A stretch of DNA of 62,337 nt, counting the filler. It is 9 parts of 9 records of this genome, joined end to end, with 100 filler letters (N's around TTAATTAATTAA, not from the genome) between each part and the next. Parts side by side here need not be neighbours in the genome. Positions count along the whole stretch, not along the records: positions 45,084 to 56,529 come from SRR31147125_18023; 8 more parts are not named here. One strand, written 5' to 3'. Positions within the stretch are counted from its first letter, which is position 1. Every line of letters begins with the position of its first letter. Positions 1-62,337 of this stretch are shown one piece after another. Under the pieces are notes generated by a model, which made no database searches, was not told where the DNA came from, and saw nothing but the letters and a program-made list of their open reading frames with translations. Made by a program: the position numbers and the translations under genes.

Positions 1-72
1 AACCGATAAGCGTGAGGTTTTTCATATAAAAAATCGTCTGTACGATTATAGCTGTTTTTGGGATGAATTGAA

Positions 73-618
73 TTGGATACCATGTTTGCCCGATTTTCTC
101 CAAGGGAAAGAAAGATGATTTTAACAGCCGCGGCAGTGGTGGGGATTGCTTTGTTGCTTCAAGTGATCGTTTTGCCCGTTTTAGACCGGCGCAGGGCGGT
201 GATTCGACAGATTGAGGTAATGCAAAAAGATCGAAATGAGATGATCTCATTGGCAAAAGAGTACCGGGGTATCCGACAGAAGGGGATGACCGTGCCGTTG
301 CCGAATCCAAATAGAGATCCCTCATTTACGCTCTTTTCCTTTATCGATCAATTGGCACGGCGCGTCGGTGTAAAGGAAAATGTGGTTTACATGAAACCCT
401 CGACAAAAAAGGGGGGCAATGGTTCCGGACGTTCCGCTATTCAAATCTCAATTGTGAAGATCAAATTGGAGTATTTACCCATGGAAAAGTTTGTCGATTT
501 TCTCCATGGGATTGAGATGTCCGGTAAAGGGGTTCATATCAACAAATTGTCCTTGACGACTTCCGGTACGGAAAGGACCCTGACGGCAATTGTTGAGACG
601 CAGACCGTGGTAAATTGA
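73..618 (+). CDS. gspM: Type II secretion system protein GspM
   Basis: N-terminal FSPRERKMIL followed by one TM helix and a coiled region, then a C-terminal ferredoxin-like domain; first gene of an M-N-C-D cluster. Confidence 0.8.
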   Translation: MDTMFARFSPRERKMILTAAAVVGIALLLQVIVLPVLDRRRAVIRQIEVMQKDRNEMISLAKEYRGIRQKGMTVPLPNPNRDPSFTLFSFIDQLARRVGVKENVVYMKPSTKKGGNGSGRSAIQISIVKIKLEYLPMEKFVDFLHGIEMSGKGVHINKLSLTTSGTERTLTAIVETQTVVN

Positions 619-704
619 AGTGGCCAAGGGGCCAAATCAGCCAAGGGGCATGATTTATTGAATGCGGGGTTCCCGCGTCAGTTGGGAAGTGTAAGAGTTC
701 ATAG

Positions 705-1835
705 ATGGGATTCAGATCCATTTTTTTATACCTGCTCTATGCAGTTTTTGTTTTTGTCTTTTTTCTGGTGATTTTATTTCCCGGTGACAGAGTCGCCCAA
801 TCTCTCTCAGAGACGATCAATGCCCGGTATGCCCATCAGCCGGTGACCATTGACGACATGGTACTGTTATATCCACGTCCCGGTGTCGGTCTTTCATCCA
901 TACATATCATCCCATCGCCCCCTTCTCCAGAGGCAAAGCTTACAACGGTTCATTCCCAATCGAAATTTTTACCCAACAGAGCGGGATCGGAAGATCCGTT
1001 TCGATCCATTGAGATCGAGGCATTTGATGTTTTTCCCAGGATTGTGACATTTTTGGGTGAAAAAAAAACGGTTGATTTCAATGCATCGCTCTATAATGGA
1101 ACTGCATCGGGGGTTATTTCGGTAGTTGATTCGGATTTGTTTGAATTTTCCGAAAAAAAGCCCCCGGAAGAGGTGGTGATGGATGTGGGACTTTCAGATA
1201 TCGCGGTAAATGCATTGCCTTTGAAAGCCCAGGGTGTTGATATTGTCATTTCATGTGTCATAGATGGAGATATTAAATATAATTTAAAAACAAATACTCC
1301 AAATGCTGCAAATACCAAAAATGCAAATATAAATATGGAAAGCAAAGGAGAAACGCCGGATCAGGGGGGCGCTCGAATGGAAAGGGCGGATCAGTCGGAA
1401 CAATCAAACAGTACGCGTTCGCCAAGTCGAAAACGTAGTACAAGCGATCATGTCAAAGATGAGAATGGTATTGCAGATCTGACATTTTCAGACTGTTTAT
1501 TTCGGTCAAACGATCCGTTCTTAAAGCAGATGGGACTGACTGGATTGGAATTCACCCGAATCGATACCATCCTTGAGATGAACAACGGAGCGGTTGATGT
1601 CAGTCTGTTCGAGGCAATGGGATCTGAGATGAATGTTTCTGCAAAAGGAACCGTTCATTTAAAAACGCCGGTTGAGAAAAGTATATTGCGCCTGGAAGGG
1701 GAATTGATGCCGAATGCCTCAAAACTATCCTCTCTATCTGCCTTTGCAGCGGTTTCCCTGATTTTTGGAGAGACCGGTAAAGGGATTCCGTTTAAAATTG
1801 TCGGCACGTTAGAACGTCCTGAATTTAAATTGTAA
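705..1835 (+). CDS. gspN: Type II secretion system protein GspN (deltaproteobacterial type)
   Basis: N-terminal TM ending LFPGD, motif FNASLYNGTASG, C-terminus IPFKIVGTLERP; lies between gspM and gspC; low-complexity internal insertions. Confidence 0.75.
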   Translation: MGFRSIFLYLLYAVFVFVFFLVILFPGDRVAQSLSETINARYAHQPVTIDDMVLLYPRPGVGLSSIHIIPSPPSPEAKLTTVHSQSKFLPNRAGSEDPFRSIEIEAFDVFPRIVTFLGEKKTVDFNASLYNGTASGVISVVDSDLFEFSEKKPPEEVVMDVGLSDIAVNALPLKAQGVDIVISCVIDGDIKYNLKTNTPNAANTKNANINMESKGETPDQGGARMERADQSEQSNSTRSPSRKRSTSDHVKDENGIADLTFSDCLFRSNDPFLKQMGLTGLEFTRIDTILEMNNGAVDVSLFEAMGSEMNVSAKGTVHLKTPVEKSILRLEGELMPNASKLSSLSAFAAVSLIFGETGKGIPFKIVGTLERPEFKL

Positions 1836-1856
1836 TCAATTGGAATGGATTTTTAA

Positions 1857-2840
1857 GTGAAGGCTTTTTGGACCCTATTGAATCTGCTCTGCCTGACTGC
1901 GACCATCTATTTTGCGGTGGAGGCACTATATCAACCATTTGGCCCACTGGGTGTGCCTCAGACTGCTTATAAAGACGGTATGACGTCACAATCGGATGCC
2001 GGCTCTTTCAAGGGCGCTGATGGGCAGAACCACCATAGCCGGTCAGGCGGTCAATTGCCCGGGGAAGGGAATCGCAAAGACAAGAGACGCTCGTCTTTTC
2101 CTTTGGCTCATTATAAAATCATCACGGAACGAAACATTTTCAAAGCCGCCATCGGTGATGTCTCAAAAAAAAACAATGGGCCGGAAGAAAAAGAAGCGTC
2201 TTTTTCCGATGCTGTGATCGCCTCCCTTGAGAAGACGGATCTCAATGTAAAATTGTGGGGGACCGTCAAAGGATGGGACACGGAAAATTATGCTGTCATT
2301 GAAGATGGAAAAACAAAAGTTCAGGGACTTTACAAACAGGGGGATACGATCGAGGGGACGCAAGCGGTCATCCGGAAAGTGCTTCGAATGAGTGTGGTGC
2401 TCAATCATAATGGAAAAGATCAAGTCTTGGAAATGGCTGAGGAGGCTGTTGCCGGACGTAATAACGGGTCCGCGTCTCCCCGACCCGATAAGAAAGGCAC
2501 TTCACGCGCAGGGGAGGATCGGGTGGAGATGACCATTCAGAGATCCTTGATCGATGAATCCATGAGTGATATCAACACACTGATGAAGCAGGCCCGGGTG
2601 CGGCCTCATTTTACCGGAGGAAAGGCGGACGGCTTGCTGCTGTATGGTCTGAAACAGAGTTCCATTTTCAAGAAAATGGGCATCCGGAACGGGGACATCA
2701 TCATGGGGGTCGATGGGAAAGATATTCGATCGGTGGAGGATGCCATTTCTCTTTACGATTCGTTGAAAAATGCTTCGGAAGCTAACATTGAGATCAAAAG
2801 ACGCGGAAAAACAAAGGAGTTTATCTATCATGTGGAGTAG
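1857..2840 (+). CDS. gspC: Type II secretion system protein GspC with C-terminal PDZ domain
   Basis: TM anchor, IITERNIF, HR domain (LWGTV...YAVIED...GLYKQGD), PDZ (SIFKKMGIRNGDIIMGVDG). Confidence 0.9.
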   Translation: MKAFWTLLNLLCLTATIYFAVEALYQPFGPLGVPQTAYKDGMTSQSDAGSFKGADGQNHHSRSGGQLPGEGNRKDKRRSSFPLAHYKIITERNIFKAAIGDVSKKNNGPEEKEASFSDAVIASLEKTDLNVKLWGTVKGWDTENYAVIEDGKTKVQGLYKQGDTIEGTQAVIRKVLRMSVVLNHNGKDQVLEMAEEAVAGRNNGSASPRPDKKGTSRAGEDRVEMTIQRSLIDESMSDINTLMKQARVRPHFTGGKADGLLLYGLKQSSIFKKMGIRNGDIIMGVDGKDIRSVEDAISLYDSLKNASEANIEIKRRGKTKEFIYHVE

Positions 2841-5159
2841 GCTTTGGGAGGGCGGAAAGCGGACATTGATCGTATCGGCACTGGTTTCGTTGATGATATT
2901 TCCATTTTCATTTTCTGAAATTAAAAAGGGGATGAAAAAAAATGAGACCGTGGGAGCGGATGGGATGGCGAGGCGAGTTTTACCGCAATTTGACATTCAA
3001 TTGGGAATGGAAGATGCCATATTCCCCAGTGCCGAAGCCGTTGAGTATAAAAGAAGCAGAAAGCGATTGACCAAATGGAGTGATGAGGTTGGAGATTCAC
3101 ATATAGTTAAGAATCCGATTCCGGTTGCTGGGAAAGTAAGTACCAAAGAAAGCACCTATTCCGGAAAAAGATCTACAACTAACAGATCCAATGATCTCAG
3201 TACCTCAAATGGTTCAGATACTGCCATTGACGTCGACGATACTTCAGACGCCCATTCCTTTTCTTCAGAATTTTCCTCATCGTCCCTAAGCCCATCAAAC
3301 GGGAATAGCAAAGATCAGTTTGTCTCCATCGATTTCAACAATGTAGATATCAACGTTTTTATCAAGTTTATCAGTGAATTGACCCACACCAATTTTGTTG
3401 TGGATAATCGAGTTAAAGGCAATGTGACGGTGGTTTCCCCGTCTAAAATCTCAGTAAAAGAGGCATATCGGGTATTTGAGTCCGTTTTGAACATTCATGG
3501 GTTTTCGGCCGTCATTTCCGGTGATATTACTAAAATCATGCCCACGGCCGAAGCCCGCTCGCAGAATCTCGATACCCGTCTGTTCAGCTCAAAAGAGCGA
3601 GGCGGAGACAGTATGGTGACCCGAATCATCCCGCTTAAATATGCCGATGCGGATGAGCTGAAACGCATCTTCACGCCTCTTATTTCCAAAGGAAGTGTGA
3701 TTTTATCATATCCCGACACCAACATGCTCATTGTGACGGATACCCACTCCAATATCGATCGACTGTTGAAAATCATCGGTACGGTGGATATTATGGGGAT
3801 AGGGAAAAAAATTTCCGTCATTCCTGTCGAACATGCCGATGTCTCTAAACTGGTTCAGAATCTTTCCTCCATTTTTACAGCTCGAAGTCGCGGAGAGAAG
3901 GGGAGGGAAGATTCCGATCTGATGGTGAAGTTTGTCGCAGATGAGCGAACCAATTCAGCGGTGGTTCTTGCCAGTGAAACTGAGACGGAGCGGGTCTCCC
4001 ACTTGATCAGTCTGCTGGATCAAAAAGTTCCCAAGGGTGAAGAAAAAGTCCGGGTTTACTATCTTGAGCATGCCTCTGCAGAGAACCTGGTTAAAGTCCT
4101 TCAGGAAATTCCATCCAGTGGAAAGAGCAGCGACCAGACCAATAAAGGAAAGAAGCTGGCGCCCATTGTCTCCAAATCGGTAAAGATCACCGCAGATAAA
4201 GCCACCAACAGCATCATCATCATGGCGGACAAAGAAGATTACCCGGTCCTTGAAGAGGTGATTGCCAAGTTGGATATCCCAAGAGCGATGGTCTACATTG
4301 AGTGTCTGTTTATGGAAGTCAACGTCAACAGCGGGATCAATATCGGTACGGAATGGCGTGTTGGAGAGAGCTTTGACTCGGATCAATACGGAAACGACCA
4401 AGGGGTTTATTTCGGAGGCTTTGGTGGAAACGATTATGCTAATTTTACATCCGCCGCTGCCGGGAGTTTACCCGATGGATTTTCAGTGGGGGTTGTGGGC
4501 GAGACGTTAAATATCGGGGGGTGGTTTTCCCATCCATTGGCGCTGTGGTGCAGGCATATCAAAACAATGACAATGTCCATATTCTCTCCACTCCGCAAAT
4601 TCTCACCACGGACAATGAAGAGGCAACCCTTACCATTGGAAGGAACATTCCATATCAGACCCGGTCCGCTGCTGATAATGCCACGGATATCTATAGTTCT
4701 TATGAGTACAAAGACGTAGGAATTACATTTAAAATTACGCCGCAAATCAGTAAAGATCGTCTGGTTCGGCTTAATGTGTACCAGGAAATCACAACCCTTG
4801 ATTCCGTGAATCAAAGTGAAAATGCGGAACGCCCAACGACCTTGAAGCGTGAAATACAAACAACACTCATTGTAAAGGATCAACATACGGTGGTGATCGG
4901 TGGGTTGATTGATGAGACCCTTTCAAAAAACGAGCACAGTGTACCTTGTCTCGGGGATTTACCGGGAGTCGGATATCTCTTTAAAACCATGTCAAATGGT
5001 GAAGAGCGAGGCAATCTCTATATGTTTTTGACGCCGAAAGTTGTGAAAAACCCCCTTGAAGCGGAACGGATTTATAAGGAAAAGAGTGATGAGATTCACT
5101 TATTTAAGGAGGAAGTATTAAACTTTATGATGAAAATTGACGAACAAATGAGTGAATAA
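2830..5159 (+). CDS. gspD: Type II secretion system secretin GspD (one apparent frameshift at the G6 run 4516-4521)
   Basis: N0 motif VSIDFNNVDINVFIK, N1-N3 repeats and LDIPRAMVYIE in ORF 2770-4719; secretin core (ILSTPQILTTDNEEA, VPCLGDLPGVGYLFK) continues in ORF 4521-5159; start approximate. Confidence 0.9.
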
Positions 5160-5220
5160 AAGCATGATAAGTTGCATAGATCTCAAATGGTAAGTCTAGC
5201 CATTGAAAGGATGTGATATT

Positions 5221-6551
5221 ATGAAGAAATATAAAATATCCCAAAAGGGAAGCCTGCTGTTTGCCATCCTGATGCTGATGATTCCCATTGGCAGTGCCAC
5301 CGTCGCATTTTCAGGTACGACGTGTGTCTCCCCTTATGCAATTGAGCCGTTGGCAGAAGATATTTACATGTTGGAGCTGATCAATCGTGCCAGAGCCAAT
5401 CCCGATGCTGAAGCGCTTCGATATAATATTGATTTGAATGAAGGCGTTCCTTCAAGCAAAACAATAACAAATGAGGCAAAACAACCTCTTGCATTCAACA
5501 TAAAGCTGTATCAGGCAGCCCTACAACATTCTACGCATATGCTTGAGAATAATTACTTTGACCACGATACAAATTCCGACCCAAAGCAGGGAACCCCTCA
5601 GACCAGAGCCATCGAAAACGGATATGATTATTTATCAAATGAAAATCTCGCTATACATTTCTATAGTGGTCCTTTGGAGATCAATCAGGAAATGGCGGAT
5701 AATCATCATGAGGGGTTATTCGTTGATGAGAAAATTCAAGGGAGAGGTCATCGCGTTAACATGCTCATCACATCTAATGTGGAAGCTGGAATTGCATTTG
5801 ATCATGGAGAAAATTTTTTTTATAACTCAACAAACTGGGCCAGTGCGGTTGTAAGCACTACTGATTTTGGAAGGGGGAGCACCCCTCTTTTATTTGTGGG
5901 GTCATCTATGATGATAAAAACAGCAATGAATTTTACGATGTGGGAGAAGGGCTTCCCTATGCCACGATTTCCATTCTTGAAACCGGAGAGAGTGTTCAGG
6001 GATATTCAGCAGGTGCATACAGTCTTCCCACAAGCTCCCAAGGAACATTCACTGTGGAAGCGCAACTGTGCGAGAGCGGTGCACGAGCCGAGAAAATCGT
6101 TACAATGGGGAGTGACAATGTGAAGGTTGATTTTCTATGGTCTGATTTTGAGGATAGATGCGCTTCTCTGATCCCTAATGAGCATGTTTTCCCTCAAACA
6201 GAAAAAGAGTTGGAAGAGAGTCCTGTTCAAATTGAAGTACCGACAATGTTTTTCATTGAAACTAATGACCTCGAAATAACTGTAGACTTCCCATGCTTTG
6301 AGTCAGCTGTCGATATCTATCTGGCGTTTTTTACGATTAATCAACAATTCATATTCGTTCAAGGGGATGGATCTTTGACGACGGAATGGCTCCCGATTGT
6401 CATCAACGCCACAAACAAATATCAATCAACAGTTGTCTTTGATGATGCGTTGATTAATAATTTAGGCGTTTGTTGGCTAATTGTTCCTACAAACGATTTA
6501 ATGAGTGAAAATTTTCAGCTGGGCTACGTGGATGCAACAAGATTGTGGTAA
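5221..6551 (+). CDS. Secreted CAP/SCP-domain protein with C-terminal Ig-like/SdrD-B-like region (frameshift near 5875)
   Basis: Signal peptide, MLELINRARANP, HSTHMLENNYFDH, ENLA, GHRVNML; continues as GVIYDDKNSNEFYDVGEG into ORF 5940-6551. Confidence 0.75.
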
Positions 6552-6555
6552 AACT

Positions 6556-6807
6556 TCATGGAGTGGTGATCCCTACCAGTTCAAGATCACCCCATGCGCC
6601 CAATTTATCTTCCTTTATGATTAATAACCCTTCCACGTCTTCAATCTGTCGGCCGATTGAAATCGTCTTTACTGTTTGAACGGTATTGGCAAGGGCAGTT
6701 GCTGCAGCATCCGCAAGGGCCCATGACGGCGAAATGATCGTGGCGGCATCGGCCTTCCCAAAACTTTTGGAATGCCCAATGGTTCCGGATGAGGTGCATA
6801 ATCCCAT
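6556..6807 (-). pseudogene. 3' fragment of a UPF0280/ApbE-superfamily gene
   Basis: [21 protein letters not shown]...[10 protein letters not shown] motif; the N-terminal part is missing and AT-rich DNA lies upstream. Confidence 0.75.
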
Positions 6808-6866
6808 GTGACGATGAGTTTTTCGATCTTGTAATAATTGATATGAAATTTAAAAGGGTAATATAA

Positions 6867-7591
6867 GTGAAGTTATTTGATTTTAAAACTAGCTATAAGA
6901 AGCATATTCAAAAATTACTTAATAACCATAACAAGAAAGATGCTGTGGAGATTGCTGTTGGCGGTAATTATGAATCTGTTGGCAGACTTGAGAAGTATTT
7001 AGTAGTTCAAAAGGGCTTGCAGGATAATCATCGAATTATTGATATAGGTTGTGGAAGTGGACGGCTTGCATTTCAACTTCATAAGTCCTTTGGCGGACAA
7101 TATATTGGTATTGATATTGTTGATGAGCTGTATGAGTATGCTAAAAAAAATGTAATAGGGCGGATTGGAAATTTTACAAGGCTCCTGGCCTGTCGATACC
7201 CGAGCCTGATGATATTGCCGATTTTGTATGTTTTTTTTCAGTTTTCACACATCTTCTTCATGAAGAATCATATATGTATCTAAAAGAAGCAAAGAGGGTC
7301 TTAAAGTCAGACGGGAAAATAATTTTTTCTTTTTTGGATTTCAAGATGTCATCTCACTGGCAAATATTTGAACAGTCGTTGCAGGACACAAGACCTGAGA
7401 AGATACTAACTCAGTTTATAAGCAGAGATGCTATCGAAGCCTGGGCAAAAAATTTAAACTTGAAAGTTGAAAATATCTACGATAGCGACAAATTATATAT
7501 AAAACTGAAAAAACCAGTCAAATGGGATGATGGGCGAGAAATGAAAGGAATGGGGTCTTTGGGACAATCTGTATGTGTGCTGACGAAATAA
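6867..7591 (+). CDS. Class I SAM-dependent methyltransferase (frameshift in the A8 run near 7143-7150)
   Basis: IIDIGCGSGRLA motif I; later FSVFTHL and YLKEAKRVLKSDGKIIFSF in the shifted frame. Confidence 0.85.
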
Positions 7592-8095
7592 TAGTAATAA
7601 TGGATTTGATAAGAATGCATCCAACTTTGCATTCAATAGTATTAAAAGCCGGTATGTTACCAATTGTAATTTGGCGGAATCCCATAACAGATTCCACCAA
7701 GTTCATGCCCCTATACTCAAGTTGCTAAAAAAAACGAAAATGTTGTAATTCATTCGTTTTGTCGCAAATAAAACTATCCGTTATTACAACAAAATTTTTT
7801 TGGTTCCTTGAACAATCATTTTATTCAAGTTGTTGAATTGTTTAAATTCAATATGGCATAGTACCATAATTCTCATGTGGTTTTAAGAAAGCTTTCAAAA
7901 AGAATGGATTAATCACATTGAGTTTTTGGGTATCCATCGGGTTTGTTGTCTTATTGTTTAGATCTGAGTACTAACGACATACGTATTCTAAATAAAAAAG
8001 CATCTGCCTTAAGGGAACTCATAACAAATAACTTACCTACACCCAGAGAAGCGCCCTTGATAATGGCGGGTAAGTTATTTTTTAGTGAACGCCTA

Positions 8096-8195
8096 NNNNN
8101 NNNNNNNNNNNNNNNNNNNNNNNNNNNNNNNNNNNNNNNTTAATTAATTAANNNNNNNNNNNNNNNNNNNNNNNNNNNNNNNNNNNNNNNNNNNN
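8096..8195. other. Artificial contig spacer N44-TTAATTAATTAA-N44
   Basis: 100-bp spacer with stops in all six frames, identical at eight positions. Confidence 0.99.
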
Positions 8196-8563
8196 TGTCC
8201 GGCGGTGCGGATGCTGTAACCGGGATCGCCGGGAGGCGTCCGCAGGGCGCCCTCGCCGGCCACGACGGCATAGCCGTAGGTGCGGGCCGGGACAAGGCCG
8301 GTGACGCGGATGAAATGCTTCCGGCGGGAGGTTTGGGAGGCAAAGGTCGTGACCGCATCGCCGTCGGACACCTGGACCGTGGCCGGCATGGGGGCCGGCA
8401 AGGCAAATGCCACGGTGGCCCCATCGGTGGTGACATCCAAAAGGTAGGGCGAGATGGAAAACGACGCGCTACGGGCCGGTGCGGGCCAAGCGGCACCGGC
8501 AATGGCCAGAACAATGGCCAACAGGCGGATAAGGTTGACTTTTCCCGGGGCTGGCTTGGTCAT
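8196..8563 (-). CDS. Secreted purple-acid-phosphatase/metallophosphoesterase-like protein, N-terminal FN3-like domain (3'-truncated by contig end)
   Basis: Signal peptide, PYLLDVTTDGATV, HFIRVTGLVPARTYGYAV, YSIRTA; ATGA overlap with the upstream gene. Confidence 0.7.
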
Positions 8564-9081
8564 GCGTCAATCTCCGCTTCCAGGAGTACCGCCAGTTTCT
8601 GTTCCAGGTTTTTTAGCAGGGCGGGGCTGAATCCGTATTGCACCGCATGGACTCGGCCATCGGCAGCAATGAGGACCGTGGCCGGGCGCCCCCGCAACCC
8701 GTAGCGCTGTTTTACCGCGGCGTTGTGGTCCAGCAGTACGGGCAGTTCAAGTTTCAAATCGCCGACGATGCGGCGCACATCGGTGATATTCTCCGGATCC
8801 GTGCAAACGGTTGCCATGGTCAGGCGCTTGGCGTCAATCCGGCGCGCAAGGGGCGTTAAGGCGCCGAGTTCCTTGATGCATTGGGGACAGTCCGTGGACC
8901 AGAAAACCAGCATTACCACCTGCCCCCGGTATTGGTTGAGATAAAAGCGTTCATGGTCGAGCGAATCAAGCCGGATGTCATGGATATCCCGGCCATTGTC
9001 ATCCTTATCGGTTCCACAGGCGGCGATCAGGACGCTTGCCAGGCTGAGCAACAGGCAGAACGAACAGGCACGGGAGGTCAT
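8560..9081 (-). CDS. TlpA/ResA-family thioredoxin-like lipoprotein
   Basis: Lipobox LIAAC, motif VFWSTDCPQC, GRPATVLI cis-Pro loop. Confidence 0.9.
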   Translation of the reverse strand: MTSRACSFCLLLSLASVLIAACGTDKDDNGRDIHDIRLDSLDHERFYLNQYRGQVVMLVFWSTDCPQCIKELGALTPLARRIDAKRLTMATVCTDPENITDVRRIVGDLKLELPVLLDHNAAVKQRYGLRGRPATVLIAADGRVHAVQYGFSPALLKNLEQKLAVLLEAEIDA

Positions 9082-9272
9082 CGATCCGATTCCGCATCGG
9101 CTTCCCGCACCCGGCGGTCGAAAAAGGCCAGGGTGTTCATCAAAATCACGGCGATGGTACCGGACGCGGCGGCAAAAGCGAGGAACGCGGGGATTTCGCT
9201 GCCTACGGAGCTCGAGTTGGGATTAAAGCCGGCCTTGACTTTCAGAATGCGGCCTTGGGGCGGATCGGGCAT
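9078..9272 (-). CDS. Small (64 aa) single-pass membrane protein with a GFNPNSSS motif
   Basis: AGGAG Shine-Dalgarno just after the upstream stop; ATGA overlap with the TlpA gene; hydrophobic stretch IPAFLAFAAASGTIAVILM. Confidence 0.7.
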   Translation of the reverse strand: MPDPPQGRILKVKAGFNPNSSSVGSEIPAFLAFAAASGTIAVILMNTLAFFDRRVREADAESDR

Positions 9273-9282
9273 GGGGGCTCCT

Positions 9283-11341
9283 TCACAGGTAAACGGTGAT
9301 CAGATAGTGTTCATTGATCAGGTAGAGGGTCAGGTACATCCCGGCCATGAACAGGATGATGCCGGCCAGGCTGCCGGCCAGACGCCGGGTTTTGCTCCGG
9401 AGGCGGCTTGTCCCCCGTTGCACCGATGCCATCCACAGTTTTTGGGTGAGCAGGCCGGCAATCAACCCGGCACATGCCGCAGCCGCGGAAAACCCCAGTG
9501 CCATCATCACCATCTTCGCCGTGGACAGGAACTGCTCGCGAATCAACCAGGCACCCGAGAAAATCACGGCACTCAACAGGCTGAAAACGGCAAGGGCCGC
9601 AACCGCCTGCCGGATCTGAATACCCATGGGGCGAAGCAGGGCGCCGATTGCCAACGCACCGGTGAGCAATGCGCCGGCTGCCCATGCCAGGGCCTGGCGG
9701 CGCATATTGCGGTTGCAGCGGCGGATCTGGGCCTCGATCACCTCCTTGAGGTCGGGAAGTTCGCCCATGGCCAGGCGGTAGGTGTCCCTGGCCAGGCGGA
9801 ATTGGCGGGCCGCATAGAGTGTGTCGGCGATTTGCAGGTTGGTTTCCCGGGCTTCGATGGATGCCGGATAATCGGAACGCAATCGCCTGAAGGCCTGGAT
9901 GGCCCGTTGCGGATCATTGCCGCGCAGTTGAGTCGCCAGCCAGAGACGCATGACCGGTGCCAGGCGCACCTGGGGATAGGTGGCGATCAGCGTCTCCACA
10001 GTGTCCAGGACCTGTCGGCGCCGCTCCGGATCATCCTTGTGGCGGGCGAAATCGATCTTGCGAATCCGTTCAAAGGCCGCCAGGGGGGCGTAGTCGGCCT
10101 CGCTGAAGGTCTCGATATAGCCGATGCGCTGCCGGGCCAGCGGGGTGAGGGTTCCCTGGGGGTACTCATCGAGCAGGCGCCGATACCAGGTCAGGGCGTC
10201 GTCGAAACGGAACAGCTTTTCATCGAGGATTTCGGCCACGGCGTAATAGGCATCGTCAATCTGGAAATGTCCGGCGTTGTTCGCGATGAATGCCTCATAG
10301 GCCTCGATGGCGGCCTCGTAGGTGCCGCGATCGGCCAGGCGGCGGCACTCTTCACAGGTGATGCGGCTCTTCAGGGGCGGGCGTTTCAGGGCCACATGGC
10401 GATTGCTGCCCAGGAAGACGGCCGTTGCCGATCCCACGTCGATATCCATGCGCACGGCACCATCGGGTGTGTCCGACGGCAATGCGCAGTAGACGATGCC
10501 GTCGATCTCCTGGTGCCACCCGGTTGGCGAAGGAAAGAGCACAAAGGCAGGCCCGGTCTTTTTCTCCATGGCGGTCAACCGTTTGTGAAACCGGCCGCGT
10601 TTAATGACCTTGGCATCCGGGGGGGACTGGGTGGCAGGACCCTGCACCGGGCATGCTGCCAGCACCATGCCCCGGGTGTGGGCGTCACCGGCCGGCAGGC
10701 CCTGGGACATTTGCTCCGGGTTGGGGTAGACGTCCATGGCCAAACCGCCCCAGTTGAGCCGCCAGGCATTGGGCGCGGATGCGGGCGGTGCACCGGGATC
10801 GCCGGAATGCCCCGCGCCGTTGATGCCAAAAACCGGCTGAAAGGCCCGCACCGCTGCAAAGCGGTCGGTCGACTCGCCAGGGGCAAGGGGGTGATATCGA
10901 ATATGAAATCGGGCATTTCATTCATCACCAGGGCGGCAATCTCGGCAGCGTCCTGACCCGTGGTGATAATAAACGAGAACGGTGCGTTGGCGTTGGGCCC
11001 GGTCTGGAACTGGAACCGATGCTCCGGGGAATCGATCCAATACGTATAGCGGGTGCCGGGTTGAAGACCGCTGAGGGTCACCCGGTGTTTATAGGAACGG
11101 GCCAGTTCCTCGACCGCAACCATCGCGTCGCTGTCACTGCCAGTCGGGCGGTAAAAAACACGGCCTTGGCCGGCCTCGGTAGTGGGCCAGGCAATGACGG
11201 CCTCCGCCCGGCTGACTCGCATAAGATGGGGGGCAACGGGGGGGCGGTGGTCTGTTTGAAGATTGGCCAGCGTGTCCAGGCAAGGCTGATGATCAGAACA
11301 ATGACCGCCATGGTCAGGATTGTAAGTGCAAGCGGGCGCAT
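9283..11341 (-). CDS. Membrane protein with N-terminal anchor, PAP-type FN3 domain, degenerate phosphoesterase-like region, TPR repeats and about 4 C-terminal TM helices (frameshifts near 11225 and 10860)
   Basis: Three overlapping ORFs join: MRPLALTILTMAVIVLII / HRVTLSGLQPGTRYTYW...FQTGPNANAPFSF / TPR-like repeats (YEAAIEAYEAFI, FDDALTWYRRLLDEYP) plus hydrophobic tail. Confidence 0.65.
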
Positions 11342-11594
11342 GACTGCTTTATCGGGGCGTATGGGTACGTTGTTGTCCAACCTCACCAGTTGGGATGAAG
11401 TACGGCAGCCTATTAAAAAAGGTGAAACAAGGCAAGTTAGCTTTTGGTTAGAGGGGGTGTCCGGTGAGGGATTGCGGCTGGTCCTGGACACCGCCCGTGG
11501 AGATCGGACGGTGTCTTGCGTACGCTACCGCATTGCCATTATCGAGTCGGTCAGGGCAAATCGAGGGGCCTTCACGCCTGCTTGAATCGGGTGT

Positions 11595-12134
11595 TTATTT
11601 GCGCCTGCGGATGGCAACCAGCCCGATCAATCCGGATCCCAGCAACCATGCCGCCGCGGGTACGGGGACGACATTGATCTCGGTGCCCGACACGGAGAAC
11701 GGAATTGCATCGCCCAATGCATCGGACAAATCGTTGACCGCTACGCTGAACCCGGAGGACATATTATTAAGGAGCGTCGTCGCATCCTCGCCGTCAAAGA
11801 CCAGGGTTGCCAGCGTGAATTGGGACGGCTGCAAGGTAAGGTCGGTGAGGTATGAAACCATGGCAATGTTCACCGAACCGGAACCGCTTATATAGCCGGT
11901 ACTCCAATCCTCGGCGTCTTCAAAGCTGATGCTGCCCAGCGCATCGGTGGGGAAATAGCGGTGGAAGTCATATTCGCTTTCGTCGAAGTCGATATCCAGG
12001 TCAAAGGCCCCCAAATCGAAATTCTCCAGTCCGGAGATGTTGATATCCAGTAAAACCACGTTGCTTGCCACGGCCGGCACGGTTCCCATGACCGTGGTTA
12101 AGAACAGCACCATGACGGATAAAAATGTTTTCAT
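11595..12134 (-). CDS. VPLPA-CTERM (PEP-CTERM-like) exosortase-sorted protein with cohesin-like domain
   Basis: Signal peptide; LGAFDLDIDFD and FTLATLVF cohesin-like strands; C-terminus VPVPAAAWLLGSGLIGLVAIRRRK. Confidence 0.9.
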   Translation of the reverse strand: MKTFLSVMVLFLTTVMGTVPAVASNVVLLDINISGLENFDLGAFDLDIDFDESEYDFHRYFPTDALGSISFEDAEDWSTGYISGSGSVNIAMVSYLTDLTLQPSQFTLATLVFDGEDATTLLNNMSSGFSVAVNDLSDALGDAIPFSVSGTEINVVPVPAAAWLLGSGLIGLVAIRRRK

Positions 12135-12525
12135 GTGTTAAATTCTCCTTTGCGCAATTGTGAGTGAGTTCCAATTCGCCCAGTCGTGGAGCGGATTTCT
12201 TTTGAATTGTTTTGTCGATCAAGTGCTGATGCTGGAATGAAATTTACTTAAGACTTTCGTCTTAATTAACTATAGTTTGTCAGTTCAGTATTGGAGAAGT
12301 GTTAGGATTCGATTAGAAATCGGGATGAATGATTTCGTGGGAACTAACAGAATCCTCATTTGACATTTAAACCTTCAATTTACTAAATGTAAGAAAACAT
12401 CAGGGTACTTTGCTGACCCAAGCCGGAAACAGGAAGCCCGCATTGAAAACGTTGAAACGTTCACCGATGTGGGCATTATTGTTTCGGGGACGTTATTCTC
12501 AGTGGAAGGGAGGTGGATAGGCACA

Positions 12526-12723
12526 GTGAAAGGGTTGCTTATGACTTGTGGATTGTTTTCAGTTCTATTATTCCAGAACGAAACGGGCCTACTTAACGCG
12601 TACATCCCAAAACCGGGGGCGCTTTCCGCCTATCCCATCCCAGCCTTGCTTCCCGGCGCTGCCTGGCTGGTTCTCACCGGTCTCGGGCTTGCCGGTTTAC
12701 ATATAAAAATTAGAAAAAACTAA
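12526..12723 (+). CDS. Very small protein with a degenerate VPLPA-CTERM-like tail
   Basis: GGAGG SD before GTG 12526; ends PIPALLPGAAWLVLTGLGLAGLHIKIRKN; followed by a terminator. Confidence 0.55.
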   Translation: MKGLLMTCGLFSVLLFQNETGLLNAYIPKPGALSAYPIPALLPGAAWLVLTGLGLAGLHIKIRKN

Positions 12724-12751
12724 CCGTTGGCATCTGGCGATGCCATTGGAT

Positions 12752-12780
12752 AAAAGGCGGTCATCAGACCGCCTTTTTTT
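12752..12780 (+). terminator. Rho-independent terminator
   Basis: AAAAGGCGGTC-ATCA-GACCGCCTTTTTTT. Confidence 0.85.
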
Positions 12781-12800
12781 AACTTACGAGGTAATTCAGA

Positions 12801-13097
12801 GTGAAACCAATCGACTTGTCAGCGAAAGTATTTAACCGGCAGAACCTGATCCGATTGATCCTTCTGGTATTCGGGTTTACTCTGTTTCCGGCGTTGGTGT
12901 TTTGGGGTGAGGAATTGCTGTTCCCATCGAGTCAAACCATTTCCGGGTTCTATGGCAAGATCTACGGGGCCTTGATGGACTGGGGAATGGACGGGATGTT
13001 TGCCTGGACCGTGGTCTGTACGCCGTACCTGGCCTACGACATTTATCTGGTGGTCAAAGACTTCAGAACGCCGGGTGTGGAATCCGGTAAGCAATAA
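12801..13097 (+). CDS. Hypothetical small membrane protein (2 TM)
   Basis: GAGGT SD, two hydrophobic segments. Confidence 0.6.
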   Translation: MKPIDLSAKVFNRQNLIRLILLVFGFTLFPALVFWGEELLFPSSQTISGFYGKIYGALMDWGMDGMFAWTVVCTPYLAYDIYLVVKDFRTPGVESGKQ

Positions 13098-13420
13098 CCG
13101 ATGAATGAGGCCAGAGCAATGATGTTGTCCTGGACCCTCTTTTAAATCTTGAATAGATTACTCGCTGGCAGCGGGCCGGCCTTTTTTTCTTGAATGGCCT
13201 GGTGTGGAAACGGATGCTTCATAAATGGCCGCATCATCGTAGCCCGACACCAGCGGTTTGCAATTGACACAATACTTCCGCGGCATGCCGCGGCCGGTCC
13301 ATAACATGTATACATTATGCTGAATATTGCATTTTGGGCAAAGGCATTGAACAAAGCTTTTGCCATTTTCATGCTGTTTTCGGTTTTCGTCCTGATGCCA
13401 AGCGGGTTTTCGCGATTTTT

Positions 13421-13520
13421 NNNNNNNNNNNNNNNNNNNNNNNNNNNNNNNNNNNNNNNNNNNNTTAATTAATTAANNNNNNNNNNNNNNNNNNNNNNNN
13501 NNNNNNNNNNNNNNNNNNNN
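13421..13520. other. Artificial contig spacer
   Basis: N44-TTAATTAATTAA-N44. Confidence 0.99.
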
Positions 13521-16500
13521 ATCTCCTGCATCTTCCCGTTGTAATAGCTCCCCAGGTCACCGGCATCCCGACCGATGTACACTTGCCCCGGGTTGGGAAT
13601 CCCCTCTTGCCAGTCAAAGGATCCATCGTACACGCCATTCACAAAGAATGTCACCTTCTTCCCGTCGTAGACAACAGCGATGTGATGCCAATCGTTCACG
13701 GGGAGGAACGTCATGCCGAACAGGGGATCTTTCTCGTTGTTCCAAATCCCCACACGGGTGTCCAGATCCATCTTGGGCATTCCAATGATAATACGATAGT
13801 TGGTTTCCATCCGATCATCCTTACAAGCATCTGTGCTCTTATCCAGGACAGTAACACCACCGTTGCGAATGTATACCCATCCTTCGAATGTGAACGGTTG
13901 CCCAGGCTCAAAGTTGAGGGTGGCGATATTCGGAACACTGGCATACCCGCCGTTCGCGTAGTTGCAACACAATTGAGGAATGATCGCCGGAACTGTGGGG
14001 ACCTCGCTGATTTCCAGGGCCTTCGGGTTGGGATCGTACGAATAGGAGACAACCACAGGCGAGGGGGTAGGTTCACCCGGTGCAACAGACGGCAGCGGAG
14101 GAGGTGGAAGCTGCTTGGGAGGCTTTGGTTCCTCGGAGATGGTCGGAATACCAGGCAGATGAGCCACAACATCATAGAGGATGGGTCCCTCACGCCCGCA
14201 ATCATTGAAGTGCCAATAGGCAGCCAGGTTGGGTTCGTCGCCCTTCAGGGACTGACCTGCATAGGACTCCTGTTGTTCGGCCGTGATCTGATCATCCCAG
14301 AACCGAACTTCATCCAGCATCCCCTCAAAGAGAACCGAGCTGTCACAACTCTTGCCAAACTGAAGCCACGACCCCGCAGGGATAGCGGACGGGAATTCCA
14401 TCAGTGTTGTTCCATCCAGGGTCGTGTTGTGGTAGAACTTCAGTACGTCCCCATCAAAGGTCAACGCGGCTTGTTGGAAGTACTTCTTTCCGAATCGTTT
14501 CTTTCCATAGGCCAAATTCCCGTGCAACCCCTTCACCGCTTGCACACCCGACTCCTCCCCACACCCGCTCAGGAACCAACGGAACTGCTCAACAGCGTTC
14601 GGTCCGTCCGGAGAGCACAGTGCAACCAAGGCCATTCCGTGGGGATAACGATCACACGAGATCTCGTGTACGAGACGCACCGAGACCTCAAGCGAGAACG
14701 GTTCCCCAGTGCCCACCTTCAGCCTCTCTTCCCATGGAACATTCAGTGAGAATTTCAACACACCGTCGAAATTCACACCACAGTTCTCCACATCGCATCG
14801 CTCACCAAACCAGCCAGGATCACACAAGCACGAACCATCCGCTCGACATACGCCGTGAGGCTGACAGTGACACTCCACAGGGAGAATGGTGACGTTGAAG
14901 GGACTGCCTTGCAGGGGGTTGCTCTTGTCCGTATCCACGGAGACGTGAACCAGATGAAGCCCAGCAGCCCACGGTGTATAGTACACCGTGTACAGGCCAT
15001 CATGGCGATCAATGTACGACGCCTTGATGTCCTCGGGGCCGGTAATGATGATGGTGAACGTGTCGTTCCCGTGTCCCAGTTCATTGTCGAAACGATCGAA
15101 CGCCCTGATGTTAAACGTCTGGTTCTGTCCGGCGTATCCTTCATGGGCACCCGCGCCACTAGGAACGGAGTGGGCCGCAGAGATGGGTCCTGGAGACACG
15201 TGAACCTTGAAGGGTGAGCCTTGAATCCCGGGACCTGTCCCATTGTCGAGGCGAACTTGGAGATTGTAGTCGCCTGCCTTGGTCGCCACATAATTCGCCG
15301 TGTAGGTTGCATTTCCATGGTCCAAATAGGTCGCTTGCACAAACTGAGAACCATCCAGGAAGATTGAAAACTGATCACCACCCAAGGAACGCTTGTTCCC
15401 GTACTGATCCACAGAGTGGATCCAGAAGGTGGCCACCTCACCCGCAACGGCTTTGACAGTTCCTGCACCCCATGCATACGTCTCCGATGGATGAGTCACA
15501 TCCGGAAGGATTGTGGGCCGGAACGGACTTCCCTTAATCTCTTGACCGTTGAGCAGGACCATCATGTCGTACGAACCTGCCACAGTCGTCGAGTATGTCA
15601 AGTTGTAAAGGCCGTCCCCTTGCTCAAGTTTCTCCTCTACAGGAGCGGCACACTTGACCTTGGAGTAGAACTCATCCGCTTCAGGATCCACACTCGGAGT
15701 CTCTGTTCCCTCAACATCCTCTCCCATTTGCAAGAAGAGCATAGGGATTCCGCCTTCCTCCTCTTCCTCCTCAACCTTTTCGGCCGCCTCAGCCACGGAC
15801 TTGCGTTCGAGGGGCCCCATGAGCTGAACCTTGAAATCTTCATTTCCCCCTCCTTGAACATTGTTGAACTCGTCCCGGGCCAGAATGGTAATCTGAGTGG
15901 GATGTCCCGCCACAGAGCCCTGAAGACCAGGGCCCCATACTTCACAGTTCCCGGGCGAAGCAGGAGCAGACTGAACCGTTACGTTGAAGGGCTTCCCGAT
16001 GGGCCGCCCCTCCAAATCAACGGAGACTGTGTAGCGGCCAGCACGTATCGGCACAAAGCTCACACCATACGTTCCGTCACGGTTGTCGTGTACGTCAACC
16101 TCCACAGGCTTGTCCAGCGGGTGCTCGGGTTCGTTCAGGAGTGTGACGGTGACATTGAATTTGTCCCCTCCTCCTCACGGGTGTTGCCAAACATGTCCCG
16201 TGTTTGAATGGTGAACTTGCCCGGTTGCCCCGCCTCCAGACTTCGACACGTATCAACGTCCTTCAATCTCGACCGAGTGGCGTTCGCCGGTCCAACTTTG
16301 CATACAACTGTGTACGGGGAGCCCCGAATCGGCATGCCGTTGTTGATCTCAACCTTCAGAGAGAAGGTGCCCTTGAGAATCAGTGTGTAGGAAACCAGGT
16401 ACGTTCCGTCGTTATTGTCCGAAACAATCCCCGTCACCTTCGCACGACTGCTGAGTGCGAGGGAGGCCGTAATCGCATCTCCACCCTTGGTGCGTTTGTT

Positions 16501-18694
16501 TCCGAACTCGTCAAACGCATAGATGGTGAAGTGGCTCGGAATGCCGGCGTAGGCTAGCGACAGACCGTCTCCCTTGGCAAAGGTGTGCAGAGGATGAGAG
16601 GGACCCGCCTCCACGGGAACACGGAACGGAGAATCTTGAACGGGAACCCCACCCACGGTAACACGGACCGTGTAGAGTCCGCCCTCCGTGGTGCCGTACG
16701 TGACCTTGTAGGTACCATCACCCATATCTACGACCTCTGAGGGGACGTTCTTCTCAACTGCAGGAACAAGACCTTCCCCACTCTCTTCCATGGGGGGTTC
16801 GCCATCCGGAGCGGTTGGACCCGTAATCTGGACCTCTACGATGTCGGAACCCATGGTTTCCGGATTGCCGAATTCGTCCAGAGTCTGCACCGTGAACTGC
16901 GTCGGCACACCAGCCTCCATACCCTGCAGACCCGGACCGAAGGCAATAGACCGCATCCCCGAAGTCTCACCGGGTGTCACTGCAACATGGAAGGGAGAAC
17001 CCTGAATGTTCTCGCCACGTAGCGTAAGGAAGACCTCGTAGTCACCGGCCTTCTTGGGGAAGTATTCGGCAATATAAGTGCCGTCGTTCTTGTCCGAAAC
17101 AGTAACATTCGACGACTCGGGGCCGTGAACACGAACTTGGAAGATATCACCGCCGTGCGTCACCAGATTGCCCCCCGCATCGCGTGCCTCAATAATAATG
17201 GGACACCGCAACCCCACAGTGGCTCCCGAGACAAGGCCGCCACGTGCACGGGACTCCTTGGGAGAGGTTTCCCCCGGGCGTACCATGATAGGAAACGGAG
17301 AGGACGCAATCTCTACTCCGCCCAGGGTGATGGAGAGAGCGTATGTCCCGGCACGCCGTGGGCTATACGAGACACCGTAGGTACCGTCGGCGTTGTCGTG
17401 AATGGTTCCCTTGAGGGTGACGTCCTTGAGCGAACCCGTGCCCACAAGCTCCACGCGGAAGGCATCCCCACCCTTGTGGATCCGATTACCATACTTGTCC
17501 ACGGCGTAGATGGTGAAACTACGCTGAGCACCCGCAGTCGTTTCCGCGGACAGACCTTCACCCTCCGCATAGCTCCGTCCCGCTACCGTAGCACCGCTGA
17601 GTTTGCGGAAAGAAGCTTGAATGGAATAGATGCGTGTTGCGCGGAATGGAAAGTCGAGATCCTCGCCTGGACGAAGCGAAGGTGGGCCGGGTGCACCGGA
17701 CATACGCACAGTGGGCCCTTCGTCTGGTTGGTCGTAGGAAAGGACACCTACACCGTCCGTATCACTCGTCCACCCAAGAACATCGCCTGCCTGGGTAACA
17801 ATGGCTTCGTGTTCGCCAATGACAAAGGTTTGATATCCTTGTCCTTTGGCGCGGACAGCGTTCTCTCCAATCAAGGAAAAGGTTGTGTTGTCCTTTTGAC
17901 GCCACACTTGGAGACGAAGTCCACCCTCGCGTCCTCCAAACACAGTCCACGATTCAATGATGCCAGCGTGGTCGAAGGTGAGATCGAGATCCACAATCGA
18001 CACGCGCGCTTGTTCCTCCCCGTCACTAATGTAGAAGGTACGTTCCGAAATGGCATGTCCCACAGTGCGGACTTCTGCTTCCTGGTCGGATGGATTCGGG
18101 TTGAAGCGGAACTGCGCTTGGATGGAGTAGGATCGTTGCTCAAAGAAGGGGAAGGTAAGGGTGGTTCCAACGAGGTGAGGCTCCGTATCGGGATAGTTGG
18201 AGAAGAGAACGTGTCCCAAGGCTCCCGTGGCTGAATCATCATACACGATTTTAGCAGCCGTCTCGTCGTAGCGCCACCCGAGAACATCCCCTGGCAGAAC
18301 ATTGATTTGTTGATCGGCGGGGATCTCGTGAACGTTCAGCCCCTTCACAGCCATCACCATGTTCTCGCCCACAAGAGTGAACTTGAACTCGTCTACACGT
18401 CGATACACTTGCAGTCGCACAGGCCCCGCCTCCACAACATTCACTGACCACGCCGTGATGACTCCCTTTTGACTAAAGCGCAGGGACGTTTCCACAAATT
18501 GAATATTCGTTGCCATGTCTGAGCGTGGGCGATCGTGCACAGGATGACCCAGTGTGTCCAACTCTGAGAGGACAGAACACATATAAGGACAAGGGACACC
18601 AGGAAGGCTGAAGACAGAAGATACCTGTTGGTCGTGCTGCCAGCTCCTCCTGAAGCAGACTCAGCCGGTAGTCCACATCGTGTGGATCAATTAC
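13521..18694 (-). CDS. Eukaryotic giant protein (partial): 2 N-terminal beta-rich repeats, 8 filamin/ABP280 repeats, EGF-like domain, LamG, Pro-rich linker, second LamG; frameshift near 16165
   Basis: Filamin motifs (FTIYAVDKYGN, DNADGTYGVSY, GSPF) eight times across ORFs 16135-18582 and 13469-16105; EGF CHCQPHGVCRADGSCLCDPGWFGERC; LamG FEGMLDEVRFW and WHHIAVVYDG; spliced 70-nt exon 18625-18694. Confidence 0.85.
18564..18624 (-). other. 61-nt GT-AG spliceosomal intron
   Basis: CAG|GTATCT...pyrimidine tract...CTCTCAG|AG; removal joins ELAARPT-E-LDTLGHPV in frame. Confidence 0.85.
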
Positions 18695-18766
18695 CTACAC
18701 ACCAAAGTGTCTCATGAGTTCCGTGTCCTTGTGCGAGGGACCCACACCACCTTCCCCCCACACAAG

Positions 18767-18866
18767 NNNNNNNNNNNNNNNNNNNNNNNNNNNNNNNNNN
18801 NNNNNNNNNNTTAATTAATTAANNNNNNNNNNNNNNNNNNNNNNNNNNNNNNNNNNNNNNNNNNNN
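18767..18866. other. Artificial contig spacer
   Basis: N44-TTAATTAATTAA-N44. Confidence 0.99.
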
Positions 18867-19741
18867 GCGCATTGACGAAGTCAATGTTGACGGCGAGGTT
18901 GAAACCGGTCCCATTTGGTCATTTACAACGTCTGGTGCCTTAATCGGCCACTGGTCATTGGATGAAACGCAGGAAGATGCTGTCGGCACGCGGCGTGGAA
19001 CCCTTGGCGGCCAGCCCACCTTCCAGGATGGCAAAGAAGGCAAAACGCTGGCATTTGACGGTCGCTCCGATTACGTCCAAATCCCCGCCCTGAACACCGA
19101 TAGTGACACATTAACGCTTTGCGGCTGGGTGCAGGCCGATGCGCAGGTCGATGACATTCCCGGCCTGATCTTCTGCCGCACCGGCAATACCGTCGCCGGT
19201 ATTCACATGTTCGGCGACAGCTTGCGCTTATCACTGGAATGATCGCGAGGAAACCTACAACTGGGACAGCGGCATCCGCATACCGCTGGACGGATCTTCA
19301 TGGGTCTTTGTCGCATTGACTGTCCAACCGGACAAGGCTGTGCTCTATGCCTGTAAAGACGGGCAATGGGAATCTTCCGCCAATACAATTTTGCACACCC
19401 CCGAAGAATTTGACGGGCCGCTTTATCTGGCGCGTGATCCTCAGGAGCAGCGTTTCTTTAAGGGGATGATTGATGAGGTGCGAGTCTTTAGTTTTGCCTT
19501 AAACGCCGATCAGATCAAACAGGTTTACGAAACACAATCGCTGGATGTGAGCAGTCCGCAAACAATCCAACTGGTCGATGCCGATATCGTTGAACAGGAC
19601 GCCTCTCTCAAAAAGGTGGCTGCCGAGCAAGCCAGTCAAACCGAGACGCCCGAAAAGAAAACCAACGTACTGCCGGTAGTGATTATTATCGGTGTAATTC
19701 TCGTTGTCGTCATTGTCTCGACGCTGAAGAAAAAGAAATAA
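18867..19741 (+). CDS. LamG-like jellyroll protein with C-terminal TM anchor (5'-partial; frameshifts about 19235-19310)
   Basis: RIDEVN...GPIWSFTT motif, LAFDGRSDYVQIP, FFKGMIDEVRVFSFAL; ends with TM plus KKKK. Confidence 0.75.
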
Positions 19742-19790
19742 TTCGCTTGATGGTGGATACCTCCAAGCATCAGAAGTGAGGAAGGATAGA

Positions 19791-22220
19791 ATGCTTAACA
19801 AACAGATTATTATCGCAGGCTTATGCGTATGGTTTTTATCAGCAATGGTGATTGCAGAAGATGCCAAGACGACGGATTTTACGGGAACGGTTGTCAATAC
19901 CGCTGGCGAACCTATCGAAGGGGCCTCACTGGATTTGTATTTGCTGACCATTGATCACGCCTCTTTCAGTTACAGCATTCAGTCGATGGCGAAAACAACC
20001 TCAAACGCTGAAGGCGCATTTTCCTTTGTAGTCGGAACAGAGGCCGTTAGCGGGTACGCCGTTTTCTTTTGTCTGGCTCAAAAGAAGGGGTTGGCGTGCG
20101 ACTGGGCCGCGGCGACCAGAACCACGCAGGCAACCTGGCAATTCACCTTAGGCGATCCGCACAAGATCATCGGCTTCGTGCAGAATCCCGACGGAACCGC
20201 GGTTGTGGATGCTGAAGTTCGGCTGCTGATGCTCTCACAGCCCGGCGGCGAAGAACATGTCATGATGGGAATTGAGCCGGTTGAAGCGTTTGTGACGAAG
20301 ACCTGCTCTGATGGCCGATTTGAGTTTGGCAACCTGCCTGCCGATGCCACCGTGGAATTCCTGGTCAAAAAGGACGGCAAGGGTGCGTTTCATACGATGA
20401 ATTTCAACGTTAGTCCCGAGGACGGCCTGACCTATAAGCCCGGCCAAAGCGATATTATGCTCACGATGTCCGACGCGTGCGCAATCTCCGGAACAGTTTT
20501 TGAAAAGGGCAGCCAAAACCCCGTGCCCAATGTCAAGGTCATGGTGCGTGACGAAAGCTCACCGGTGAATATGATCCACAAACCGGTAACGACCGATGCG
20601 GACGGCACCTTCGCATTCGCACAATTAGCCGCAGGCAATTATACCGTGTCTGTTCTCGATGACAATTGGATTGCCAAGGGCAATACCCTGAACGTGACAA
20701 CTGATGCGGTCGCCGAAACGGCCCTTGAAGTCACCAAAGGTGGACTGCTGGAAATTAAGGTCATTGATGGCGAGACCAAAGAGCCGGTCTCCAATGTCAG
20801 CATCAATGCCAGAAATCAGGACACGCAGGAATATCAGCAGTTCGTCACCGATCAAGACGGACTTGGCAGCAAGCAGGTTCTATCCGGCACCTATGAGGTC
20901 AGTGTGTACAGGCAGGGCTATCGCAGCACCAACAGCGACGCCACGGTCACGGTCGAAGACAACAAAACCGCAACGCTGACGGTGGAGCTGGGCGGCCAGC
21001 CCAAAATCAAAGGATTCGTCACCGATGCCAACGGCAACCCCGTTGAAGGTGCGGTGATCCGGCTAATTCCCAACTGGGGAGGAGAAAATCAGTCCCATGT
21101 CGGATGAAAAAGGACAGTTTACCCTTTCCTGGGATCCCGAACGCATAGGTTGGTCAGAAGGTGAATATTATCTGACGGCGATGCATGAAGATAAAAAACT
21201 GGTCGCTGTGCTGGCGATTACAGAAGATACCAGCGAAGCGACGATTAAGCTGGAAGAAGGGAGTTCGTGTAGCGGTCGAGTGACAGATACTGACGGTCAG
21301 CCGATTGTCGGCGCACGGACTTCATTGCATTTTGCGGCTCCAGATTCAGCACGTCATTCGGTATCGAAACAAAAACAGATGACACCGGCAGCTATACCTT
21401 TAGTCCGCTGGCAACCGAGCAGCGTTATTCCGTACGTGTCAGCAATGTCACAGGATACGGCACCGGTCAGAAAGAGGTCGAATTGGAATTCGGCTCAAAA
21501 GAAGGCACGCTGGAAGATGTTATCCTGCCGCTGGCCGACCAGAAGGTGACCGGACAGGTGGTGGATATCGACGGGAAGGGATTGGAAGGAGTCCAACTGC
21601 ATTGTTATGGCAGCGGCCAGCCCAATTTGAATGTCAAAACGGACGCCGAAGGGAAATTTGTCCTTGAAAATGTGTGCGCCGGTGAAATCAGCATCAGTGC
21701 CAATAGACGCATTGACGGCAAATACCTCAATGGACATCTTCGCACTGAAGGCGGTGCGACGGATGTAAAGCTGATTCTTTCCGATCAAAGCAGCAGCAGT
21801 CAGGGATTCGTGCCGAAACAGGCCGCGTCCATGATGGGTAAACCGTTAGGCGATCTGACCGATTGCGGGATTGAGATACCGGCCGATGCCAAAGAAATTC
21901 TGGTCTTTGTGTGGGATATGAATCAGCGCCCCAGCCGCCATTTCATTAAGGAATTTAATACCCAGTCCGCGATGCTGAAAGAAAAGGGCGTCACCGTTTT
22001 ATTGGTGAATGCAGGCCTTGTCCAGCGGCCAAAGCTGGACGCATGGCTGGCTGAAAACGCCATCACCTATCCCTGCGGCAGCATTGCCGAAAACGCCGAA
22101 GACGTGCTTTTCAAAATGGGAGTGCGGAGTATGCCGTGGCTTATCTTAACCGACGCTGAGCACAACGTCGTCGCCGAAGGATTTTCGGTCAGTGAATTGG
22201 ATGAGAAACTGGACCAGTAA
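19791..22220 (+). CDS. Secreted protein with tandem carboxypeptidase-regulatory-like Ig repeats and a C-terminal Cys-less thioredoxin-like domain (frameshifts in 21095-21480)
   Basis: Repeats of GxVxDxxGxPVxGAxV...TDxxGxF; C-terminal FVWDMNQRPSRH...GVRSMPWLILTD; SD AGGAAGG before ATG 19791. Confidence 0.75.
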
Positions 22221-24600
22221 TGGATTGCCTAAAGCATTTCAGAACTTCTATCATCGGCTGCTTGCTGTTGCCGACTGTATGGTCTTTTTCTGAGTCTCCT
22301 CCAAAGTCAGCAGTCACACCTGCTGAACTGGTTCGCACTATACGCAGTCGGGAGGACTGGCTGCATACATTCAAGACGCTGTATATCCACGCAGAAGTGG
22401 AGCCGGTTTCCAACTCTGAAACGCCCCAATCCGGCGAAAATACGGCTTCTCAAAAAGTCTTTTTGGAAGTTGCAATCGACACGCATCGCATACGTTATTA
22501 TCAAAACGACCCCTCTTATTGGCTGCAAGGAAAAGGTTTGGGACGGCAAAGAATTTCGAAGCTGGGAGAAATATTACAACCATCCGCAGAACAATTATAT
22601 TCTGAATAATACGCTTGATGGATCCTCTTACTTTAATGAATTGCTGTCATGCAATTTTGGCTGGCCCCGAACTCAACCTCATTCCTTCTGGTGGGATAAA
22701 AAAAATGTCGAATCATTGATGGAGTTGTATGGAAAGGCCGAAGATTTTACATCAGGGCCGATTCAAACGTATCGAGAGAAGACATGCTACCAGTTGAATT
22801 ACTGTAATCCGGAGCTTAACGGCCTGGCGTTTCGCTGGTTCGTGGGGGTCGATGACAACAACTTATATGGCATCCAGACGCTGCGAAACGGGGTTAAGAA
22901 TGTTGAACACTGGTTCGATGATTATCAGTCGGTTGCTGCTTCGGGGCGATTTCCGATGCGTCGGGGATGGATGTTCCATGAACAGGATGAAGCCTCGGGC
23001 GAACGTCTGACCCGATCCGAATATTGTGTGACAATTCGGGAATTTCGATTGAATAAGCCGCTGGATGACGAGCTTTTTGAGCTTGTGTTTCAGCCGGGGA
23101 TTAATATTCAGGATGTTCGGGCAGGTCAGGTCAGGGAATATACCCTGAGCGATAAAAAAGAGGTCAAAACCGGCTCTCAAACCGCCGCCGCGGAATGCGA
23201 AACGGTCTTCCAGAATCCCGCCGCTGAGATGTATACCGCCCAGCAGCACAACGGAGCCGATGGAAGGATGTCCGGCCGTCCCATGCCCGGCACATCACTG
23301 CGGGTCCATGAAATCGAGTTGCGTTTTACGCCGCCGCTGAATCTCGAGACGATTGAGTCGTCAAACGTCCGCTACGGCAAGCTGCAGTTCGAAGACGCCG
23401 GCAAATCTAAATTTAACTGTGCGCTCATCGGCAATCAGGGCGACGGATTTAATCAGACCTTTTATATTGACCTGAACCGCAACGGCCGGTGGGAAGAAAG
23501 CGAACGCCTGAAAGGGTTTGAACCCACCCGCAAAAGCGGCATGATGAAAACCTGGTTTGGGTATATCGACATCCCGCTGGTCAATGACAAAGGCACGGCG
23601 TACTCACACCGCGTCTTTGCCGTCTACAATCATTACGATCAGCTCTTTGTCGTTTCTCATTGCTGGAAGGAAGCGACGATTACAATCGGCGGCCAAAACA
23701 AAAAAGCCTTCCTCGTGGATTATAACTGTGACGGTCGATACAATTCGGGCCGGCCGGTTCTTGAGGAATACCTGTTTGGCGAAACGCCGAACGCCGATTA
23801 TGACTATCTGGCGTGGGATCGAAATGACAACGGCAAGCTGGACTATGACGAGTTTTGCCATATCGGCAGTTTATGTGTTGACGGCGATCGGATTTATCAG
23901 ATTGCGGCGGCGTCGGATGGGTCACAGATCGCTGTCATGCCGCTGAATGTGCCGAGCGGTCAATTACAGCTTCCCTGGCGGACGCCTGTGTCAGGCTGCG
24001 TGGTGAAAAGGGGCCGGTGACGATGAGTGATTTTAAGCAGGCTCGGGTTCTGCCGGTTGGCACCTATTATGTTGATTTTACTGTTTACTGTCTGCCCGGA
24101 GAAAACGCCCCCGTTCGATTCAGTAAAGACGGCCGATATTTTCATGAGCCGTGGATCATTGAAGAAGGCAAGACGTTGACGATTCCGCGTGTGCTGCTGG
24201 ATAAAACCGCCAACGATGAAGCGGCCTACGAAGAGAAAATGGAAGCCTATCGACTGCGACAGGAACTGGCCCGTATCGATGCGATGGATAAAGAATTTAA
24301 TGCGTTGACGGGGGATGTGATCGCGGATTTTTCGGATTTTGAGTGCGGATGGATTTCAGATGGCTTCCGGGCGACCGTTGTTAGTATGCTTCTGGGATTA
24401 TCAGCAGCGACCGAGCCGCCATATCGTCGGCGAACTTGCCGTCAGGCAGACGCTGCTTGATGAATACGATGTGCAAACCCTACTGGTCCATGTCGGTCCG
24501 ATGACTCAGCAGGCCCGACAATGGATTAAATCCAAAGAAAGTTCTTTCCATGTGGGGCACATATCGAGACATGCGGACGAGGTTTTGAAAAAGTGGGGCA
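22220..24600 (+). CDS. Large secreted multidomain protein with DxNxD/NG Ca-binding-like motifs and a C-terminal Cys-less thioredoxin-like domain (several frameshifts, 3'-partial)
   Basis: TAATG coupling; signal peptide; DLNRNG, DYNCDG, DRNDNG motifs; CFWDYQQRPSRH near the contig end; ORFs 22220-22609, 22470-24020, 24017-24460 and 24339-end appear to be pieces of one gene. Confidence 0.55.
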
Positions 24601-24700
24601 NNNNNNNNNNNNNNNNNNNNNNNNNNNNNNNNNNNNNNNNNNNNTTAATTAATTAANNNNNNNNNNNNNNNNNNNNNNNNNNNNNNNNNNNNNNNNNNNN
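24601..24700. other. Artificial contig spacer
   Basis: N44-TTAATTAATTAA-N44. Confidence 0.99.
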
Positions 24701-24875
24701 AGCTCTTTTTTGCCCGGAAGATTAAAACCCTGAATTCCTGCTTGCGGTGTGTGGCGGGTCGGAGGTACATTAACCTTAGTATTTTTTAAATGTATCCTGA
24801 GCCAGTGGTTGGATCGATTTTTTGCCGTTTCCCCACGGTGTTCCGGAGTCAGAAATGAGAAAGTCAGAGGTTCGT

Positions 24876-26975
24876 ATGTCTTATTTGTGTCGGATGATCG
24901 GTCGATATCTTCTCCTTGCCTTCATTGTCCTGCTCCCACTGAACAGCTGGGCGCAAGAGGCTGAGACCTTTGATACCAATCGAGCACGTCTGCTCGGCCA
25001 TATGCTGCAACAGCAGCTGAGCCGTAAACATTACAGTCAGAAGCCGACGGATGACGCTCTGTCGCATGTCGCTTTCGATCTTTACTTAAATCAGCTCGAT
25101 TTCCAGAAGCGCTTCCTGTTTCAGGATGATGTCACCCAACTGAAGAAGTATCGCAACGAAATCGATGATGCTCTCCGTCGCGGACGTCTGGATCTTCCCC
25201 TTCTCGGACGCCAATTGCTGAACCAGAGGATTGAGCAGATCCGCGATTTAAGCGCGACGCTTTTGAAGGAGCCGTTTGATCCGAACCTGGCCGAAGCGAT
25301 TGAAACCGATGAGGAAAAGCTGACGTTTGTCCAGAATGATTCAGAGCTGCGCGAGCGCTGGCGGAAGATTATCAAATTCCAGATCCTGTCCCGTTATCTC
25401 AATTTGCGGGAAGATGATATCGGCACCGATGATGATGGAAAACTGCTTCCGGTGGATGACACGCAGCATGAAGAATTGCTTGTCAAGGCGGTTGAGAAAG
25501 TTGGAAAAACCAATGATAGCCTCTTCACCCGGATGCTGGAGGAGTCAGAGCAGGACCACTATGACCGCTACCTGAACGCAATTTCACGCGCGTTTGATCC
25601 CCACACCGGCTATCTGCCACCGACGTCGAAAGAGGATTTCGATATTCAGATGAGCGGCTCTCTGGAAGGGATCGGAGCCACCCTGCGTGAAGACGACGGA
25701 TACATCAAGGTCGTTCGCATTATTCCAGGCAGCGCAGCCTCACGCCAGGGTCAGCTGGAAGCCGATGACACGATTCTGAAGGTGGCCCAGGGGAAGGATG
25801 ATCCGGTCGATATTACCGACACCCGAATTCGCGATGCAGTGGCCCTGATCCGTGGAAAAAAGGGGACCGAGGTGCGCTTAACGGTCAAGAAGCCGGACGG
25901 ACGCCGTCTGGTGATCCCGATTGTGCGTGATGTTGTTGAGATCGAAGAAACGTTCGTTAAAGGAACGACAATTGAGGATGACGAGAGCGGTCAGCGCTTC
26001 GGCTATGTCAAGATTCCTTCCTTCTACCGGGATTACAGCGGGAAGACCGGGCGTAACTGTACCGATGATCTGCGTGAGGAACTGAAAAAACTGCGCAAGG
26101 AAAAGGTTGCGGGTCTGATCCTCGATCTGCGGAATAATGGTGGCGGGTCTCTGTCGGATGCTGTCAGCACAACCGGCCTGTTCATTAAAGAGGGGCCCGT
26201 GGTTCAGGTTCGCAGCGGTGCCGGAAACATTCGCGTGATGAAGGATGACGATCGCTCGGTGGAATATGAAGGGCCGATGATCGTCCTGGTCAACCGCTTC
26301 AGCGCATCGGCATCGGAGATTCTGGCCGGGGCTCTGCAGGACTATGGCCGTGCTTTGATCGTTGGCGATGCACATACGCACGGGAAGGGGACTGTTCAGG
26401 CGATGCTCGATCTGGACCGGTTCGTCAACCTGCGCGGGATGGACAAATACATGCCGCTCGGAGCGGTGAAGGTCACGATCCAGAAATTCTATCGGATCAG
26501 CGGCGAATCGACTCAGGAAAAGGGAGTTACCTCCGATATTATTCTGCCGTCACGTCTCGATGGATTGGAGAGCGGCGAGCAGTATCTTGATAATGCGCTT
26601 CCCTGGGACACGATCGATTCGGCAAAGTATGCACATTGGAACAACGCTGCCGAAAAGATTGACCGGTTGAACAAGCTGAGCCAGGAGCGGATTGCCGGCG
26701 ATGATGACTTCCAGGAGATCATCGAGGGGGCTGAGCAGGCCAAGCAGCGCAGGGAGGAAACCCTGCAATCGCTGAAGCTTGAAGAGATGCTCGCTGAGCG
26801 CGACAAGATCCGCGCCGAAGGCAATGGCATGGCACCGCACGGCCCCATGGCGTCCAAGGATGATGATGACACGGACGATGGCAAGGAAAAGACCCTGGCC
26901 GAAGAGATTGAAGACGATCCCTATGTTGAAGAAGGGATGGACCTGCTTCAAGATTACCTGAGATTGGCCAGCTGA
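24876..26975 (+). CDS. prc: Carboxy-terminal processing protease Prc/Tsp (peptidase S41A)
   Basis: DPHTGY, SLEGIGATL, PDZ, ILDLRNNGGGSL, SASASEILAGALQDYGRA, GKGTVQ, LDNALPWD. Confidence 0.95.
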   Translation: MSYLCRMIGRYLLLAFIVLLPLNSWAQEAETFDTNRARLLGHMLQQQLSRKHYSQKPTDDALSHVAFDLYLNQLDFQKRFLFQDDVTQLKKYRNEIDDALRRGRLDLPLLGRQLLNQRIEQIRDLSATLLKEPFDPNLAEAIETDEEKLTFVQNDSELRERWRKIIKFQILSRYLNLREDDIGTDDDGKLLPVDDTQHEELLVKAVEKVGKTNDSLFTRMLEESEQDHYDRYLNAISRAFDPHTGYLPPTSKEDFDIQMSGSLEGIGATLREDDGYIKVVRIIPGSAASRQGQLEADDTILKVAQGKDDPVDITDTRIRDAVALIRGKKGTEVRLTVKKPDGRRLVIPIVRDVVEIEETFVKGTTIEDDESGQRFGYVKIPSFYRDYSGKTGRNCTDDLREELKKLRKEKVAGLILDLRNNGGGSLSDAVSTTGLFIKEGPVVQVRSGAGNIRVMKDDDRSVEYEGPMIVLVNRFSASASEILAGALQDYGRALIVGDAHTHGKGTVQAMLDLDRFVNLRGMDKYMPLGAVKVTIQKFYRISGESTQEKGVTSDIILPSRLDGLESGEQYLDNALPWDTIDSAKYAHWNNAAEKIDRLNKLSQERIAGDDDFQEIIEGAEQAKQRREETLQSLKLEEMLAERDKIRAEGNGMAPHGPMASKDDDDTDDGKEKTLAEEIEDDPYVEEGMDLLQDYLRLAS

Positions 26976-27006
26976 TCGATTGGGAAATCCGACGATTAAT
27001 GTAACG

Positions 27007-27041
27007 AAAAGCCTGGCTGAGTCATTTCAGCCAGGCTTTTT
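27007..27041. terminator. Bidirectional Rho-independent terminator between convergent prc and znuA
   Basis: AAAAGCCTGGCTGA-GTCATT-TCAGCCAGGCTTTTT. Confidence 0.9.
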
Positions 27042-27042
27042 A

Positions 27043-27978
27043 TTATTTCAGCCCTTCAGCCAGATCGTCAGCCAGCCGGCTGAGCAATTGAAAGTAAGCA
27101 TCCTGGCCGGGAGGAATGTCGGCCCCGACCGGATCAAGCGTTCCTGTTTTGACTCCAGTCCCTTCGATGATGGTCGCGACGATTCGTGACTCGAATTGAG
27201 GTTCACTGAAGACGCAACGAGCGTTCGTGTCCTTCAGTTTGTGACGTATTTCCGAGATACGTTTTGCTCCGGGCTTCCTCTCTGGATCAATCGTGACCGA
27301 ACCAACAGGATTCAAGTCATAAGCCGCTTCAAAATATTGATAAGCAGCATGAAAGACCAGGTAGGGGGTGTTTTTAACCGGTTTGAGCTTCTCATGGATC
27401 TGTTTATCGAGTTGATCCAGGCGCGCAATGACCTTTGCTTCATTTTCCCGGTAGATTTTAGTATGTTGGGGGCCAAGCTGTACCAGTGCTTCGGCCGTTT
27501 CGGCGACAATCTTCTTTGCCAGATCTGGGTCAAGCCAGATATGAAGATCTGGAGTCGCTGTTTCGGCGTGATGGTCCTCAGTGTGATGGTCCTCAGTGTG
27601 ATTATGCATGTGTCTTTCCCACTGATCGCCTTGCCGTTTTGCCAGCAGATCTTCTTTCAGGTGATGAGCCAGAGCAAGCTGCTCGGCTTTGTGAGCGATT
27701 GTTTTGAGGGGTTTGACCAGAAAACTTTCAAGCTCATGGCCAACCCAGACAACCAGATCCGCATGGGCCAGAGCTCGTGCTTCGGACGGGCGCAGGCTGT
27801 ATCCATGTGGGGAACCTTTTTTTACCAGCAGCTCCGGGGTGCCCACGCCGGCCATGACCGCACTGACGAGCGAGTGTAAAGGCTTGATGCTGACAACAAC
27901 TTGTGGTGCTTCTGAGGCTGTCGCGTTGAACGGGGCAGCGTACAAAAGGGCCAACAATAAAATAAAAGCTCTGAGCAT
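27043..27978 (-). CDS. znuA: Zinc ABC transporter substrate-binding protein ZnuA
   Basis: VVVSIKPLHSL, SPHGYSLRPSE, His-rich loop, HIWLDP, FHAAYQYFE, CVFSEPQF. Confidence 0.95.
   Translation of the reverse strand: MLRAFILLLALLYAAPFNATASEAPQVVVSIKPLHSLVSAVMAGVGTPELLVKKGSPHGYSLRPSEARALAHADLVVWVGHELESFLVKPLKTIAHKAEQLALAHHLKEDLLAKRQGDQWERHMHNHTEDHHTEDHHAETATPDLHIWLDPDLAKKIVAETAEALVQLGPQHTKIYRENEAKVIARLDQLDKQIHEKLKPVKNTPYLVFHAAYQYFEAAYDLNPVGSVTIDPERKPGAKRISEIRHKLKDTNARCVFSEPQFESRIVATIIEGTGVKTGTLDPVGADIPPGQDAYFQLLSRLADDLAEGLK
27568..27600. repeat. 15-bp tandem duplication encoding HTEDH repeats in the ZnuA His loop
   Basis: GTGATGGTCCTCAGT x2. Confidence 0.8.
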
Positions 27979-28005
27979 GATGATTTCATCCTTTGAAAGT
28001 TTTAT

Positions 28006-28028
28006 GAAATGTTATAATGTAACATTTT
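28006..28028. promoter_or_regulatory. Zur box in the divergent znuA / zur-znuCB promoter
   Basis: GAAATGTTATAATGTAACATTTT closely matches the palindromic Zur consensus GAAATGTTATA-N-TATAACATTTC. Confidence 0.9.
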
Positions 28029-28065
28029 GATTGTCAACTATCTGTTTATGGATATTTAAAAACCT

Positions 28066-28548
28066 ATGAAATTTATCAACGGAGAGCATGATCACCAGCG
28101 TTGTATGGCTGATGCCATGAGTAACGCAGAACAGGTGTGTCAGCAGCGGAATCAGCGCTTTACCCGACTACGTCGACGTGTTTTTGAGCTGATCTGGCAA
28201 CAACATAAGCCGATCCGGGCCTATGATGTGTTGGAGCAATTGCAGAAAGACGGACGTGCGGCCCCGCCAACGGTTTACCGTGCCCTCGATTTCCTTCTGG
28301 AGTTGGGTCTGATCCACCGGATTGAATCACTCAACGCCTATGTCGGCTGTGTTGACCCTGGTCGTCATCATGAAGGGCAGTTCCTGATCTGCACGTCCTG
28401 CCATGCCTATGCCGAGCTGAATTCTGTGCCGATCCATAAAGCGATCAATGAGAGTGCAGAAGAGAGTGGATTTGAAGTTCATCAGCATACGGTTGAAATC
28501 ATGGGGCTGTGCCCACATTGCCGAAACAGCGAGGACTCCCATGAGTGA
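28066..28548 (+). CDS. zur: Zinc uptake regulator Zur (Fur family)
   Basis: APPTVYRALDFL, HRIESLNAYVGC, CTSC and CPHC motifs. Confidence 0.93.
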   Translation: MKFINGEHDHQRCMADAMSNAEQVCQQRNQRFTRLRRRVFELIWQQHKPIRAYDVLEQLQKDGRAAPPTVYRALDFLLELGLIHRIESLNAYVGCVDPGRHHEGQFLICTSCHAYAELNSVPIHKAINESAEESGFEVHQHTVEIMGLCPHCRNSEDSHE

Positions 28549-29296
28549 GGCGCTATTGTCTTTGTCCGAAATAAGCCTTGAGATCGGAGCCCATCTTCTT
28601 CTTGAAAATGTCGGTTTTGAACTTAATCGCGGTGAAATTGTCACAATTATTGGGCCAAACGGGGCGGGGAAAACAACTTTGCTGCGTGTGGCTCTGGAAT
28701 TACAGAAGCCGACTGCTGGAACGGTTCAGCGTTTTACCGGGGCGACGATTGGCTACATGCCACAGAAACTTCATCTTGATGCAACCTTTCCGCTAACGGT
28801 CAGGCGTTTTCTGACCTTGGGGAGTCGGGGCAACGAAGATAAGATTGAGCCATTGCTGGCTGAAGTGGGCGCCAGCCATGTCTTTAACTCTCCCATGCAG
28901 AGTATTTCTGGAGGAGAATTGCAGCGTGTCCTTCTGGCACGGGCTCTGGTGCGTGAACCGGACCTTCTGGTTCTGGATGAACCTGTTCAGGGTGTTGACG
29001 TTCATGGTCAGGTTGAGCTTTACCAGCTGATTGGACGCATTCGGGATCAGCGCGGCTGTGCAATTTTAATGGTATCGCACGATCTTCACCTGGTAATGGC
29101 CGCGACCGACCGGGTTTTGTGTCTGAATCGACATGTGTGCTGCAGCGGCACTCCGGAGGTGGTGACAAACGATCCTGCCTATGTCGAACTGTTCGGGAAA
29201 CACGCCGTTGAGCATTTGGCCGTGTATGTTCATGATCAGGGCCATCAGCATGATCAATGTCACGATTGCCACAAAGGGGGCGGGCATGCTGGATGA
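28541..29296 (+). CDS. znuC: Zinc ABC transporter ATP-binding protein ZnuC
   Basis: GPNGAGKTT, ISGGELQRVLLARAL, LDEP, CLNRHVCCSGTP, His-rich tail. Confidence 0.95.
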   Translation: MSEALLSLSEISLEIGAHLLLENVGFELNRGEIVTIIGPNGAGKTTLLRVALELQKPTAGTVQRFTGATIGYMPQKLHLDATFPLTVRRFLTLGSRGNEDKIEPLLAEVGASHVFNSPMQSISGGELQRVLLARALVREPDLLVLDEPVQGVDVHGQVELYQLIGRIRDQRGCAILMVSHDLHLVMAATDRVLCLNRHVCCSGTPEVVTNDPAYVELFGKHAVEHLAVYVHDQGHQHDQCHDCHKGGGHAG

Positions 29297-30077
29297 TTTT
29301 CTTCTCAGAGCCCTCGCGGGAGGTCTTGGCGTCGCCCTGGTGGCGGGTCCGTTCGGAGCGTTCGTGGTCTGGAGACGTCTTGCCTATTTTGGTGATACCC
29401 TGGCGCACTCCGCGTTGTTGGGTGTTGCCCTTGGATTTATTCTCCATGTAAATCTGACGGTTGGTGTTCTGGTCGTCTGTCAGGTTCTGGCGATTCTCCT
29501 GTTTGCCAGTCAGTTTCAACGCCATCTGGCCAGCGATACCATGCTCGGCATTCTGGCCCACGGTGCGTTGTCCCTTGGGTTGGTGGCTCTGGCCTTTATG
29601 GATGATGTCCGAATTGACCTGATCGGATACCTGTTCGGCGATATCCTGGCGATTGGTACGAGTGATCTGGTGTGGATCTTCTGCGCCGGGGGCTTTGCCC
29701 TGGTGGGTCTGATCATTTTGTGGCGGCCACTTCTGGCGATCACCATCCACGAGGATCTGGCGCGGGTCGAAGGTATTCCCGTCGATCGCGTGAACTGGAT
29801 GTTCCTCGGGCTGATCGCTCTGACTGTAGCCGTGATGATGAAAGTCGTTGGTATGCTCCTGGTGACCGCACTGCTGATCATCCCGGCAGCGACTGCGCGC
29901 CGCTTTTCAGCCAGTCCGGAAATGATGGCCGTTCTCGCTGTGATTATTGGCGGCCTGGATGTCTGTCTGGGCCTGTTTGGCTCCTATCAGTACGACACCC
30001 CCTCCGGGCCATCCATTGTCGTCGCCGGTTGCCTTCTTTTTATCCTCAGTCTGATTCTTCCTTCACGAAAAGCATAA
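29286..30077 (+). CDS. znuB: Zinc ABC transporter permease ZnuB
   Basis: VWRRLAYFGDTLAHSALLG, YLFGDILA, DTPSGPSIV. Confidence 0.95.
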   Translation: MLDDFLLRALAGGLGVALVAGPFGAFVVWRRLAYFGDTLAHSALLGVALGFILHVNLTVGVLVVCQVLAILLFASQFQRHLASDTMLGILAHGALSLGLVALAFMDDVRIDLIGYLFGDILAIGTSDLVWIFCAGGFALVGLIILWRPLLAITIHEDLARVEGIPVDRVNWMFLGLIALTVAVMMKVVGMLLVTALLIIPAATARRFSASPEMMAVLAVIIGGLDVCLGLFGSYQYDTPSGPSIVVAGCLLFILSLILPSRKA

Positions 30078-30089
30078 TAGCGGATGCTT

Positions 30090-30245
30090 TTATCGCATTT
30101 TTAATGCTAATTCAGACAGATTTTTTAGAACAGTCTGGATTTGTTCCTTGATTGTATCGTCCACAAGAGTTCCGTCTTTGGCAAACCCTCCAGCGAAGGC
30201 ATTGCAGAACACTTCCGGTTTGTTCAGCAGGTGAATATTCAGAAA
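30090..30245 (-). CDS. C-terminus of an NAD(P)H-dependent FMN reductase / ChrR-like flavoprotein (5'-partial)
   Basis: Manual translation FLNIHLLNKPEVFCNAFAGGFAKDGTLVDDTIKEQI...*; too short for the ORF track. Confidence 0.7.
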   Translation of the reverse strand, partial: FLNIHLLNKPEVFCNAFAGGFAKDGTLVDDTIKEQIQTVLKNLSELALKMR

Positions 30246-30246
30246 A

Positions 30247-30346
30247 NNNNNNNNNNNNNNNNNNNNNNNNNNNNNNNNNNNNNNNNNNNNTTAATTAATT
30301 AANNNNNNNNNNNNNNNNNNNNNNNNNNNNNNNNNNNNNNNNNNNN
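30247..30346. other. Artificial contig spacer
   Basis: N44-TTAATTAATTAA-N44. Confidence 0.99.
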
Positions 30347-31008
30347 GCGGTACGCTTCCGGCGCATCCGGAAAAAGCCGGCTGGATCGCCGCTTTGGGCG
30401 CCGTTACCCTCGGGTTGACCGTCCTGGTCGGGCTCTACTTTGTTTGGCTTCGGGGAGCCGGGCTGCTGCTGGTCGGCATCCCCGGCGTATTGGCTGTATC
30501 TCTCTACACCCGCTGGCTTACGCGGGCACCGTTTCTGTGTCTGCTCGCCCCCGGGGTCGGCTTCGGCCCTTGCATGGTCATGGGTGTTGATTTCGTTTTG
30601 ACCGGGACCTATGGCGCAACTGCCTTAGCCGCGTCGTTGACGCCCTTCTTCCTGGTGAGCAATCTGCTGCTGATCAACCAGTTTCCGGATATCGAGCCGG
30701 ATGCGCAGGTGGGACGGCGCCACCTGATGATCGCGTACGGTAGACGCACTGGCGCCGTCGTTTACGGGCTTTTCCTGGCAGGCACCTATTTTTCGGTGGC
30801 GGCTGCATGGCTGATGGGCTGGTTTCCTGCTACGGCGCTGATCGCCCTGTTGACCGCACCGCCGGCAGTAAAAACGGCAATAGGCGTGGCCAGACATTGC
30901 GAATTGGACCCTGCGGCGCTTCTGCCTTACATGGGGCACAACGTGATCATCACGCTTACTACTCCGGCCTTGTTGGCTGTCGGCCTTTTTGCCGGTCGTC
31001 TCTTTTAA
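30347..31008 (+). CDS. UbiA/MenA-family prenyltransferase (5'-partial)
   Basis: Multi-TM; NLLLINQFPDIEPDAQVGRRHL second Asp-rich motif. Confidence 0.85.
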
Positions 31009-31128
31009 AGGGACTAAAAATTCATTTCCGGTAGAAGCCGAACATGAGCCGAAGCTTCTTGTTACCCAGCGGTTTTGCGACGTTTACTTCCAAGTAAATA
31101 AAATCTATCTCATGGAAAGGAAGTTCTG

Positions 31129-31644
31129 ATGTTTACCATCGATAATTGGAGCAAGGAAAAGGTTCATGACGTCATGCGAGAAGTATTGTTCAGCTTCAAC
31201 TACATGTGGTTTCTCATGGAGTCATGGGCCAGGCAGCACTGCCCGGAGAAGGTTCACGGTGAAGAATTTATGCAGTTGTCGGACGAGTTCGGGCGCTACC
31301 AGGCACAACGGCTGGAAAAAGTGGTGGACGAGCGACTTGCCGGCGTGGATCGTTTGGCTGAATTCGTCAAACACTCCCATTGGTGCGCGTTCGAAGAGAT
31401 CGAGCTGACCCCGTTGTCCGACACGCGCCTCAGGATGCGCACGTTGGGATGCACAGCTCAGAAGGCGGCCCGCAAGTGGGGCTTGTCCCACTATGATTGC
31501 GGTGAGACCGGGTTGCGGTTGCGAGCGAGCTTTTTCAGCCATATTATCCCGACGGCCCGAGTCGAGCGTGTATTCACCCCTCCGGATGAACGTCCGGAAG
31601 ACGCGCCGGTCGAGGCGGCGTGCGAGTGGATCGTATCCATATAG
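31129..31644 (+). CDS. DUF6125-like (V4R-fold-related) protein
   Basis: Conserved Cys pattern GCTAQKA...DC...PPDERP...CEW; SD GGAAAGGA. Confidence 0.65.
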   Translation: MFTIDNWSKEKVHDVMREVLFSFNYMWFLMESWARQHCPEKVHGEEFMQLSDEFGRYQAQRLEKVVDERLAGVDRLAEFVKHSHWCAFEEIELTPLSDTRLRMRTLGCTAQKAARKWGLSHYDCGETGLRLRASFFSHIIPTARVERVFTPPDERPEDAPVEAACEWIVSI

Positions 31645-31661
31645 AGAGAAGAGAGGAACTT

Positions 31662-32482
31662 ATGGCACTGTCCGTCGTGGATTTATACAGCAAGGTGCTG
31701 CCGCGAACCAATTGCGGTGAGTGCGGTTACCCCACGTGCATGGCCTTTGCCGGCATGGTGGTCTCTAAAAAACTGCCCCTCAAAGGCTGTCCTTACCTTT
31801 CACCTGAAACGCTGGAACGTTGCCAACCGGAACTTGACGCCCAGCACGCCGCCGGCAAATGGACCCAGCGCGACATGTCCGCCGACGCCCTTGCCTGGGC
31901 AAAGGAACGGGCCGCCTCCATGGAATTGGTGGACCTGCCCGAACGGATCGGCGGCGAGCTGACCCGTGTGGATGGCGAACCGGTTCTGGTGCTGCCCTAT
32001 TTCAACGCCACCATCCACATCCATCGCGACCACATTCAGCGGCCTGACGGCAGTGAGCTGGGACGATGGGAGCAGGTCTTCATCTTCAACCACATGGCCC
32101 AGGGCGGTTCGAAGATGCCCACCGGACACTGGAAAGCTCTTCAGGAGATCCCCAATACCGTTTCCAAAATCAAGTCGATGCAGGCGCACGTGGAAGCGCC
32201 GCTGCGCGAACGTTTGCCGGGCATCCGGATCGACTGGCGGCTGCGGCCGGACGCATTGGCGGGAAGGATATCACGGCTGAAGTCGCTTCTGCCGATCTCG
32301 CCATTCGCTTCAACCCCTTGCCGCGAATACCGGTCATGTTGCTGTTCTGGGATGCGGATGCGGAAGGCGGATTCGAAGCAGAGGTCAAACTGTCGTTCGA
32401 CGAGACGATCACCGAGCACCTGGACATCGAATCCATTCTCTTTCTCAGCGAAACGCTGGCCGGGTTGCTGAAAAGCAATTGA
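31662..32482 (+). CDS. Fe-S cluster domain plus DUF3786 protein (frameshift near 32215)
   Basis: LPRTNCGECGYPTCMAFA...CPYL FeS domain; LPRIPVMLLFWDAD...FEAEVKLSFDETITEHLDIESI in the shifted frame. Confidence 0.85.
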
Positions 32483-32812
32483 GGTGCCAAAGTACCTTTT
32501 GAAGTGGCATTCCTTGGGAAACGGGTCTTCCCTCAGCGAATACCAAGGCCTGTACCAACGGTTGATTGACGATCTGCCCGACGGGTGGGTCAACACTGCC
32601 GACCACCAGGCAACCAGCAGGAAACACACCATTCTAAAGCCACCCCCAATCCCCCACGGCCAGGCAAAAGGAAAGATTCCAATCCAGCCGGATATCAAGT
32701 TGACATATAGGAGGGCCTTCAGGATACTTAAGTATGTGCGGACTTTTCCGATAAAGATCTAAGAGGCGCATTTGCAGAGTAAACATGCACGGCTGATTGA
32801 TCTGAGGTATGA

Positions 32813-35206
32813 ATGACCAAAGCCCACACCGATATGGAGTCGTCCCCATCGAAATCAATTGATCAAAGAATCACATCATCCGATGGGGCCGGCGTCCGCC
32901 GATTGCCTGACGGCATGATCGAAGGTTTCGATCTCATACCCGTCAGCGTCGTGGTTGCCGATGACGAAGGCACGGTTCAATACGTCAACCCTCGGGGATT
33001 GAAGCTATCCGGGTACGAAGCCGCGGAGATGGTGGGGCGCCCGTTGACGACCGCCTGGGATCGCTCCCCGGAGGCGTCTAAAGAGATCCTTTCTCATCTG
33101 GAAGAGCATCGTTTCTGGCAGGGAGAAATCAATCAGAGAAGAAATGATGGCAGCGATCACCGTCAGATGGTCTCACTCTCCAAAACACGCTATGGCGGCA
33201 ACACCTTCATCGTTCAAATCGGCCAACCGTTATCTTCCGACCAACAGAGCGCCATCGACACGCTTGACGAAGCGCTGCCGCAGGTGGATGAGGAGGCCGA
33301 ACGCTATCGCACCATACTCAATGCATCACCGGATCCCATCTGCCTGACGCGGGTAGAGGACGGGAAATATGTGTTTGTCAACGACACATTTTATGAACGT
33401 ACCGGGTTTACGCCGGAGCAGGTTGCCAAATTTACATCCCTCGAACTGAACGTCTACACCGACCCTGAGGATCGCAATCGAATGCTCCACCGGTTGAAGC
33501 GTGACGGCCGGGTGGAAAACATGGAGATGACGATACGCGCCAGGGACGGCAGCATCATCAGCAATCTGTGGTCCCTGCGCATCATCGAGTACGAAGGCGA
33601 ACCCCATCTCCTGCTCGTATCACGAAACTACAGCGAACTCAGGGCCGCCCAACAGGCCCTTGTGGAGAGCGAGGAGGGCTATCGCCGGATATTAGACTCG
33701 GCGCCTTACTCGATTATCGTCACACGCTTGTCCGATTCGCGTTACATGCAGGTCAATGAAGCCTTCTGCCGGCGCACCGGCTACAGCCGTGAAGAGGCCG
33801 TAGGGCATACGCCTTACGAGATAGGGATCTGGGTGGATCCCACCGCCCGGGAACGCATGCTGGAGATGTTTAACAGGGATGGATTCGTGGACAGCATGGA
33901 ACTGCAATTCCAGGCGAAAAACGGTACCATTCTGGATAGCCTGTTTTCTGTCACACCGATCACTTACAGAGGAGAAGCGTGTCTGCTGGCCATGACCGTG
34001 GACATCGGAGAGCTAAAGGCTACCCAGCGGGCGCTCAGGGAGAGTGAAGAGCGGTATCGCAGCATTCTTCAAAATATTAAGGAGGGATACTGGGAAACAG
34101 ATTTAAAGGGCACCTACACCTTTGTTAACGAAGCTGAATGCATAATGCATCGGCGTACGAAAGAGCAGATGATCGGCGCTCGTGGTGGGGAGATCTCCCT
34201 TCCTGAGTCGTACAAAGCGATAGCGCCCATATTCAATCGGGTTTACAAAACCGGTACAACCAGCCCAATGTATGAACTTGAGGTCGTTCGCGGTGATGGG
34301 CTTATCGTCACGATAGAATCCTCGGCGTCTCTGCTCAAAGACGCCACCGGCCAACCGAAAGGCTTTTTCGGCATTTCGCGCGACATTACTGAAAAACGAA
34401 AAGCGGAGATAGAGCTGGAGCGCTATCGACTGAAGCTTGAGCAAATGGTCCAGGATCGCACCAGGGCGCTTGAAGAGGCTCAGGACGAATTGGTCAAACG
34501 AGAAAAACTGGCCGTTCTGGGCCAGCTCACTGCCACGGTGAGCCATGAATTGCGCAATCCCCTGGGCGTGATACGCTTTTCCAATTTTTATCTGCAGCGC
34601 AATGTTAAAGCGCAAAGTGACAAAATGGCCAAGCATTTTGCGCGCATCGAAGAGCAGGTGGCGCTCTGCGACCGCATCGTGGCCGACTTGCTCGAATATA
34701 CCCGTGGAAGACCGCTCTCGGTTCAATCTGAGCTTCTGCAGCCATGGCTGGGCAAACTGATCGACCAGATCGAAGAGACGCAATCCATTGTTATCACGCG
34801 CCATCTACCCGATGACCTGCCTCCCGTTCCCCACGATCGGGAAAAAATGCGGCGGGTATTCATCAACCTGATTGAAAACGCCGTGCAAGCCATCGAAGAC
34901 CGAAATGCGCGAGACAATGGACCACCGGGAAAATACAAACCAAGAATAGGCGTAGAGGCACGGCGCAAGGACGGACAGCTTGAAATGAAAGTGTCTGACA
35001 ATGGCGTGGGCATGGATAAGAATACCAGAGAAAAGGCCTTCGATCCCCTGTTTACCACTCGTGCCCGGGGTACGGGGATTGGCCTCGCCAATGTTCAGCG
35101 CATCATCAACGATCATGGGGGCAATGTGTCCCTGATATCAAAACCCGGCCAAGGATCGACAGTCACCATTACCCTGCCATACCCGGATGGCCTGAAAACA
35201 TCTTGA
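32813..35206 (+). CDS. Cytoplasmic multi-PAS (4) sensor histidine kinase
   Basis: PAS repeats; H-box VSHELRNPL; N box NLIENAVQA; G boxes DNGVGM and GTGIGL. Confidence 0.95.
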   Translation: MTKAHTDMESSPSKSIDQRITSSDGAGVRRLPDGMIEGFDLIPVSVVVADDEGTVQYVNPRGLKLSGYEAAEMVGRPLTTAWDRSPEASKEILSHLEEHRFWQGEINQRRNDGSDHRQMVSLSKTRYGGNTFIVQIGQPLSSDQQSAIDTLDEALPQVDEEAERYRTILNASPDPICLTRVEDGKYVFVNDTFYERTGFTPEQVAKFTSLELNVYTDPEDRNRMLHRLKRDGRVENMEMTIRARDGSIISNLWSLRIIEYEGEPHLLLVSRNYSELRAAQQALVESEEGYRRILDSAPYSIIVTRLSDSRYMQVNEAFCRRTGYSREEAVGHTPYEIGIWVDPTARERMLEMFNRDGFVDSMELQFQAKNGTILDSLFSVTPITYRGEACLLAMTVDIGELKATQRALRESEERYRSILQNIKEGYWETDLKGTYTFVNEAECIMHRRTKEQMIGARGGEISLPESYKAIAPIFNRVYKTGTTSPMYELEVVRGDGLIVTIESSASLLKDATGQPKGFFGISRDITEKRKAEIELERYRLKLEQMVQDRTRALEEAQDELVKREKLAVLGQLTATVSHELRNPLGVIRFSNFYLQRNVKAQSDKMAKHFARIEEQVALCDRIVADLLEYTRGRPLSVQSELLQPWLGKLIDQIEETQSIVITRHLPDDLPPVPHDREKMRRVFINLIENAVQAIEDRNARDNGPPGKYKPRIGVEARRKDGQLEMKVSDNGVGMDKNTREKAFDPLFTTRARGTGIGLANVQRIINDHGGNVSLISKPGQGSTVTITLPYPDGLKTS

Positions 35207-35311
35207 TCGACCTCTCCAAAACATCCAGCTGACAATTCTCACCAACGCTAAGCTAAAAGTAGAAAGAGCTATCTCACCAGAACGGGTCCAATGCTTCTGT
35301 GTGGCACATCC

Positions 35312-37597
35312 CTATTGGTTTCGGCCCAGTTCCAGTCTGATGGCCTTGCCGAGGGTTTCGAGAGCGTATGGTTTGCGGATGAACGCTCCGACGCCAAGTG
35401 TCCTGGCCTCTTTGACGCGGTCATTTTCGGAAAAACCACTGGCGATGACCGCCTTTTGGTTGGGATGGATGGAGAGAATTTGCCGGTAGGTCTCAAGGCC
35501 GTCAATGCCGGGGTTCATGATCATATCCAGAAGTAAAAGATCGACCCGATGCTCTTTGACATGGGCCACGGCTGCTTCGCCGCTGGATGCCACCTTCACG
35601 TCGTAGCCCAATTTTCGCAGGATCTTGCCGGCGATTTCGCGCTGCTCGCTCATGTCGTCGACCACCAGTATGGTCTCGCCGTTGCCCATCAATTGCGCCA
35701 GCGGCGTCATGCTCTGCGCATCTTTCAATGGGCGCGTGGAGGCAGGGAAGTAGAGTGTAAAGGTGGTCCCCTTTCCCCGTTCACTGGCGACATCCACATA
35801 TCCGCCATGGTCCTTGACCGTGCCCCACACCACGGCCATACCCAACCCGGTGCCGCTTTTTCCCATTTTCTTTTTGGTGTAGAACGGTTCGAATATGTGC
35901 TCCAGGTCTTCCGGGGCGATACCGGTCCCTGTATCGCTGACGGAGAGGGCCACGTATCGGCCCGCTTCGATGGTTTCATAGCCGGCACGTTCTTCGGAAA
36001 TACTGCGGTTGGCAGTCGAAACGGTCACCTGTCCACCGTCGGGCATCGCCTCAATAGCGTTGCTAACCAGATTCATCAGTGCCTTGGAGAGGTGAATCGG
36101 CGATCCGATCAGATTGAGCAGATCCGTTTCGAAGTGCGATAGCAGTTGCGCATGGGGATGGTAGGCCAGCAGCTTTTTGTGTTCCGGGCTTTGGACGTAC
36201 TCCGTGATCACAGTATTCAAATTGACCACCGACTTGATGACAACTTCGCGCCTGGCCAGGGTGAGCAGATCCTGAACGATGACAGCGGCCTTTTCGCCTG
36301 ACTTTTGAATGGTCGTCAGTGGCTTTCGCATAGGGCTCTCTTCGGGAAGGTCGAGCAACAGCAGTTCCGGATAGGTAGAGAGCCCCGAGAGAATATTGTT
36401 AAGATCGTGGGCCACCCCTCCCGCTATGGTCCCCATGAATTCGAGCTTCTGGACACGCTGCAGCTGAGCGTAGGTTTTTTCCAGCTCTGCAGTGCGCTCC
36501 GCCACGACTTCTTCGAGATGCACCTTATAACGCTGGAGCTCCTGTTCATCTTTCTTGCGTCGGGTGATGTCCCTGCTAATGACGGCGATGCCCTGAAACT
36601 GATCAGCATTGTCCCTGACCATGGAGGCGGCCATGGACACGGTAATTTTGCGCCCCTGCTTGGAGCGGACCGGTATCTCGACATCACTTACAAAACCGCG
36701 CAAGGCAAGCTCGCCCGGAATGGCGCCCTCGATGATCGCCTGATAGTCCGATTTATCAAAAAGCACCCGCACCTGCTGGTCGATCAATTCGTGCCGCTCA
36801 TATCCAAGCAGCTCCAAGGCTGCTTCATTGACCACTTTGATACGACGCTCCGGACTGATCAGAAGAAGCGCATCGGACATGGTCTGAATGATCTCCTTGG
36901 CGCTCGAGACAGGGGTAAGCACGAACAGTTCATATTTCCACACGGCAAACCCCCAAAAGCAGCTGCCGATGGTAAAACCCAGGTGCAAAATGTCGGGCGC
37001 CTGCATACCCCAATGGGAAAAGAGCAGTTCAAGAACACCTGTCGCGATGAGAACGGACGAACCGATCAAGACATACTTTGCCTGTTGCCGGGCCTCGTCG
37101 CCTGATTTCAAATAGTGCCGGAAACACAAAACGAAGCCGAGGATCATCATGCCGGCATTCCAGATTTCATAAGTGGCGCCGACCATGGAGGGCAGAACAT
37201 CGCCGTATGACCAGCCCCATTGACTCTGTATGGGACCCTCCACGACCCGGTTGCCGAAAAAGTCCAGCATCACGAAAGCCATCCCCACGACATACAATGA
37301 GATATAGATCCATTTGTCGTAACGTTTCCTGGATTTGCGGACAAATACCAGTACAAAATGGATAAGTGCCGATAGGGCCAGATGCCAGAGCATGCCGGCA
37401 CGAAACCAAAAGAGCGCTGACGCATAACTTTCCGACACCCGCATCTGAAAATCGGTGAAGCCGGCATAAACCATGACCAAACTGAAGATGAAAAAAGCCT
37501 GGTTGACGGGATTCTTCGGATTTCTGAGATAAACGACAGTGCCCAGATAGATATAGGCGAGAAAGGATAACAGCGAGATGAGTGCAAGAATATTCAT
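35312..37597 (-). CDS. Hybrid histidine kinase: N-terminal 7TM domain, PAS, HisKA, HATPase, receiver
   Basis: About 7 hydrophobic segments; GVAHDLNNIL; GTGLGM; receiver ILVVDD...LLDMIM. Confidence 0.93.
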   Translation of the reverse strand: MNILALISLLSFLAYIYLGTVVYLRNPKNPVNQAFFIFSLVMVYAGFTDFQMRVSESYASALFWFRAGMLWHLALSALIHFVLVFVRKSRKRYDKWIYISLYVVGMAFVMLDFFGNRVVEGPIQSQWGWSYGDVLPSMVGATYEIWNAGMMILGFVLCFRHYLKSGDEARQQAKYVLIGSSVLIATGVLELLFSHWGMQAPDILHLGFTIGSCFWGFAVWKYELFVLTPVSSAKEIIQTMSDALLLISPERRIKVVNEAALELLGYERHELIDQQVRVLFDKSDYQAIIEGAIPGELALRGFVSDVEIPVRSKQGRKITVSMAASMVRDNADQFQGIAVISRDITRRKKDEQELQRYKVHLEEVVAERTAELEKTYAQLQRVQKLEFMGTIAGGVAHDLNNILSGLSTYPELLLLDLPEESPMRKPLTTIQKSGEKAAVIVQDLLTLARREVVIKSVVNLNTVITEYVQSPEHKKLLAYHPHAQLLSHFETDLLNLIGSPIHLSKALMNLVSNAIEAMPDGGQVTVSTANRSISEERAGYETIEAGRYVALSVSDTGTGIAPEDLEHIFEPFYTKKKMGKSGTGLGMAVVWGTVKDHGGYVDVASERGKGTTFTLYFPASTRPLKDAQSMTPLAQLMGNGETILVVDDMSEQREIAGKILRKLGYDVKVASSGEAAVAHVKEHRVDLLLLDMIMNPGIDGLETYRQILSIHPNQKAVIASGFSENDRVKEARTLGVGAFIRKPYALETLGKAIRLELGRNQ

Positions 37598-37924
37598 GGG
37601 CCCTGTGCGTCCACTGCCACTCAAATATGGTTAGGGAAATATCGTCTGGAAACAGAGCAATCTTTCTAAGCTATAGTTCTTATTCGGCAATCTTGCAAGT
37701 TACTTGAGCCTTGCGGTATATGATCTACTTTGAGGATACATCAATAGAAGACTTGACCTTATCGCGCTTTTATCTATTATATCCTATTATCTTAAAGACA
37801 GCCGCCGGCCGGTTTGCCGGTTCCAGTTACCCCGAGTTTTCGATCCATCTGATACGGCGTCTCCAATCAAAGCATTACACGACACCGATTCAATTTTAAT
37901 CGGACGCACCTTAAAGGCCCCATA

Positions 37925-39043
37925 ATGTTTAATAAAGTAAAACTCCTAACTGTCATCAGCACACTTCTAATAGCAGGGTTTTTGGCTACCAGCCTGGCCA
38001 GCTACTTTGTGTCCCGCGCCTCGTTACGCTCGCGAATAACGCGAAACGACCTGCCATTAACGAGCGACAATATCTATTCGGAGATTCAGCGGGATCTGTT
38101 GCGCCCGATCTTTATCTCCTCTTTGATGGCGACCGATACCTTTCTGCGGGATTGGGTCATACAAGGGGAGCAAGAGATCAACCAAGTCAATCGATATCTC
38201 AATGAGATCAAAGAGAAATATGGCACCCTCACCAGTTTTTTCGTCTCCGAGCGCTCTAAAAATTACTACTACGCAGGAGGGCTGTTGAAGCAGATCTCTG
38301 AAACCGATGAACGGGACATTTGGTATTTCCGGGTACGAAATATGAAAACCGATTATGAGATCAATATCGATCCGGATATGGCCAATAAAGATACCATGAC
38401 CATCTTCATCAATTACCGCGTCTATGATTATGATGGCAACTATATCGGTGCTACCGGGGTGGGGTTGGCGGTCAGTGCCGTCAAAAGCCTTATCGAGGAT
38501 TACCAGAAAAGATACAACCGCAGCATCTATTTCGTCGATAAAAAAGGGAATGTAAAGATTTCAGGCACACAATTTCCCGAAACCGTGACAAACATCTCCC
38601 AGGTGAGCGCCCTGGCACCCTTGCTGAAACAAATCGTTTCCAAAAACGAAAACTACTTCAAATATCAGCATAAGGGCCGCACCATCCATATGAATACGCG
38701 GTTCATCGAAGAATTTCATCTCTATCTGATCGTTGAGCAAGCAGAAGGCACGGAACTGAAAGATATCATAACGACATTGATGATCAATCTGACCATTTGC
38801 GGCGTGATCACCATCGTCATCCTGATTTTAACCGGAATGACGGTCAAAGCGTATCAGAAAAGAATCGACACACTTCGGGGCATTGTCCCGATTTGCTCGT
38901 TCTGTAAACAGATTCGCGATGACAAGGGATATTGGAATCAGGTGGAAGCGTATGTTTCACAGCATACGGACGCCACTTTCTCCCACGGCGTTTGCCCGGA
39001 TTGCAGAGAGAAATACTACCCGGAAGTTTCAAAAAACCCCTGA
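37925..39043 (+). CDS. Membrane Cache-like sensor with small C-terminal Cys4 domain and no enzymatic output domain
   Basis: Two TM helices around a periplasmic domain (WYFRVR, IFINYRVYDYDG); ends PICSFCKQIRDDKGYW...FSHGVCPDC. Confidence 0.8.
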   Translation: MFNKVKLLTVISTLLIAGFLATSLASYFVSRASLRSRITRNDLPLTSDNIYSEIQRDLLRPIFISSLMATDTFLRDWVIQGEQEINQVNRYLNEIKEKYGTLTSFFVSERSKNYYYAGGLLKQISETDERDIWYFRVRNMKTDYEINIDPDMANKDTMTIFINYRVYDYDGNYIGATGVGLAVSAVKSLIEDYQKRYNRSIYFVDKKGNVKISGTQFPETVTNISQVSALAPLLKQIVSKNENYFKYQHKGRTIHMNTRFIEEFHLYLIVEQAEGTELKDIITTLMINLTICGVITIVILILTGMTVKAYQKRIDTLRGIVPICSFCKQIRDDKGYWNQVEAYVSQHTDATFSHGVCPDCREKYYPEVSKNP

Positions 39044-39121
39044 CGTAAAATCAAAAAGTCATGCCAATCCTGACATCCCGGGCAGCTATCCCGCAAATTT
39101 AAAACCAAATAGACAGGTTCA

Positions 39122-39373
39122 TTATTTATGCAATCCTGGCGGAGAGTTGTCTATTGAATACACATGTTCATCGCTGAATCCTAAAACAAACCGCCCATCA
39201 AAATTATCCTCTTTGTTTTGGTAAGGGATAATCACTGCTTTTTTATAGTTCATCTCGGAAAACGGCCGTTCAAGCTTGTCAATACTGACGGACAATGCGG
39301 TTTTCCCTGTCATTTCCTGATATACCTGATAACAGTTGTCAGCCAATGACTTTATATAGTTGTCAATTTCCAA
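39122..39373 (-). pseudogene. Short CheX-like fragment
   Basis: CYQVYQEMTG...AVIIPY...FDGRFVLGFS resembles the N-half of CheX/CheC-family proteins; ends early. Confidence 0.4.
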
Positions 39374-39723
39374 ACGTGGACCTCTTCCTTACAGCGGATC
39401 GGTTTAGCTCGCTTCTGCCAAATCCACTCCTGATAATTTGCGCATCTCAAAATATTATCGCCCAAAAAAAGCAATTCTCAAGGGTTGTTTACGATAGAGC
39501 TGCCTGTCGAAAGGATATCGGATGGCAGCGTGTCCGGGGGGAAGCATAGGCGGGGAACGGGGAGCCCTTGGTTTTATAAATTGCTCGTCGCTTTGTTCAA
39601 CGAAACCTTTGGGATAGCTGGTATTGGCCACAAAAGATGACAACCCGATTCTCTACGAAGATTAAGTCGCATCTGTTTTCTTTATCATGCCTTGAGACAG
39701 CTACCGACTCTCCCCTTTATCAA

Positions 39724-39823
39724 NNNNNNNNNNNNNNNNNNNNNNNNNNNNNNNNNNNNNNNNNNNNTTAATTAATTAANNNNNNNNNNNNNNNNNNNNN
39801 NNNNNNNNNNNNNNNNNNNNNNN
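39724..39823. other. Artificial contig spacer
   Basis: N44-TTAATTAATTAA-N44. Confidence 0.99.
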
Positions 39824-39878
39824 ACTAATATGAATATAAAAATTACATATTATAGAATGTTCTTATTGACAAAAGCGT

Positions 39879-39918
39879 CAAACAGAAATAGTCACCGTAA
39901 GGTGGCTATTTCTGTTTG
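39879..39918. terminator. Strong 18-bp hairpin, probable terminator
   Basis: CAAACAGAAATAGTCACC-GTAA-GGTGGCTATTTCTGTTTG (one G-T pair). Confidence 0.8.
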
Positions 39919-40055
39919 GTAGGTTAAAGAGGGAAGGATTCGACCAAAGTGAACGCTGTCAAAAAGCAGAGTAAGTGAGCTGTATCCGTTTATGCCCTTT
40001 AGGGTGAATCCAGTTAGTTCCACCAGGATACCGATAAGGGAATCAATTTTAAAAA

Positions 40056-40718
40056 TTATTCATTTAGAGTTCTAATATGCATATATACCGTGTTTTTAGA
40101 AATATTTAAATACTTGGCGGTTTTTGAAACGGAATCTTTAAGGTTGAAGATACCTTGATTTTGTAGAATTGAGATTATCTCAAAATTTCGATTGTTAGCA
40201 CTTATTGTTGGTGTTGATAAGACCTGCTGTTTGGCGTCTAAAACAGCATTTTTAATTAGCTCTGATGTGTTGTCAACAAAATTTTCTTTTGTTACCAGCA
40301 TACCTTTAGAGCTTTGAGGGAAAATATTTTCTATAACTTTGTAAAATGGAGTATTTAAATTAAAATTAATACACATTAAGCCAATTATTCTTTCGTTCTC
40401 TCCGATAATTGCAATTGTAGAAGATTTCATTGGGTTCTTGTCTATATTTTGAGTATAATAAGATATATAGGATGGGCTATCACCATCGTTTATTCTAGAT
40501 AACATTTCTAGCGCAAGATCCGTAATTGGCGCACCCTCTTTTCTTCCAGTCTGATAGCCATTTAATACTTTAATTGCTGATTTACTGTAGTTGTCTAGAC
40601 TATGAAGTACAATTTCATAATGTTCACCTAAATAGTTGCTTAACCCAGTAGCAAATAATTTATATGATTCTAATATTAATTTATCCTTATCTGTTAAAAC
40701 TATTTCTTTTGATTCCAT
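40056..40718 (-). CDS. YheO/DauR-family transcriptional regulator (PAS_6 + HTH_22)
   Basis: EIVLHSL, GRKEGAPITDLAL, MKSSTIAI, GIFNLKDSV...ISKNTVYMHIR; start at MESKE after SD GAGGG. Confidence 0.93.
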   Translation of the reverse strand: MESKEIVLTDKDKLILESYKLFATGLSNYLGEHYEIVLHSLDNYSKSAIKVLNGYQTGRKEGAPITDLALEMLSRINDGDSPSYISYYTQNIDKNPMKSSTIAIIGENERIIGLMCINFNLNTPFYKVIENIFPQSSKGMLVTKENFVDNTSELIKNAVLDAKQQVLSTPTISANNRNFEIISILQNQGIFNLKDSVSKTAKYLNISKNTVYMHIRTLNE

Positions 40719-40749
40719 AAATTCCCTCACTTTTGAAATATTATATATA

Positions 40750-40778
40750 AGAATAAGTCTAAACACTGAATATGTCAA
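40750..40778 (-). promoter_or_regulatory. Putative sigma70 promoter of the regulator
   Basis: TTGACA-17 bp-TATTCT on the minus strand. Confidence 0.55.
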
Positions 40779-40856
40779 CATTAAATAATACTAGTAAAAA
40801 GAAAAGATTTTAAACCAAAGGAGTAAATAATGTAAAATATTTCAGTGTATTTAATG

Positions 40857-40885
40857 TTGACAATAAAAAAATAATCTGTTAGTAT
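40857..40885 (+). promoter_or_regulatory. Sigma70 promoter of the ridA operon
   Basis: TTGACA-17 bp-TAGTAT. Confidence 0.75.
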
Positions 40886-40899
40886 GAAAACAAGAAAAA

Positions 40900-40919
40900 T
40901 ACTGAAAAATATTTCAGTA
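40900..40919. promoter_or_regulatory. Palindromic operator candidate
   Basis: TACTGAAA-AATA-TTTCAGTA just downstream of the -10; related partial copies at 40834-40847 and 40764-40772. Confidence 0.7.
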
Positions 40920-41092
40920 AAATTTTCACAAATTACATTATTGCGACGAAGAAGTCGTGAAGAATTCGTAATTAACATAAAGTACATATTTATAGTATGC
41001 GTGATTATAATGGAAGACCTCTATGTATAAATTTATGGGAATTTGTAAATAAAGGGCCTTCTTTTTTTTATTACAAAAAGGAGCAAAAAAAT

Positions 41093-41467
41093 ATGAAGCA
41101 AATTATTAAAGCAGAAAAAGCACCAGATGCTATAGGAGCATATTCTCAAGGAGTTATATCCAATGGAACAATTTATATTTCTGGGCAATTACCCATAGAT
41201 GCAAAAACTGGCGATATTCCAAAGGATGTAGAAAGCCAAGTAGAGCAATCTATGAGAAATATACAAGCAATTGTTGAAAAAGCAGGATCTAGTTTGGACA
41301 AAGTACTTAAATGCGGCTTGTTTATTAAAAATATGGATGATTTTGGGAAGATAAATGGAATTTATGCTAAGTTTTTTGATAAAGACTTTCCAGCTAGGTT
41401 TGTAGTAGAGGTTTCAAGATTACCTAAAGATGTTTTAGTAGAAATTGATGCGATTGTTGCAATTTAG
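41093..41467 (+). CDS. ridA: RidA-family reactive intermediate (imine) deaminase
   Basis: APDAIGAYSQG, ISGQLP, FPARFVVEVSRLPKDVLVEIDAI; SD AAGGAG. Confidence 0.9.
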   Translation: MKQIIKAEKAPDAIGAYSQGVISNGTIYISGQLPIDAKTGDIPKDVESQVEQSMRNIQAIVEKAGSSLDKVLKCGLFIKNMDDFGKINGIYAKFFDKDFPARFVVEVSRLPKDVLVEIDAIVAI

Positions 41468-41475
41468 GGGGACCT

Positions 41476-42681
41476 ATGAGTATTTTGGATAAAGTTTCCG
41501 AAGGATTCAAAGGAATAGAAGGTGGGCTTTTTTCAACGGTTACTAAAGCTGATGTAGGGGAAGGTTTTGCATCTATGCAAGGTGAGACAATTACATTGCT
41601 TGGATGGGCAGATCCATTTTATCCAGATCCTAGTATTCCAGAACATATTAAAGAAAAAATGATAGAAGAAATAAACAAAGGATTTTCTTCACATTATACT
41701 ATGCCTATTGGATCATTAGAGCTACGAACTGCAGTATCTAAAAAGCTAATGGAATGTAACGGTTTGGATGCTGATCCTAAAAGAAACATTATGATAACAC
41801 CTGGCTCAGATTCTGGATTGTTTTATGCGATGTCAGTGCTGTTGAATAAAGGTGACGAGGTTCTAGTACCTGATCCTAGTTATCCTAATAACTTTTTAAA
41901 CCCTAAGCTTTTAGGAGCAGTTACAGTACCAGTAGCATTGAATAAACACGATGACTATAAACTGGATATAGGAGAGTTTGAAAAAGCATTGACAGATAAA
42001 ACAAAAATGGTTGTATTAACTCATCCTAATAATCCTACAACAACAGTGTTTAGTAGACAAGAATTAGAACAGCTTTGCAACTTTATTGTTGAAAATGATC
42101 TTGTTTTAGTCTGTGATATGGCGTTTGAAGATATGATTTATGATGATAAAGAGCTTATAACGCCAGCTGCTTTTGAAGGAATGTGGGAAAGAACAGTAAC
42201 GGTATTTTCTATATCTAAAGGTATGGGATTATCTGGATTTCGTGTTGGATACATAGTTGCTTGTGATAGGTTGATGGATATTTATTATGGAGCGGCAGTA
42301 AGTGTTGTTGGAGCGACAAATACATTATCACAGCTTGCAACAATAGAAGCCTTCAAAGACCTAAAGTTTATGCATGAGTATAAAAGCATTTTTGAAAAAA
42401 GGCGAAAAATGGTTTATAAAATCCTATCAGAGGTGGATGGAGTAAAAATGACTATGCCACAATCTGGATTTTTTAGTTGGATAGATGTATCAGATATTGG
42501 ACCATCTGATAAAATTGTGGAACATTTAATCAAAGACGCACGTGTAGCAGTCAATGATGGAATAACTTATGGAGAGCAAGGAAAAGGTTGTATAAGAATT
42601 ATACATGGATGCCTTGCTGATGAAGAGAGTATTGAAAGTGTAATGAATAGAATTGCAAAATCACTTAGCACTTTTAAATAA
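41476..42681 (+). CDS. PLP-dependent class I/II aminotransferase
   Basis: PNNPT, FSISKGMGLSGFRVGY PLP-lysine motif. Confidence 0.93.
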   Translation: MSILDKVSEGFKGIEGGLFSTVTKADVGEGFASMQGETITLLGWADPFYPDPSIPEHIKEKMIEEINKGFSSHYTMPIGSLELRTAVSKKLMECNGLDADPKRNIMITPGSDSGLFYAMSVLLNKGDEVLVPDPSYPNNFLNPKLLGAVTVPVALNKHDDYKLDIGEFEKALTDKTKMVVLTHPNNPTTTVFSRQELEQLCNFIVENDLVLVCDMAFEDMIYDDKELITPAAFEGMWERTVTVFSISKGMGLSGFRVGYIVACDRLMDIYYGAAVSVVGATNTLSQLATIEAFKDLKFMHEYKSIFEKRRKMVYKILSEVDGVKMTMPQSGFFSWIDVSDIGPSDKIVEHLIKDARVAVNDGITYGEQGKGCIRIIHGCLADEESIESVMNRIAKSLSTFK

Positions 42682-42705
42682 AAATAATAGGAGGATATAT
42701 TTATT

Positions 42706-43773
42706 ATGAAAGCTTCAACACAAGCAGAGAGCCGTCCATATTATTTAAATTGGGAGATTCAAAAAGCTGCAGAAAAAATGTTGAGAGAGATTTTATTAGT
42801 TAAAGAAGGTGAAACGGTGTTAATTACATGTGATACGACTAATGATGACAGAGTAATTAATGCAACAGCTAGTGCTGCATTAACAATGGGAGCTTACCCA
42901 ATTATTATGCAATTTCCAGCTAGTTTAGAGCAAACAATTATGATTGAGCCAACAAAACCAGTATTGGAAGCTATCAAAGCCGCTGATGTTTGGATTGAAT
43001 ATGATTATCAACTATTTTATACAAGAGGATGGAAACAGGCTATGGATGCTGGAACACGTCAAATTACGGCAGCAGCTATGGATATAGACATGTTAATCAA
43101 TGTTATTGGTAGATTTGATCATAAAAAAATAGTTGAGCTTGGAGAAAGACTTGTTGTTCTGCATAATAATGCAAAAGAGATGAGAATTACTTCTCCAGCA
43201 GGTACTGATCTTACATTTAGCTGTGAAGGAAGAGAGTGTACACAAAGTGGTACTTATGCAGAGCCTGGTACATCGGTAATGCTGAGTGGACAAACTTCAA
43301 TGTGTGCTGTTGAAGAAACAATCAATGGAACAATTGTATTTGATGGTGGATTGTTCCCGCCTCAAGAGATTGGAAAACAGGTTAACCCTGTAAAACTAAC
43401 TATTGAAAAGGGAATTTGTACAAAAATTGAAGGTGAAGGCAGAGAAGCTCATTTGTTTGAAAAATGGATGGCTAAGTGGGATGATGAGAAAATGTACTGG
43501 TTAGCACATATTTCATGTGGATTTAACCCAGGAATCCCTGAGCCAACAGGTCGTATTGAAGAAGATGAGCGTATTTTTGGATGTTGTGAAATTGGATTTG
43601 GAACACAAGGCGAAGGACTTGGTGGAAAAAGCTGGGTTGCAGCAAATCACACAGATGGTATTATACTGAATCCTTCTATTTACTGTGATGGTGTTGCGAT
43701 TGAGAAAGACGGTTTTTATGTAGATGAAGAACTTATAAAAATTTGTAGAGAACTAGGAGTGGCAGGATACTAA
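42706..43773 (+). CDS. M29-like (thermophilic metalloprotease fold) leucyl-aminopeptidase-like protein
   Basis: RITSPAGTDLTF, EETINGTIVFDG, AHISCGFNP, EEDERIFGC, ANHTDGIILNPSIYCDG. Confidence 0.75.
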   Translation: MKASTQAESRPYYLNWEIQKAAEKMLREILLVKEGETVLITCDTTNDDRVINATASAALTMGAYPIIMQFPASLEQTIMIEPTKPVLEAIKAADVWIEYDYQLFYTRGWKQAMDAGTRQITAAAMDIDMLINVIGRFDHKKIVELGERLVVLHNNAKEMRITSPAGTDLTFSCEGRECTQSGTYAEPGTSVMLSGQTSMCAVEETINGTIVFDGGLFPPQEIGKQVNPVKLTIEKGICTKIEGEGREAHLFEKWMAKWDDEKMYWLAHISCGFNPGIPEPTGRIEEDERIFGCCEIGFGTQGEGLGGKSWVAANHTDGIILNPSIYCDGVAIEKDGFYVDEELIKICRELGVAGY

Positions 43774-43776
43774 ATC

Positions 43777-44983
43777 ATGAAATTGATGTTGAAGGAGATA
43801 TCAGCGAAAGTTGAGACGCTGACTGATGAGCTTTTTGAGTCTATAGCTCAGCAGATAACATTTAATAGCGTTGAGAGTGACCCAAAACCAAATATGCCTT
43901 TTGGTGTTGAAGTTGACAAGGCATTACAACATGTTTTGAAAGTAGCAAAGGATATGGGTTTTACGACTTATAATCATAACGGATATGTTGGAACGATAGA
44001 ATGGGGTGATGGTGATGAGATATTAGGCATATTGTCGCATATTGACATTGTTCCAGCAGGAGATTTAGATTCATGGGATTCACCACCTTTTGTTATGACT
44101 GAAAGGAATGGATATTTATATGGTAGAGGAATTGCTGATGATAAAGGGCCTTTGATGTCGGTTTTATATGGTATGTATGCTTTGAAGCAAACAGGCTATC
44201 TCCCAAACAAAAAGGTAAAAATCATTGTTGGTACAAATGAAGAAACAGGTTGGGGAGGTATCAAGTATTATAAGGAAAGATTTGATGAGCCAAATATAAG
44301 CTTTTCTCCAGACGGTATGTTTACTGTTGTGAATAGAGAAAAAGGTATATGTTCAGCGAGTTTTGAGAAAAAAGTAGTTTTACAAAGTATTGAGATAAAT
44401 GGGGGAGAAGCTAAAAATCTTGTTCCAGCTAAAGCCAAAGCAATTTTGGCGGATAGTTTAAAATCATCAGTGCTGAAAATAGATAATTCAAAACGTATAG
44501 AAGATACATCGATAGAAATTATAGAAAAAGATAATAGCATAGAAATTAACGCTGTTGGGAAAAAATGCACCATCACATTCTCCGGCTTCTGGTGCTTCGG
44601 CAATTATTGCATTATTAAAAGTATTGAAAGATTGTGAGAATATTAATGAAGCATTAAGAGAAGATTTTAAGAATCTATATAATGCTTTTGAGCAGTATGA
44701 TGGGCAAGCACTTGGGATAAAGTGCAGCGATGAGATTTCGGGAAGCTTGACACATAATCTTGGTATTATCAGCCTAGTAGACGATAAGTTAACTATAGAG
44801 ATTGATATAAGATGTCCAGTTACAAAATCGATACAAGAGTTATCTGATAAAGTACTTATTTGGATGCAAGAAAATGGGTTTAGGTTAGTTGAAAAAATGA
44901 TAAAAAACCCGTTATACGTACCAGAAGATTATGAGCTTATTAAAGATTTATCCGAAGTGTATGAACAAGTTACAGGAGAAAAA
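43777..44983 (+). CDS. M20 Sapep/PepV-family dipeptidase (frameshift in A-run near 44560; 3'-partial)
   Basis: LSHIDIVPAG, YGRGIADDKGP, GTNEETGW, FSPDG; continues GKNAPSHSP in ORF 44555+. Confidence 0.9.
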
Positions 44984-45083
44984 NNNNNNNNNNNNNNNNN
45001 NNNNNNNNNNNNNNNNNNNNNNNNNNNTTAATTAATTAANNNNNNNNNNNNNNNNNNNNNNNNNNNNNNNNNNNNNNNNNNNN
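44984..45083. other. Artificial contig spacer
   Basis: N44-TTAATTAATTAA-N44. Confidence 0.99.
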
Positions 45084-45089
45084 AAAAAA

Positions 45090-45251
45090 CCGGCATGCCC
45101 GTGGTTTACTTTTCGCCAATCCATTGCCGCTGTTTCTAATCAAGCGGGTTTTCTCAGCTCCTTGGGGGACCTGATGTGACCTGATGCTTTTTCGATTCAG
45201 TGGTTATGAATGGGAAGACATGGCTTCTGGCGCTAAACCCGGGCATGCCGG
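45090..45251. ncRNA. Candidate structured RNA / long imperfect fold-back element (about 160 nt)
   Basis: CCGGCATGCCCG/CGGGCATGCCGG perfect 12-bp closing stem with nested pairings GGTTTA/TAAACC, CGCCA/TGGCG, CCATT/AATGG, CCGCTG/CAGTGG, TCAG/CTGA. Confidence 0.5.
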
Positions 45252-45368
45252 AGGAGTAATTATCATTTGTTTCTTCTGTTATTATTATAACAAATTGTTG
45301 AAATGTTATTCTGGTTGAACGCTTTTCATTGATTCGTCCACCGGTACAAGCAATGAATTGGAGGAAAA

Positions 45369-45869
45369 TCACTCCCGAACGTAAGTGTCAACGTCAGTTT
45401 CATGAACCATCTTCATTAGTCGGGTGTATTCCGATTCAATGACTTCATAATGATTGTGAGTTGACTCCGCGTTCATCTTATAGATTGCTTTTGCTGTAGG
45501 GTCGATAACCCTTTCACACATCTGTCTGAGGTGTTCCTCAAGTTCCTGTTCCCTTTTCATGGCCAGTTCCAGCGCATGACGTTCATCAAAGCCGAGTTCC
45601 TGAATCATTTCTTCCAGATCCTTGATCCATTCCAACCCTTTGTCAGGAGGAGTATCTATGAAATTATCAAAGCTGCCGATATCTCCTCCCCTGTAAATGT
45701 CAAAAAAGGATCTGGCATGCTCTCTTTCCTCTGAGGCCAAAAGTTCAAATACCCTTCTAACTTCAGTATCCTTTGCCTTCTCGGCAGCAATCCGGTAGAA
45801 GTCCATGGCGTTTTTTTCCGTATGGAGTGAGTTATTGATTGCTTTGTTCAAATATTCATTGCCGGACAT
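45369..45869 (-). CDS. Ferritin-like / rubrerythrin-domain di-iron protein
   Basis: EKNAMDFY, EEREH, second half-repeat ALELAMKREQE...HY; SD AGGAG. Confidence 0.88.
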   Translation of the reverse strand: MSGNEYLNKAINNSLHTEKNAMDFYRIAAEKAKDTEVRRVFELLASEEREHARSFFDIYRGGDIGSFDNFIDTPPDKGLEWIKDLEEMIQELGFDERHALELAMKREQELEEHLRQMCERVIDPTAKAIYKMNAESTHNHYEVIESEYTRLMKMVHETDVDTYVRE

Positions 45870-46229
45870 TTGCAACTCCTTCCTGAAAAATAAAACTGCA
45901 AGATGAAAAGGGCGTAATCAGTAACCCCTTTTAGAAATCTGTTTTCCTCTAATTTTACAGGATTATGAAGGATTTTCACCAATGTCGATGAAATAAATTT
46001 GATGCCATAAGTCCTGGATCTGCTGAAGTGAAATTTGTTTTTACAAAATCTTATCAATTTTGAATTTTTGAAAAAGACGGAGTTTTGTTCTTGATAATGA
46101 GATTAGGATTATACAGGTCAAAAAGTGAGCAGCGGTTGTGACAAAAAATGTCACTTTTGGAGATAAACTAAAGAACTCATTTAAACAGGGAGTACCGGGG
46201 ATGTTTTGGCTTTGAACTCAAGACGTGGC

Positions 46230-46259
46230 AAAAAAAAGGCCCCGTTAACTAACGAGGCC
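46230..46259 (-). terminator. Rho-independent terminator (minus strand)
   Basis: GGCCTCGTT-AGTT-AACGGGGCC-TTTTTTTT on the minus strand, with no recognisable protein gene immediately upstream. Confidence 0.88.
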
Positions 46260-46471
46260 AAAAATGAGGAGGAGGAAGATGAGGTTTTTGCTTTTCCGTA
46301 TGCATGCTGGTCCTTTTGAATGACTCACTGGTTTTTTAAAGCTGGTCTCTGAAAAACGCTTTAGGCTTCCCACTCAAGGTGGGCCTGCTCACCACGTATT
46401 TACGCGAGATATGCTTGAACTGTAATGTTAGTGAGTAACTTTTCAAAAAGACCATCATGCAAGTTGGTTAT
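46230..46471 (-). ncRNA. Candidate sigma54-dependent small RNA (about 240 nt)
   Basis: Bounded by a -24/-12 promoter and an intrinsic terminator; contains a 160-nt fold-back (46301-46461) and a CTTCCTCCTCCTCA tract. Confidence 0.65.
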
Positions 46472-46481
46472 CTGGTTAATA

Positions 46482-46497
46482 TGCTAAGTATGTGCCA
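46482..46497 (-). promoter_or_regulatory. Sigma54 (-24/-12) promoter
   Basis: TGGCAC-ATACT-TAGCA with exact GG-N10-GC spacing. Confidence 0.75.
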
Positions 46498-46996
46498 AGA
46501 CGATAAAAAAATAGAAAAATTGATTTGAAGGTTTTTAAGCCAGGTTGCTTTGGGACCGGAGAGTTATTTACGGCACAAAAATATTTATCAAGGAAGGCTG
46601 TGGTGACTTTAAAAAGTCAAACTTGTGTCGGAATTGAGTGCCTTTGACAGTGTTTCAAAATTTCATAAAAGAAGTCCCCTTTTTTCAAATACATTGTTCG
46701 AAATAGCCTTCATTTTTCTTCGGAATTTATTGAACCAACTGTCATACTCATGACTTTTTTTGTGGGCGATTAATCCATGATCTGATTTTTGGGTTGTTTG
46801 TGGATGCCATAGCCAATTTTCTACTTCCTTCCTCCATGGCTTGTTGTTAAAAGATCCAATGTTAAAATTTATCTCGGATCCTTAATTTAGAAAAAAAATT
46901 GATGGTTTGTTTTACAGAGGATTATTCACCTTCCAGTTGCGAGCCTCTGGATTGATTCCAGCGACCAATATTTCAGCACGTTGGAGAGGTTTTCCC

Positions 46997-47560
46997 ATGT
47001 CGAAGTCTTACAGAGATGCTCTAGCTTTTCACGGCCACAACTGTCCTGGCCTGGCCATGGGTTACCGTATGGCAACTGCGGCTCTGGACTTTCTGCAAGA
47101 ACTTCACGCGGTAGATGAAGAAATCGTCGCGATTACAGAAAACGATGCTTGCGGGGTTGATTCCCTTCAGTGTGTCACCGGATGTACTTTCGGAAAAGGC
47201 AATCTGATTTTCCGGGATTATGGCAAACATACATATACTATTTTTTCCCGTGCGACGGGCAGGGGTGTTCGTGTGCATTTTCATGGGCAGGGTATACCGG
47301 AAAAGATTCGGGAGGACCGGGACGCTCTTTTGGACTGGATTCTTAATGCACCTGTGGAAAAAATCCTTTCTCTGCGGGAGGTCGAAACGGAGCCTCCTGA
47401 AAAGGCCAGAATTCGTAGTTCTCTCACTTGTGAGTTTTGTGGAGAAAAGGTCATGGAAAATCGCACCCGGGTAGTGAATGGTAAGACGTCCTGTATCCCC
47501 TGTACTTTTGACGTCCCGGTGCACTGGTCCGGTTTCTGCTCGTCCAAGCGGACCTCCTGA
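46997..47560 (+). CDS. fmdE: FmdE-family protein with C-terminal zinc finger
   Basis: FHGHNCPGLAMG, ENDACGVD, GCTFGKGNL, CEFCGE...CIPC. Confidence 0.9.
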   Translation: MSKSYRDALAFHGHNCPGLAMGYRMATAALDFLQELHAVDEEIVAITENDACGVDSLQCVTGCTFGKGNLIFRDYGKHTYTIFSRATGRGVRVHFHGQGIPEKIREDRDALLDWILNAPVEKILSLREVETEPPEKARIRSSLTCEFCGEKVMENRTRVVNGKTSCIPCTFDVPVHWSGFCSSKRTS

Positions 47561-47643
47561 AGGGGAGCCGATCCGGTGGATGGTTTCGCGGCGTTTGTTA
47601 TTGCGGCAAATGTTGTCGAACGTTTCCCAAAAAAGGATAGATT

Positions 47644-48309
47644 ATGGAGTCAGGTGAAATAACTGTATTCATATTTGATGTCAATGGGGTATTGATTGAC
47701 TCCAATGCCGCCAATGCGGAGGCTATGGGAAAAGCTTTTACGGCTGACCCCTTGCTGCAACGCAGGGTTGCAGAACATTATCTCCAGTTGACGGGAATTG
47801 ATCGTGGCAGCAAAATTCGCAACATTCAGGAAAACCTGATCAGGCGCCCGTTTGCTGAAAACGAGTTTGACCAGCGTTGGGAACGCTTCAAAAAGCTCTC
47901 CCGGGAAACGATGCTGAAAGCCCCCTTGGGGGCCGGGGCTAAAGAGGTCTTAACACAATTGGGGAACATGGGGAGCATCCGGGTCGCTTTGTCCAATACC
48001 CCACCTGACGAGTTGGAAGAAATCCTGAAGGGGCATGGCCTGGATCAATATCTTGAAATTATCCGTGGTGGCGGGAACTGGCCCAAATCCGAATCTTTGA
48101 TTCGTTTACTGGAGGAGTTTCAATTCAGGCCTGAAAATTGTTTTTTCATGGCGGATGGTATGGGCGATCTCATGGCGGCCAGGGCGGCTGGTGTCCCCTT
48201 TGGTGCCATAGATCCCGATACCGGGGAGTTTGACGGCGAAAGTGGGTTCGAAGGCCCTTACCAAAACCTGGCGGAATGGGGACGAAAGGAGCTGGGCTTG
48301 GATATCTGA
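47644..48309 (+). CDS. HAD-superfamily hydrolase
   Basis: FDVNGVLIDSN motif I, LSN motif II, K, DGMGD motif IV. Confidence 0.85.
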   Translation: MESGEITVFIFDVNGVLIDSNAANAEAMGKAFTADPLLQRRVAEHYLQLTGIDRGSKIRNIQENLIRRPFAENEFDQRWERFKKLSRETMLKAPLGAGAKEVLTQLGNMGSIRVALSNTPPDELEEILKGHGLDQYLEIIRGGGNWPKSESLIRLLEEFQFRPENCFFMADGMGDLMAARAAGVPFGAIDPDTGEFDGESGFEGPYQNLAEWGRKELGLDI

Positions 48310-48359
48310 AGGAACTGATGGTCGGCCAATCTGTACTATGGCTCTCTTTTGAGTGGTAT

Positions 48360-48833
48360 TCAGGTTTCCGGGCTTTGACAGACATCGACTTCGGCACCTT
48401 TGGTGATTTCTTGAAGTTGGGCAAAGGTGATCGGTACGGCTGAATGGTCATTTCCAGCGGCAGCATAGACCCTGGGGAAGCGCCGCATGGACGAGTCAAG
48501 CAGGACCTTCAGCTCGTCCGGCAGAAGAAACGGACAAACACCACCGGGAACGTATCCGGTGTGGCATTCCACTTCGTTCGGCCCCGGGAGCCGGACTTTG
48601 CCGGTTAACTGAGCAGCTCGTTTAAGTTTTGATGTGTTGATTTTGACATCGCCACAGGAAACAACAACAATGGGTGTTTTTCCAATTAAAAAAAGAATGG
48701 TCTTGGCAATTTCAGCAACTTCGCAGCCCACGGCCAAAGCAGCCTTCTGCGACGTGGGGGTCGGATCCGTAAATTCCCAGACTTCAATTTTCCTGGCAAC
48801 GAGATAGGATTTGATTTCCTCAATAGAAGGCAT
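48360..48833 (-). CDS. YbaK/EbsC-family aminoacyl-tRNA deacylase-like protein
   Basis: IAKTILF, TGYVPGGVCPF, VYAAAG. Confidence 0.9.
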   Translation of the reverse strand: MPSIEEIKSYLVARKIEVWEFTDPTPTSQKAALAVGCEVAEIAKTILFLIGKTPIVVVSCGDVKINTSKLKRAAQLTGKVRLPGPNEVECHTGYVPGGVCPFLLPDELKVLLDSSMRRFPRVYAAAGNDHSAVPITFAQLQEITKGAEVDVCQSPET

Positions 48834-49065
48834 TTTTTCCTGACGGTTATCAATTAGGTGGTGGCGCCTGTTTCAAATACCACAAATGAGATCAATATGC
48901 CACTGGAACCGGGGTGGACCAGTTAACCACTTTTCAGTAAAAGTTTAAGGTCTTCTTTCCCATTATTTTTTGCATATAGGAGGAGGCCTGTAGTATAAAA
49001 GGGACAAAAAAAGTAGGATGTCAGATCTCAACCCGTAGGGGTGGAAATAAAAAAGGAGAAAATAA

Positions 49066-49494
49066 ATGAAAGAAGCAAAAAAGGGCGATACTGTAAAATT
49101 GGAGTATACGGGAAAATACGAAGATGATTCGATCTTTGACAGTTCTGCCGACCATGACAAACCTCTTGAGTTTGTTCTGGGTGAGAAGACGATGATCCCG
49201 GCTTTTGAAAGGGCTGTTTATGGAATGAAGGAAGGTGAGACCAAGAATATTGTGGTTCATCCGGATGAAGGCTATGGACCTTACCGCCAGGAGTTGATTG
49301 TTACTCTGAATCGGAAGGATCTGCCTCCGGAAATGGAACTTAAAGCCGATCAATTTCTTGAGTGGCAGCAGCCTGATGGCAAGACCGGTCTCGCTAAAAT
49401 TCTGCAGGTTACCGATGAACAGGTCAAAGTTGATACCAACCATCCGATGGCCGGTAAAAAACTTTTTGAGTTGAAAGTGCTGACAATAGAATAA
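49066..49494 (+). CDS. FKBP-type peptidyl-prolyl isomerase (SlyD/FkpB-like)
   Basis: GDTVKLEYTG, FDSS, MIPAFE, VDTNHPMAGK. Confidence 0.92.
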   Translation: MKEAKKGDTVKLEYTGKYEDDSIFDSSADHDKPLEFVLGEKTMIPAFERAVYGMKEGETKNIVVHPDEGYGPYRQELIVTLNRKDLPPEMELKADQFLEWQQPDGKTGLAKILQVTDEQVKVDTNHPMAGKKLFELKVLTIE

Positions 49495-49522
49495 TGCCCG
49501 ATGGTTGGCGCTGGAAAATGAT

Positions 49523-49556
49523 GCGGGGAATCCTAGTCGGATATCCCCGCTTTTTT
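49523..49556 (+). terminator. Rho-independent terminator
   Basis: GCGGGGA...TCCCCGC-TTTTTT. Confidence 0.75.
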
Positions 49557-49613
49557 GTTTTTGCTTTGGCATGAGCTGAAAAAAGGACAGGACGATGTTA
49601 CTAGGATGCGGGA

Positions 49614-50411
49614 TTAAGGGTCATTTCTTTCAGTTTTACCCCAGAGTTTTAATTGCCGGGTGATGAAAGTGATGACCTCTTCGTGTTCTTTCTGACCATT
49701 ACCTTGGACGACCAGAGGCTCCCCGAACTCGAAAAAGACCTTTTTCCGTGGGTCAATTTTTCCAAAATCTTTGAAACGGCCCGCGCCGTTGCCCCAAGCG
49801 TCGGATTTGATAGCAACGGGAATCACGGGACAACCGGATTTTTTGGCTAATTTAATCCCGATACTGTTGAATTGCCCGGGATCAAATTCTGTTGTCCGCG
49901 TAGTCTGGGGGAATATAACCACGGAGAGACCATGGTCCAACTTTTGTTTTCCACCCTGAAGTGTGGTCTTCAGGTCTTCTCTTGGATTGGTTCTGGAAAC
50001 GCATATGGGGTCGCGGGAAATCATAACGTGCTTGAACAGAGGATAAGTCACCAGGTCTTTTTTTATCACAAAAGTATGGCGTTTGAATGGAAGAATAATG
50101 CCGGGCAGGAGAAAAGTTTCCAGGGTGCTCATGTGGTTTCCGACAAAAATGCAGGGTCCTTCCAGTGAAAGAACGTTTTTAAAACCGTTGATGCTGATCT
50201 TGACGCCCAAATCTTCCAGTGCACTCAAGGTTTCCCTGCTGCTTCCTGCCCAATCTGCATCTGAATAGGCCCCCTTTTTTGCTTTTTGCGCAGCCCTGAA
50301 AACAATAGAAAACAAGCGGAGATAGAAAAAAAAGCCGGGAAACATTTTAAATAGGAAATTTATTTTCCTTATTGACGTTTGGTAAAAACCTTTTTCCAGA
50401 TGAAGGTCCAT
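49614..50411 (-). CDS. Lysophospholipid / 1-acyl-sn-glycerol-3-phosphate acyltransferase family protein
   Basis: GNHMSTLE, FVIKKDL, VIFPQTTR, VIPVAI. Confidence 0.9.
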   Translation of the reverse strand: MDLHLEKGFYQTSIRKINFLFKMFPGFFFYLRLFSIVFRAAQKAKKGAYSDADWAGSSRETLSALEDLGVKISINGFKNVLSLEGPCIFVGNHMSTLETFLLPGIILPFKRHTFVIKKDLVTYPLFKHVMISRDPICVSRTNPREDLKTTLQGGKQKLDHGLSVVIFPQTTRTTEFDPGQFNSIGIKLAKKSGCPVIPVAIKSDAWGNGAGRFKDFGKIDPRKKVFFEFGEPLVVQGNGQKEHEEVITFITRQLKLWGKTERNDP

Positions 50412-50587
50412 TGAAACTTGTCTCCAGGTTTTTTGCGTGTCACATGGGGAAATGCATTAAAAATGAACGGGGGTGGAACATATCATCAAAAAGCTTCCGG
50501 GAAATTCTAAAATTTTTCCGGAAAAACTTAAATACATTATTTTCCCTGAAAGCAGGAAAAGAGCCTTTTCTGAGATGAAGGGTCTGC

Positions 50588-51124
50588 TCATTTTGGTTTC
50601 AAGGAATCAAGCATAAACAGTACGGCCGCCTTTACCTCGGCATCCGACAAATTCGGGTTGCCACCCTTGGGTGGCATGACCCCTTTGCTTCCCTGGAAAC
50701 CTTGCAAGGCGTTTTTGACCAGATTTTCCTCTCCTTTGGCGATGCGGCTGGTCCATTCTTGCTTTGCGCCAAGCAATGGGGCTCCGGCAACGCCATGCTC
50801 GTGGCAAAGAGCACAGCTTTGTAGATAGACTTTTTCGCCTAAAAACAGATCGTTCGTATTTTTTGATTCCAGAATTGCCGTGGGCAAGTCTGCCCCTGCA
50901 GGGGAGGCAAGCGGCGATTCTTTTTTTGCCGTAGTGGGTGGGGTGGGGCGAGTCTGTCCGAGAATTTTTTCCACCTGCTTTTGCGGGGTATCAGAGGCCA
51001 AGCTGTACCGCCCTCTGGTGTTTAAATCTTCTTTTATCTCCTGGCTGACATTTTTGTTGTCACAGCCTGAAGAAAGAAATACCAAGAAAAAAAGAATAAC
51101 CAGAATTTGGGTAAGATATTTCAT
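50588..51124 (-). CDS. Lipoprotein cytochrome c5-type monoheme cytochrome
   Basis: Lipobox LSSGC; CALCH; GVAGAP; MPPKGG axial Met. Confidence 0.92.
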   Translation of the reverse strand: MKYLTQILVILFFLVFLSSGCDNKNVSQEIKEDLNTRGRYSLASDTPQKQVEKILGQTRPTPPTTAKKESPLASPAGADLPTAILESKNTNDLFLGEKVYLQSCALCHEHGVAGAPLLGAKQEWTSRIAKGEENLVKNALQGFQGSKGVMPPKGGNPNLSDAEVKAAVLFMLDSLKPK

Positions 51125-51453
51125 GCTCCCTCTCGGAAAAACTACTCGTATCTATAGTAATTATCTCAGCCGTATAATGAAGAAAATGTAAAGGCCCAAT
51201 AAGTCTGGAACATTTTGTTAAATAACATTTTCTTGTTTGGCAGGATTTTTGAACATAAAAATGATAGCAAAGAAATCATTATCCCAAAAAATGCAAAACC
51301 TTCGAGTTGATTTTTTCTAGTAGATTATTGACTATATGAAAATGACTCTTTTGCCACCAGAAAAAGCAATATTTAAAATCTGAAGTCTCAGAGCGTAAGC
51401 GATGAAGTGAATTTTTATAGCCAAATGAGTCAAATTTCTCAGAATATAAAGGA

Positions 51454-53062
51454 TTGATTTTGAAGTCGCAACTCCAAGAAAAATCACAAGAACCGGCTCT
51501 TGATAATTCTTTGCCAGACGCTGACAGCCTTGAGTCCAGTGCATTGAGTCATATCCAAAATGTTCTGGACAGTTTTGGTGAATTGCCCTCTCCCCCTGCT
51601 ATTGCTGTTAGAATTCTGGATGCGGTTAAGGATGACAAAGAATGCTTTCGCTCGTTGGCCCAGGTGATTTCATCCGACCCTGCCCTGACGGCAAAAATGC
51701 TGAAAGTGGCGAATTCCTCCATTTATGGAGTGCCCAGGCGGGTTGATACCATTGAAATGGCGCTGACCGTTTTGGGTATCAGAGCCCTGAAAAATATTGC
51801 TCTTTCTTTTGTTATTGCCGGTGAAATTCAGAATGCCTGTAGCGGTGCTTTTGATTTTAAGAAGTTCTGGAAAGGCGCTGTTACTTCGGCAGTGGCGGCT
51901 GAAATGTATTCTTCCTTGTTGGGGGAAAAAAATGATGACACTTTTGTCAGCGCACTCCTGCAGGACATTGGCTATCTAGTCATGTTTCTGACTCGGCCGG
52001 AGGATTATATCAGAGTAATGAGCCAAGGAAAAGGTTCCGAACTTAACCGAATTGAATATGAAAGGGAAATTTTCGGTTTTGATCACCAGGAGCTTGGGGC
52101 CGCCATGTTAAAAGATTGGGGGTTGCCTGAAACCATTTATATGCCGATCCTTTATCATCATATTTCTGAGCAGTGTCCTGATGGCTATCAAGATCGTGCT
52201 TTTGTTTTATTTGCATCTCATTTGCTTTCTTCCGTCTATCAGAATCATAACAGTGGGGAAAAAGCTCAACAGGTTCACAACCTGTTAAAGGGAAAAAGCA
52301 ACTTGCTGCCGATGAAGTTGAAAAGCTTATCGACTCAGTGGCAGAAAATACTACGGAAATTTTTTCAACCTTTGAATTGGGCAACGAGAAAATCAAACCA
52401 TATTCTCAGCTGCTTCAGGAGGCAAACCAGGAACTTGGAAAGTTGAATCTTTCCTATGAACAATTGATTTTGGATTTAAAAGGAGCTAAAGACGAAGCGG
52501 AAAATCTGGCGACCCAGCTGATGGACGCCAATCAGACACTCAATTCGTTGGCTTTTAATGATTCTTTGACCGGTAGTTACAATCATCGTTATTTCCTGGA
52601 TATGCTGGCAAATGAACTTGAGCGTTCTCTCAGATATTCCTGTCATTTGTCCCTGATGTTTTTCGATGTCGACCATTTTAAAAATATCAATGATTCTTAT
52701 GGTCATCTGGCGGGGGATTTTTTATTGAAGACCCTTGTAAACAGGGTTGCAAAAATAATCCGAAATTCAGACATATTGGCGCGCTTTGGCGGGGATGAGT
52801 TCGCCGTTATTATGCCGGAGACCAATCCCAGTGGTCTGAAGGTTTTTCTGAGCGGGTCAGAAGAGGCATTGAACAGATGGCCGTTGGCGTAGAAGGCCAC
52901 ACCGTTAATGTCACCGTCAGCATTGGGGGTACGACTGTTAACCCGGGCGTTTCAGTTGGCGATCCGCGTCTTTTGATCCAAGCCGCTGACCAGGCTGTTT
53001 ATCAATCTAAAGAGCGTGGCAGAAATAAATTCACTTTCCTTCCCTTTGAAGAAGTTTGCTGA
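51454..53062 (+). CDS. HDOD-GGDEF diguanylate cyclase (frameshifts near 52295 and 52850)
   Basis: LPSPP, DPALTAKMLKVANSS, FGFDHQELG (HDOD); DVDHFKNINDSYGH, RFGGDEF, VTVSIG, KERGRN. Confidence 0.88.
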
Positions 53063-53505
53063 GCGTGCTCACTACTTTCCAGAGGGGAAAAATTTTCTGC
53101 TATGAATAAACGTACAACTCAGGCGTGCTAGGATATTTTCGCCAATTCCCTTCTTTTCACTTTCACCAGAACTCCCCTTTTTCCTTTTGTAGAATCTTAA
53201 TTATTGATAGAATTTCGGATGTTTAAAAGTAGTCCTTCCTGGTCGCTTCTGGTGCCGGCGGGAATGAAAAAATTTCGTAATTTTCTGCTGAATGAAAAAT
53301 AACGGCCAGATGTTGCCATCCTCCGAAATTCTTGTAAATTTAATGGAACGTGGAGAAGAATTATTTTTCCGGTTGTTTTAAATGCCAGAATGGGGTATTT
53401 AAAGGCGGGAAATTTTATCTTGGGTTTTAGTTAATATTAATGATATAGACTATTTTTTGGGTCGTCTAATTTAGTACCTGTCAGGAAAAGAAGGGAGTTA
53501 TTGTA

Positions 53506-54567
53506 ATGGCTGATCTTTCGACCAAGTATATGGGGCTTGAGCTTTCAAGTCCTGTTGTTGTGGGGAGTAGCAGTCTGGCCAGCTCGGTTGAGGGAGTAAA
53601 AAAACTCGAAGATGCCGGGGCCGCAGCTGTCGTATTGAAGTCTTTGTTCGAAGAGCAGATTTTTGCCGAAACGGAAGAAATGGGTGAACACAGCCATACG
53701 CTTTACGATTCCGAAGCGGCGGAATTTGTCGAGGCCTATGGACGGGAATTCGGGCCTAGAAATTATCTCAAACTGATTAAGGACACCAAAAAAGCCTGTT
53801 CCATTCCCATTATCGCCAGTTTGAATTGCTTCTCCCAAAAATGGTGGGTAAATTACGCCAAAAAAATTGAAGCTGCCGGAGCTGATGCCCTGGAACTGAA
53901 CATTGGTGTTATGCCCAGCAATCCGAAGCTGACGTCGGAAGAGGTGGAAGCTCTCTATCTTGATGTTGTCAAGGACATCAAAAAGGAAATTAAAATTCCT
54001 GTCTCCTTGAAGATTGGCCCCTATTTCAGCTCTTTTGCCAACCTGGCTGTTACATTAAGCCGGGGCAGAGTTGAACATCATGACTTTGTCGTTGGCTGGT
54101 GCGGCACCACCCCTGGGCCTTCCGATAATAAAAAGAGGTGGAATGGCGTGGACGCTCTTGTGCTTTTCAACCGTTACTACCAGCTGGATATTGACATTGA
54201 AAAGATGGAGCTTGTTGCCGGCAATCCTTACAGTACTTCGGATGAAATCCATGAATCCATGCGCTGGATCAGCCTGCTTTCCGGCAGGGTTGATTGCGAT
54301 CTGGCTGCAACCACGGGTATTCATACCGGAGCTGATGCCATTAAGCAGATTCTGGCTGGTGCTAATGTGGTTCAGCTGTGTTCGACTCTTTACCAGCAGG
54401 GCTTGGGGCAGATCAAAAGTGTCCGTCAGGAAATCGAGGACTATATGGGTGCTCATGGATTTAATTCGATTGATGATTTTCGTGGTAAGCTGAGTCAGAA
54501 GAAGAGTGAATTCCCCACAGCCCATGAGAGACTCCAATATATCAAATTGTTTGTTGGAATCGAGTAA
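53506..54567 (+). CDS. Dihydroorotate dehydrogenase-like flavoprotein
   Basis: DLSTKYMGLELSSPV, VLKSLFEEQI, IIASLN, ADALELN, LVLFNRYYQLDID. Confidence 0.88.
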   Translation: MADLSTKYMGLELSSPVVVGSSSLASSVEGVKKLEDAGAAAVVLKSLFEEQIFAETEEMGEHSHTLYDSEAAEFVEAYGREFGPRNYLKLIKDTKKACSIPIIASLNCFSQKWWVNYAKKIEAAGADALELNIGVMPSNPKLTSEEVEALYLDVVKDIKKEIKIPVSLKIGPYFSSFANLAVTLSRGRVEHHDFVVGWCGTTPGPSDNKKRWNGVDALVLFNRYYQLDIDIEKMELVAGNPYSTSDEIHESMRWISLLSGRVDCDLAATTGIHTGADAIKQILAGANVVQLCSTLYQQGLGQIKSVRQEIEDYMGAHGFNSIDDFRGKLSQKKSEFPTAHERLQYIKLFVGIE

Positions 54568-54602
54568 AGAGATCTTCATTAGCTCTGTTTTTGAGAAAAT
54601 TC

Positions 54603-54638
54603 AAAACACCCCGCCTGTTTCAGGCGGGGTGTTTTTTT
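54603..54638 (+). terminator. Rho-independent terminator
   Basis: AAAACACCCCGCCTG-TTT-CAGGCGGGGTGTTTTTTT. Confidence 0.9.
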
Positions 54639-54804
54639 GAAGAAATTGCAAATCGATTTGCGAAACTGGTTTAAGTCTGGGTAAGCTTTACCGGATTAAA
54701 AATTTGCTAAAATTTATTTTAGGGTTGAAATTTGTAAGCAATTATATAAATATATTGAAAATTCAATATAGGGCTTCATATATACAGAAAGGAAGGTGTC
54801 GATA

Positions 54805-56489
54805 ATGGGAGATGGAAATCAAGTCGTTGTGATTGGTGGCGTTGCAGCAGGTATGAAGACGGCGTGCCGGATACTCCGTTTGAATCCTGCGGCCAAAGTG
54901 ACCGTGTTGGAGAAAAACAAAGAAGTTTCCTATGGCGCATGTTCTCTGCCTTATTATATTGAGGGGCATTTTGAAGATGTGGAAGATGTCCGTAAAACAC
55001 CTGTAGGTGTTTTGCGAGATGAGAAATTTTTGCCAACTGCAAAGGTTTTGAGGTCCGGACTTTGACGGAGGCTCTGGATATCGATCGTGGACGCAAAAAG
55101 GTTAAGGTGAGGAACCTTGAAAGCGGGCAGGAAGAGGAAATCCAGTACGACAAGCTGGTTCTGGCTACAGGCAATCAGCCTATTCTGCCCCCGGTCCCGG
55201 GTATAGATCTGGACGGTGTCTATCCCCTGAAAACCATGGCGGATGCTGAAAATATTCTTTCCCGTTCCAAATCTTGTAAAAAAGCGGTCATTGTGGGTGG
55301 TGGGCTTATCGGCCTTGAAGTCGGCGAAGCCTTGGTTCACAACGGGTTGCAGGTGTCTTTAATCGAAATGAAGAATCAGGTCTTGTGCAATGCCCTTGAT
55401 GATGGAATGGCGGGACTGGTCCATCGTGAGTTGAAAAAAAACGGGGTAAACCTCTGTCTTTCTCAGGCGCTTGAAAGCATTGAAGGGCAGGATGGAAAGG
55501 TGAGCGGTGTGAAAACTCCGCAGGGTACTTTAGATTGCGAAATGGTAGTGGTATCGATTGGGGTCAGACCGGTAGTTTCTCTGGCCCAGAAAGCCGGCCT
55601 GAAACTGGGCAAGACCGGAGCAATTGCCGTGGATGAGCACCTTCGTACCTCCGACCCTGACATTTACGGTGCCGGGGATTGTGTGGAGTCTAAACATCTC
55701 TTGAGTGGTGAATGTTTATACGTTCCTCTCGGCTCTACAGCCAATAAACAGGGGCGGGTGGTTGCTAACAATATCTGTGGCAAAGAGGAAACGTTTCCTG
55801 GAATCCTCAGCACGTTGATTGTCAAGGTTTTCAGCCAGAACGTGGCACGCACCGGACTGCTTCCCGAACAGGCCCTGGCTGCGGGTTTTGAGCCGGTGAG
55901 CATGCTCGCCCCTTCACCTGACAAAGTTCACAATTATCCGGACTGCAAACCGATCGATATCAAGCTTATTGCTGACAAGAAGAGCCGGAAGCTTATCGGA
56001 GCTCAGATTGTCGGTCCCGGGGATGTGGCCAAACGTATTGATACGATTATTGCCGGGATTTCTCTCGGTGTTACTGTTGATCAACTGGCCCAGTTGGACC
56101 TGGCTTATGCACCGCCTTTTTCCTCCGCCATGGATCCCCTCCATATTGCCGCCAATGCTCTGCGCAACAAGTTGGATGGCATTGTGGATAGCCTTGATCC
56201 GCGAGAGTTGTATGCTAAACAGCAAAATGGGGACGATTTTGTCTTTTTGGATGTCCGAAGTCCCAAGGAGTTTGAGGAGGTCCGGATCCCCGGCGGGACA
56301 CTCATCCCCTTGGGGGCTTTACGCGGCCGCTTGGATGAGCTTCCCAAAGAAAAGGAAATCATACCATTCTGTAAGATCAGCCTGAGAGGATACGAAGCCG
56401 CCTTGATACTCAAAGCTGCAGGGTTTGAAAAGGTGCGTTACATGGAAGGTGGAGTACTGGGCTGGCCATTTCAGCTTGAAACCAGTTAA
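54805..56489 (+). CDS. CoA-disulfide/persulfide reductase-like FAD-dependent oxidoreductase with C-terminal rhodanese domain (frameshift in T-run near 55030)
   Basis: GGVAAG, SYGACSLPY redox Cys, GGGLIGLE, YAPPFS, rhodanese LDVRSPKEF...FCKISLRG. Confidence 0.92.
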
Positions 56490-56529
56490 TTCCGTACGGG
56501 GTATCTGAAACAGGTGGCTGCGCCAAAAA

Positions 56530-56629
56530 NNNNNNNNNNNNNNNNNNNNNNNNNNNNNNNNNNNNNNNNNNNNTTAATTAATTAANNNNNNNNNNNNNNN
56601 NNNNNNNNNNNNNNNNNNNNNNNNNNNNN
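56530..56629. other. Artificial contig spacer
   Basis: N44-TTAATTAATTAA-N44. Confidence 0.99.
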
Positions 56630-59600
56630 AAGAGTTCCTTGCTTTTCGATTTCGTGAAGAAACCTTTTCCTTTCTCGGCCGCAGTGCTCAGAGTCACGAC
56701 AACTCCTTTACTGGTCACTTGGATCTTCGAAAGCACTGCGAGAGATGTTTGGACACCTTCTTCACCCCCACTACGCTTACAAACCCTTGTACGATGCCTC
56801 CCATTCCACTATTCGCTCGCGGGCATTCACAAACATAAGACGATTGTTCGTAACCAAGGCCACTCCCGTGTCCAAGGATGAATGGAATTCGTATACGTCA
56901 TCGACATACTTGCCACGGCTGATACGTTGAAGCAAATCCTGACCAAAGGACTCGCGAAGATTGTATTCCTGCACAGGAATGTGCCTTTCTTTCTTTCTTT
57001 CTTTCATTCAACCAAGTTAGTACACACCTTCAGTGCCCCGTCGCTGCCAATGACTCTTGGAGGGCGTGCTCGTGAACACTCCTGTTTTCCGCCGTCACAG
57101 GACTGCGCACACACACACACAGCATACCCGATCATCAAAGAACGTTGCCGTGTTCTTGAGTCCTTCAGCCGTTTTCGTAGCGAGATCAAACACTCCCGCA
57201 ACAGGCCGTGCGGCCACGCTGAGAGGAGGACAAGGTGAGGGGGATGAACGTTGCATTCAGGATCGCGAACACACACCCCACAACTCCTTTGCCCACTCCT
57301 TTGAAGAAACCTGTAGCACCTTCCTTCTTCGCGCCTTCAAACGGTTTGACCTGGAGGCACACAAATGAGGCAAGGATCCAATACGACCCATCCCGAAACA
57401 AACCACAAGCCCCGTCACGCCTTTGAACACTCCACGGCCAAGGCCCAGTGCTCCTTGTGCAAGCCCTTCGCCAATATGTTTCGGCTTCTCCCGTGAATGT
57501 CGTACACGTTCTCGTTTATCTTCTTCATCCATTGCGATTGTGGAGAATCCTTTCAGACCAGAATGATCAAAGAGAGGTCCGCCAGCAGCCTGAAAACGTC
57601 CCTACCTTTTCCAACGGCACCCGTCACATTGCCAACCGTGTTGAAGACACCAACCACTGTGTTCTTCAACAAACTCAGCGTTCCCTGATCCGAAACACGC
57701 GTCAGCATGTCTTCCCGGCCCACGCGTGGCATGGGGCCCATCCACCTTGGCCAACCCTGTGCCGAACTCTTGTGGACTCTTCACAATGCCTTGCGCTGGT
57801 TCGTAGAAGAAATCCATGACCCCTGTACCAAGGTTATTCAGGAGACCAACGGGGTTCCCTAGTAGTTCGAATGATCCCAAGATCTTGTATGCCTAGGAGA
57901 GTGGAACAGTGAGGTGAGGGGGCTGTGCCACACTACTGGACCTGCCTCTTGAATCCCTTGCCGGACGTAGTGGCTCGTAAGCCGACTCTTGAGAACTGAA
58001 ATTGTGGAGAAAGGATGATCCAACACCTGCAGAGGGATGTCTGAGGACACCTGAGGACACACACACACACACACAAAGATACACACGATGGCATTGAATC
58101 GCAAGGGAGTCTCTTGGACATTGGTCAACGCCACGCCTATTACCTTCAAGAACATACGAAGAGGATTCGTCCCTCTTTCCACCCGTCAAGTGAAAACAGG
58201 ACAAAACAAATCTGGGTGGATGATACGCTAGCTGGGCAGACATCTCGAATGTTAGATTGACCTTGATAGGATGGATATGGAGAAGTTCAAAGTAGCAGCG
58301 CTGCGAGCCTGACATGTCACCCTCAGAGAGTTCCAGTGGACTCCTACAAACGTCTTTCAGTGCAATGTAGCCCAAACTCGCGATCCGTACCCAGATTCCT
58401 TCTTTGCATCGCCTAGAGACAGGGTGTTGGCAAAGTTGATAATTCGTACCACAGATGCCTCGTCGATCTTCACTGTGAGTGCCTGAATCAAAATGGATGC
58501 GTATTTGTAGAATTCGATGCTTGTCTCTGTGGGAGGTCAGGTTCAGGATAACAAATGCGACGAAACTCATCACACGGCAAGATACGGAGGTTGTTCTTCA
58601 CAATACTGACTTGCAAGAACGGAGGGTCAGTTTCCTTCTTCCTGCCCCGACCTCGCAGAAGGATGGGATGAACAGCCCCCTCATTTGATTATCGACCTGA
58701 AATCGATCGACGGTGACAGCAATCTTCTTGTTGTACTTGGAGTCAGCTATAGACGCCATTACACCTTCCAGGGAGGTGTACAGGATCTCTTCTGGGGAGG
58801 AGTCTACCACAGAGAGACCAATGCCCGCCAGTCCCAATGTGATGTTATAGTTGAAGACTTCCGCATGCTCCCCGTCCTGTTGCATGGGTTGTGTGCGAAA
58901 TACAAGCCAGAGACCCAACCAGCCACGGGTGTGACGCGTACCTCTCCGTCATCGCATAGATCGTACCACATCTGGTCCGGCTGGTCGGCCACCACTAGTG
59001 TCTTCGTGGGTCCTACGGCACGAACACATGCGTAGACTACGCCGATTTCTCGATTTCGTTCATTCTGGTGGGCAGATACACACCCATCATCAGTGTCTGG
59101 TGCTGCTGGGGCATCATCATCCTTTGGACAACGTACCAAGAGTGCGAGTGGAGGGAAGGACTGGAACTCGTCCAAATTGAATTCCTGGGACACACACTCA
59201 GCACGCGTCACCACTCTCGTGTGTCCGTACGTGTGTCGTCACGCTTCCCTCAAAGGCAACCATGAGGCGTCGTTTCCCGAAGGGATCATCAAATGCAAAG
59301 GGTCGAATATCGAATGGTTGAATGGACTGGGGTTGTCGATCGAGTCCCTGCAATCCATACGGTCAATGACGCTACACTTATTCCTTTCACATACCTTTTC
59401 AGAAAGATAGAGGACCTGTGATGAGCGATTTTCGATTTTGTATCTGTAAGGAAGATCAGGCAAGCAAGAAGGGCATTGATGTGGACGCACGGTGGATGGG
59501 AGATATGCTCTTCGGCCACCAGAATGTGAATAGTGGCGTCCTAATGGATAGGTTGGTGTCAGCAGGAGTCGTTGTTCTCCGCGCCTGATCCCCACGAACA

Positions 59601-62337
59601 CTCTGCTTCATCTCGACTCTCATTATGAAGATGTCATTCTCACGGGCACAGTGAACTGCAACGGGGAAATCCGATAGACTGTCCAGAATGAATCCACGGG
59701 ACCTGCAGAACACTGAGCTCTTGTTTCCATTTTCACATACCGCTCCGTACCATGCCCATCCCTCCAGATCTAGTCGAAGACACATTCGCCTGTTCTTCTC
59801 ACGGTCCCAGTGAAAGGGTGCCTGTCCTCCGGGACACACCACCGTTGTCGCGGTATTTGTCGTCTCGGATCCCACTTGTGCAACACACAGAGAATGTGCG
59901 AGACGGTTCACCACAACGTATCGTGGCGTCAGGGTTACAACCCTTGTCCGTCGGAACTACAGGGGCAATGATGTGAGAACACAGCTTAGTGCACCAACCA
60001 ATACCTACCTTTTCAGGAGCTAGGTGAATGGAGCAGCCAATTTCATACACCATCTTTCGTTGACCAGAGGATGCCGTGACTGAGAAAGCCCCTGTGGACC
60101 CGGCTGTCTCCAAGCTAAAGGGCTAGATCCACCCATTCAGTCATCCATGCCCTGATATCTTTCCTTACCTTGCACCACTCCGAGTCCTCAACTTTCACTT
60201 GCAGCTTACTGCTAAACACACTGAACTTTGCATAGGAAAACATGAAGTCTCCCCCGTTGCCCTTCGCTCTTCCTGTGCCACACACGCCAGGGTCGGTATC
60301 CAAACAGACAACACAAAAGTCCGTCCACCTTGCCCTGCCGCAATCTTTCCTTCGGATAGTATATCAGTCGAATCTTGGCGATAGGTGAGGCGCAATCCTG
60401 TGCTGTTCCGAATCCAATAAGGACAATACACGGAGACCATTCGCGTATGATCCACAAGACTACACAGGTCGTGAGCTTGGAACCACGGAAGGAACAACAA
60501 AAAACGAACGATGAATCGATGTTGACATTGAAAGGAAGTCCGTCCGCATCACTGAACTCCAGTTTGCTACTCAAATCACCACCGTGAATCACTCCCCCAG
60601 TGCTCCAACCGAAGCCTAGTGAGTGCATAGAGTTGGTTAAAAGGAATGGAAACAGGACCGCAGACAAACCTGGAACACTGGCGATCATAGACAATCGTCT
60701 CTTCATGTCTGTTTCATAGATCACACGACTTTCGCCCTTGTTAAGAGATCCTGATGCATAAATGTAGTTTCGTTCATCATGAATTCTGAAAGGAAGCAGT
60801 GGTCAAGGGGAAGCAAGGCGCAAATACCACCAAGACGGCACCGATAATCCATTCGTGTTGCCAACAAATTCTCGAGGACAAGTGGAGCCCGCACGCAAAT
60901 CTCCATCATACATCCCTTCACTCTGGACACCTGGGATCAGAGGAGAAACGAACAATGACCCATCCACGTACTTGCCCTTGCTGACTTGACGGGGCGTGAG
61001 GGCGAAATACGAGTGCATCACCCCCGTTCCCCCGTCGGCCTCTTCGGAAATCACACCAAACTGGAGCGAACAAGGGTGGGTGTAATCCACCCAGTCACGG
61101 CCACGCATGACACGTACAGAGGCAGCCTCCATCGTATCCCAGATCCCCACTTCTGTGCTCCAGTTGTACGCGTTGGAGGGCCGACAGCAGAATTTCGCGT
61201 CCGTTATAAAACGCAAGGGAGCATAGACCACGGTATCAGGTTCTGCATCGAACTTAGATTGTCCAAGTCCCCAATACAATACGCACCGAGCGTTGTTGAC
61301 CAATCTCCTACGGGCGATAGAACTCCCATCTCCCAAGAACGTGATGTGGCATTCCGAATACAAACGGACGACCGGAGCAAGAGAACCTTTGTCTCATCTT
61401 CCACGCGTACCTGACGAATGGCTGATTCACTCCTGAAATGAAATGATGACGGGGGATTCGTACCTCGGCATACAAGTTTTCGCCATTGGCGAGAGGAAAG
61501 ATGCCAAAACCCTTCTTTCGAAACGGAACGTGGCTGGCACTCCCCCACGGATCGCCAAGATTCACAACGAGATGGTCCATTGTGGTGTCCACAGCCTAGG
61601 TTGAATTGTTTGCATGAGAGAACGCACACACTCCGAATTCATACCCTTGCATCACTGCGAGCGAAAACACGAACTCCGATGGGGGCATCTTCCCCATCAT
61701 TCACTCTCCATTCCTCTTGTGTGCCTGTCGTGTGCTCCAAATGATAGGATAGTGGCAGTCCCGTTCGATTGGACAAGACAAAGGGTGAGAAGGACGTAGT
61801 GAGGGCTTGAACCTTCTTGTTGTACTCCTTGTCCCATGCACTGAGTGTCTTGATTGTGTTGTTGATAAAGGTAGGTGTTGCATTGATGTTCAAAACGTGT
61901 GGAGATTCTACAACCAAACCAAATTTGACGCTTCCGTTTTGTTGGAGCTGAACACGACAAGAACCATTGTCAACGAGACGAGATAGTCCCTGTACACGTA
62001 CCATGAGGGAAAAGGACCATGGCTCGATAAGTGGTTCCCAACACACAAGGTCGGAGTTGTAGTAGTTCATTCCCAGGGCAACGTCCATGCGCCCCTCAAC
62101 CTGATTTGAATCAGCTCAGCCCGTGAGGACGACCAACCCACATCAATGCCTCTTCGTGCGATGTATCCAGCGAGTTCACTGAGGTGAAGATGAACAACGG
62201 GGAAGTTGCGCTCTCCAACGTCATTGATGATCGTTAGCGTTACACCATCAGTGGCCAGAGAGATCTGTTCGTCGTGTATGAGTGCAACCCCGTCGTCACA
62301 CAACCAGTGGCCTAGTCACCCGTTCCACAAGGTCATG
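56630..62337 (-). CDS. VPS13: Eukaryotic VPS13-family lipid transfer protein, C-terminal region, multi-exon (partial at both ends)
   Basis: NYYNSDLVCWEPLIEPW, YCPYWIRNSTG, GIGLSVVD...PEEILY...FQVDNQ, YFELLHIHPIKVNLTF, GSFELLGNPVGLLNNLGTGVMDFFYEP, GFFKGVGKG, RARPPR; pieces joined by short GT-AG introns. Confidence 0.95.
57550..57605 (-). other. 56-nt GT-AG intron in VPS13
   Basis: G|GTAGGG...GAAAG|GA joins AVGK-G-FSTIAMDEE in frame. Confidence 0.85.
57685..57745 (-). other. 61-nt GT-AG intron in VPS13
   Basis: AAG|GTGGAT...GCTGAC...ATCAG|GGA joins GTGLAK-GTLSLLKN in frame. Confidence 0.85.

Follow-up and report, generated by a model that had tools for sequence, protein, structure and literature searches.

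A conserved small-RNA gene of Desulfuromonadales combines a sigma54-type promoter, a 6S-like rod and an anti-Shine-Dalgarno-like tail

The unit at positions 46230-46497 of the window (the whole stretch of DNA that was analysed, 62,337 nucleotides in length) is a real and conserved small-RNA gene on the minus strand. It is best explained as the gene for a non-coding RNA of approximately 240 nucleotides with two modules, a rod and a 3' tail. A conserved structure, homology to 6S RNA, and a lineage-wide link between a sigma54 motif, a C/U-rich tail and a terminator are all evident from comparison of sequences. We consider it probable that the unit encodes a 6S-like RNA polymerase decoy, controlled by sigma54 and an activator, which is fused to an anti-Shine-Dalgarno seed module.

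The features of the unit and its surroundings are listed in Table 1. The window is a stitched record with a TTAATTAATTAA linker between runs of N at 44985-45083, and the unit is contiguous only with the sequence to the right of 45084. A first-pass annotation had described a promoter, a rod, a C/U tract and a terminator on the minus strand, and all four are found where it had placed them. The promoter, TGGCACATACTTAGCA, reads TGGCAC-ATACT-TAGCA at 46497-46482 on the minus strand, with a gap of ten bases between GG and GC. The rod spans 46461-46301. Of the 20 positions in its outer arms (46461-46442 and 46320-46301), 18 form Watson-Crick pairs, one is a U-G pair and one an A/G mismatch by our count on the sequence and the fold, which gives the 19 paired positions of the first-pass annotation. 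Pairing of ACTCACT (46436-46430) with AGTGAGT (46329-46323) extends the arms. The tract CTTCCTCCTCCTCA at 46278-46265 occurs only once in the window. The terminator stem has 9 pairs, 6 of them G-C, and a loop of 4, and is followed directly on its 3' side by T8 in the DNA. No ORF of 60 or more amino acids lies within the unit, again as the first-pass annotation had it; the ORFs found there are of 37, 40 and 42 amino acids. The first-pass view of the unit as a self-contained and unannotated minus-strand RNA unit is supported.

Table 1. Positions in the window of the small-RNA unit, its component features and nearby elements.
Feature	Position	Strand	Remarks
Small-RNA gene unit	46230-46497	minus	Promoter, rod of ~160 nt, C/U tract and terminator all present
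Sigma54-type promoter, TTGGCAC-ATACT-TAGCA	46482..46498	minus	-24 GG and -12 GC; from pattern match and conservation
Predicted transcription start	46470..46472	minus	~11-13 nt 3' of the -12 GC; expected from sigma54 geometry
Closing stem, 5' strand	46430..46461	minus	Arm 46461-46442, internal loop, ACUCACU 46436-46430; MFE and centroid fold
Central bubble, 5' side	46409..46429	minus	21 nt; starts with conserved YNAAC motif (alignment A4)
Apical stem-loop, GGUGAGCAGGCCC...GGGAAGCCUAAAGCG	46347..46408	minus	Region matching Rfam 6S
Central bubble, 3' side	46330..46346	minus	17 nt; fold and family alignment
Closing stem, 3' strand	46301..46329	minus	AGUGAGU 46329-46323, then 20-nt arm 46320-46301
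Single-stranded C/U tract, CUUCCUCCUCCUCA	46265..46278	minus	Anti-Shine-Dalgarno-like; predicted P(unpaired) 0.91
Intrinsic terminator	46230..46259	minus	Stem 46259-46238, then U8 46237-46230
Second conserved upstream block, TGTC...N16...GACA	46626..46649	minus	Shared by the window, L001 and L002 (alignment A5)
Perfect palindrome, GTCATGAGTATGAC	46741..46754		Candidate activator site, ~245-255 nt upstream of the promoter
Rubrerythrin/ferritin-like gene	45369-45875	minus	Pfam PF02915; starts ~360 nt downstream of the unit

The 242-nt minus-strand RNA folds with a predicted energy of -71.1 kcal/mol, compared to -51.3 +/- 4.2 kcal/mol for shuffled sequences (z -4.69), and none of 200 shuffles was as stable. 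The plus strand folds nearly as well (z -4.38), and the strand is therefore not decided by folding energy. It is fixed, folding energy aside, by two other features: the U-run of the terminator, which is present on the minus strand only, and G-U pairs that are kept in 20/20 (columns 89/121) and 17/20 (columns 85/125) of the family sequences, since the plus strand would have A-C mismatches at these places.

Judged from the alignments, the rod covaries strongly. In a plain MAFFT alignment of four sequences, 15 of the 61 pairs predicted by RNAalifold are held through double changes. We built a model, R1, from these close sequences, covering rod, tail and terminator, and aligned 20 sigma54-type copies to it; this larger alignment is fitted to R1 and so biased towards the structure, the independent support being the four-sequence alignment. 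In it, 90.3% of cells are paired, compared to 35-48% when the partners are shifted by 1-3 columns; both sides are changed in 49 of the 61 pairs, and none of 500 shuffles reaches the observed values. Covariation among homologues, which the first-pass annotation had put forward as a check, is thus seen in both alignments. Across the 20 sequences, helices 1-4 of the closing stem are 79-92% paired, with every pair changed on both sides, and the apical helices 6-7 are 96-99% paired. Compensatory changes are found across the family in all 9 stem pairs of the terminator (helix 8). Pairing across the family falls to 57% in helix 5, which RNAalifold draws within the bubble, and the bubble is therefore best read as open.

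The apical third of the rod, at 46408-46347, aligns with positions 64-126 of the 187 positions of the Rfam 6S RNA model RF00013, with a score of 36.2 bits (E 5e-6) that lies below the gathering score of 46.4 bits. At gathering thresholds, Rfam gives no match anywhere in the window. The matched block is GGUGAGCA...GGGAAGCCUAAAG, and the apical 6S motif GGUGAGCA...GGGAAGCCUNAAG is nearly invariant in 20 copies (alignment A4). The unit also follows the 6S layout, in which a closing stem leads to an open central bubble, here of 21 nt (5' side) and 17 nt (3' side), and then to an apical stem. The homologues in genomes G001-G003 score 33-37 bits on RF00013, two of them being aligned over model positions 1-187, and all sigma54-type copies score 29-38 bits, under 46.4; this includes 7 matches on 17 loci. 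Further evidence comes from the reverse comparison: R1, although built from the four sequences of this unit alone, detects full-length 6S-type genes with sigma70 promoters, and RF00013 gives members of that class 48-58 bits, which is over the gathering score. On this sequence evidence the rod is a divergent 6S paralogue by descent, while by the curated threshold of Rfam it stands outside RF00013. The view of the first-pass annotation that the RNA cannot be assigned to a known family is consequently not supported. It had also named a match to 6S RNA as an outcome that would count against its reading: such a match exists on RF00013 below threshold, and the gathering score is not reached.

Two further observations were made in the Rfam comparison. 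The closing stem and bubble have diverged from RF00013, which could mean that 6S function has been lost. The tail region gives sub-threshold scores with RF02278 (25.1 bits) and RF00519 (23.2 bits); these, together with PyrR, RyhB, anti-hemB and several snoRNAs, are weak matches far under the thresholds, which we read as look-alikes of the terminator or the C/U tract and rejected.

The genomes that carry loci L001, L002 and L067 all contain a full-length canonical 6S RNA elsewhere (80-89 bits, 3/3), and the same is true of all 12 further carrier genomes (63-94 bits, above the cut-off), 7 of which have a second 6S RNA above the cut-off as well (48-58 bits). The unit therefore represents a divergent 6S paralogue in addition to the canonical gene. 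Both the canonical and the second class have promoters of the TTGACA/TAnnnT type. Each of the 12 carrier genomes has between 3 and 6 6S-like loci, and up to four 6S-like sequence classes coexist in these genomes.

We then searched 151 genomes of the order with R1. Matches were found in 135, a number that is so large because ordinary 6S genes are detected too. The best full-length matches were inspected (24, then 40 more, then 10 further regions). The tree and the tail counts given below are based on 85 R1 matches (alignment A6), of which 67 were kept and 18 dropped, namely 15 partial matches, with under 130 bases of the rod, and 3 that were antisense or secondary. Classified by regular expression, the 67 copies comprise 22 with a sigma54 motif, defined as a motif no more than 110 nt upstream of the copy, 34 with a sigma70-like hexamer pair, and 11 unclassified. 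The 22 sigma54-type copies are the one in the window and 21 in 17 Desulfuromonadales genomes: G002 and G003 contribute two each and G111 contributes three, of which two stand in tandem. R1 matches G001 just once at E <= 0.01; G002 and G003 each contain two matches that are full-length, with the second copies at other loci. In a FastTree tree of the 67 rods, the sigma54-type copies form two neighbouring clusters under midpoint rooting, which is arbitrary; for this reason, and as support values were not considered, a single origin of the sigma54 promoter cannot be claimed.

An exact pattern of the promoter and the apical 6S block, run against 185,579 species with one genome per species, retrieved 14 stretches, whose record titles are all Desulfuromonadales, Geothermobacter or Deltaproteobacteria. 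They include an isolate, Geothermobacter hydrogeniphilus HR-1, which carries a member of the family (locus L161). A looser pattern added 4 more stretches, of which L186, from a Geobacteraceae MAG, is a real member; those from Pseudomonadota, Bryobacterales and Terriglobia look like chance matches in unrelated sequence and were rejected. Within the reach of both patterns, the family so far appears confined to the Desulfuromonadales lineage.

The sigma54 consensus is TGGCAC-N5-TTGCA, with GG at -24 and GC at -12 at a fixed spacing, and the promoter in the window matches it at 15 of 16 positions. Allowing at most one mismatch, the consensus is found twice in the window, where 1.3 matches are expected, and at least two also occur in 35 of 100 shuffles. 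The match alone is thus not beyond chance in a 62-kb window, and its weight rests on conservation in all 22 copies. The motif YTGGCMY-N5-YNGCH stands upstream of every one of them with invariant spacing; it lies 22-84 nt before the model start in 20/20 copies, and L089 and L099 bring the total to 22. In 0.93 Mb of retrieved sequence, with the family promoters included, it has a background rate of no more than 0.005 per 100 nt. In the four-way alignment the spacing of TTGGCA[CT]-N5-T[AC]GCA is kept, the terminator differs by compensatory substitutions and the flanks diverge. We found no sigma54 motif upstream of the inspected 6S-type copies that bear TTGACA-type promoters. The gene for sigma54, rpoN (PF04552), is present in all four RNA-carrying relatives that were tested.

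The region upstream of the promoter contains candidate sites for an activator. The palindrome GTCATGAGTATGAC is unique in the window and forms the core of the window's TGTC-N8-GACA-class site, which matches at 7/8 positions and lies 257 nt upstream. It is conserved in L078/L001, not in L002, and we count it as kept in only one relative. Palindromes of the TGTC-N8-GACA class (at least 7/8) are overrepresented within 300 nt upstream of the family's promoters, with 15 found in 11/20 regions, compared to 1.9 +/- 1.3 in shuffles; the Geothermobacter-type group has perfect tandem sites, TGTCGGAATCCCGACA. Enhancer sites of the TGT-N10-ACA type are known, and the form of the upstream palindrome fits them, without identifying the activator. 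In the neighbourhoods examined, no gene for an enhancer-binding protein adjoins any copy.

Between rod and terminator, a C/U tract (a run of at least 6 pyrimidines with at least 4 C) is present in 18 of the 22 sigma54-type copies and in 3 of the 34 sigma70-type copies (Fisher p 3e-8, a value that overstates independence, as the sequences are related). The tail is not universal among sigma54-type copies: L085, L089 and L099 have no C/U tract, and L100 has two C/U runs that are too poor in C to be counted. The 14-nt tract is invariant in the four sequences of alignment A1 and is found also in L075 and, slightly different, in L108. It is predicted to be exposed, with a mean P(unpaired) of 0.76 in the 19/20 members where the tract was detected, compared to 0.40 for the whole RNAs. 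By analogy, the arrangement of an exposed CCUCC-type motif ahead of a terminator hairpin with its U-tail is that of an anti-Shine-Dalgarno small RNA. The sigma54-type promoter, the single-stranded C/U tract and the terminator are all kept in relatives; the first-pass annotation had said that a lack of such conservation would refute it.

We propose that the two modules would work as follows. Because this paralogue sits behind a sigma54 promoter, the RNA would appear only when an enhancer-binding activator fires that promoter. The rod would then, most likely, dock in the active-site cleft of the RNA polymerase holoenzyme as a mimic of an open promoter, and while docked it would hold back housekeeping transcription, as 6S RNA does. 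The 3' tail, with its exposed CUUCCUCCUCCUC, terminator hairpin and U-tail, has the seed layout expected of a trans-acting small RNA, and may pair with ribosome-binding sites of the GGAGG type. No specific target can be named, since an anti-Shine-Dalgarno tract pairs with almost any ribosome-binding site. We tentatively raise a wider possibility, that in Desulfuromonadales the RNA is a bifunctional global brake: the rod would sequester the housekeeping holoenzyme, and the CCUCC tail, as a mimic of the anti-Shine-Dalgarno sequence of 16S rRNA, would at the same time mask ribosome-binding sites. A still bolder version has the rod retuned so as to trap the sigma54 holoenzyme itself.

The balance between rod and tail could also be the reverse. 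The RNA might be a neo-functionalised base-pairing small RNA, in which the 6S-derived rod is merely a stabilising scaffold or a substrate for processing by RNase III/E, and the C/U seed and terminator repress translation by occluding GGAGG-type Shine-Dalgarno sites when the sigma54 activator is on; in essence this is the reading of the first-pass annotation. The tail is suggestive of this: the C/U tract is its most invariant stretch, identical in the four sequences of A1 while its flanks change; the predictions leave it unpaired, and it goes closely together with the sigma54 promoter; and the sub-threshold Rfam matches of the tail, RF02278 and RF00519, are small RNAs of the seed-plus-terminator kind. 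The divergence of the closing stem and bubble below the RF00013 threshold points in the same direction. However, structural selection acts strongly on the whole rod, whose geometry is 6S-specific and whose bubble is kept open, and the apical 6S motif, for which a mere scaffold would have no need, is almost invariant in 20 sequences. Moreover, three members keep the sigma54 promoter and the rod without any C/U tract. We therefore regard a purely base-pairing role as unlikely.

Alternatively, the decoy might be specific for the sigma54 holoenzyme, so that an RNA made by sigma54 would bind it in negative feedback. The circumstantial evidence in favour is that the 6S-like classes in these genomes, up to three or more, leave room for specialisation on different sigma factors, and that the class concerned is the one tied to sigma54 promoters. 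We think this improbable, because inspection of alignment A4 by eye reveals no -24/-12-like element beside the bubble, and because the apical stem is identical to that of sigma70-type 6S RNA. We know of no 6S-type RNA that has been shown to bind the sigma54 holoenzyme.

The genes that adjoin the copies encode rubrerythrin-like, FmdE-like, HAD hydrolase and DsbD_2 proteins, an OmpR-type regulator and an M1 peptidase, and the neighbourhoods fall into three synteny groups across the family. The first has the rubrerythrin-like gene downstream, the second a convergent DsbD_2 gene, and the third the OmpR-type regulator downstream and the M1 peptidase upstream. The rubrerythrin/ferritin-like gene of the window has relatives at 71 Desulfuromonadales-type loci, and at only three of these (L001, L002 and L067) did nhmmer find the RNA upstream. 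Between the terminator and its start, this gene has promoter-like elements of its own, TTGACC and TGTATAAT, together with an operator-like palindrome. The first-pass annotation suggested that the RNA acts on this gene. Dedicated action of this kind appears unlikely, because the gene lies ~360 nt past a strong terminator, has its own elements and is the neighbour in one synteny group only; its Shine-Dalgarno sequence, GGAAGGAG, pairs with the C/U tract over ~5-6 bases (read by eye), which is no better than a generic Shine-Dalgarno sequence. The same observations bear on the idea that the unit is a cis-acting leader or attenuator of the gene, working through regulated read-through of the terminator. 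The gene is co-oriented at a distance of ~360 nt, and this arrangement is kept in L001, L002 and L067, but the terminator is strong (9 pairs, U8), other members precede the convergent DsbD_2 gene or the OmpR-type regulator gene, and the second copies in G002 and G003 sit at other loci. A cis-acting role is thus very improbable.

The long inverted arms and the overlapping ORFs of 37-42 amino acids might suggest that the unit is a small-protein gene or a MITE or other dispersed repeat, but this is highly improbable: there is one copy in the 62-kb window and there are one or two full-length matches per close relative, at syntenic places, which excludes the MITE that the first-pass annotation had kept in mind, and the small ORFs on either strand were rejected because their start codons are not conserved, the ATG at 46458 being replaced in L067/L080 and the plus-strand ATG after the GGAGG run missing in L067 (alignment read by eye). 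Overall, the first-pass annotation is partly supported.

The unit resembles 6S RNA (SsrS, RF00013) in having a rod of ~160-190 nt with a closing stem, a large central bubble and an apical stem. It differs from it in having a sigma54-type rather than a sigma70-type promoter, in its tail of ~70 nt with a C/U-rich single strand and its own terminator, and in occurring alongside one or two canonical 6S genes. Typical 6S RNA is an abundant and stable transcript; it binds the housekeeping RNA polymerase holoenzyme and serves as a template for short product RNAs. Another extra 6S paralogue is 6S2 of Legionella. To our knowledge, the 6S paralogues of Bacillus and Legionella are not driven by sigma54 and have no anti-Shine-Dalgarno tail. 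The presence of more than one 6S RNA in a genome is described for 6S-1 and 6S-2 of Bacillus subtilis (in excerpts of PMC10578484 and PMC4793215). What these systems have in common with the unit is that there are several 6S-like RNAs per genome, presumably expressed under different conditions.

Small RNAs that depend on sigma54 include Qrr of Vibrio and Pxr of Myxococcus. As with these and with Dv_sRNA2 of Desulfovibrio vulgaris, the gene follows a -24/-12 promoter directly, and control by such an activator as binds enhancers is implied; unlike the unit, they are short base-pairing RNAs and have no 6S-like rod. The Rfam families of sigma54-dependent small RNAs show no match to the unit in sequence or structure. 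Dv_sRNA2 is a target of the response regulator DVU0679 and provides an example of a sigma54-dependent small RNA in Deltaproteobacteria (excerpt of PMC3333781).

The tail can be compared with the cuckoo/RSs0680 (CcsR) family of small RNAs from Alphaproteobacteria, which, according to an excerpt of PMC4615179, carry CCUCCUCCC in the loops of 2-4 adjacent hairpins. On that partial account, a conserved anti-Shine-Dalgarno motif of the CCUCCUCC type is in both cases the only strongly conserved sequence of the module, and the expected action is occlusion of ribosome-binding sites. The unit differs in having a single CUUCCUCCUCCUC tract, placed in an unpaired linker between rod and terminator and not in a hairpin loop; it also belongs to a different phylum and has no match in Rfam at threshold. 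The literature that we searched describes no sigma54-driven 6S-like RNA, no 6S RNA with an anti-Shine-Dalgarno tail and no 6S paralogue from Geobacter or Desulfuromonadales; two 6S surveys outside this search, Barrick 2005 and Wehner 2014, may list deltaproteobacterial paralogues. A term search of PMC2700814 gave nothing relevant. As far as the sequences compared here extend, the combination of a sigma54-type promoter, a 6S-like rod and an anti-Shine-Dalgarno-like tail has so far been found only in Desulfuromonadales.

Where it has been studied, 6S RNA regulates according to growth phase and is transcribed from housekeeping or stationary-phase promoters. If a 6S-like RNA is indeed under sigma54 control, sequestration of polymerase would be tied to a specific signal that an enhancer-binding protein reads. 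We know of no earlier 6S-type RNA with a base-pairing module, and the fused anti-Shine-Dalgarno tail would be the first. Should the RNA act as a global brake, a single signal-gated transcript would couple the shutdown of transcription to that of translation. Because every copy scores below threshold, the sigma54-type class is invisible to annotation based on Rfam, and these genomes would thus hold more polymerase-directed RNAs than have been annotated. The idea can be tested directly in a carrier that is in culture, Geothermobacter hydrogeniphilus HR-1.

Two distinct classes of 6S RNA scoring above the gathering threshold of the Rfam 6S model (RF00013) were found in the Desulfuromonadales genomes (loci L174–L180 and L162–L173; genomes G005–G146). 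The first scores 63–94 bits and has the 5′ start GCTCTCTGCC, while the second scores 48–58 bits, has the ends CTGGGATG...CATCCCGG and lies downstream of TTGACA-type promoters. The sigma54-type class is additional to both of these, and there are at most six RF00013 matches per genome. A further 6S-like class, in which the apical motif is identical, occurs at five loci (L125, L144, L146, L183 and L184); no recognisable sigma54 or sigma70 motif lies within 260 nt of these copies. In L183 and L184, the terminator is preceded by a GATCCTCC tract.

The sigma54-type RNA can be present in several copies. In genome G111, one contig (C15) carries two in tandem (L082:1061–1312 and L082:1501–1747), spaced by approximately 190 nt, and each of the two has a separate sigma54 motif and terminator. 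On a different contig, the same genome carries a third copy (L109). Three other sigma54-type loci, L093, L095 and L100, have perfect 16-nt palindromes, TGTCGGAATCCCGACA, positioned 56–68 nt upstream of the sigma54 motif. A second palindrome is found 35 nt farther upstream in two of them, identical in L100 and related in L093. These palindromes look like tandem enhancer sites.

Within the window, there is only one other match to the sigma54 motif, and it sits amid overlapping ORFs (listed with the other features below).

Features of the window around the contig junction and the rubrerythrin/ferritin-like gene, and the second sigma54-like motif
Feature	Position	Strand	Remarks
Sigma54-like motif TTGGCACCTCAATTGCT	32474–32490	minus	
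ORF	43777–44637	plus	
ORF	44555–45031	plus	
Two N runs with stop linker TTAATTAATTAA between them	44985–45083		six-frame linker
Start codon ATG	45869	minus	likely start of rubrerythrin/ferritin-like gene
Shine–Dalgarno GGAAGGAG	45883–45876	minus	of the same gene
Extended −10-like TGTATAAT	46115–46108	minus	abuts TTGACC
TTGACC element	46121–46116	minus	3′ of palindrome, upstream of the same gene
Palindrome GTGACATTTTTTGTCAC	46154–46138	minus	upstream of the same gene

The stop linker marks a contig junction, and the ORFs on either side of it extend into Ns. Because the window consists of joined contigs, synteny across this junction is artificial. Immediately before it, two ORFs overlap in different frames, and resemble a single gene, putatively of peptidase type, split by a frameshift.

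The elements upstream of the rubrerythrin/ferritin-like gene, the downstream neighbour of the RNA unit, have the appearance of a promoter belonging to the gene itself, together with a putative operator of the kind bound by metal or redox repressors (46108–46154).
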